Origin: Ylistrum balloti
Lineage: Eukaryota
NCBI RefSeq assembly: GCF_031769215.1
Contig: NW_026782039.1
Coordinates: 372,001-436,000, forward strand
Direction of reading: 5' to 3'
DNA length: 64,000 nucleotides
This document shows, one piece after another, positions 1-64,000 of the stretch; the first letter of the stretch is position 1; every line of letters begins with the position of its first letter. Made by a program: the position numbers and the translations under genes. Below the pieces are notes generated by a model that was not told the DNA's origin, did not search any database, and saw nothing but the letters and a program-made list of their open reading frames with translations.

Positions 1-248
1 GCCTGTTGCTGAGGCCTTTCCTTATAAGGCACCATTTGACCTGTCAGCATGATAACACTAGGCCATTCGTTTCTAGTGTTTGTAGAGACTTTCTTGAAAA
101 CCAGAACACAGTCCCTAGTGATTAGCCTCCATATAGCCCCTGTGGAATGAATTACCTTGCTCTACGGGCAATCAATGTCCTTATGACCTCCATATTACGC
201 AGAAATATAGACGCTAAAGCTGTTCGGGGAGAGCACACACGATATTAG
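1..248 (+). mobile_element. Tc1-family transposase 3' remnant (decayed)
   Basis: Manual translation gives QHDNTRPFVSSVCRDFLENQNTVPSD*PPYSP and ends G-E-H-T-R-Y-stop. This matches the Tc1 QQDNARPH...WPPYSPDL...GGHTRY C-terminal pattern, with a stop and a deletion. Confidence 0.8.
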
Positions 249-344
249 GGATCGGTTTCCGGTAATTTCAACGTTATGTACATTAGATAACCTAGATTCT
301 AGACGGCCCATTGACGTCCTGGCTCGGTAAAAAACTCAGAAAAT

Positions 345-912
345 TATAAAACTATTCCGACAGTCCCAGGTATCTTATGTTGAGTACAAAATCTTAAATT
401 ATATTTTGTATTCTTATAAAACTATTCCACAGTCCCAGGTATCTTATGTTGAGTACAAAATGTTAAATTATATTTATTTTGTATTATCATAAAACCATTC
501 CACAGTCCCAGGTATCTTATGTTGAGTACAAAATGTTAAATTATATATATTTTGTATTATCATAAAACCATTCCACAGTCCCAGGTATCTTATGTTGAGT
601 ACAAAATGTTAAATTATATATATTTTGTATTATCATAAAACCATTCCACAGTCCCAGGTATCTTATGTTGAGTACAAAATGTTAAATTATATATATTTTG
701 TATTATCATAAAACCATTCCACAGTCCCAGGTATCTTATGTTGAGTACAAAATGTTAAATTATATATATTTTGTATTATCATAAAACCATTCCACAGTCC
801 CAGGTATCTTATGTTGAGTACAAAATGTTAAATTATATATATTTTGTATTATCATAAAACCATTCCACAGTCCCAGGTATCTTATGTTGAGTACAAAATG
901 TTAAATTATATC
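345..912. repeat. Tandem array, 73-bp unit, about 7-8 copies
   Basis: Unit CCATTCCACAGTCCCAGGTATCTTATGTTGAGTACAAAATGTTAAATTATATATATTTTGTATTATCATAAAA recurs at 73-bp spacing (495, 568...). Confidence 0.95.
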
Positions 913-1779
913 TTATATTTTTATAAAATTATTTCAAACATTCCTGGATGATTGTACATGTACAGTGTTAACATTCATGTTGTTTAGAAATTATTGAAAT
1001 ATAAACAATATTATATAATCTTGCAAGACTTAATGTTTGTTTGTTTATAATATAAATAACAGATTCTTCTTTTAAAAAAATATGCAATATCTATTTTATC
1101 GGATTAGCAATAATAAACAAACGTTATCGGAAATAGTACACCGACCTGTCTGTGTGTTATTATAGCCTGTGCTTGGAGCTGTATCCGTGATAGGCTTCGT
1201 TCTAGGAATCTGACGCTGTTGTGTCATATACATACAACAAAGTTATATATAAGTAGTCGAGTGTTTTACACTGAAATGAAATTTTAAGTTCAGATATTGT
1301 ATATGCATAAACATTTATAATCAAAAACAAGATTACAGATAACAATGAAGTGACAATGTTTTGAAGAAAAGACTATTATATTACGAAAAGATTTGTTATC
1401 TTAGTGTACAATATATAAGTATCTGTTATGTTGTTCAGCACACAATATATAAGTATGATGTCGTATCTGTTGTGTTGTCTGTGTACATTCCTATGTCCGG
1501 TGTAAACAATATCAAATAAACCTATTTTTCTATGATCGTCTTCTGGTGTTTATTGTTTGTGATTTAACGTTTTTCTAACGGCTTATGATGAATTGAATAG
1601 TTCAAACTTTTCAGATTATGCTTACATATTTTAGAACATATATTAAAATTAAAACGTAAATGCAACTTTGAATAAAGTGGCTTTCCAAATCAATCGTTGT
1701 TCCCTTTAATATCCAATGTGTTGGGCATGTATAACGCGCGGAAATTTATTTTTGTGTTGTAAGTTATTCTAATTTTCTT

Positions 1780-2110
1780 GCAATAGTCGTCAACTGACGG
1801 AAAAACCCGTTGAACAGGGTTTCAAAAGATGCAGGCCGATGAAGCTGGACGTAATGGATGCTCGTTAGTTTGCCTGTAGAATCCGTTTTTGTGTACCTTG
1901 TTCTCAATTGAGAACTTTACACTATTTACTTGGATTGAGCAAGGTTTACATTACGGGTGTCGTCAATGAAGCATAAGACGTTTGATCTTTCGGAACACCT
2001 GGTCTTTTTCTCCTTGTACTTTTTCATGGTTCTCCATGTAAATTTTTTTTTTTTAATTTTTTTATCCTAGTTAAATGGAATTTGAGTTTGGGTTATGGTT
2101 ATGTTGACAT
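1780..2110 (+). mobile_element. Penelope-like element 3' remnant (RT C-terminus plus 3' region)
   Basis: ACAGGGTTTCAAAAGATGCAGG is shared with 50895-50915. GATGCTCGTTAGTTTGCCTGT...GGGTGTCGTCAATGAAGCA...TTGAGTTTGG is shared with 36040-36330 and, inverted, with 2330-2500 and 62770-62950. Confidence 0.6.
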
Positions 2111-2329
2111 GTTCCCTTTTTCAAAACCGAGAAGAAATACACTGATGATAACCTCTGTGAAAATGATCGAATTTCTAACTGCAATATCTTCGCTGAGTTT
2201 GGTTATAAAGTCTCTCAAAAGACTAATGGCATCCCCAAAAGAACAATCCGTGTCCCACTTTTGGTTCGCTGTTTTTGTTTCATATAAGGCTAAAATCATT
2301 GTAAGCATATCGTAAAAGGTCACAAAGAC

Positions 2330-3060
2330 CTTGCCTCCAGTTTCATTGAAAGTTTACACCGCCATGTAAACTTTGGTCAACTCCAGTAAGCAAAGTCACT
2401 TTCTCAAATATGAACAAGGTTTACAACTAATAGGCAAACTAACGAGCATCAAACACGTCCAGTTTCACATCGCAAAAAGAAATAAAATATTTCTCAATGA
2501 GATCACTATGGCGACCGTAAAAGTGGGAACAAGCCCTGGAATATCGAATAAACTGCGACATGTAAACAACATAAGTTGGGATTGTTGCTATCCAGAAATG
2601 GAAAAATTAACAATAGAAAATTGAGAGCTTATCACGGAGCTTGGAGAAAAGCTGTCCATGTGGGTTCGTTCAAGAGAAAGATCTATATTATAGGTAGCGG
2701 CAGGTGCTGAAGAGTGGTAGATATATAAAATTAAACATCTTGCTAGACCACACTCATAAGGAGAGGTAGAGCAAGAACACGCAGCAGGAGAGTGGAAAGT
2801 AGTAAAACGTTCGAACAGGATGGAAAACGTTTGGTTTCTGTTAAGTCTCCATAAGGTGTTCAATCTTGACAGTATCAGGCAGATTTAATGTAGCTCCACT
2901 GACCTTGGTAGCAATAGCATATCCTTTGATACATCGAAGAAGCTATTACAAGTATGAAAGTGAATCTGAAACTAAACAAATTCCAATCTTAATGGTCATT
3001 GCGATCATATGGCGCGGTTCACTGCAGTATGATGACCATCCATTGATTTACATAATTGTC
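2330..3060 (-). mobile_element. Penelope-like (Neptune-type) RT C-terminal remnant, decayed
   Basis: Minus-strand fragments read FSIVNFPFLDSN, VYMSQFIRYSRACS and FYGRHSDLIEKY..DVKLDVFDAR*. These correspond to the KRDDFNFPIVNFPFL / YGVYISQLIRYSRAC / KFYGRHHDL motifs of Neptune-type PLE RTs. Confidence 0.75.
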
Positions 3061-3169
3061 CTTTACTTTACGGCAGTAGAGTAAATAAAATACTTTTTTC
3101 TAAAGAAACAAATGTATCGGTGCTTTCTATAACTAAAATCCGACTTCAATTTAATGCATCCAAAGCAAC

Positions 3170-5217
3170 AGAAGGACGAGAAATTCAAAAGGTCGAGACA
3201 GTCGAAAGGAGGACTAGAGAGTTAAAAAGTCGAGACAGTCGAAATGAGGACTAGAGAGTGAAAAGATTGAGACAGTCGAAAGAAGGACTAGAGAGTGAAA
3301 AGATTGAGACAGTCGAAAGGAGGACTAGAGAGTGAAAAGATTGAGACAGTCGGATGGAGGACTAGAGAGTTAAAAGGTCGAGACAGTCGAAAGGAGGACT
3401 AGAGAGTGAAAAGATTGAGACAGTCGGAAGGAGGACTAGAGAGTTAAAAGGTCGAGACAGTCGAAAGAAGGACTAGAGAGTGAAAAGGTTTAGACAGTCG
3501 AAAGGAGGACTAGAGAGTGAAAAGGTTGAGGCAATCCAAAGGAGGCCTAAAGTGTGACATGATCGAGACAGTCAAACGGAGGACTAGAAAGTGAAAAGAT
3601 CGATACAGTCAAAAAAGGACTAGAGAGTGAAAAGATCGAATCATTCGAAAGGAGGCCGAGAGAGTGAAAAGATCGAGACAGTCAAAAGGATTCACAGAGA
3701 GTGAAAAGATCGAAACAGTCGAAAGGATTCACAGAGGGTGAAAAGATTGAGACAGTCGAAAGGAGGTCTGGAGTGAAAATGTCAAGAGTCAAAAGGAGGC
3801 AGAGAGAGTAAAAAGGTTGAAACAATCGAGGGCCGAGACAGTGAAAAGGTCATGGCAGGAAAAAGGAGACCGAGAGAGTGGAAAAGGTCGAGACAGTCAA
3901 AAGGAGGCAGAGAGAGTGAAAAGGTCGAGTCTGTCAAAAGGAGGAAGAGAGAGTAGAAAAGGCCGAGACAGTCGAAGGGAGGAAGAGAGAGTAAAAAGGT
4001 CGAGTCTGTCAAAAGGAGGCAGAGAGAGTGAAAAGGTCGAGTCTGTCAAAAGGAGGCAGAGAGAGTGAAAAGGTCGAGTCTGTCAAAAGGAGGCAGAGAG
4101 AGTGAAAAGGTCGAGTCTGTCAAAAGGAGGAAGAGAGAGTAAAAAAGGCCGAGACAGTCGAAGGGAGGCAGAGAGAGTAAAAAGGTCGAGTCTGTCAAAA
4201 GGAGGCAGAGAGAGTGAAAAGGTCGAGTCTGTCAAAAGGAGGCAGAGAGAGTGAAAAGGTCGAGTCTGTCAAAAGGAGGAAGAGAGAGTAAAAAAGGCCG
4301 AGACAGTTGAAGGGAGGAAGAGAGAGTAAAAAGGTCGAGTCTGTCAAAAGGAGGAAGAGAGAGTGAAAAGGTCGAGTCTGTCAAAAGGAGGAAGAGAGAG
4401 TAAAAAGAGTCTGTCAAAAGGAGGCAGAGAGAGTGAAAAGGAGGTCTGTCAAAAGGAGAAGAGAGAGTGAGGAAGAGAGAGTGAAAAGGTCGAGTCTGTC
4501 AAAAGGAGGCAGAGAGAGAGAGTCAAAAGGAGGCAGAGAGAGACAGTCAAAAAGGGAGGCAGAGAGAGTAAAAAGGTCGAGTCTGTCAAAAGGAGGCAGA
4601 GAGAGTGAAAAGGTCGAGTCTGTCAAAAGGAGGAAGAGAGAGTAAAAAAGGCCGAGTGAGAGTGAAAAGTGAAAAGGTCGAGTCTGTCAAAAGGAGGCAG
4701 AGAGAGAGAGTAAAAAAGGCAGAGAGAGACAGTCGAGACAGGAGAGAGAGGCAGAAGAGAGAGTGAAAAGGTTGAGTCTGTCAAAAGGAGGCAGAGAGAG
4801 TGAAAAGGTCGAGTCTGTCAAAAGGAGGCAGAGAGAGTAAAAAGGTCGAGTCTGTCAAAAGGAGGCAGAGAGAGTAAAAAGGTCGAGTCTGTCAAAAGGA
4901 GGAAGAGAGAGTAAAAAAGGCCGAGACAGTCGAAGGGAGGCAGAGAGAGTGAAAAGGTCGAGTCTGTCAAAAGGAGGCAGAGAGAGTAAAAAGGTCGAGT
5001 CTGTCAAAAGGAGGCAGAGAGAGTAAAAAGGTCGAGTCTGTCAAAAGGAGGAAGAGAGAGTAAAAAAGGTCGAGTCTGTCAAAAGGAGGAAGAGAGAGTA
5101 AAAAAGGTCGAGTCTGTCAAAAGGAGGAAGAGAGAGTAAAAAAGGTCGAGTCTGTCAAAAGGAGGCAGAGAGAGTAAAAAGGTCGAGTCTGTCAAAAGGA
5201 GGCAGAGAGAGTGAAAA
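3170..5217. repeat. Purine-rich tandem array, about 37-bp unit, >50 copies
   Basis: Unit GAGAGAGTGAAAAGGTCGAGTCTGTCAAAAGGAGGCA. Diverged variants lie at the left end and homogeneous copies at the right. Confidence 0.95.
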
Positions 5218-7099
5218 TGCAAAATATTGATACTTTTTTCACGAATGCTTGAAATTAAGTTTTACCCGATATTTTTTACAAAAACTAATTTATGTTCTAG
5301 TTCTAATGTCACTAAATAGGAAAGAAACAAAAGCACTTCAAACACTTAATCAAAAAATTTAATATTCAATATTCAAACGAATATAACAATGTCAAAGATT
5401 AAAAAACAAAAGTTACTTTCATACATCTATACACTGTCTAATACGAGTATCTTAAATTAAATCAACATTCTATGACTCTTCTATATCACATAACTTTGAA
5501 GATTGTTATATAAGAACTTTAATTGTTGTAGACGAAAAAAATTGTAAAAATATAGCTATATACTTGTTACTATTTATCTAATAGGGAAAATGTGTGAAAG
5601 AATAAAGAATATTTTGACAACTTCATAAAGATCCTCCTTTCTATGACAGAGAATCAATTACGTTATTTTTAACAAAGGAAAATCGTTAATGATTGTCAAA
5701 AAAATAAAGATATTAAAACAGTATATGTAATATTGTTCATGCACTGAAACTGCTTAAATCCATGTTTAACGGGGAATGCATGAAAACATTTTCCTATTAA
5801 CACTTATTGACAACAATGTTTTTGCTTTGTTGTGTTTTGTTTTAAAGAAAAATTCAAAATGAGCATGTTGTAATTAAGATACAACATTTATTAACGTTTC
5901 GATGGAAAAAACATTTACTTAAAGAGGTTCTGGATTTTACTTGCAATTCACAACTTATTCATCATATTCTATCAAAATATACCCTATGAAGCTTGCAAAT
6001 CCCTGGAAGGTTTTTGTGATTCCTTCACAGCAGCCTCTTGTGTGTCAGTGAAGTGATCACAAGGAAAAAGTGGCGAATTTACGAATTTCTGTAAGTTGAT
6101 ACAGAAAGCCAGAATTTACTACATTCATTTAGAGTTCATTAACAGATTTAGACATTAAAACAATGAAAAACCTTAATAATCTGAAATAGATAAGGAGATA
6201 CAAATGTTAAGCTAGGTTTACAATTATTTTAGAACTCCTTAAAATATTTTGATGCAAAATGATGTCATGACCATATAGTTGTTTAACATGGGTAACTGAA
6301 ATATCTATGTTGTCAATGAACGTAATGTAGAGACAGGCTTTTATAATTAATACATTCATAAGTCTTTTCCATTTATAAAATATACAAAGGTATACCTTAA
6401 TGAGACAATGTACTAATCTGTTCCAATACATGACTTGCCTTTCTGTATTGCAATAGTGTGTGGTCTTGAAATATATTTTTTTAAAATGACAAAATTTCTA
6501 AACTACTGCATTGGCTTTTCCTACTGTGTAACACTTAATTTTGCTTAGATAATTATATGCATTAATGGCATTTTCTTAATTCTCAAAAAAAGTATCTCGT
6601 CAAAAGTGATGAAGATGAAAACAATTAAGAGCCATCCATAGTTTGCCTAGGGTGTAAGCCCTATCTCATATGCTAATGCCTTCTGTACATTTACTTATAT
6701 CCTTACCCTAAAAAGCTACCAAATGAACATCTTTAATCTTTAAATATTTGAAATATTCATATTTACTGATCACATCTATTACCTGTACATTGCTCCAACA
6801 TACCCATTCTATCATTTTTCTTGAAGAAACTGATCCATTATTTGTGTTATCAATCACAACACCTCAGCAAAGATCTACACAATGTTACTTAACACATTTC
6901 AGTATCACTTTCCTAATAAGACTCATAAGACTTTGAATAATTATCTTGTGATAATCCCTATCAGCAATTCCTTGTTGAATGACAAAAAAAATAAATCAAA
7001 ATATGGTAAATCAATATATAGGAAAGTTCCCATCCAATGGTGCATCTGATTTAAATCATATTAAAGTAAATCTACATCTGATTGTAGCCCCTCATCTGA

Positions 7100-9205
7100 A
7101 GTCTGAAGTACTCACCAGTGAGTGTGTGGCCATGTCTGTAATACTCACCAGTGAGTGTGTGGCTATGTCTGAAGTACTCAACAGTGAGTGTGTGGCCATG
7201 TCTGAAGTACTCACCAGTGAGTGTGTGGCCATGTCTGTAATACTCACCAGTGAGTGTGTGGCCATGTCTGTAATACTCACCAGTGAGTGTGTGGCCATGT
7301 CTGTAATACTCACCAGTGAGTGTGTGGCCATGTCTGTAATACTCACCAGTGAGTGTGTGGCCATGTCTGTAATACTCACCAGTGAGTGTGTGGCCATGTC
7401 TGAAGTACTCACCAGTGAGTGTGTGGCCATGTCTGTAATACTCACCAGTGAGTGTGTGGCCATGTCTGAAGTACTCACCAGTGAGTGTGTGGCCATGTCT
7501 GTAATACTCACCAGTGAGTGTGTGGCCATGTCTGTAATACTCACCAGTGAGTGTGTGGCCATGTCTGTAATACTCACCAGTGAGTGTGTGGCCATGTCTG
7601 AAGTACTCACCAGTGAGTGTGTGGCCATGTCTGAAGTACTCACCAGTGAGTGTGTGGCCATGTCTGTATTACTCACCAGTGAGTGTGTGGCCATGTCTGA
7701 AGTACTCACCAGTGAGTGTGTGGCCATGTCTGTAATACTCACCAGTGAGTGTGTGGCCATGTCTGAAGTACTCACCAGTGAGTGTGTGGCCATGTCTGTA
7801 ATACTCACCAGTGAGTGTGTGGCCATGTCTGAAGTACTCACCAGTGAGTGTGTGGCCATGTCTGTAATACTCACCAGTGAGTGTGTGGCCATGTCTGAAG
7901 TACTCACCAGTGAGTGTGTGGCCATGTCTGTAATACTCACCAGTGAGTGTGTGGCCATGTCTGAAGTACTCACCAGTGAGTGTGTGGCCATGTCTGTAAT
8001 ACTCACCAGTGAGTGTGTGGCCATGTCTGAAGTACTCACCAGTGAGTGTGTGGCCATGTCTGTAATACTCACCAGTGAGTGTGTGGCCATGTCTGAAGTA
8101 CTCACCAGTGAGTGTGTGGCCATGTCTGTAATACTCACCAGTGAGTGTGTGGCCATGTCTGAAGTACTCACCAGTGAGTGTGTGGCCATGTCTGTAATAC
8201 TCACCAGTGAGTGTGTGGCCATGTCTGTAATACTCACCAGTGAGTGTGTGGCCATGTCTGAAGTACTCACCAGTGAGTGTGTGGCCATGTCTGTAATACT
8301 CACCAGTGAGTGTGTGGCCATGTCTGTAATACTCACCAGTGAGTGTGTGGCCATGTCTGAAGTACTCACCAGTGAGTGTGTGGCCATGTCTGAAGTACTC
8401 ACCAGTGAGTGTGTGGCCATGTCTGTAATACTCACCAGTGAGTGTGTGGCCATGTCTGAAGTACTCACCAGTGAGTGTGTGGCCATGTCTGAATTACTCA
8501 CCAGTGAGTGTGTGGCCATGTCTGAAGTACTCACCAGTGAGTGTGTGGCCATGTCTGTAATACTCACCAGTGAGTGTGTGGCCATGTCTGTAATACTCAC
8601 CAGTGAGTGTGTGGCCATGTCTGAAGTACTCACCAGTGAGTGTGTGGCCATGTCTGTAATACTCACCAGTGAGTGTGTGGCCATGTCTGAAGTACTCACC
8701 AGTGAGTGTGTGGCCATGTCTGAAGTACTCACCAGTGAGTGTGTGGCCATGTCTGAAGTACTCACCAGTGAGTGTGTGGCCATGTCTGTAATACTCACCA
8801 GTGAGTGTGTGGCCATGTCTGTAATACTCACCAGTGAGTGTGTGGCCATGTCTGTAATACTCACCAGTGAGTGTGTGGCCATGTCTGTAATACTCACCAG
8901 TGAGTGTGTGGCCATGTCTGTAGTACTCACCAGTGAGTGTGTGGCCATGTCTGTAGTACTCACCAGTGAGTGTGTGGCCATGTCTGAAGTACTCACCAGT
9001 GAGTGTGTGGCCATGTCTGAAGTACTCACCAGTGAGTGTGTGGCCATGTCTGAAGTACTCACCAGTGAGTGTGTGGCCATGTCTGAAGTACTCACCAGTG
9101 AGTGTGTGGCCATGTCTGTAATACTCACCAGTGAGTGTGTGGCCATGTCTGTAATACTCACCAGTGAGTGTGTGGCCATGTCTGAAGTACTCACTGGCCA
9201 TGTCT
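7100..9205. repeat. Tandem array, 33-bp unit, about 63 copies, two major variants
   Basis: Unit TCTG(AAG/TAA)TACTCACCAGTGAGTGTGTGGCCATG. It explains the 742-, 718- and 267-aa ORFs in the track. Confidence 0.97.
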
Positions 9206-9499
9206 GAAAAAAAATGTCTGATATAACTAATATTCCACAAAAACACATTATAATTAATTTGGTCTATAAACAAGAAAAAAAATCTCAGTATTAACAATAT
9301 ATATATAACATAGCACTAATTATAACAAAAAGACAAACAACATCAGAAGTAGACACTTATCATCTATAAACACTGGTATAGAAATAAATAAAGGTAAAAC
9401 ATTTACATAACATTATATTTCTGTTCTGGCTTAACTATGTAACAGAACTCCAATGTATCGAATCTTTGTTACAGGTTTTAGTTGTAGGAATGCATATGA

Positions 9500-10095
9500 T
9501 GTTAAACAGGTAAATTGACAGATGTGATTGGGTAAACAGGCAAATTGATAGATGTTAAACAGGTAAATTGACAGATGTTACTGGGTAAACAGGTAAATTG
9601 ACAGATGTGACTAGGTAAACAGGTAAATTGATAGAGGTTTCTGGGTAAACAGGTAAATTGAGAGAGGTTGCTGGGTAAACAGGTAAACTGACATATGCTA
9701 CTGGGTAAACAGGTACATTGATATAGGTTACTGGGAAAACAGGTAAATTGATTGAGGTTACTGGGTAAACAGGTACATTGATAAAGGTTACCAAGAAACG
9801 GGTAAATTGACTGGTGTTACTGGGTTAACAGGTTAACTGATAGAGATTACTGGGTAAACAGGTAAATTGACAGATGCTAAACAGGTAAATTGATAAATGT
9901 GACTGGGTAAACAGATAAATTGATAGAGGTTACTGGGTAAACAGGTAAATTGACAGATGTTAAACAGGTAAATTGATACAGGAGACTGGGTAAACATGTA
10001 AAGTGACAGATGCTACTGGGTAAATAGGTTAATTGATAGAGGTTACACGGTAACCAGGTAAATCAACAGGTGTTACTGTGTAAACAGGTAAATCA
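9500..10095. repeat. Degenerate tandem array, about 30-bp unit
   Basis: Recurrent CTGGGTAAACAGGTAAATTGAYAGA(T/G)GTTA. Confidence 0.85.
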
Positions 10096-10197
10096 GTGGG
10101 ACTACAGTGGGGGCCACATAACTTAAACAATGACTATGAAAGTTGTCATTGCACCATGGCAAGCCATACAAGCTCATTGTATCTACCAACCAAATCA

Positions 10198-10719
10198 GTG
10201 CACCACACAATATGTGGCTGATCACAATGTATGACATCTCATGTGACTATGATTGCCGTTAGTGTACCACACAATATGTGGCTTGTCACAATGTATGACA
10301 TCTCATGTGACTATGATTGCCATTAGTGTACCACACAATATGTGGCTGATCACAATGTATGACATCTCATGTGACTATGATTGCCGTTAGTGTACCACAC
10401 AATATGTGGCTGATCACAATGTATGACATCTCATGTGACTATGATTGCCATTAGTGTACCACACAATATGTGGCTTATCACAATGTTTGACATCTCATGT
10501 GAGTATGATTGCTGTTAGTGTACCACAAAATATGTGGCTGATCACAATGTATGACATCTCATGTGAGTATGATTGCCGTTAGTGTACCACAAAATATATG
10601 GCTGATCACAATGTATGACATCTCATGTGACTATGATTGCCATAAGTGTACCACACAATATGTGGCTTTTCACAATGTATGACATCTCATGTGACTATGA
10701 TTGCCGTTAGTGTACCACA
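10198..10719. repeat. Tandem array, 64-bp unit, about 8 copies
   Basis: TACCACACAATATGTGGCTGATCACAATGTATGACATCTCATGTGACTATGATTGCCGTTAGTG at 64-bp spacing (10265, 10329...). Confidence 0.95.
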
Positions 10720-11309
10720 AGGAAAGTCATTCAATGTAATGTGTTATTTGTAAATATAATAATGATTCCTAACACATTAAAATTTTTCAGAAAATATACT
10801 GTTTCTAATTCTAGGAAATATATAAAAAAAGATAAACACTGTACATTTCAATTCAACAATCTTCTAAACACAAATTAAAAGAAATAAAACTAAATCCTTG
10901 AAATTGCTATATTGATTAGCAGCTCATAACAATGTTAATGCTCAATGTTAGGGGTAATTACAGAACAATGAGACAGCATCAGTTTGTAACTTTACTGAGA
11001 GCTGATTACCAGATATGAGCTTAACGACTGACAAATACAGCAGGTGTGTGTAGATCTTAATGTATTACTGAATTATAATAGTCTACCTATACCCCATCTA
11101 TCTTCATGACGTGTAGCTAAAGCAGTAAACTGAAAAAAATCCAGCTGATAAAATATCACTTGTGGAAGAACATCAGCTACAAATCTGTAATCAGGGCAAA
11201 TCTCTGATGTCAACTAACTATATAGTCAGTTTATTGTTTATTTACTTTTCTATGAAATCAATTATTTTGTATCATCATCTGCAGACATACTTAAATACCA
11301 CCACTGAAT

Positions 11310-11910
11310 CTGAAAATTGGTTAAGTCAAAGTTGCAAATCTGATAATTAGTTACGTCAAAGTTGCCAATATGATAATTGGTTAAGTCAAAGTTGCCAATC
11401 TGATAATTGGTTAAGTCAAAGTTGCCAATCTGATAATTAGTTACGTCAAAGTTGCCATTATGATAATTGGTTAAGTCAAAGTTGCCAATCTGATAGTTGG
11501 TTAAGTCAAAGTTGCCAATCTGATAATTAGTTACGTCAAAGTTGCCAATATGATAATTGGTTAAGTCAAAGTTGCCAATCTGATAATTGGTTAAGTCAAA
11601 GTTGCCAATCTGATAATTAGTTACGTCAAAGTTGCCAATCTGATAATTGGTTAAGTCAAAGTTGCCAATCTGATAATTAGTTACGTCAAAGTTGCCAATA
11701 TGATAATTGGTTAAGTCAAAGTTGCCAATCTGATAATTGGTTAAGTCAAAGTTGCCAATCTGATAATTGGTTAAGTCAAAGTTGCCAATCTGATAATTGG
11801 TTAAGTCAAAGTTGCCAATCTGATAATTGGTTAAGTCAAAGTTGCCAATCTGATAATTGGTTAAGTCAAAGTTGCCAATCTGATAATTGGTTAAGTCAAA
11901 GTCGCCCATC
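11310..11910. repeat. Tandem array, 30-bp unit, about 20 copies
   Basis: TGATAATTGGTTAAGTCAAAGTTGCCAATC. It explains the (GNFDLTNYQI)n ORF. Confidence 0.95.
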
Positions 11911-12244
11911 TGATATTATTTGGCAGTCTATAATCAGTATGATTTTTAGAAGTTGACTGATTTTGTCAAAGAAAAACCAATAAAAAAAGCATCACACTGT
12001 GACAACATTCCAAAAAACGAAAATGACTAGATTCCCCTGGAACTTATCACAAAACATATTCATGTCTTAGACAGGTCTGTGATGTACGAACGGTCGTTTG
12101 ACACATTTCTGATATATAAAACATGAAAATAAAGTCGAGATTGAATTTAAACTTGGGAAACATTCTCCATGTTCCGTAAAATTCAATACATCAAATAAAC
12201 AGCAAAAATGAATGTTGAGTGAATGTTAACGTGGCAACACTAAT

Positions 12245-14340
12245 AACTAGTCACTGTACAATATAAGGCTTTTACATGATGTTTCTGTAGCCTGGAGGAG
12301 ACTGATAGCTAGTCACTATATAGTATTCGATTGTCACATGATAGTTCTATAGCCTGGAGAGAATGATAGCTAGTCACTATAGTCATAGTATTAGATTGTC
12401 ACATGATGTTTCTGTAGCCTGGAGGAGACTGAAGTTATAGTCACTATACTGTAGTAGATTGTCACATGATGTTTCTGTCACTATAGCCTGGAGGAGACTG
12501 ATAGCTAGTCACTGTACAGTATTAGATTGTCACATGATGTTTCTGTAGCCTGGAGGAGTCTGATTGCTAGTCACTATTCAGTAGTTGATTGTCACATGAT
12601 GTTTCTGTAGCCTGGAGGAGACTGATAGCTAGTCACTATACAGTATTAGATTGTCACAGTTTCTGTAGCCTAGATAGCTAGTCACTATATAGTATTTGAT
12701 TGTCACATGTAGTTTCTGTAGCCTGGAGGAGACTGAGAGCTAGTCACTATACAGTATTAGATTGTCACATGATGTTTCTGTAGCCTGGATTGATAGAGTC
12801 ACTGATTGTCACATGATGTTTCTGTAGTCACTATACAGTATTAGATTGTCACATGATGTTTCTGTAGCCTGGAGGAGACTGATAGCTAGTCACTATATAG
12901 TATTTGATTGTCACATGATGTTTCTGTAGCCTGGAGGAGACTGATGGCTAGTCACTATACAGTATTAGATTTCACATGATTTTTCTGTAGCCTGGAGGAG
13001 ACTGATAGCTAGTCACTATATTGTATTTGATTGTCACATGAAGTTTCTGTAGCCTGGAGGAGACTGAGAGCTAGTCACTGTACAGTATTAGATTGTCACA
13101 TGATGTTTCTGTAGCCTGGAGGAGACTGATAGCTAGTCACTGTACAGTATTAGATTGTCACATGATGTTTCTGTAGCCTGGAGGAGACTGAGAGCTAGTC
13201 ACTATATAGTACTCGATTGTCACATGATAGTTCTATAGCCTGGAGAGAATGATAGCTAGTCACTATATAGTATTTCATTGTCACATGAAGTTTCTGTAGC
13301 CTGGAGGAGACTGATAGCTAGTCACTATATAGTATTTGATTGTCACATGATGTTTCTGTAGACTGGAGGAGACTGATAGCTAGTCACTCTACAGTATTAG
13401 ATTGTCACATGAAGTTTCTGTAGCCTGGAGGAAATCGATAGCTAGTCACTATACAGTATTAGATTGTCATATGATGTTTCTGTAGCCTGGAGGAGACTGA
13501 GAGCTAGTCACTGTACAGTATTAGATTGTCACATGAGGTTTCTGTAGCCTGGAGGAAATTGATAGCTAGTCACTATACAGTAGTAGATTGTCACATGATG
13601 TTTCTGTAGCCTGGAGGAGACTGATGGCTAGTCACTATACAGTAGTAGATTGTCACATGATGTTTCTGTAGCCTGGAGGAGACTGATAGCTAGTCACTAT
13701 ATAGTATTTGATTGTCACATGATGTTTCTGTAGCCTGGAGGAGACTGATAGCTAGTCACTATATTGTATTTGATTGTCACATGATGTTTCTGTAGCCTGG
13801 AGGAGACTGATGGCTAGTCACTATACAGTATTAGATTGTCACATGATTTTTCTGTAGCCTGGAGGAGACTGATAGCTAGTCACTATATAGTATTTGATTA
13901 TCACATGAAGTTTCTGTAGCCTGGAGGAGACTGAGAGCTAGTCACTGTACAGTATTAGATTGTCACATGATGTTTCTGTAGCCTGGAGGAGACTGATGGC
14001 TAGTCACTATACAGTAGTAGATTGTCACATGATGTTTCTGTAGCCTGGAGGAGACTGATAGCTAGTCAATATATAGTATTTGATTGTCACATGATGTTTC
14101 TGTAGCCTGGAGGAGACTGATAGCTAGTCACTATATTGTATTTGATTGTCACATGATGTTTCTGTAGCCTGGAGGAGACTGATGGCTAGACACTATATTG
14201 TATTTGATTGTCATATGATTTTCCTGTAGCCTGTAGGAAATCGATAGCTAGTTACTATACAATATTAAATTGTCACATGATATTTCCATAGCGTGAAGGA
14301 GACCGATAGCTAGTCATTACACAGTATTAAATTGTCACAA
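12245..14340. repeat. Tandem array, 62-bp unit, about 33 copies
   Basis: GATAGCTAGTCACTATACAGTATTAGATTGTCACATGATGTTTCTGTAGCCTGGAGGAGACT at 62-bp spacing (13685, 13747). Confidence 0.95.
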
Positions 14341-14393
14341 TATTTTTGTACCTTAAAGAGATATCCATTTTTAGTAACTACAAATGTTCATGA

Positions 14394-14608
14394 TCAGAAT
14401 TTGGATGTAGTGTCCTTCAAACAAAGCATCATCATTAAGTATTTCTCGGTGTCTTGGGTGAGGTCAACAGCCAGCTGAAGATAGTGACCTCGTAGCTCCT
14501 CTATATGGGTAGGTAACTTTTCTAACTCCTTCACATTCTCTGGAGACAGGCTACCAAATTCTTTCTCTGGTAATTTGACCCTGACCCGAAGTGGAACATG
14601 GCTCTTAG
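14394..14608 (-). CDS. SIMC1: SIMC1-like gene, exon 4 (terminal coding exon)
   Basis: Acceptor TTTTTTTCCCCAG at 14609 in phase 1, compatible with the exon 3 donor. Encodes ...HYLQLAVDLTQDTEKYL..SKF-stop, resembling the SIMC1 C-terminus (YAADLNPDAE, from memory). Confidence 0.75.
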
Positions 14609-15894
14609 CTGGGGAAAAAAATATCAAATTCATTACATATGTAAAATTGTAGTGTTAACTTATGGCCTAAAACAGAAAAGACACTAGATAAGCTAGCATC
14701 ATCCAGAATTCACTTGAGATGGGACAAAACCCTTGAGACAAATGTCTGATTCTGTCCCGCCTTTCTGTTAAAAGTATATTAAGACAAATCACATGAATAC
14801 AGACAAGAATTCCACGAAAGTGAATGTATCGCCTGCCCAGCAAGGTGTGTGGAGATGAGTTTTATGGAACAATAGCCATAGATATTCATTGTATTTATTC
14901 CATTTATATAATTTGTCCATTTGTTTGAGTAAACTTGCAGATTAGATGCATAGTGTCGAAGGTAACAAAGTCCCAAGGATAAATTTTCCTTATTAAAACA
15001 AGGTCATGTTTTTATTTTAATTCAAGTTTTTTAAAAAGTTAAAGCCATGAAAAATGTTAATTTGCAATAATATCCATGTACAGTGTATATTTATCAATTT
15101 TTGCTATACATGTTAAATAGATGTAAAAGCAATGAAATAGATGTCATTTGCAGTATGCAATATATATGCATTAACTGACAGTGGAATGGTATTTGTGTTT
15201 CTGAAACTTCATTTATTTTACACAAAATGTTCAACAAGATATACCTAGTTTTAATCACACTTTTGTCTGGATGCAAGTGTGCAAAGGGTCATTCTGTGGT
15301 ATGGAACCACAATATCTGGGGTAAACCTATATGGTTGGGTAGATGGCCCCTCATATTTTAAAGCTTGATGTCACATGGGCCTAGCTATCACCATATGTAT
15401 GTATATCAGAACAGAATGACGGTCTTCATAATAAAAACCCTTTAGGTATATGCCATGCAGTGTGGTATATCTGCTGGTATAAAACCTCAAAAAAATCATT
15501 TGTCATCAATACAGAGTAGAGAAGGATGTGATATCCCCAGTAATCGTCTGATGTCTGTACCACTACTTCTCCACCCTGTTGTCAGATATGGGCGATTAAC
15601 TGTATATATACTATCCACCATTACACCAATACATACCACAGATCAGGACACTATAATTAGAATCTCACAGGCTACCTACATCAGACATTGTCACCAACAC
15701 AAAAACATATTTCTTTCTAAGAGTCAGGGGACACTGCCCTAGGACAATGAATTAACCATGTACAATTTCAAGAATCTACTGACCAGTTATATATATGGAT
15801 GGGTTTAGGGTAAGGGTGGGCTTATTAGCTGGCATGGGTTTATTACTGAAAAAAGCAGGTTACATAATGCTGAACAAACCTAAGTAACACGCAC

Positions 15895-17505
15895 CTTTCA
15901 AACATTGTAAATAACTCAGTAGAGCATAATACTGAAGCATGGCAAGCTCTTCCACTGCTACAGAGGACACCTTTGGTATTAATCTACCCGCCCCAGCTTC
16001 CTCTTCCTCTTCAGACTGGGGTGTTGTGGGAGGTGTGTTCATCAGCCTTGGGGGCTGGGCCTGGAACAAATTTTCCATCACATCACGGACTCCTGATGGG
16101 AACTCATAGTAAGAGAAAGTGTCACATTCACAATTGTTTTCTAACATCAGTATTACCAGTTTAAATTGTAACAGACTTGACTGCATTGTCTGAAGCAACA
16201 ATTTTTTATATCCTAGACTTAGGTATACAAAGCTCTTGATTAACTCAGAAGCACAAGTCCTGGCACAATCAGAACAACTCAGGTTTATGTCTATCGCAAT
16301 CTTCAGAAGTCGCTGCAGCAATGGCAGCAGCTTACGAACTTCTTGTCGTAGTATTACATTTTCCGTTTGACTAGATTGATTAACGCCTGGATTTCTTTCA
16401 CGAAAGAAAGGTGAAGAAATTTCCTGCACTTCCTGAAACTCTCCGTAAGTGAGAGAACAGACGACCCAGTTGGTAAGTTGTTTCACACACCCTGTGTACG
16501 ACATACTATCAGATGTCAGGCATTTGAATGCCATGGACTGACGCAGACCTTTGGGGTCAACAACATCGTGGTAATAAAGGTCATCCTCATAACATGTGAC
16601 TGTTAGCTGGAGAAACAGACTAATTCTAAGGAGGATGACCACATCCTGTTGTACGAAACCAAGTCCAAGGTTAATATTGTCCATCACAAGTTTGAGCGTT
16701 TCCCAGTCTATCTGGATTGTCCCTGGGTACCTCTGTTGAATCAATTTCAGGGTTCGGTAAGAGCTATACATTAAATCTACTTGACTGTTCTCTAAAATTC
16801 CTTTGAACAACAATTGTTTTATAATATCACTGGTGGGAGCATACTTAAGAGAAAAATCATAGATAAATTTAATAGCATGACGAAGACAGTAAGGGCCTTC
16901 CTCCTCAAAACAAACACCTATTGTGTCAATATGCATCTTGGATAACTTTAAGGATAGAGAATCTTCAAGTCCTTCTTTTGCAGGGAACTCCATATTAAAC
17001 GGCTTTATGTTTTGCCAATCTTTTAGTGTTCTTGATGGCATATCAATATAAGTTGAAGATGATGGAATTGGCTTGAAAAAGTTTCGCACATCTGATGGTT
17101 TAGGTTTCCCAGACTCTAACACTACCTCATCTGATTTCCTTACAATTCGGCGTTTAGGTACATGTATATTCGAATCTAAGGATATAGATTTACCTAATTT
17201 CATGTTAACAATTTCATAATTGTTTTTCATGATGTTATCACTGGTAGCACTAATGCACCTGCCTAACCTGAGACGTTTTGACGGAGTAGGAGACAATCCT
17301 GGTGACTTTGTCGGTATGGTATCAGTGAATGCACTTGGTGTGCTCATCTGTCGCTCTAGGACAGGTGAGCATTTGTGTCTGGAGGAGACAGGTCGGAATG
17401 AGCCAGCAGGAACGGCAGGAGGGGAGAGCATGCCAGCACTAAGGACCTTGTCTGTCGAGTTCTCTGTTGACTTGTTCTCCTGGGGACAGCCCCCACTTAA
17501 GATAT
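15895..17505 (-). CDS. SIMC1: SIMC1-like gene, exon 3 (Nse5-like domain)
   Basis: Long open frame with acceptor TTCTTTCAG (phase 1) and donor G|GTGCGT (phase 1). The stretch FIYDFSLKYAPTSDIIKQLL...YRTLKLIQQRYPGTIQIDWETLKLVM...LFLQLTVTCYEDDL resembles the SIMC1 core (FVMDF..QHYPP.EI...LMKIQQLHP...EWDWKLLTYVME...LFLRYVVQTLEDDF, recalled and not aligned computationally). Confidence 0.8.
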
Positions 17506-17964
17506 CTGAAAGAACCAATATTTATATTCAGTTTGATTCTAACTTAGAATATACATTACGTGGCTGATTTGTACCATTTTGTTATTTTGTCTTATCACCA
17601 TGAAAAGAAGAGAGTTAAAAATATAAATTTGGGTTCTTTCATCTTTTCGTCCTGAAAAGACGAGAATTTGCTTACTTCATCCTTGTCTTTTCGTTCTGAA
17701 ATATATTCATGCTAATAAGTGGCATTATTTTCATCTCTTCAGATTAACAAATCTTGTATTTTCATGTTTTCACTTGAGTAAATGCAAATTAAGATATGTT
17801 AATTTTCATCTTTTAAAAAGAACGAGAATTCAGATTTCTAATTTTTGTCTTTTTGTGGTGAAAAAGACAAAAAAACGAAAAAGCACAAATCATTCACCTT
17901 AACAAATACTACATTATATAAATTGTGCAGTCAAAATATTGATTGTATAATAAGTACAGGGATT

Positions 17965-20200
17965 TTGAAAGTGTTTGTAACCCCTGGAGTATCGACGATG
18001 GTTGTAGGAGTGCACAGATTGAAAGTGTTTGTAACCCCTGGAGTATCAAGGATGGCTGTAGGAGTGCACAGATTGAAAGTGTTTGTAACCCCTGGAGTAT
18101 CGAGGATGGCTGTAGGAGTGCAGAGATTGAAAGTGTTTGTAACCCCTGGAGTATCGAGGATGGCTGTAGGGGTGCAGAGATTGAAAGTGTTTGTAACCCC
18201 TGGAGTATCGAGGATGGCTGTAGGGGTGCAGAGATTGAAAGTGATTGTAGCCCTGGAGTATCAAGGATGGTTGTAGGAGTGCACAGATTGAAAGTGTTTG
18301 TAACCCCTGGAGTATCGAGGATGGCTGTAGGAGTGCACAGATTGAAAGTGTTTGTAACCCCTGGCTGTATGCAGAGGAATGTAACCCCTGTATGGCTGTA
18401 GGGTGCACAGATTGAAAGTGTTTGTAACCACTGGAGTATCAAAGATTGAAAGTGTTTGTAACCCCTGGAGTATCGAGGATGGCTGTAGGGGTGCAGAGAT
18501 TGAAAGTGTTTGTAACCCCTGGAGTATCGAGGATGGCTGTAGGGGTGCAGAGATTGAAAGTGTTTGTAACCCCTGGAGTATCGAGGATGGCTGTAGGAGT
18601 GCAGAGATTGAAAGTGTTTGTATCGAGGATGGCTGTATCAGAGATTGAAAGGATGGCTGTAGGAGTGCACAGATTGAAAGTGTTTGTAACCCCTGGAGTA
18701 TCGAGGATGGCTGTAGGAGTGCAGAGATTGATTGAAAGTGTTTGTAACCCCTGGAGTATCGAGGATGGCTGTAGGAGTGCAGAGATTGAAAGTGTTTGTA
18801 ACCCCTGTAAGTGTTTGTAACCCCTGGAGTCTCAAGGATGGCTGTAGGGGTGGAGTGCAGAGATTGAAAGTGTTTGTAACCCCTGGAGTATCAAGGATGG
18901 CTGTAGGAGTGCACAGATTGAAAGTGTTTGTAACCCCTGGAGTATCAAGGATGGCTGTAGGAGTGCACAGATTGAAAGTGTTTGTAACCCCTGGAGTATC
19001 AAGGATGGCTGTAGGAGTGCACAGATTGAAAGTGTTTGTAACCCCTGGAGTATCAAGGATGGCTGTGTAGGAAAGTGTTTGCAGGAGATTGAAAGTGTTT
19101 GTAACCCCTGGAGTATCAGGAGGATGGCTGTAGGAGGTGCTGTAGGAGCAGATTGAAAGTGTTTGTAACCCCTGGAGTATCAAGGATGGCTGTAGGAGTG
19201 CACAGATTGAAAGTGTTTGTAACCCCTGGAGTATCAAGGATGGCTGTAGGAGTGCACAGATTGAAAGTGTTTGTAACCCCTGGAGTATCAAGGATGGCTG
19301 TAGGAGTGCACAGATTGAGTTGCTGTAGGAGTGCACAGATTGAAGTGTTTGTAACCCCTGGATGGTATCACAGGATGGCTGTAGGATGTGCACAGATTGA
19401 AAGTGTTTGTAACCTCTGGAGTATCAAGGATGGCTGTAGGAGTGCACAGATTGAAAGTGTTTGTAACCCCTGGAGTATCAAGGATGGCTGTAGATTGAAA
19501 GTGTTTGTGCACAGATTGAAAGTGTTTGTAACCCCTGGAGTATCAAGGATGGCTGTAGGAGTGCACAGATTGAAAGTGTTTGTAACCCCTGGAGTATCGA
19601 GGATGGCTGTAGGGGTGCAGAGATTGAAAGTGTTTGTAACCCCTGGAGTATCAAGGATGGCTGTAGGAGTGCACAGATTGAAAGTGTTTGTAACCCCTGG
19701 AGTATCAAGGATGGCTGTAGGAGTGCAGAGATTGAAAGTGTTTGTAACCCCTGGAGTATCAAGGATGGCTGTAGGAGTGCACAGATTGAAAGTGTTTGTA
19801 ACCCCTGGAGTATCGAGGATGGCTGTAGGGGTGCAGAGATTGATTGAAAGTGTTTGTAACCCCTGGAGTATCGAGGATGGCTGTAGGAGTGCACAGATTG
19901 AAAGTGTTTGTAACCCCTGGAGTATCAAGGATGGCTGTAGGAGTGCACAGAGATTGAAAGTGTTTGTAACCCCTGGAGTATCAAGGATGGCTGTAGGGGT
20001 GCAGAGATTGATTGAAAGTGTTTGTAACCCCTGGAGTATCAAGGATGGCTGTAGGAGTGCACAGATTGAAAGTGTTTGTAACCCCTGGAGTATCAAGGAT
20101 GGCTGTAGGAGTGCACAGATTGAAAGTGTTTGTAACCCCTGGAGTATCAAGGATGGCTGTAGGAGTGCACAGATTGAAAGTGTTTGTAACCCCTGGAGTT
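17965..20200. repeat. Intronic tandem array, 54/55-bp unit, about 40 copies
   Basis: ATTGAAAGTGTTTGTAACCCCTGGAGTATCAAGGATGGCTGTAGGAGTGCACAG. It explains all ORFs in 17845-20259. A stray copy lies near 20305-20340. Confidence 0.95.
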
Positions 20201-21639
20201 TACCAGTAAAATTTCTGAGTTTGACATACAGAATGATATGCAATATGGAGAATTTGTAACCCCTAACAGTATCAAGGACAAAAATATATAAGTAAAAGAT
20301 TTAGCATTGAAAGTGTTTGTAACCCCTGGAGTATCGAGGAAATTTTAAATATATATAAGTGTTTGTGGAGGTCTTGGGGGAGATAGTTATATAGTCTCAT
20401 CTATATTTATACACACCTCTTAATCTCTTTTTTTTCAAATTACAATATCTTTAAATAAAACTAAATGTTCAGTCACTTGCACTGAAACCTTCATCAATCT
20501 GCACAATAGCTATTAGCAGTCATTTTTGTAGAATTTTTTTCAGGGAGTCCAGAACCCCAATGCATAAATTTTGATCAGTCCCAATACTAAGAGATATAGT
20601 AAGGTCTCAAAATTAGAGCGAGTCCCACAAGAAAATCCAGCGTCCAGGACTGAAAATATACATATCTGAGTCCCAGAAATAACTGGTATAGTTCTGATTA
20701 ACACAAAGTTGTTATTCATTGATGTGTGTGTTTTTCTTTTAAATCTCTGGATTTACATATAAATAAATTACTGTATGAGCATAAATGATTAGTACAATTA
20801 CATCACATGTATATCTTGTATAAGTATATTGTACAGCAGAAAGTCTGCATCATTTTTTTTAAAAATCGTATAATCTCAGTGATCAAGCTAAGGTTTGCAT
20901 TGGGCATCTTACAAAGAGGATTCCTTTCAAATCAAATGGGGTTTATTGGTATATTTTTTAACCAAAATCCTGAATCTTTCATTTCAATACTAAAAATCAT
21001 TGATTTTCATGAGGAACCTAATTTTTGTTGATATCTTGGGTACTCTGACTCAATCCACAAATTTATATATGTCCACTAAACAATAAACAGATAAAAGATG
21101 ACAAGAATTATAGTACTAGTGAATATTTGGACCAAAATTTATCCAAGAAAGAATAATGAAATTTGAGCCTTACAAAATATATGATTTTCAATATGTTTTA
21201 AGAAGTTATGGGGATGACTTCAACCCAAGCTGTGGTAGAATTTCTCGACTGATTCATTGTTAAGTTTTCATCTTCAGCCCTGTCTATTAACGTAAATAGA
21301 ATGACCTCATGACCTCACATCTCCACAAGGAGACTGATCATATCACATTTAGTCAGATTTACTTCCATCATCAGTAATGTTGTTGTCTGTAGCATTTAGA
21401 CAACCTAACCTTGATAAATGAATATTGTGTCATTCATTCAGATCCAAATGAGTGATTACCACAAGAATTTAAAATCAATGAAAATGAATTGTTTTATCTG
21501 TGTTCAATGCTCACTACCTTTATCATGGACCTTCAAATGCTTCCTATATATAATGAAGGCAATCACTTTTATAAAACACCAAGTTATTAAAATTCAGATG
21601 GTCAGGAAAACTTTATTTCTTTTGTTTGTTAACTCACTT

Positions 21640-21900
21640 TAATTTTATCACCCTGTGAAAAGCCAGGGTCATTTCGCATCAAGGTCACCTTGTAATGGCT
21701 GGTAGCTATCTCATTGAACATGTAGATGGCCTATCACATGCTCTTCAGAGGTGTTTTGTCATCACAAGAAGTTTCTTGCCCAAGGACACAATTGCAACCA
21801 CAATGTGATCTTATGATCTCAAGTAAGGATTGAACCACACACCTTGGATTATGATCAACTGAGGCCACAAACTCTGATGCATCACCAGGGCCAAATCTAG
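21640..21900 (-). mobile_element. SINE-like remnant
   Basis: Minus strand contains GGTTCAATCC (B-box-like) followed by GTGTCCTTGGGCAAG, a motif typical of tRNA-derived SINE central domains. The same motif occurs near 53612-53630. Confidence 0.45.
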
Positions 21901-22117
21901 TTCCATTTTTAAGCTGCCATTTAAAGATAGTTTCATAAGAATGATCTAAATTTCCTCTTTTCTTTACAAATATATGTTCAATATTACTTTTATTTTGCTC
22001 TTCTTGTTCTTTCTAACTCTATCATTTTCATTCTCATTTTGTAATGTATATTATAATAAATTGGTCTTTCTAATCACGTATATATTTGGGTAAAGGCATA
22101 GAGAAGGTAATAGGGAA

Positions 22118-22530
22118 TGATATATTATATATACTTCAGTGTTAAGTGACACCGAGAGGGGGACCCTGCTGATAGCAGACAGACTGACAAATAGGAGTTT
22201 GACCTCAGGTCAGTGGGGTTGTCATGGCTTCACTACCTTCAGTGTTATTATAACGTATACCTTTTATTTATGTGTGGTAGGGGGATGCCTGGTCGGGGCA
22301 TGGGGAGAGAGGGCAGTTCCAATGTTGAGAACAGACGGGTGTGTGTGACAGTCTCTGGATACTTAGCTGAGGTCTATTACTAAGCTAAGGGTTTCTCAGG
22401 TGTTGATCTAGACTAATACAGTATGTGTTGTACAAAGTGTAAATAAACCTGTAAATCAAACTTTTGCTGTTGTGATGTATTTCCTCTGACTTATATATCC
22501 ACCCAGTCATGTTAAAATATAATACCATCA
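22118..22530 (+). mobile_element. Candidate solo LTR
   Basis: TG...CA ends with imperfect terminal inverted repeats (TGATATATTATAT / ATATAATACCATCA), locally higher GC and an internal AATAAA near 22442. No target-site duplication was found. Confidence 0.3.
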
Positions 22531-22804
22531 AATACTCCCAATATGCACCAATATGTCAATATCTTAAAATAATTCAGGATTGGTTGTCTGCCTGAACTCC
22601 CCTCACAGCCTCAGCTTGCTTCATGGACCTCATGTCTTAGGCTTCCCCGTGATTACTCAACTGCAAAGTCTATTCCCCTTTGTTTCTGCAAGGGACCTCT
22701 TCCCCTGAAACCTAACTACTGTATTACATATTTTACTATTCAATGTTGATCTTAAATCTCTATCACTTGATAGGATTGATTGAATACTGAAATTTAAAAC
22801 CTAC

Positions 22805-23483
22805 CTGAGAAATGTCTTTCTATGGTGAAGGGCCACTTCTCCTCACTGTGAGTAGACTTTTCTGAAGAATTGTGCCCTTTGTTGGACTCTTCCAAACTTT
22901 TTGACTTATGAAGGCCCTTATTATTAACCGTCCTTAAGATGTTTGCTAACTTGGCACGGCCTTCTGATGACAGAATGGGTAATTTCCTGCCAATGTTTCC
23001 TTTGTTTCCATTGTCACTTTCCTTGCTGCTTTCACTTATCTTAGAACTTTGTTTTTGTGAATCTAGCACTTTATCAGTCAATGATCCTTCTGTTTTGCCC
23101 AAATCTCTCACTTTGCTGTTGTTCTCCAGATATGTGAATGCTGACCTTTGACTTTCGTTAATTACAGATTTGTCTGGTTTAGAGTGACTGGTTGTTGTAC
23201 AACCCCCTGACACACTTTGATAATCATCCACAATCATACAATCACTGTCATCATTGATCTCCTCCTCAAACACCTGAACGTAGATACATTCCTCGTTACT
23301 GTCAAGGTCAGGAAGGTCGTTTGAGTCCTCATCTATTGTAGGCGTAAGGTCTGCAATGCTATCTGACCACTGTTTAGAGTTCTGTTTCTCTTGGCGAATT
23401 TTGCACCATGTCCGGTTGTGCATTGAAGCCCTTTTGGATGGCTTTTTAGACTTGGATGAGGAACTGGATGATGTAGCCATGCT
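22805..23483 (-). CDS. SIMC1: SIMC1-like gene, exon 2 (low-complexity, acidic/Ser-rich, SIM-like motifs)
   Basis: Acceptor TTATAG|AGC ATG (phase 0) and donor TCA G|GTAGG (phase 1) match the neighbouring exons. The four exons sum to 2772 nt, i.e. 923 aa plus stop. Confidence 0.75.
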
Positions 23484-24049
23484 CTATAATACAAGGCCAA
23501 AGTTAGATAAGGCAACATCAAACGATCTGAACAGTAAATCATACAAGATAATCATGCATTGACATACATACAAATTTAAGAGAAAATTCAATAATCACTT
23601 TTCTAGGTCACATAGTCTATTTCTGGAGTATGCGTTATATTTTCCACCACTAACTAAAATAGAATGTTTCACCGTTGTATTAACGTTGTATTGTAGTGCA
23701 GGGTATCTCAACCCTTGTGAAAAAAATGATAATTATAAGTTGTAAACATGAGAATGAGGCTTGTGTTAAAAGGTGCTATATTTAATTGTCTGTTTTCTGT
23801 ACAATAGCAGTTAGCGGACACTATCAGTGGATTTGTAAGGTTTGCTGACAACCTGCATGTCACATTTGAATTTCTTCAAAAAGGCACATGTCCAGAATAT
23901 ATACAATGTTCTAAGTTATCACATTTATGAAGATTACTCATTTTATTGAATTATGGGACTAGTGCACCTCCCCATCTAAATTTTGGAATTTTTTCAATCA
24001 CTTTGGATTTTCTTCAGTCATCTCCTAAGCTTAAAAAATTTAGCCTTTA

Positions 24050-24093
24050 GCATGACTGATGAGTCCTAGTAGGTAGAAACAGCTGTATGGTGC
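24050..24093 (+). ncRNA. Minimal type I hammerhead ribozyme motif (degenerate stem II)
   Basis: GCATGA-CTGATGAG-TCCTAGTAGGTA-GAAAC-AGCTGT-A-TGGTGC: catalytic core, palindromic stem III ACAGCTGT and pairing stem I arms. It lies within a dispersed repeat of about 23960-24180. Confidence 0.6.
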
Positions 24094-24517
24094 AGTTTAG
24101 TTCAATAATATTTGGCACTAGCCTATCTTATTCCAAACTTATCTTAAAGGCACTATTCACATGTATTTTTTGTATAATACCATTGATTTAGAACCCTTAT
24201 CTCATCAACAAATGGGTGAAAGATAATTTTTGTTTTACCCTGCTTGTGTTACTAAATATAGTATACATGTTTTTGTTGTTTCAGTGCTTAGTAGTATTGA
24301 TATATGACCTCATGGACACACATGTTGGTAACTGAAATGTTGAATGGATGTCATAGATTAAAATAATGATGTGGCGAATGACTTGTTACAAAATGTCATA
24401 CTATTATCTTGACAGGAGAATCGTCAACGAAAAGCATGGATGATACCCGTCCAGCTGCAGGTAGTAGAAAATTGTGTGACACACTGTGATTTACCTTCAA
24501 TGTCACTTTATTATTAT

Positions 24518-24845
24518 AACAGACAAGTTTAACTGTTAGATGCTGTGTGTATGTATTACAGGACGGACAAGTTTAACTGTCAAATGCTGTGTGTATGTAT
24601 TACAGGACAGACAAGTTAAACTGCTAGATGCTGTGTGTATGTATTACAGGACAGACAAGTTTAACTGTCAGATGCTGTGTGTATGTATTACAGGACAGAC
24701 AAGTTTGACTGTTAGATGCTGTGTGTATGTATTACAGGACAGACAAGTTTAAATGTTAGATGCTGTGTGTATGTATTACAGGACAGACAAGTTTAACTGT
24801 TAGATGCTGTGTGTATGTATTACAGGACAGACAAGTTTAACCGTT
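24518..24845. repeat. Intronic tandem array, 44-bp unit, about 7 copies
   Basis: ACAGACAAGTTTAACTGTTAGATGCTGTGTGTATGTATTACAGG (24607, 24651...). Confidence 0.95.
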
Positions 24846-26195
24846 AGATTCTGTGTTTTAACTGTTTTCAGCTGCCTTTTTGATGATATACACACAACAT
24901 AATAAATTTATAATAATCAAATAAGTTATGTATATGTATGATATAAATACCAAATGAGAAGACTTACATACAAATGTAGGCTATGTCTGTTATCTAATCC
25001 TTGCTGTATGTTTTCGCAATAAAATCTGGTGAAATGAAATACAACACAATACCAATATGCATGTTTCCAATGATCCTTATGTTTGACTTAATTTATCTAA
25101 CAGGTTTCATGTCCACAATTATGACCTTTCTGCCTTTTCAGTGGACAAGCATGTTTGAACTAGCACATGATGGAACTCTGAACACTATTTATGAATACTA
25201 GTAGTAATTATCCACCTGACCTATCAAAACATTTGGTATGACACTTGGCCTATCACAACAGTCTCCAGGAAGTGTTTATTTAATTACATCTGTAAGGTAA
25301 ACACATGTTAATTAAGTCAACAATGGCACACCTGAATAGGGTGGCACAACATCAGACCAATCTACCAGTCTAAATCTGGAACCTTGATTTACACCATATA
25401 ACACTTTTCGTGGTGATGTTATTTGATTTCATCATCTTTAGAAATATACTGTATATATGAATGTAGATGTACAATTCAACTGATTTGGACGATACACAGG
25501 TAAAGCATATGTATTTTTAAGTCTGACTTCAATTTATTACTTTCTAGTCAACATCAATATATAGGTTTTTGTACAATTACTAACGAAGATCAATGTCAAC
25601 AATTCCTCGTACACATGCATGTATACATATATATATGTACATATCCAGTCTGCCAATTTCAACAGGTCACAGTGTCATAGATCATACAAATGTGACCCTC
25701 TTCCAACGCCATATTCATAATTATAAGCCCTCCTCCATCCCCGCCTTCTCATGGGTCACAGTATTGTTTATATATGTTGAGAATTACAACCGACATTTGA
25801 TTTAATGTATTGCAATTACACGACCACACCCCCACCGTCCCTTCCACTCTCTACAAATGTTCGGTGGGACTCTGCGGAATGCGAGTTATTAACAAACAAA
25901 GTACGATGATACCTGGCAAATACTTTTACACTCTGACTTTATAGCTGCACCCTGTACGTTTCGTGTACCGGCCAGGGAGATAACTTATCAATACATGTTC
26001 AGATATATGTGATCTCGGCCATTGATTTGAATTCAAAACAACATAGAGACACGCCTTAAATGAAGGCTGGTCTTAGATTACCACCTTAGTATGCACCGAA
26101 TTATGTACACAGATACTTACCTGTGAAATCATGATTGCCTCAATATGATATGATTGTTTTTTGACCGCAAGCAAGTGCTTGTACAAGTTTATTAC

Positions 26196-26462
26196 CTCTA
26201 AGCTCAGTCTGATAGCCATTTCCATGTCGCGCTCAAAATCAAGGGTGAGCTTATCTCTCGCACATTCAGCTTGTTCCTCATCGCTGTCATCTCCATCGTT
26301 TGAACCCTCTTCGTCACTGTCGTCATCGTCTGAGATAACGATGACAGAGTCCATTTTTTCTTCCATTGAGTGCACGTTTATTTTTTCCTCTGTGGTTTGT
26401 TGCGTGTGTAATGCACATTCGGAACTCTCCGTCAACATAGAAATCGCCAACTCGTCCAACAT
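26196..26462 (-). CDS. SIMC1: SIMC1-like gene, exon 1 (SIM plus UIM-like motif)
   Basis: ATG at 26462. Encodes VIVISDDDD (SIM plus acidic tract) and ERDMEMAIRLSLE (UIM-like). Donor GAG|GTAATA is phase 0. An alternative phase-0 donor CAG|GTAAGT lies at 26121. Confidence 0.7.
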
Positions 26463-26719
26463 TTAAGTTACTGAATACCAATTCGGCCGAAGAAGTGACA
26501 GACCTGGACAAATCAATAGACTCACTGTATATAAAAAAAGATCGTGTATTGTTTGTAAAGTACTTCCATGTTTAACATGGCTTAAAACATACAAATTACC
26601 TCTCATTGATTAATAGCGTGGTTAAACTCTTTACAGCTTGTGTTCAATCCTACCGTTAGATATAAAATAAACACTATAGTATGTGAAATGATAGATAAAT
26701 CTCGAAATTACACTTGTAT

Positions 26720-26875
26720 NNNNNNNNNNNNNNNNNNNNNNNNNNNNNNNNNNNNNNNNNNNNNNNNNNNNNNNNNNNNNNNNNNNNNNNNNNNNNNNNN
26801 NNNNNNNNNNNNNNNNNNNNNNNNNNNNNNNNNNNNNNNNNNNNNNNNNNNNNNNNNNNNNNNNNNNNNNNNNNN
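26720..26875. other. Assembly gap (N run)
   Basis: Run of N. Confidence 1.
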
Positions 26876-29800
26876 CGTTTTTATACACTCTAAATTAGTG
26901 TCCGTGACGCATTAGTTTTGGACCCCTTAAGAACCCAACATGCGAAATTGCCATCAAACAAATACATACAAGAATTCAAATGAGTTCACACAATTTGATT
27001 TTTTTTTAAACTGAACGTTGAAACACCAATATCTTTATAAAAAAAAATATCCACAGATTCGTCTTAAATTTTGCAAACCTGAAATGGTTGACATGTGTTT
27101 CGAGCATGTGACTGCAATTTCCTTTCTAATGACATAACTAATTCACAGAGACGTTTGAGTTAGCTTAGTGAGATTTTTTATAACACAAACTAATTAAATG
27201 AAGTTATTTTTTTATCGGTCGCTTTACAATTTGCAAGTGATGTACCCCCACTGTTACATGTAATTCAAACTTGAAATGAGTCATCAAAAATGATAAATTA
27301 AAAATCCCAACTTTTTCAATATAAGACGTCCTTGTTTGGACTTTTGCAACCAAGAAGGCGTGTCCTATTATTCCTGGTCGATTTTCATTCTTTGAACGGA
27401 CGACAAAAAACTGGCATTCGAGGATGGATTGATTGGTTATATCTGAGAGGATGCTTGACATGTAAATATGTGTACCAAGAAAAAATACACAAATTTGCTA
27501 AAAAAAATATATTCTCAAAAAAATTATGGTGCATGGTTTTAATTACAAATTTTCCTTTTTTGACTGGAAGCCTAACATGTTATAGAAACCAAAAAACACC
27601 AGGTGCGAGGTCAAGCAGGTCAATAGTTCTAAGTGATACGGCTCTACAAATTGGCCGTTCCGAAATATATAACGGGCCAGAGCAGATGTCTCCACGATAC
27701 ATAGACTCCGTCAGCTCCTTATGGCAACAGAAAAATAGTATCAATCAATATTCAAGCAAATTTAACTGGGATCAGTAATTGTTAAATATAATGAGCATCT
27801 CTGCCTGAGGTTTCAGCTGTTAATGTATTCGTGTGCCCCTCTTTCATATTTTTTAACTTAACGTTTGTTAAACTTGTTTGGCACTCGGAATCAATGTAAA
27901 AACAAAATAGCTAACATGAATGGGACAGTGGGTGTCCGTCTAGGGACCGATCAGTTACTGGTGGATTGGGAACAGAGAATGTACATGTCCAGCTTATGAC
28001 ATTTGGGTCGAGTTTGTATTGAGCAAAATCATTTAAACGGGACGAGTCGACTATGTATCTGCTCATCCTGCACGATGATTTCCGAACTTTTGTCATCACG
28101 TGATGGGGATTTCCCTATACTTCCCCAATGTCGAAATCAACCAATGAGAAAAAGACAAATCGTACAGTTTTAAAAAGAAGAAAAAAAAATCAATAGCCGT
28201 TGCAAAGCATTATGAACGGTTAGAATTGCTAGTAAGCAATGCGTTGGTAACCAACACGTAATACATCACTGTATTGCCTAAGCTTACAGCCGGGTGACGA
28301 GTCAAATAGGGATTCCCAGGTAGATATCACGACATTGCCAAATATATATTTCTATGGAAATCCCCACAACGCTGGGTAGCCACTGGTGTATTGTTTGTTT
28401 ATTACCAACATAACGTTATATGTTAGTTTGATGTGGTCTAACACTTTTAGTTGCCCTTTGGTTATAATATGATTATAGTGACATATTGTAGTTCTCAATA
28501 AGTTATGGGAAGATGCAGAAACATGATCAACACAACGATAGCTTTCATCTTCGTTTTTACTTGTAGCACAGAGGCCTAGGTATCGCCAAAACATAGAAGG
28601 TTAGATAATTACAGTAGTCGCCCTTGGCCTATTGGTATCATGTACACATTTGATCCTTCGTTCTCGAGATATACATTATTTAGTTTAAACCTGGACTGGT
28701 TAAAGGGATCGCCTTGATGTTAATATGGAGCTTTTCCAACGCGGGGACACAATCAATGGTCCAGTATACCGCCTGAAGCGTATAGTTTGATGTACCCATT
28801 AGAGACGAGAGCGAGTTTCAGCCCGACAGGGACATGTCTACTTAGCCATCTCGACATGTATTTCCGAATTCGTCAGGTCATAACAGGGTCCGGGTGATCA
28901 GTACTCACTGGAAAGATAAAGCATTTCTCTTAAACGCATTAGATGTGTTACCAAGATCTACGGCCCCCAGAATATATACATTTGTATCAAGAGTTACATC
29001 CTTTGCACTGTATAATGCATATATGTTCCGTGGATTGGGGATTCGTGCCAAGTCCCAGGGGCCATGGGCCCATGTTTAAGTAAAACCACAAAACTTTACA
29101 TCATAAGAATATATGTAAAAAAAAACATGCATCGCTGATTGATATTGATAACTAATTTAACCTGAGCCATTTCAAGGTATTTTAGAAAAATATTAATATA
29201 TCGTTTTGTAGATAAAAATTCAAAACGTATGCCTCTGATCAGTCAGATTTAACATTTCTTAATCCATCAGTCTAAACAACAACAACAACATCTGTAAGAA
29301 GGGGGCCGTGATTCGGCTGTCGCTTAGAGAATTCTCCTCCGCAATATTGTGTACTCATATAGAGACCTGAATTGATGATCGGCCTATACTGAAGTGATTG
29401 GGTCATTTGATAAGATACTTTACCCTAATTTTTCTGGATGACACGTGATGATGGACCTCCCGGTTGCTTTTCAGTGAGGTAGCCACCAGTCACTAATGGG
29501 AGCCCCCATAATGTTCAATAGTATATCAATATAACACATATAGGTAGTTCACAGGGGTGTAGATAATTACTTGCATATATACACTTAGGTTGGTGTAGTC
29601 TGGGCCCCGATAATCTTATCACTGGGTGTACAGCTTCGGCCAGTTAATTAATTAGAGACAATCCCCACTTCCTTGATAATCAAACTTATGCAATTTCCCG
29701 TTCGGACAGTGGCCACCTAGTAGTAGAGTAATTATTAGGGTCTATTTCAAGTAACAAATTAGCAGGAGGAATCTCAACCTTGCACCTCGAGTACAGGTGG

Positions 29801-30779
29801 CTATACTTCAACAATCGTATCATCTAGCAACAATTGAAATCCATATTAGGGGATGGCCGGACAAGCTTGGTCCAGAGTAAGATAAAAGGGGGGAGATCTT
29901 TAGGTTAGAACACACTGCCTTGGGGGAGTCCACCAGACGGACAGACGACACCACACCTGTATCCAGTGCCAGCAATAAACTACAGAAGTACCAGCAGCCG
30001 AGTTTGTCTCTTGTTTTGTTACAAAGTGGTACAACCAGCATATAAACAACAAATGATAGAAGAAAAACCATCCACCAAGATCACTCTGGGATCTACTGTA
30101 TGTACATGTACTTTACACAGAAATTAACTTCTTAACAACTTAAAAAGCCTGGGAGCGAAATGGATTTGCAAATTTTGTGATTGGTGAACACATCGTGTGG
30201 TTGTTAAATATTTGTAAGTCAGCCGCTAAGTTTTGGATATTCTGAAAGGTGGAATCACTTTGGAATGATTTACCAAACAGTGAATTTAGCTTTTATTTGG
30301 TAGTAATGATCTCTCTGAGGACCTAAACTATTTTGTCTTTACACATGTGCAAAATTTCATTAAATCCAGCAAAAGGTTTTAAAGATTCTTATACGATGAT
30401 GTATTTATGTCTGTGTGTGAATGCTTAATCATGTATACATACGTAGGTGGCAATGGACTTGTTGTGTATAGCATCGTATGGTGACCACACAAATGAATTT
30501 GATAACACTAGACTGGTTGTTCATTGTTTGTTAAAAGTCATAGTACATAACCATCCTAGATGTTTCTCCCGCTCTCTAACTCGGGCCCATGCATTTCCCC
30601 GCTCTCCTCTCTGCCCAGTGTCCCGGCTTCAACTCTCCCTCGGACTCTCTCGCAATACCTAATATCCCATATACTTTAGTTTTACAACTTTTCTATCATC
30701 ACGCCCATTGTGCATATGATTAAAAGGGCACGTAAGTCTAGGAGTACCTGTTATCAACCCCACACCCTTTTGATCTACC

Positions 30780-33700
30780 TTCAAATTCAAATTCATTTAT
30801 TGACTTTGAGCTTTACAGCTCATCAGTATGTACACAATACAAATAAATACAGTGGCAGGCAATGCAATACCGCAGTGGAGAATGGACAGAAAATGCATGT
30901 AGTTACATTTATTTTAACATTATATCATGCTATTCCTCAACTGGGTGGCATCATATATATAATTAATTAACATAGTTAATTCTTTAAAGTTCGTTGTACT
31001 CAATAATTGTATCAGCTTGAAAACTGATGGTTTTTTTCCAGTAATACAATTTTATACGTCTCTCTCTTAAAGCTTGATAAAATGGACAAATAAACAAAAA
31101 ATGATATTCGTCTTCAATATCTTCAGAATTACAAATTCTGCATATACGTTCATTTCTAACAATGTTTCGGTATCTCCCGGTTTCACTATACAGCATATGC
31201 GCTGATAAACGTAATCTAGTTAGAGCAATTCTATTTCGCTTTGGTATATATTTACATAAATATTGTTGCAATGTTAAATTATCAACTAAATGTCTATACA
31301 AAAAACATTTCGAGGAATTCTCTAATATTTCAAACAATTCTTGCCGTGCATTATCAAAGATTCTCTGTTTAACAATTGGCAGGGCAACAGACGGGTTCAC
31401 ATTGTGTTGATTCAACCACACTTCGCCAAGACCGAGTAAAAAAAGTTTGTCTTTCACAAAAGTTACCCAATTAAGAACAGTATTTCGCTGTGGCATATAC
31501 ATGAGTTCATCATAAGCAGTTTTAAGAACACAGTTCTTAGTATTTAAAAGCTTGAACCAGTATTTAATTAAATTATAATGTCTGGTATGTACAATTGGAA
31601 GTCTACCCAATTCAAAATAGATCATTACATTGCATGTTGACTTCTTAACACATAATATCCTTTTGCAAAATTCCAGGTGAACTTTCTCAATATCTATGCC
31701 TTTGCACGAGCCCCATACCTCAGATGCGTAACACAGTATACTGTTAACATATGTATCAAAAAGTTTAATCAAGGTATGGCAGTTTAAATTCAAATTTTTA
31801 CATTTTGTATATAAGGCAAATACTGACTTTCGACCTTGCCCGGATAATTGCTTTTGTACAACATTAAATTTATTTTTCCATTTAAAAACGATACCTAAAT
31901 AAGTAAACTGTTCAACGATTTCTAATTTGTTTCCATCGAAGAACCATTCCTCGTTATTACGTAAGCGGCCTCCATTTCTAAAGACAACAGTCTTAGTTTT
32001 TGCCGTGTTAACGGTCAATTTCCATGAATTCGCATATATAGACAAACTAATTAACATATTCTGTAGCTCACTGGCTGATTCTGCAAGTAGCACCAAATCA
32101 TCCGCATACATTAATAAAAAGAGACTGAGTTCTCCAAAATCATACGGCCTAATACCGTTAGCAATAAAGTCATTTTCAAAATCATTTACATACATTGAAA
32201 ACATAATTGGGGATAAAATTTCCCCTTGGGCGAGACCCATATTGTTTACAAAAAAATCGGAACATCTTCCCTTAGATGAGACACATGTCTTAACTTTTTT
32301 ATACATAGCTTTCAAAATTGATAACAGCCTTCCTCGAACTCCTAATTTTGACAATTTATACCACAATTTACAACGATCGACAGAGTCGAACGCTTTCTTG
32401 TAGTCAACAAAACAGTAATACAAACGTTTACTATCATTTAGAGATTTTGTAATAATGGCATGAAGCGCGAAAATGGCGTCAACCGTACTTGTTCCAGGAC
32501 GAAAGCCAAACTGTGCATCTGTGATAATGTCATTCGCCTCCGACCAGTCTACTAGTCTTTTGTTCAGTACAGATGTAAAAAGTTTCGCCATACAGCTCAG
32601 GAGACTTATTCCACGATAATTATTAGGATCGTTTTTATCACCATTTTTAAACACCGGGACCATCACCGCTTTAGACCATTCTTCAGGGAAACATCCAGAG
32701 TTAAATACATTATTAAAAATAGTGTGTAAGGCTTGTAGTAAAATGTCACCAGCTTCAATAAAATATTCGTTTAATAAACCGTCTAAACCATGCGCTTTTT
32801 CACGTTTTAGATGCTTAATAGCGCTTTTAATTTCGTCCCTAGATATACTACGGTCAAGCTCATCAAAGACGGTTTTCACATCAACATTAACCTCTAAACG
32901 TTCATTATCCGGCGGGTCAAGATTCATGGCTAAATCCTTGAAGTGATTAAAAAAGTCATCCAACGACACATTTGAAACATTGGATTTTGTAGTTGAGAAT
33001 TTTTTATAAAAATACCGTGGATTGGTTTTCCGTAAGTGTTCCATCATATCTCCCTCGAACTTCCTATATTGCCTTTTACATGCGGCTTCAGAACGTTTGT
33101 ATTCCCGTTTCCTTCGTATTAAAAGTTCATGGGTTACATCACATTTATTTCTATTAAAATTATTCAATGCAGTCAGGTATTCTCTCCTCAAAGCACGCAA
33201 CTGCCTGTCGAACCAAGGCTTATTATCTTGGTGAACTCGTGCACGTGGATGGATTTGTCCGATGACCTTGTCGCGCTGTCACGTGATGACCCGCGTGACC
33301 TCGTAGTAAACGGTGATAGTATTTGTAATAGTTCATGCGTGAATTTGTAAACACTGGAATTTATGGCCTCTTGTGTTGTCTCCCCGTCAATAGTAGCAAC
33401 CTGATTAATCTTGTCTATATTTTCCCTGATTGCAACTAAGCATTGTACTTTACATTGTTCATTCCATTTATATGTTGGTCTACTTACACCAGTTGACTCG
33501 TCTGTGATGGGCGCGTCCCGCGATACCCTCACACGTAGTTCCACGTGCAGGGGGGCGTGGTCAGAATATTCATTGAAGTTACATACAATAAAAGTTTTAT
33601 TATGCGGGAAAAGTGCAGGGTTCGCTATAAGATAAATCAATTGTGCTCATGCCATTTGTACCATTAAAAGTAAAAACATTTGATAACTTTTCTGGGTCTC

Positions 33701-34007
33701 TGCCATTCAGTATCCTCAGACCTGTAGCTTTACACAAATTCAATAATCTTGTACCATATTCATTGCGGACATTGTCTGGGTTAATACGTTTATCCATAAT
33801 AACATCATTTTCATAATTGAAAAAGTTACGTACATTTTGTTTCAAATTTTTAACCAAATCATCGTTTTCAATAAAGTCATCATCGTTTCGAGTTCTGCTA
33901 TTAAAATCTCCAATCAAAATGACCTCATCCAAGTTTGAGTACTCGGCTATAGAGGTTTCAATTTCAAAAAATAAATCACAATTATATTTTGCATAATAAT
34001 TGTACAT
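30780..34007 (-). mobile_element. Non-LTR retrotransposon (RTE-X-like), 5'-truncated, ORF2 with frameshifts
   Basis: Endonuclease motifs (ILIGDFNSR, STID, SDHAPL) are split over the 33600-34007 and 33188-33640 ORFs. RT motifs (YRGISLLS, QFGFR, FVDYKKAFDSV, GLAQGEILSP, YADD) and a C-terminal ETGRY..CRIC..EDEYHFLFIC lie in the 738-aa ORF. The 3' end is AATAAA-(TGAATT)n near 30780-30800. The clade assignment is from memory of motifs. Confidence 0.93.
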
Positions 34008-34200
34008 TGTTTCTTATCTTGTTTACTAACATATATGTTCGACAGCGCGAGACGTGTGTGTGAGGGATGGTGTGTGAGGTGGTGTGTGTGAGCGTAAGCT
34101 GCATGCATGTATTATATATTATTATATATTTATATGTAAATGTATTACTTTTGTGCCTATGAGCCGTAAGGCTCCTGGCTAATAAAGAATCTGAATCTGA
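33990..34200 (+). mobile_element. 3' tail of a second related LINE/SINE, opposite orientation
   Basis: Ends in the GAGC-CGTAAG-GCTC hairpin, AATAAA and GAATCTGAATCTGA, paralleling the 3' end of the adjacent LINE. Confidence 0.55.
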
Positions 34201-35267
34201 GACATGCAAGAGAGAGCATCTCTCTGTCCTGATCAAACATACCCGCGATATTCTGCCACGGTGCTTCAACACTGGGGTGCACACCCCGCCCGTTATCAGG
34301 CGTGCATCACTACCTGTCACTCACGGGATTTTTACCTCGGTCCAGCATTGACTGACTTTTGACCTGATGTACTTTAAACTAAGATGCTGCTCTCTACTAT
34401 ACACACCATTCCAAAATTACCATTAAACCCATTTTGTTACAACGGATGGGAAAATGTAATTCAATACTTCTTTGATTGTATACTGTATACACCACAAAGA
34501 CAAGTTATGATAGATGGTATCTCACGTTAATGTGATGTTTCTGTTGGTGTTATTCTTTCTGGTTCCTCAAACCTGTCTGATGAAGAGAATGAAAATATTT
34601 TTATTTTAGTTCAAACATACATAAAAAATAGTAAAAGATTTAAAATGATGAAGTATTTCTTTATTTTTCTGTTCTGTTATTCGTGTTATTATTTTGAAAA
34701 ATAGATGTTTGTTCATCTGGAAAATCACTACATTACTTTATATTGTTATAAACGTTATGGATTATTTCGCAAAGATTAACTTTACTTTAAGTAAACAGTT
34801 TTAGTGTAATATAAAAAGGGTTGCTTTCTGATGTTTAGCCAGTTAATGACGATGTCCTTAGAGTACTTACCTGTGAAATTATGTACTCACCTGTAATGTT
34901 TTCAGTTTAATGTTCACCTCAACTAAGCTGATTATCTTATCTAGAGTGATGTAGTTGGCGAATGTCAGCTATTCTATTCTATTCAGTTTATTTCCAAATG
35001 CAGTACAGCATATAGGATTTACAAATCAGGGTACACAACAATATCAATACAGTTTATGCAACATGACGGTGGAGAACACTACACACAATTAAAACGTAAA
35101 TAATTTCATCAGGTATTCTGACAGTAGCAATTGTTTCCCAATTAATTTCGATTTGATCTCACAAGTTTTTCTAACTTATGAGATACAAATAATTGTAATC
35201 AACTTATTGGATACAGACAATTTTACGGATTTATAGTATAGTTATATAATTTGTAGTTAAATTACAA

Positions 35268-35490
35268 NNNNNNNNNNNNNNNNNNNNNNNNNNNNNNNNN
35301 NNNNNNNNNNNNNNNNNNNNNNNNNNNNNNNNNNNNNNNNNNNNNNNNNNNNNNNNNNNNNNNNNNNNNNNNNNNNNNNNNNNNNNNNNNNNNNNNNNNN
35401 NNNNNNNNNNNNNNNNNNNNNNNNNNNNNNNNNNNNNNNNNNNNNNNNNNNNNNNNNNNNNNNNNNNNNNNNNNNNNNNNNNNNNNNNNN
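35268..35490. other. Assembly gap (N run)
   Basis: Run of N. Confidence 1.
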
Positions 35491-36029
35491 ACACCTAAAT
35501 ACTTATTTCTCATCCTATTTGATTTAATCATTCATGCTTTAAACGTTTTTCAACTTTTCACCTTGGTAACTATGGTCTCTCCTGTCATGTAGAATGACAA
35601 ACGGTTATATACATTTTAACATGTGAATTTTGTTATCATTAGCAAAAATAAAACAATTTAAGAGAAATGGAAATAGGAGAGGGTCTTGGATAACTTCAGA
35701 TATGAGAATTTAATTCAATCAACCAATTTAATTTGATTAATTAATTTGTACATGTATCATCTAAAGTATGGATAATTGAATTATTTTATAATGACTAGAT
35801 AACATGTAATTTACATAACATTGAATTTATCTTGTGGAATAACACTGATTCTTAAATTTCATCCAAGGAGCCCCTATCCTAATGATTTAAATAAATGGCA
35901 TACAAATAAGCATACATTTGTATATGTATTTCCACCACATAGCATTAATTTAACAGATTCACATTAGTTAAAAATTGGTGAAAATTATGGAGCAGTTTCA
36001 CGCCTGTCATAATGATTTCATTGAAAATA

Positions 36030-36330
36030 TTCTCTTTCTTTGTGAGATATGAAACAGTACGAGTTTGATGCTCATTAGTTTGCCTGTTGGTTCTGTTGTC
36101 GCAACCTTGCTCTCATTTGAAACCGTGGCATTATTTACTTGGATTGACCATGATTTACATGGCGGGTGTCGTCGATGAAGCAGATGATTCTTACTATTTT
36201 GATTACCTGGTCGTATTCTCCCTGTTCTTTTTTGAGTTGCCATTCTAATCTTTCTTTTGTCCAGTTTTTGCCCAATTGTTTTATTTAATTTGAGTTTGGA
36301 TTATGTTTACATTGACCTGTTGGTAATTTG
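36030..36330 (+). mobile_element. Penelope-like 3' end fragment
   Basis: Similar to 1845-2110: GTTTGATGCTCATTAGTTTGCCTGTTGG, GGCGGGTGTCGTCGATGAAGCA, TTGAGTTTGG. Confidence 0.6.
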
Positions 36331-36479
36331 TTGTTGTGTATTACAAAGTATATATCTTATTGTCATACAGTAACACTGTATAGGACTCGACAGTGATGCT
36401 AAGCGCCTACAGTTTAAAGTATAAAGTAGTAATAATAGTATACACTGTATACAGTTACAAACTCTAGGACACTACAACG

Positions 36480-37425
36480 ATCTTAGGTGCGTGTATAAAC
36501 TGTATAACTTATAGCCTGGCAGTAACACACTCAAGTACTCGTCAGTGATACTAGGTATCTGGAATTTATAGTATAAACTGTATAACTTATAGCCTGGTAG
36601 TAACACACTCAAGTACTCGTCAGTGATACTAGGTGTCTGGAATTTATAGTATAAACTGTATAACTTATAGCCTGGCAGTAACACACTCAAGTACTCGTCA
36701 GTGATACTAGGTGTCTGGAATTTATAGTATAAACTGTATAACTTATAGCCTGGTAGTAACACACTCAAGTACTCGTCAGTGATACTAGGTGTCTGGAATT
36801 TATAGTATAAACTGTATAACTTATAGCCCGGTAGTAACACACTCAAGTACTCGTCAGTGATACTAGGTGTCTGGAATTTATAGTATAAACTGTATAACTT
36901 ATAGCCCGGTAGTAACACACTCAAGTACTCGTCAGTGATACTAGGTGTCTGGAATCTATAGTATAAACTGTATAACTTATAGCCCGGTAGTAACACACTC
37001 AAGTACTCGTCAGTGATACTAGGTGTCTGGAATCTATAGTATAAACTGTATAACTTATAGCCTGGTAGTAACACACTCAAGTACTCGTCAGTGATACTAG
37101 GTGTCTGGAATCTATAGTATAAACTGTATAACTTATAGCCTGGTAGTAACACACTCAAGTACTCGTCAGTGATACTAGGTGTCTGGAATTTATAGTATAA
37201 ACTGTATAACTTATAGCCTGGTAGTAACACACTCAAGTACTCGTCAGTGATACTAGGTGTCTGGAATCTATAGTATAAACTGTATAACTTATAGCCTGGT
37301 AGTAACACACTCAAGTACTCGTCAGTGATACTAGGTGTCTGGAATTTATAGTATAAACTGTATAACTTATAGCCTGGCAGTAACACACTCAAGTACTCGT
37401 CAGTGATTCTAGGTGCTTGAAGTTA
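36480..37425. repeat. Tandem array, 78-bp unit, about 12 copies, containing a hammerhead-core remnant
   Basis: 78-bp spacing (36601, 36679). The minus strand of each unit has TATCA-CTGACGAG-TACTTGAGTG. It explains the 306-aa ORF. Confidence 0.95.
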
Positions 37426-37737
37426 TAGTATAAACTTACATTCATGTAATTATACACCCCAAGACTTATCAGCAATGTTAGTAGGTTGATGCTAGGGGTT
37501 TGAAAACCCTATACATTACAGTTAAGTAATGATGAACTAATGTAAAGTGTTCAATGCTTTTATTTACCGTCTCAATTTTACAATATCATCTCTTCAAAAA
37601 CATGACAAATACTTAAAATCATGTTTCATGTACAACGATACTTTTACTCATATAGAAACAGCGTCAACACGTTATAAGATAAATAGCATAAATCTGGACG
37701 TACTAGTACACAATATCAATGTGTTATATCTAATATA

Positions 37738-38920
37738 TCTGAATAAGATTTTCCATTGTAACCTACTGAATAAGATTTCCATTGTAACCCGTGCTTGACT
37801 GAATAAGATTTTCCATTGTAACCCGTGCTCGACTGAATACGATTTTCCATTGTAACCCGTGCTCGATTGTATAAGATTTTCATTGTAACCCGTGCTCGAC
37901 TGAATAAGATTTTCCATTGTAACCCGTGCTCGACTGAATAAGATTTTCATTGTAACCCGTGCTCGATTGTGTAAGATTTTCATTGTAACCCGTGCTCGAC
38001 TGAATAAGATTTTCCATTGTAACCCGTGCTCGACTGAATAAGATTTTCCATTGTAACCCGTGCTCGACTGAATAAGATTTTCATTGTAACCCGTGCTCGA
38101 CTGAATACGATTTTCCATTGTAACCCGTGCTCGATTGTATAAGATTTTCATTGTAACCCGTGCTCGACTGAATAAGATTTTCATTGTAACCCGTGCTCGA
38201 CTGAATAAGATTTTCATTGTAATCCGTGCTCGACTGAATAAGATTTTCCATTGTAACCTACTGAATAAGATTTCCATTGTAACCCGTGCTCGACTGAATA
38301 CGATTTTCCATTGTAACCCGTGCTCGACTGAATAAGATTTTCATTGTAACCCGTGCTCGACTGAATAAGATTTTCCATTGTAACCTACTGAATAAGATTT
38401 CCATTGTAACCCGTGCTCGACTGAATAAGATTTTCATTGTAACCCGTGCTCGATTGTGTAAGATTTTCATTGTAACCCGTGCTCGACTGAATAAGATTTT
38501 CCATTGTAACCCGTGCTCGACTGAATAAGATTTTCCATTGTAACCCGTGCTCGACTGAATAAGATTTTCCATTGTAACCCGTGCTCGACTGAATACGATT
38601 TTCCATTGTAACCCGTGCTCGATTGTATAAGATTTTCATTGTAACCCGTGCTCGACTGAATAAGATTTTCCATTGTAACCCGTGCTCGATTGTATAAGAT
38701 TTTCATTGTAACCCGTGCTCGACTGAATAAGATTTTCATTGTAACCCGTGCTCGACTGAATAAGATTTTCATTGTAACCCGTGCTCGATTGTATAAGATT
38801 TTCCATTGTAACCCGTGCTCGACTGAATAAGATTTTCATTGTAACCCGTGCTCGACTGAATAAGATTTTCATTGTAACCCGTGCTCGATTGAATAAGATT
38901 TTCATTGTAACCCGTGCTCA
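37738..38920. repeat. Tandem array, 33/34-bp unit, about 35 copies
   Basis: GACTGAATAAGATTTT(C)CATTGTAACCCGTGCTC. Confidence 0.95.
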
Positions 38921-52194: not shown

Positions 52195-52350
52195 ATCATT
52201 CTCTTTAGTTTGAGGGTAGGACAGAGAAATTTCTACCCTCAAAGGAGATCCCTGGCAGTGTAACCTTCGGCAAAGCCTAGGATTAAACAGTCATAAATCC
52301 CCTCCTCGGGCAGAGAATTTCTGTGTTACCCTCAAGCTAGGGAAAGATCA
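52195..52350. mobile_element. Short inverted-repeat (MITE-like) element
   Basis: TCTTTAGTTTGAGGGTAGGACAGAGAAATTTCTACCC versus the reverse complement of GGGCAGAGAATTTCTGTGTTACCCTCAAGCTAGGGA: an imperfect inverted repeat of about 37 bp. No TSD confirmed. Confidence 0.5.
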
Positions 52351-54271
52351 TATTCATCTTTAACACAAATAGCGATTGGAAAAATGCATTTGCGATCTTC
52401 CGAAAACGAAAACCTCTATTTCCATCATCAAGCTAGGAGTATAAATTAATAAGTCTATGTAACTATGGCTGGGATTCCCCCACTTTTATTCTATAGGAAA
52501 GTGATTTGACACACTTTAAGTTAATGTGGCTCAAAAAGGCAATTGGGACATGGTTGCATCTAATATTACTCATGTCTTTCAAGTAAATATCACTGTGTGC
52601 TGTATATAGAACGGTTTTAGTTAGGGCGTGTGTGCTATGTTCTTGGGTCCGTACAATATAATATGTACACACCTGTCCACAAATTTACAGATAAACTTTT
52701 CAGTTGATAAATGCTTATCCTTGATTGAAACATTTCATATGATGACAAATGAAAATATAGGATCTTTACATAAAACTTAAACCACGTAGTCAACAGACTG
52801 CATATTTTATTCACAGCTGGTCGCTAGTTTTATTCGTAAGATTCATGAAGAACAACGATGTAGTCCACTCTTTTGATAATTATTGGATACTACTCTAACT
52901 GAAAGCTAAAACAGTATACGAAATAAATCTCCCATACCCAGTATGATTATAATGAATATAGATCATAACGATGAACATAATACTACCACCTAGTCAACAC
53001 TCATTTATCAAAAGCCCTTGTTTAACATTCTGTCAGTTGTCAACACCTACCATGGAAATCATCATAGAATTCTGAAATGCATCATGAAAACAAGGAATGC
53101 TGATAATGGACAACAACAAAGAAAATTTCAAACTCTTTGAAGTGAGATGGGGATCTCAACCAGAGATGGACGCGGTTTAGATTAGCAAACAAAAGGCCTG
53201 CATATTAATGATAAATGATCTCTGACCCTTCCAGCCTTCTTAGCTATGTTTTATGTATTTACTGTTCAAATGTGTCCTATCCTAGACATGGAGTCATTGA
53301 TATGATAGGGAAAATTCCCGTGTCAACCTTAAGGTGACTAAGGAAATATCGCACCGGTCAAAACTTCGGGAGAAGCCAATTAAATTACCATGCTCGCCAT
53401 ACAGCTTGATTATAAAACATGTCCGTTCTGGTAGCTGGTAACGCTTTACAGGTGGCTGAATTGAAGTTATTGTGATAGGAAACAGTAGTGCGCCAGACTT
53501 GACATTGTTCGGTGGTGATCTGAGGTATGCTGTTGGACGATCCTAACTTGGTATCATTTTATGTTTCTCTGGAAGCTGAGGGCTAGGAGCAATCAGTGCT
53601 GTCATGGTTATGTCTTGCCAAAGGACACAGTTGCTTGGATAGCTCATCATCCTGTGACTTTAAATGGCAGATATTATTTACTCCAGCAATGTCAATCTTT
53701 TGGTCAATCCAAGTAAATAACCTTTTCAAATGAGAAGATGGTATGCAACAACGGAACCAACAGGCAAACTAAGTAGCATCAAATACGCCAAGCTTATCTA
53801 AAAAGAAAGAGAATATTTCACTATTAAGATTTTGTTGTTTGTTGATTCGACGGTATATCTGTGATATCTTCAATAATTCAACAATGATACAAAACGCTTA
53901 TAATTTCAGCGTTTTCTGGTTGTTGACTTATATTCTTGAGGATAACTCGTGAAGTATTGGGTAGATTTCAACTAAATGTTGCACGAATTATCAACACAAA
54001 TCACAGGTTTCAAATTTTAGTTTATAAACGGAAGATTGTGAAATAAAGAAATCCTAGTAATTTTGGAATATTTTTTATTTTTTATGGTTGTTATGCAGCG
54101 TAATGTTCGTTATATTAAAATGAGAAATTATCATTTTCATATAATTTTTCCTAATATCCAAGTATCCTACGCTTACCCTCTAATGAAAAACGAAACTTTT
54201 ATTATCATTATTTATTTTTATTCTTATTACTATTTTGATGCATCGTGTAATGTTCAAACGTTATAGATTGG

Positions 54272-54460
54272 AATACCTGTTGACTATGTGAATGTGAATA
54301 ACACAGCCACGATCGTATTCGAGGAGGTACATCCCCGCTAAGGTGTGTGTGTAATCATCTATGTTTACTATACCTGATTCAAAATAAACTACGCACATAC
54401 CCTCACGACGCCACGTCATAAGTGACTTCACATAAGACACTAGAAAATAACACATGCATA
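54272..54460 (+). repeat. Direct repeat copy 1 (about 190 bp)
   Basis: Near-identical to 56273-56461 (offset about 2001 bp). Confidence 0.92.
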
Positions 54461-54677
54461 ATTAGTGATCAATTAAGATTTTATTTTTTGTTGATTCGTC
54501 GGTATATCTGTGATACATTCAATAACGCTTATAGAATTTCTACCCAGAAATGCATTTGTGCGTTATTGGAAAGTTGATAATGATACATCAGTGTTTGTGA
54601 TGAATTTACAGACATTAAGATATTTTTGACGGTTTACATTATTTTGACCGTTAAACGGTTGTAAGTTGCAGAGGGGA

Positions 54678-54863
54678 ATGAACTTTCTACCATATATAGC
54701 TGTGTCCGTCCTTCTGCTCAGTCACTGTAACATCGGGCATGCCCAGTGGGCACAGACGTTTGGATGGGGAGGTGCAGGCAACGGTAAAAGGAGCGAAATG
54801 AATGACCCGACGACATGCAACATGGATCTACAACTAGTCAAACTCATGTCGGCTTTAATTCAG
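54678..54863 (+). CDS. Neuropeptide precursor, first coding exon (signal peptide, pQWAQTFGWGGAGN-amide, GKR); AKH/GnRH-superfamily-like
   Basis: Acceptor TTGCAG at 54671 and ATG at 54678. A 22-aa hydrophobic signal peptide ending GHA is followed directly by QWAQTFGWGGAGN-G-KR. The exon ends ...LIQ|GTAAAT (phase-0 donor). Confidence 0.88.
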
Positions 54864-56272
54864 GTAAATGGATTTATTCATTGTAAAACCATAATGAGGC
54901 TCTGTAATTTTTAAAATGTTACTTTGATCAAAATAAATTTATTATTTCTTTATATTTCTATATCCACATTGGTTTCCTCTGGTCTTCTTTTTATTATTTC
55001 GATCTTTCCAGTCTTCGAGACAGCAGGCGGAAGAAATTTACTGACAATACATGTCACCAAAAAGCATTACCGTCGTACTTGTAAATATGTGAAATAGCAT
55101 TGGTAGTTTTGTCCACTATAGAATACGTACGATCTAGGAAATACTTAATAAATATGACGAATTGTCTTGGCAGTATGACAGACAGATTAGGTGTGTTAAC
55201 TTTGTTAACTTGACTTCTGAAAATTAGAATTCTTATTCGAAACACACCGATTGGTGTACGGATTAAAGCTAACCCAATTACAAACCTGAAACATGATTCC
55301 TCTTCGCTGTTCAATTGGCTATTCAGATATACCAGTAATACTAGATTAACACCACACATTTTGACTGACAGGTGGTCGCCTGATGTAAACATGTACTAAA
55401 GTAACTTTACAATATATGATTGAGCTATTTACATTAACAATGTGATTTTTGTTCAAATTTTGTCTTTTGTACATTCTTCGAGATTACAGGTGATAGTCAT
55501 AACTTGTGGACATCCGAGGTTTGTCGTAACCTTCATGTCACTTTTTAATTCATTAAAATAGTGACACGGTTCAGAATACCCACGTTTATAACGTTCTTTT
55601 AAAATGATCAGATATATGAAATAGTGACATTTATTGAAATATGGGGCTTGTGCATCTCCCCATCAATATTTTGACATTTCTTTCGGTCACTTTTGATATT
55701 TTATCAGTCGCCTTTTAGAATTGAAAATTCATTCCCTAAACATCACTGACGAGTTCAACAAGGACGAAATTTCAAATTCCCAACGCTTAAAGACACTTCA
55801 TACAATGCGGAGAACTGTTCTATTAAAATGTTCATATTGCAGTGAGGAAATTGATCGTGCAGATGCGATTGTGCCAATCTGATACTGTAGGAAGGGTTTT
55901 GTACAAGTAATGCCTAACATCACATGTTTTAATTGAAATTATTTTCCTAATAAGCAAGACCATTTGCTAAATAATTATCTGATATCCATCCATTGTGAAA
56001 ATAAAAAGTAAGCCACTTAACCCTGAACTGCATCATGTAAACATATATCTTACTTATGCTTACATGTACTTATATGTACGTATCTATATCTTTCTTTTTA
56101 TCAATAACCTCTAACTATTTCTTTTATGATGTTACACATTTACAATGATAAAAAGTACAATTACATATTCATAGAAATGTAGATTTTAAAATTCTATTAT
56201 TACTATCATTATTTATTTTTGTTCTTGTTATTATTTTGATGTATTTTGTTATGTTCAGTTGTTATGGATTAT

Positions 56273-56461
56273 AATACTTGTTGATTATGTGAATGTGAAT
56301 AACACAGCCACGATCGTATTCGAGGAGGTACATCCCCGCTAAGGTGTGTGTGTAATCATCTATGTTTACTATACCTGATTCAAAATAAACCACGCACATA
56401 CCCTCACGACGCCACGTCATAAGTGACTTTTATAAAAAACACAAGCAAATAACACACGCAT
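56273..56461 (+). repeat. Direct repeat copy 2 (about 190 bp)
   Basis: Near-identical to 54272-54460. Confidence 0.92.
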
Positions 56462-56965
56462 TAACAGTGCTTAAAAATAAATCATACAGCTGTTCGATAA
56501 ATTTCGTTATTTCATAGAGAGGAACATTTCAGAAGAACGTCAAGTACATGTTTATATTCTCAACCGTACCCTATTCAAATGAACTAAAACATGTCATGCA
56601 GGTTACGGCAATCCATGGGGACTTAGAGTCCATCAGCAGTCTGCACCATTTGCTCTCTTGAATATCATCATTTAATATCAATTCAGATAAGAATGAATGA
56701 ATTAAGTATGCAGATCGACAGTGATGCTAAAAGCCTAAATGTCGACGGAGGGAAACAGATGTGGAGGTGCACTAGACCAAGAGTTCGGTTCATTTGTTAT
56801 TTTAATATATCTGATAATTCCTAAGTACATGTGTATATACTGAACTCGTCAGTGATCCCAAGGTCCTATCAATTTGAACAAAAATGTACAAAAGACACAC
56901 AAATGAATAGCATCTGTTTATAAAATTTGGATAAGATACAGAAGAGCTAAACAATGAATTAAACT

Positions 56966-57009
56966 GCAGGATACAGCTGTTTCGTCCTTCTAGGACTCGT
57001 CAGTAATGC
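56966..57009 (-). ncRNA. Minimal type I hammerhead ribozyme motif (intact core and stem II)
   Basis: Minus strand GCATTA-CTGACGAG-TCCT-AGA-AGGA-C-GAAAC-AGCTGT-A-TCCTGC: perfect core, 5-bp stem II, palindromic stem III and GUA site. Stem I has two mismatches. Confidence 0.7.
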
Positions 57010-57409
57010 CAAGGACCTATAATTTTGAAACCTAGTGGAAATTTAAAATTAGTTGAACGAATCTAGGTGGCGATGTGCATTAGACTCAACCCCATGATTT
57101 AATAAATTTCACTATCTCAAAACATAGGATGATCTGAAAAGAGTATAAGAGACAGAAGATATTCTAAAGCGTGCCACCGTTCAAATTAAAGAGTAACATG
57201 CAGTCATAATTGGTTAAAGATCAAACGTTTCATTTATCTATTTCAGAAATAAATGGAGAACATGCATGATAAAGTTTCTAGTTGTTTATCGAAATTTTAC
57301 TATCAGCAATATTTTGTCGTAGAAGTCATTAAATTTTAAATAGTTTCCTCTAAAATTTCTCTTGAAGGCAATTTTTTTTTCTTGGCTCTATACTAGAAAT
57401 TAGGCATAA

Positions 57410-57660
57410 TGTGTTATAAAAATCGGTGTGTAAGGAGGCAATATGGTGTGTAACCATCAGACATGATGGTGTGATATAAAAATCGGTGTGTAAGGAGGCG
57501 ATATGGTGTGTAACCATCAGACATGATGGTGTGATATAAAAATCGTTGTGTAAGGAGGCAATGTGGTGTGTAACCATCAGACATGATGGTGTGATATAAA
57601 AATCGGTGTGTAAGGAGGCGATATGGTGTGTAACCATCAGACATGATGGTGTGATATAAA
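57410..57660. repeat. Tandem array, 60-bp unit, 4 copies
   Basis: ATAAAAATCGGTGTGTAAGGAGGCGATATGGTGTGTAACCATCAGACATGATGGTGTGAT. Confidence 0.95.
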
Positions 57661-58255
57661 TATCAATGTGAAAGGAACTTTTATAATTCCAAATATATGT
57701 GGAACTTTTACAATTCCAAAGATATGTGGAGAGGACATAATTTATAACCTTCTAATGACATCTGGAAAGTTTAATCCTCTAAACATACACGGTATATGTA
57801 ATCTTCTATTTCTACCTTTTTTTTAAGAAATGATCTTTCATGCACGTTTTAATTTTGTAAGCGTTTCATTCCATTGTCAACTTCCAATTGATGTGAAGGT
57901 AATCCGGGACAATTCCCCAGTACTGTGTCGTATTTCACAGCTTATCGTACCTTTATTCTTTTTCTTTATCTATTTTATTTATTGACAGTAAACTTAATTT
58001 GATTGTGCAAAAAGAAATATAACAGTACACCGTCTAAAGTTATAGGGGACAGTAATTGGTTAACCATTATTGGATCAATATCACTAAAATACACTATAGA
58101 GAATTCTGTGTGATTCATGTTGTACCGTTACAGAATAACAGCTCCTAGTCATGACTTTTAAAACTGGAATAGAGCTGCCATGTTCTCTACTTCAGCAAAC
58201 CTTTGTCATCAGTCACGTATGTACTGCAACTAATCTTAAAACTTCATTGTTTCAG

Positions 58256-58321
58256 CACGAATTTAAAAGACTAAAGACCTGTAGCGAACTGAAACTGCCC
58301 CGAGACTTACTGGAAATTTAA
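58256..58321 (+). CDS. Neuropeptide precursor, final coding exon (HEFKRLKTCSELKLPRDLLEI-stop)
   Basis: Branch-like CTAAT, pyrimidine tract and TTTCAG acceptor in phase 0. It completes the C-x23-C associated peptide. AATAAA lies at 58490. Confidence 0.72.
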   Translation, partial: HEFKRLKTCSELKLPRDLLEI

Positions 58322-58734
58322 AGGTAACCAATTCACTGATTCACTATTTCTACGTCTAATAACGTCACGCGCACCCTGTAGAACGGACAGTAGGAGTTTC
58401 ATTTTTTCATCACATTCCGCACGTGCACGATATGTCACTCTATGTGCAATTACACAATTATCTATTGTATCTTCTGAACTTCCAATTACAATAAATATGT
58501 ATACACACGTTTATTACCAAAACCATATTTATCTATTTATTTAAAAAAAAAAAAAAAAACACAAGTGCAGCAAACATCAATATACCGAGGAGGCAGGAAT
58601 ACATGATATCAACAGAACTGGAAAATCATGGCTCTCAATCACAGATCAATAATTGTACAAAAGACACACAAGTGAATAACACCTTTTAATAAAATTAGAG
58701 TTAGATACAGTAGAACCAAACAATAAACTAAACT

Positions 58735-58778
58735 GAATTGTACAGCTGTTTCGTCATTTAAGGGCTCGTCAGAAATGC
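58735..58778 (-). ncRNA. Hammerhead ribozyme motif, degenerate
   Basis: Minus strand GCATTT-CTGACGAG-CCCTTAAATGA-C-GAAAC-AGCTGT-A. It lies in a 58655-59060 repeat copy homologous to 56480-57130. Confidence 0.55.
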
Positions 58779-59382
58779 TAAGGGACTTAAATTTGAAGTC
58801 TAGAATTCAAATTAGGAAAATCCAAAGTGATTGAAGGAAAAGTCTATCTATTCGGGGAGGAGAACTAGCCCCATGATTAAATAAATTTCGGAATTTTCAT
58901 GTATCAGATAATTTTAGAACAGCGTCAAGTACAGGTGTATATTCAGGACCGTGCCTCTATTGGAATGAATTAAAACGTGACATGTAGGTTACGGCAAACT
59001 TCAGGGACATTAGGTCCACCTGTAGTGTCAACCAGCTGTTATCTCATAGATTGTACAACACACAGGTAAATGAACATCCAGATATGATAGAAACTGATCG
59101 ATAATTTTACGAATCTTGGCAAAAGCATTTCCTTTTTATGTGATAAAAATTAACGTTTACATTTCATGCGAGATTTATTTTGATATTTTGATACTACCTA
59201 GAGAATGGTTTGTAGTGACGCAGTAAAAATCATTTCATAGCAGACTCTGAAAAGCAATTGTCTGAACATTGACGTATAACTGTAGTTGTCTTGTTTTCTA
59301 TGTGTAATCTGACGCAATTGAATTGTATTACACTTTTGAATTTGTTTGGTTCTCATTTGTTAAACCTAATAAATAAACACCT

Positions 59383-59900
59383 TGTTCAGTTCTTTATTCT
59401 CATAACTTAATACATAAGTGTTGAGAAGGTACAACATGTGGTTATACAGTAATGTATAGATAGCCTACACATTCTATACAATGTACAACAGGTTACCCAG
59501 GAGGGTTTAGTTTATCTTGAAGAATAGTAAGAAATTTACATAGGTTGTGCAATGTACTGAAGTTTGAACAGTATATAAAGTAGAAATTAATACAATTTGG
59601 TATGTTACGATATCGAGGGTGGATATATAAATTTCTGTGCTGAACCAGTTCTGGATTTTGACATTTAAATATATAATGGAATTCATCCCCTATTTCATTT
59701 GAATCACATATCAAACACTTCCTGTCTTCTCTGGGTACATTTCTCCGTCTTCCAGTTTCTATGGGGAGATTGAAGTTACATGTTCTAAATTTTGTTAAGA
59801 TACTTCTGTTTTAATAGGTAGTTTGATTAGATAACTTTCAAGTTTCAGTACATTTCTAAACATTCTGTAGTTTATACATTTAGAAATAGTCATAATATTA
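59383..59900 (-). mobile_element. RTE-X-like LINE 3' fragment
   Basis: Minus strand LPIETGRRRN..CLICDSNEIGDEFHYIFKC, the same C-terminal motif as the 31-kb LINE. The tail AATAAAGAACTGAAC lies near 59385-59400. Confidence 0.75.
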
Positions 59901-61554
59901 CTTTCCCAGGATTGTAGAAACTGACTATATAAAACAGAGTGCAAAACATGTCTTAACCAAGTGTGGGATGCCTATGAAGCTTTAGATGATGTCAGTAATT
60001 TTAGGTATATTAAATTTTTGAGATAATTGGTGTGACAAGTAGTATAATTTTATCAAATTAATGCGCAACTTTTTGTCAATATACATCGATTTGTACAAAT
60101 AATTATCAGGAAAATTCAAGTAAGATTATTCGTCTAACATGTGTGATAATTTCCCTTGATCTGTCGTGATGATCATGTTGACAAGCCGACGTGAACGTCT
60201 CCTTAGTTAAACACAGGTAGGTATCAAATATAGTACATTGTTACAATATTGTACACAGTATTCCAATTATACCCCGCCCACCGTTGTTTATCATCTGATT
60301 TTGATTACTTTCACGGCACAGTCTATAAAAAACCTTATTATACTTTTTTGTATATTACAGGATGCCGCTGGTACTGTTCTATATATTATTGTAAATTAAT
60401 CATCTCTGGAAACATTCTCAAGAAATTCCAGCGACTTTACCACCACTAGGAAAAGTGTGGAAGTGCTAATGAATGCCCGTGTTGAGTTTTTACACCAATC
60501 GTCTCATAGCGTGGATACAAGCTTGTTCTCATATTGCAATACTACCAAATACACGATGGCACAAAAGTGCTTGTAGGCAGACATATCAAGTATTCAGGTA
60601 ATGAGATTCTCATCCGTATAACTAATTGTATTTCTACTGTGAAATAAAAAAATACAAACGCAGAAAATGAAATACATCTTTATTATTTATAACCTATTAT
60701 ACTGTGTATCTCGGTTCTTACACTCTTCCTACACCTTCTGCACATTCGGAGAACACAAGACTGTTTTTTCCGACAACATCCTTCAAATGTCGTTTTCCTT
60801 GCTAATATGAAACAAATTTTGTAAACAAAAAAGTGTGATAGGAACATACACGTGACTTCAAATGACATTTGGGGGTGTTTTATCATAAGTTACCGCGACT
60901 AGATAAGTTAAGTTTAATATTTTGATACAGTCCTGAAATGCAGGTGAACAAGGAACGATTCTGTTTTTTACAGAATAATTGTATCAATAAGTTATCATTG
61001 ATATCTCACTGTACATATCTACAATACCGTTGTCATTTCAGGTTCTTTTAAAACTATTTGGACCCCTAAATGTCTGTCCAGTGTTAACGTAAGTTTAAAA
61101 ACTGTCATCTTAAAATGGAAAGAATACACCCTGTTGCGATTTTCCCCCAATGCTTTCGGGAGAATACATGTTTTACTTTCTTTTACTTATTTTCTTTTAC
61201 AGAAAAATACAAATAGAATATTTCCATAGGGTAAATTGTAGTGATAAATGAAGTATTATCTACTAAGCATTAGAATGATCAGTAATCATATGTCTGATCG
61301 ATATTTATCGGTTAAATATCGACAAAACGAGAACTGCATATCAAGATTGTACAGAAGGCAAACGAGTGAATTGCACCTTTCAGTTAAGTAATTATATACA
61401 GCAGAACTAGGTCATGGGTTAAAGAACATCTCTAACAGCTATTTCAACCCTTTAAGACTCGACGGTGTTGCTAAATACCTATGTTCAAACCAGGGTCTCG
61501 AAAACCAATATGGATGGAACGAAATGTCACAAAGGAACTACGTACACGCAGATT

Positions 61555-61982
61555 GGTACAGAGACACATATAAACCATGCCTCATTATCAATGTACAGAG
61601 ACACATATAAACCAGCCTTATTATCAATGTTCAGAAACACATATAAAGCAGCCTTATTATCTATGTAGAGAGACACATATAAACCAGCCTTATTATCTAT
61701 GTAGAGAGACACATATAAACCAGCCTCGTTTTCAATGTACAGAAACACATATAAACCAGCCTCATTATCTATGTACAGAGACACATATAAACCAGCCTCA
61801 TTATCTATGTAGAGAGACACATATAAACCAGCCTCATTATCTATGTACAGAGATACATATAAACCAGCCTTATTATCTTTGTACAGAGACACATATAAAC
61901 CAGCCTCATTATCAATGTACAGATACACATATAAACCAGCCTTATCATCTATGTACAGAGACACATATAAACCAACCTTATC
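61555..61982. repeat. Tandem array, 36-bp unit, about 12 copies
   Basis: TACAGAGACACATATAAACCAGCCTCATTATCTATG. Confidence 0.95.
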
Positions 61983-62769
61983 ATCTTGATGTAAGAAAGT
62001 AATAGTTGATGCTTAGCAAAAAACAATTATCAAATGTACCGTTTTCACACTAACAATCGTTTTATTTTTAAGATCAATTTGATTATATGAGTTACTTCTC
62101 TTACAACACGTCAATCTTCGTTATCATTAGAGTTATCTCCCTTCAGTCGCGTATTATCAGACAGAGGAAATGAGAATTAAGTACTACACATCATACTAAA
62201 AGTTAAAAAGAAAAAAAAACTTAACCTTAAATTATCAGCTTACAATACTTTCTTGTATATTTTTTCCTTAAGCATTTAAACACGTCGTCGTTACAATACT
62301 TTCTTGTATATTTTTCCTTAAGCATTTAAACCATACCTTTTATTAATTTAAAACACTCCTATACTTTTCCTTTGTTCTTATTTTTTTAAAAAATCAATTC
62401 TTCTGTTCACCTCATGACACCTCACTACATAAATGTTTGTGTAACTTTTACTTAAGTTACAACTTAATGAATCATCCAAATAAAAAACAAGAAAATACTC
62501 ACATGATAACATGGTCGAATTCAAATTAAAAATCGATGAAACGAGAGTAAAATATGACATGCTAGTTAAGATGACCAGGCATTCTGGAAAGGTACATATC
62601 GTATGACTCATTAACGACCCAATCATGTAAAACGTGTCTAAATCAAGTATATACAGACATACATGTTGCATGCAAAAGTATAAAAAACGACGACGTGTTA
62701 ATTAAATGATGATAGTTCCAACATAAAAACAGAAGAAAGACTTTTGAGCAAGTAAAAGCTGTCCCGAAA

Positions 62770-62900
62770 AGGTATCGACGACATCCGCCATGTAAATCTT
62801 GGTCAAGAAAGTAAGTAATGTGAAGTTCACAAAGGAGAACAAGGTAAACAACAATGAAAACAACAGGTAATTAAACGTGGTTCTAACACGTCCAGATTCG
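62770..62900 (-). mobile_element. Penelope-like 3' end fragment
   Basis: GACGACATCCGCCATGTAAATCTTGGTCAA is the reverse complement of the conserved block at 36140-36180 and matches 2358-2385. Confidence 0.55.
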
Positions 62901-64000
62901 TATCACACAACAGAACCAACAGACAAACTAACGAGTACCAAACATGTCCAGCTTCATATCATACAACAGACCAACAGGTAAACTAACCAGTATCAAACAT
63001 GTCCAGCTTCATATCATACAACAGACCAACAGGCAAACTAACGAACAGCAAACACGTCCAGATTCATGTCACACAACAGAACCAACAGTCAAACTAACGA
63101 ACATCAAACATGTTCAGCTTCATATCACACAACGGAATCAACAGGTAAACTAACGAGCATCAAACATGTCCAGCTTTATATCGTAAAACAGAACCAACAG
63201 ACAAATTAACGAACAGCAAACACGTCCACATTCATATCACACAACAGAACCAACAGTCAAACTAACAAACATCAAACACGTCCAGCTTCATATCACACAA
63301 CAGAAACAACAGTCAAACTAACGAACAGCAAACACGTCCAGATTCATGTCACACAACAGAACCAACAGTCAAACTAACGAACATCAAACATGTCCAGCTT
63401 CATATCACACAACGGAATCAACAGGTAAACTAACGAGCATCAAACATGTCCAGCTTTATATCGTAAAACAGAACTAACAGACAAACTAACGAGCATCAAA
63501 ACATGTCCAGCTTTATATCGTAAAACAGAACCAACAGACAAACTAACGAACATCAAACACGTCCACATTCATATCACACAACAGAACCAACAGGCAAACT
63601 AACAAACATCAAACACGTCCAGATTCATATCACACAACAGAACCAACAGTCAAACTAACGAACATCAAACACGTCCAGATTCATATCACACAACAGAATC
63701 AAGAGACAAACTAACGAACATCAAACACGTCCAGATTCATGTCACACAACAGAACCAACAGTCAAACTAACGAACATCAAACATGTCCAGCTTCATATCA
63801 CACAACGGAATCAACAGGTAAACTAACGAGCATCAAACATGTCCAGCTTTATATCGTAAAACAGAACCAACAGACAAACTAACGAGCATCAAAACATGTC
63901 CAGCTTTATATCGTAAAACAGAACCAACAGACAAACTAACGAACATCAAACACGTCCACATTCATATCACACAACAGAACCAACAGACAAACTAACAAAC
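62885..64000. repeat. Tandem array, 56-bp unit, >=20 copies, with higher-order structure; runs off the window end
   Basis: ACAACAGAACCAACAGACAAACTAACGAGCATCAAACATGTCCAGCTTCATATCAC (62907, 62963...). Confidence 0.95.

Follow-up and report, generated by a model that had tools for sequence, protein, structure and literature searches.

The gene for the GNamide prepropeptide of pectinid scallops is very probably, to judge from its sequence, the molluscan orthologue of spiralian GnRH type 2, which is also called AKH2 or GnRH2/GnRHL4 in Platynereis and proto-AKH by Li et al. 2016. According to Thiel et al. 2021, molluscs were without any described GnRH type 2 paralogue, and its secondary loss was inferred; in the mollusc neuropeptidome papers, GNamide was regarded as a scallop- or bivalve-specific orphan. 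If GNamide is GnRH type 2, its wide occurrence in bivalves and gastropods contradicts the published inference of molluscan loss, which would be removed. GNamide would moreover be placed evolutionarily and be given a predicted class of receptor, and the mollusc GNamide and comparative GnRH literatures, so far unjoined, would concern the same hormone. The gene and the peptide themselves are not new. Because the oyster GenBank record had already been named protoAKH, the advance lies in the assignment and not in a discovery. The link from GNamide to AKH, put forward by an earlier sequence-only reading of this DNA, had been foreshadowed by the name 'protoAKH preprohormone' in GenBank, whereas the papers naming GNamide are silent on it: in those found to use that name, no link to AKH or GnRH was made, and full-text searches for the peptide sequence strings and for 'protoAKH' returned nothing past the oyster paper PMC8398477.

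Structure of the scallop GNamide gene

The window, that is, the whole 64,000-nucleotide stretch of Ylistrum balloti DNA that was analysed, contains two exons (54678-54863 and 58256-58321) which, when joined across a canonical GT-AG intron of phase 0, encode a predicted precursor of 83 amino acids (Table 1). Exon 1 opens with the ATG at 54678, and its frame remains open to 54863, where the donor follows (CAG/GTAAAT, the slash marking the boundary); exon 2 begins after the acceptor (TTTCAG/CAC) at 58256 and carries a 21-codon frame closed by TAA at 58319-58321. In the precursor, the signal peptide is followed by the peptide QWAQTFGWGGAGN, by GKR and by an associated peptide that contains two Cys; in the spliced protein these are Cys47 and Cys71, with 23 residues between them. 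The intron is rich in interspersed and tandem repeats. A six-frame motif scan revealed no second AKH-like gene in the window, and no Rfam match reached the gathering threshold between 53500 and 59500.

Table 1. Features of the GNamide gene, in positions of the window
Feature	Position	Strand	Basis
Signal peptide, 22 codons, M1-A22, ending in G-H-A	54678..54743 (mature part from 54744)	+	Translation; in oyster, the peptide seen by MS starts with the Gln that follows GHA
Mature peptide (13 codons), QWAQTFGWGGAGN, processed to pGlu...Asn-amide	54744..54782	+	Same in scallop and oyster proteins
Gly-Lys-Arg, amide donor and dibasic convertase site	54783..54791	+	Invariant across all family members
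Associated peptide, part 1, with Cys47, to ...ALIQ at the end of exon 1	54792..54863	+	Sequence; alignment A3
Intron, 3392 nt, GTAAAT...TTTCAG, phase 0	54864..58255	+	Sequence; same place and phase in relatives
Exon 2, HEFKRLKTC..., 21 codons with Cys71, plus TAA	58256..58321	+	Match to the Mizuhopecten GNamide C-terminus
Candidate polyadenylation signal (AATAAA), some 170 nt past the stop	58490..58495	+	Read directly; putative

When exon 1 was searched against 5.8 billion proteins, it matched GNamide of Mizuhopecten yessoensis with an E value of 8e-28. Exon 2 corresponded to residues 64-84 of the cDNA-derived Mizuhopecten protein, with 16 of 21 residues identical and the stop at the same place. 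Moreover, every one of the 17 positions that are invariant in eight full-length molluscan members was kept, including E64, R67 and C71 from exon 2. The locus is not a chance ORF, because both exons are homologous to Mizuhopecten GNamide and the family-invariant positions are retained. We consider it very unlikely that the gene model is mistaken or that the locus does not function, with another 3' exon in use or the copy unexpressed. An error of this kind might be suspected from the only public run found, X1, which is genomic DNA and covers exon 1 and the intron's 5' part at even depth but has no contig over exon 2, and from a possible donor (AG/GTAACC) right after the stop codon. Both exons are intact, however, with consensus splice sites; exon 2 agrees with the cDNA-derived C-terminus to the same stop and supplies three family-invariant residues; and the X1 variants (F3V, L14V and a silent change at I19) are confined to the signal peptide. 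The two-exon, phase-0 join proposed from the letters alone was therefore borne out, and the model is confirmed at the sequence level, the exon junction itself being predicted. In relatives L001 and L002, a search over 8 kb did not reveal exon 2.

GNamide in other molluscs and the mature peptide

At 81% overall identity, the scallop gene is identified as the orthologue of the GNamide gene of Mizuhopecten (Patinopecten) yessoensis (A0A346GAW9 / MH045254); an initial guess that the peptide equals the bivalve 'GNamide' proved right in the protein search. The precursor of this other pectinid has an identical mature peptide and the same two Cys, and the substitutions (about 19%) lie chiefly in the signal peptide and the spacer. 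GNamide was called scallop-specific, without MS confirmation, by Zhang et al. 2018 (PMC5996578). A further orthologue is the 'protoAKH preprohormone' of Magallana (Crassostrea) gigas, or Cragi-GNamide (A0A455GC48 / ANT96595.1), which has the same 13-mer as the scallop and agrees with it in the GKR site, in an associated peptide with two Cys and in the place of the intron. Over the aligned stretch, about 48% of its residues are identical to those of the Ylistrum protein. A KRR site lies behind the second Cys of its associated peptide, whereas the scallop has none there. The family is not bivalve-specific, and comprises at least six gastropod genera as well as four bivalve orders.

The mature-peptide core is invariant among molluscan members, and Q-W-A is invariant or near-invariant across them, whereas the signal peptides are not. 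This conservation speaks against a signal peptide cut after Q-W-A, which would make the bioactive product a 10-mer, pQTFGWGGAGN-amide; we hold this to be extremely unlikely, although an N-terminus of pQTF... would look like that of arthropod corazonin, which counts in its favor. The mature-peptide form can be judged by mass, and the 10-mer would weigh 975.42 Da by computation. The main text of PMC8398477, the oyster paper, gives the 10-mer, but the MS table in the supplement of the same paper gives Q(-17.03)WAQTFGWGGAGN(-.98), pyro-Glu and amidated, at 1360.5948 Da, from ganglia. Since the computed mass of pQWAQTFGWGGAGN-amide is equal to this value (1360.5948 Da), the MS table and the mass calculation rule out the 10-mer of the main text, which is a slip. 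In that paper, the oyster 13-mer and a 41-aa associated peptide were detected by MS, and transcripts were found in visceral ganglia only. The 13-mer pQWAQTFGWGGAGN-amide is thus supported as the mature product: MS has revealed it in oyster, where the peptide is identical, and it is expected in this scallop. The 13-residue pGlu/amide form predicted from the DNA, for which an MS search had been proposed, is present in the published oyster data.

Relationship to GnRH type 2 and the AKH/GnRH superfamily

When the molluscan GNamide profile was aligned by hhalign with Platynereis GnRH2/GnRHL4, Capitella proto-AKH and Lingula proto-AKH, probabilities of 97.4% (E 1.6e-11), 97.5% and 97.9% were obtained, respectively, and E values for these precursors ranged from about 1e-11 to 6e-13. 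Matches elsewhere were weaker, at 78% for GnRHL3 and 54% for locust AKH (AKH-1, ...RLIQAEARKMSGC). The GnRH type 2 comparison had a real score of 59.9, versus at most 17.8 in shuffles, and the associated peptide alone scored 23.6, versus a shuffle maximum of 16.1. As in GnRH type 2 precursors, the Ylistrum protein carries, directly behind the signal peptide, one peptide (QWAQTFGWGGAGN, residues 23-35) that fits the core pQ-[W/L]-x-Q-[T/S]-x-G-W-G-x-A-G and has an extended tail, then Gly-Lys-Arg (G36-K37-R38), two Cys with the L...E..R...C motif (C47, L60, E64, R67 and C71 are kept) and a phase-0 intron between the Cys. The same peptide core, extended amidated tail and GKR are found in Platynereis (pQLTQSLGWGSAGSS-amide), Capitella and Lingula, together with a two-Cys associated peptide bearing, as in the scallop, an ...L-x-x-E-x-x-R-x-x-x-C motif. 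The scallop peptide differs from these in its tail, which is one residue shorter (13 vs 14-15), in Trp at position 2 and in its Asn-amide C-terminus.

The precursor was also compared with AKH (GnRH type 1) of C. gigas (pQVSFSTNWGS-amide, KM205073), which activates AKHR1 at 4 nM. Oyster AKH is a paralogue of the GNamide gene, both being present in one oyster genome, and has the same precursor architecture; its associated peptide (...VIQ/KQVDRLVAC) aligns with that of the scallop (...LIQ/HEFKRLKTC). BLASTP of oyster protoAKH against oyster AKH gave an E value of 3e-7, and hhalign of the GNamide profile with oyster AKH gave a probability of 84% (E 7e-6) at a score of 33, whereas none of 200 column shuffles scored above 18.7. 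The associated peptide alone scored 15.5 (E 0.005), which is just at the upper end of what the shuffles reached. Oyster AKH is a 10-mer with all AKH hallmarks, unlike the 13-mer GNamide. Li et al. 2016 listed six hallmarks of a 'true AKH', of which the scallop peptide has pGlu1, an aliphatic or aromatic residue at position 2 (W2) and W8; it has 13 residues instead of 8-10, Q-T instead of FS, FT or YS at positions 4-5, and WGGAGN-amide instead of W-, WG- or WGX-amide at the C-terminus. With three of six hallmarks and more than 10 residues, it therefore falls into the 'proto-AKH' class of that study. In the precursors of vertebrate GnRH and of arthropod AKH, ACP and corazonin, a single amidated pGlu peptide containing Trp likewise adjoins the signal peptide and is followed by GKR and an associated peptide, but GNamide is the longer peptide, does not have FS/FT at positions 4-5 and ends in a tail rich in Gly and Ala. 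Protein-language-model neighbours of the precursor were GnRH, corazonin and AKH precursors.

The sole Pfam match of the Ylistrum protein was PF06377 (Adipokin_hormo) at 18.6 bits (E 0.0027), under the gathering cut-off of 22.9 bits for the whole-protein score, and it emerged solely when exon 2 was joined to exon 1. Mizuhopecten GNamide scored 14.5 bits, and the oyster orthologue, at 26.0 bits, was above the cut-off. The full-length Gigantopelta, Solemya, Patella, Haliotis, Nucella and Babylonia members had no PF06377 match, and single-sequence Pfam support is therefore limited to oysters and scallops. The Pfam corazonin and GnRH models did not match the Ylistrum protein at E values up to 10.

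Intron position and phase were compared across the family. In the window gene, the intron lies at ...LIQ/HE, in phase 0, between the two Cys. A phase-0 intron occupies the same place in oyster, Gigantopelta and relatives L001-L003, 15-16 residues past the first Cys in the genes checked (about 17 in Lingula), with junction contexts reading through ...LVQ/V in oysters, LLSK/LETQ in Gigantopelta, and reading through ...LLQ/V in Lingula. The oyster AKH gene also has a phase-0 intron, at the residue aligned with the GNamide intron.

Taken together, these comparisons support the membership of the precursor in the AKH/GnRH superfamily. The sequence-only reading had proposed this membership, and the assignment of orphan GNamide through its associated peptide and intron; both are upheld by PF06377, the profile-profile matches and the phase-0 intron common with oyster AKH, the associated peptide standing clear of the shuffles for annelid/brachiopod members and just at their top for oyster AKH. 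Of its wording, 'extra, highly diverged paralog', the family membership stood, but 'extra' and 'diverged' did not, as the gene appears to be a conserved, old spiralian paralogue (GnRH type 2 / GnRHL4 / proto-AKH). Counted against the assignment is the account of Andreatta et al., in which the superfamily is without a conserved C-terminal propeptide region and without a clean ligand phylogeny. It could also be argued that GNamide is an orphan restricted to one lineage (scallops or bivalves), as the neuropeptidome papers have it, and that its likeness to AKH/GnRH precursors arose by convergence on a generic architecture, in which a signal peptide, a pQ peptide and GKR precede a helical spacer with Cys; most family members have no Pfam AKH match, and the associated peptide alone matches oyster AKH weakly. 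This seems very unlikely, given the spread of the family through gastropods and bivalve orders, the 97-98% probability to annelid/brachiopod GnRH type 2 / proto-AKH over peptide and associated peptide together, the intron position and phase common to the oyster AKH gene, and an oyster orthologue that clears the curated Pfam AKH threshold.

Proposed processing and receptor

The 83-aa precursor would enter the secretory pathway and be cut by signal peptidase after G-H-A, and the freed N-terminal Gln would cyclise to pyroglutamate. A prohormone convertase would cut after K-R, a carboxypeptidase would trim K-R, and the Gly would be converted to the C-terminal amide, yielding pQWAQTFGWGGAGN-amide and a Cys-bridged associated peptide. 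MS has demonstrated these steps for the identical oyster peptide, and they would be expected to hold in the scallop.

The peptide is expected to come from ganglionic neurons and to act as a neurohormone through a rhodopsin-like GPCR of the AKH/GnRH type, and the GNamide system would then run parallel to the classical molluscan AKH (GnRH type 1)/AKHR1 pair and to the corazonin-type 'GnRH' system. Among the GnRH type 2 hormones, a receptor is known only in Platynereis, whose two AKH/GnRH-type receptors, GnRHR1/AKHR1 and GnRHR2/AKHR2, both have GnRH2/GnRHL4 as their sole ligand. Because the annelid orthologue pairs with such receptors, an AKH/GnRH-type GPCR would be expected for GNamide in molluscs, with oyster AKHR2, an orphan receptor since 2016, and its scallop orthologue as prime candidates; Li et al. 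2016 contains no report of the GNamide peptide being tried on AKHR2. We further propose, with about equal weight for and against, that GnRH type 2 was never lost in molluscs, that GNamide is the AKHR2-type ligand, and that the AKH/AKHR1 and GNamide/AKHR2 axes stem from a duplication in the trochozoan ancestor. If so, the two molluscan GnRH-type axes would be the counterpart of the arthropod AKH/ACP split, the GNamide hormone would have been kept almost letter for letter in bivalves and gastropods, and the deorphanisation of oyster AKHR2 would become a one-peptide experiment.

Gene structure and conservation

The sequence-only reading had predicted a two-exon neuropeptide precursor gene at 54678-58321, and translation of the joined exons yielded an 83-aa product (see the table). 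When exon 1 alone was searched against 5.8 billion proteins, Mizuhopecten yessoensis "GNamide" was recovered (E 8e-28), as was Magallana gigas "ProtoAKH preprohormone". Aligned with the C-terminal 21 residues of the Mizuhopecten protein, which is cDNA-derived, exon 2 was identical at 16 positions and shared the stop. Overall, the spliced protein was 81% identical to Mizuhopecten GNamide, bearing out the suggestion that the gene is the bivalve GNamide. Moreover, all 17 positions invariant in eight full-length molluscan relatives were kept, with exon 2 contributing E64, R67, and C71. The intact exons, the Mizuhopecten match in both, and the retained family-invariant residues thus argue for the gene as predicted. 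A six-frame motif scan revealed no second gene of the same architecture in the window.

The only public sequencing run found for the stretch (X1) is genomic DNA; it covered exon 1 and the start of the intron at an even depth of ~11 but did not cover exon 2. X1 differed from the window at three exon 1 positions (F3V, L14V, and one silent), all in the signal peptide. The sequence upstream of the start codon (54660-54677, ...TTGTAAGTTGCAG/AGGGGA-ATG) resembles a splice acceptor, and a non-coding 5' exon may therefore lie upstream. The stop codon is directly followed by AG/GTAACC, a possible splice donor.

Features of the window and of the encoded precursor (a slash marks a splice junction)
Feature	Position	Strand	Description
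Exon 1	54678-54863	+	ATG at 54678; 62 codons; end CAG/GTAAAT, phase 0
Intron	54864-58255	+	3392 nt; both junctions phase 0
Exon 2	58256-58321	+	polypyrimidine-rich TTTCAG/CAC; 21 codons; TAA 58319-58321
Signal peptide	83-aa product		22 residues, last three G-H-A
Mature peptide	83-aa product, after signal peptide		QWAQTFGWGGAGN
G-K-R	83-aa product, between mature and associated peptides
Associated peptide	83-aa product, C-terminal part		45 residues; Cys47 and Cys71
Extremely abundant repeat	56918-57071; 58612-58765		summed X1 contig depth ~254,000; ~14,500 (flanks ~11)
144-nt copy pair	56882-57025; 58651-58794		80% identity; brackets exon 2
230-nt direct repeat	54199-54428; 56200-56429		93% identity; just upstream of exon 1 and in intron
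Tandem array	57410-57709		in intron; 60-nt period, ~5 units, 74-98% identity
742-aa single ORF	6979-9207	+	14 colipase-like Cys-rich repeats (PF15083, E 4e-55)
738-aa ORF	30984-33200	-	reverse transcriptase domain PF00078, E 6e-36
N runs	26720-26875; 35268-35490

Superfamily membership and relationship to GnRH type 2

The sole Pfam match of the spliced protein was PF06377 (Adipokin_hormo; 18.6 bits, E 0.0027), below the cut-off of 22.9 bits, and it was lost when exon 1 was scanned alone. Of the other members, the oyster orthologue passed this cut-off (26.0 bits) and Mizuhopecten scored 14.5; Pfam scans gave no PF06377 match in the gastropod and Solemya members. In a pairwise comparison, oyster protoAKH aligned with oyster AKH over 72 residues, 31% of them identical (E 3e-7). 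A profile of the eight molluscan members matched the oyster AKHs with 84% probability (E 7e-6, score 33), compared with a mean score of 10 and a maximum of 18.7 in 200 column shuffles; without signal peptides the probability was 88%. Genomic read-through predictions showed the oyster AKH gene to be interrupted directly after ...VIQ, which aligns with the residues that precede the GNamide intron, ...LVQ in oyster and ...LIQ in scallop. The intron is phase 0 and in the same place in oyster, Gigantopelta, and oyster AKH, and insect AKH, corazonin, and annelid genes have the same phase-0 intron (Li et al. 2016). As an independent lead, the protein-language-model neighbours of the Mizuhopecten protein were progonadoliberin, pro-corazonin, and AKH clusters (0.91-0.93). 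The Pfam, pairwise, profile, and intron data together support the proposed placement in the AKH/GnRH superfamily. With the associated peptide alone, the profile scored 23.6 against Platynereis proto-AKH-2 (shuffle maximum 16.1) and a weak 15.5 against oyster AKH (E 0.005), no higher than the best shuffle.

Within the superfamily, the closest matches were three precursors in the supplementary material of Li et al. 2016: Capitella proto-AKH (with QLTQSLGWGSAGSP-GKR), Platynereis proto-AKH-2 (with QLTQSLGWGSAGSS-GKR), and Lingula proto-AKH (with QWHQTLGWGAAGMV-GKR). These and the scallop peptide share the core pQ-[W/L]-x-Q-[T/S]-x-G-W-G-x-A-G. The molluscan profile matched the Platynereis, Lingula, and Capitella precursors at 97.4% (E 1.6e-11), 97.9% (E 5.9e-13), and 97.5% (E 8.7e-12), respectively, each match spanning peptide and associated peptide. 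The Platynereis match (score 59.9 versus a shuffle maximum of 17.8) extends through the second Cys, that of Capitella stops slightly before this Cys, where the sequence ends, and that of Lingula reaches the intron, where the read-through sequence was cut. Platynereis GnRHL3, in its associated peptide only, gave a weaker match (78%), as did locust AKH-1 (54%). The Platynereis proto-AKH-2 peptide is GnRH2/GnRHL4, formerly AKH2. On these sequence comparisons, identification of the gene as the molluscan GnRH type 2/proto-AKH is well supported, and corrects the published inference that molluscs lost GnRH type 2 (Thiel et al. 2021).

The gene and peptide are already known. GNamide was named and thought scallop-specific by Zhang et al. 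2018, a view repeated by De Oliveira et al. 2019, and was called bivalve-specific by Réalis-Doyelle et al. 2021. According to Thiel et al. 2021, a GnRH type 2 paralogue had not been described in molluscs. No link to AKH or GnRH was found in the three papers of the searchable literature that use the name GNamide, or in Li et al. 2016 and its supplement; the connection had evidently been seen by the namer of the oyster GenBank entry "protoAKH preprohormone".

Mature peptide, processing, and candidate receptor

A pyroglutamyl, amidated 13-mer had been predicted from the window. The main text of an oyster study (PMC8398477) instead gives pQTFGWGGAGN-amide, a 10-mer that would contradict this prediction. 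However, its supplementary MS table lists Q(-17.03)WAQTFGWGGAGN(-.98), pyro-Glu and amidated, with a mass of 1360.5948. The 13-mer has a computed mass of 1360.5948 Da, and the 10-mer one of 975.42 Da; the 10-mer is thus rejected, and the 13-mer is the form observed in oyster, letter-for-letter identical to the peptide encoded in the window. The 10-mer in the main text is an error, and anyone synthesising the peptide from it could be misled. The initial observation was confirmed, and its interpretation supported.

In oyster, where the peptide is identical, its processing has been shown: the signal is removed after GHA, Gln is converted to pyroglutamate, KR is cleaved, and the peptide is amidated. 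The MS table also contains a 41-residue associated peptide, and transcripts were detected only in visceral ganglia (PMC8398477). The Ylistrum precursor would be processed in the same way and is expected to be expressed in ganglia. By orthology with Platynereis, whose two AKH/GnRH-type receptors have GnRH2/GnRHL4 as their only ligand, the peptide is expected to signal via a GPCR of this type. Oyster AKHR2, an orphan with the same gene structure as AKHR1 and no response to oyster AKH or oyster corazonin/GnRH (Li et al. 2016), is the natural candidate receptor, and this pairing is a testable prediction.

Relatives and other features of the window

Exhaustive and word-based profile searches recovered the family in bivalves (scallops, oysters, Solemya velum, and Potamilus streckersoni), in gastropods (Gigantopelta aegis, Patella caerulea, Haliotis asinina, Nucella lapillus, Babylonia areolata, Biomphalaria pfeifferi, and B. 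glabrata), and on several further contigs. Except for Mizuhopecten and oyster, the records are labelled hypothetical or uncharacterised. The Gigantopelta intron (LLSK/LETQRVRLC) is 14.7 kb, and three further loci have a phase-0 intron in the same place, one of the three with a GC donor. The NCBI model XP_041370832.1 (Gigantopelta locus L004, 10001-10093) adds a 30-residue N-terminal exon before the likely start, the signal peptide M-VTLVRC...; the model is probably over-extended. Two paralogues, L005 and L006, lie ~165 kb apart on opposite strands of one contig (ENA ERZ25084522, ctg62467, 460,743 bp) and encode QWSQTFGWGGAGN and QFTHSTGWGGAGN. A similar form, QWSKS[T/I]GWGGAGN, occurs in Biomphalaria. 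A lineage-specific duplication is thus suggested.

Two stretches near exon 2 belong to an extremely abundant repeat, and X1 contained many head-to-tail joints going back 36-39 nt around 56971-57009. The sequence-only reading had proposed a hammerhead at this repeat; Rfam at the gathering threshold gave no match in 53500-59500. Both copies of the 230-nt direct repeat, probably an interspersed element, carry the same minus-strand ORF (MTWRREGMCVVYFESG...). The 742-aa ORF, which also matches teneurin-type EGF, encodes a repeat protein that is secreted and has no connection with the GNamide gene, and the 738-aa ORF is probably a retrotransposon.
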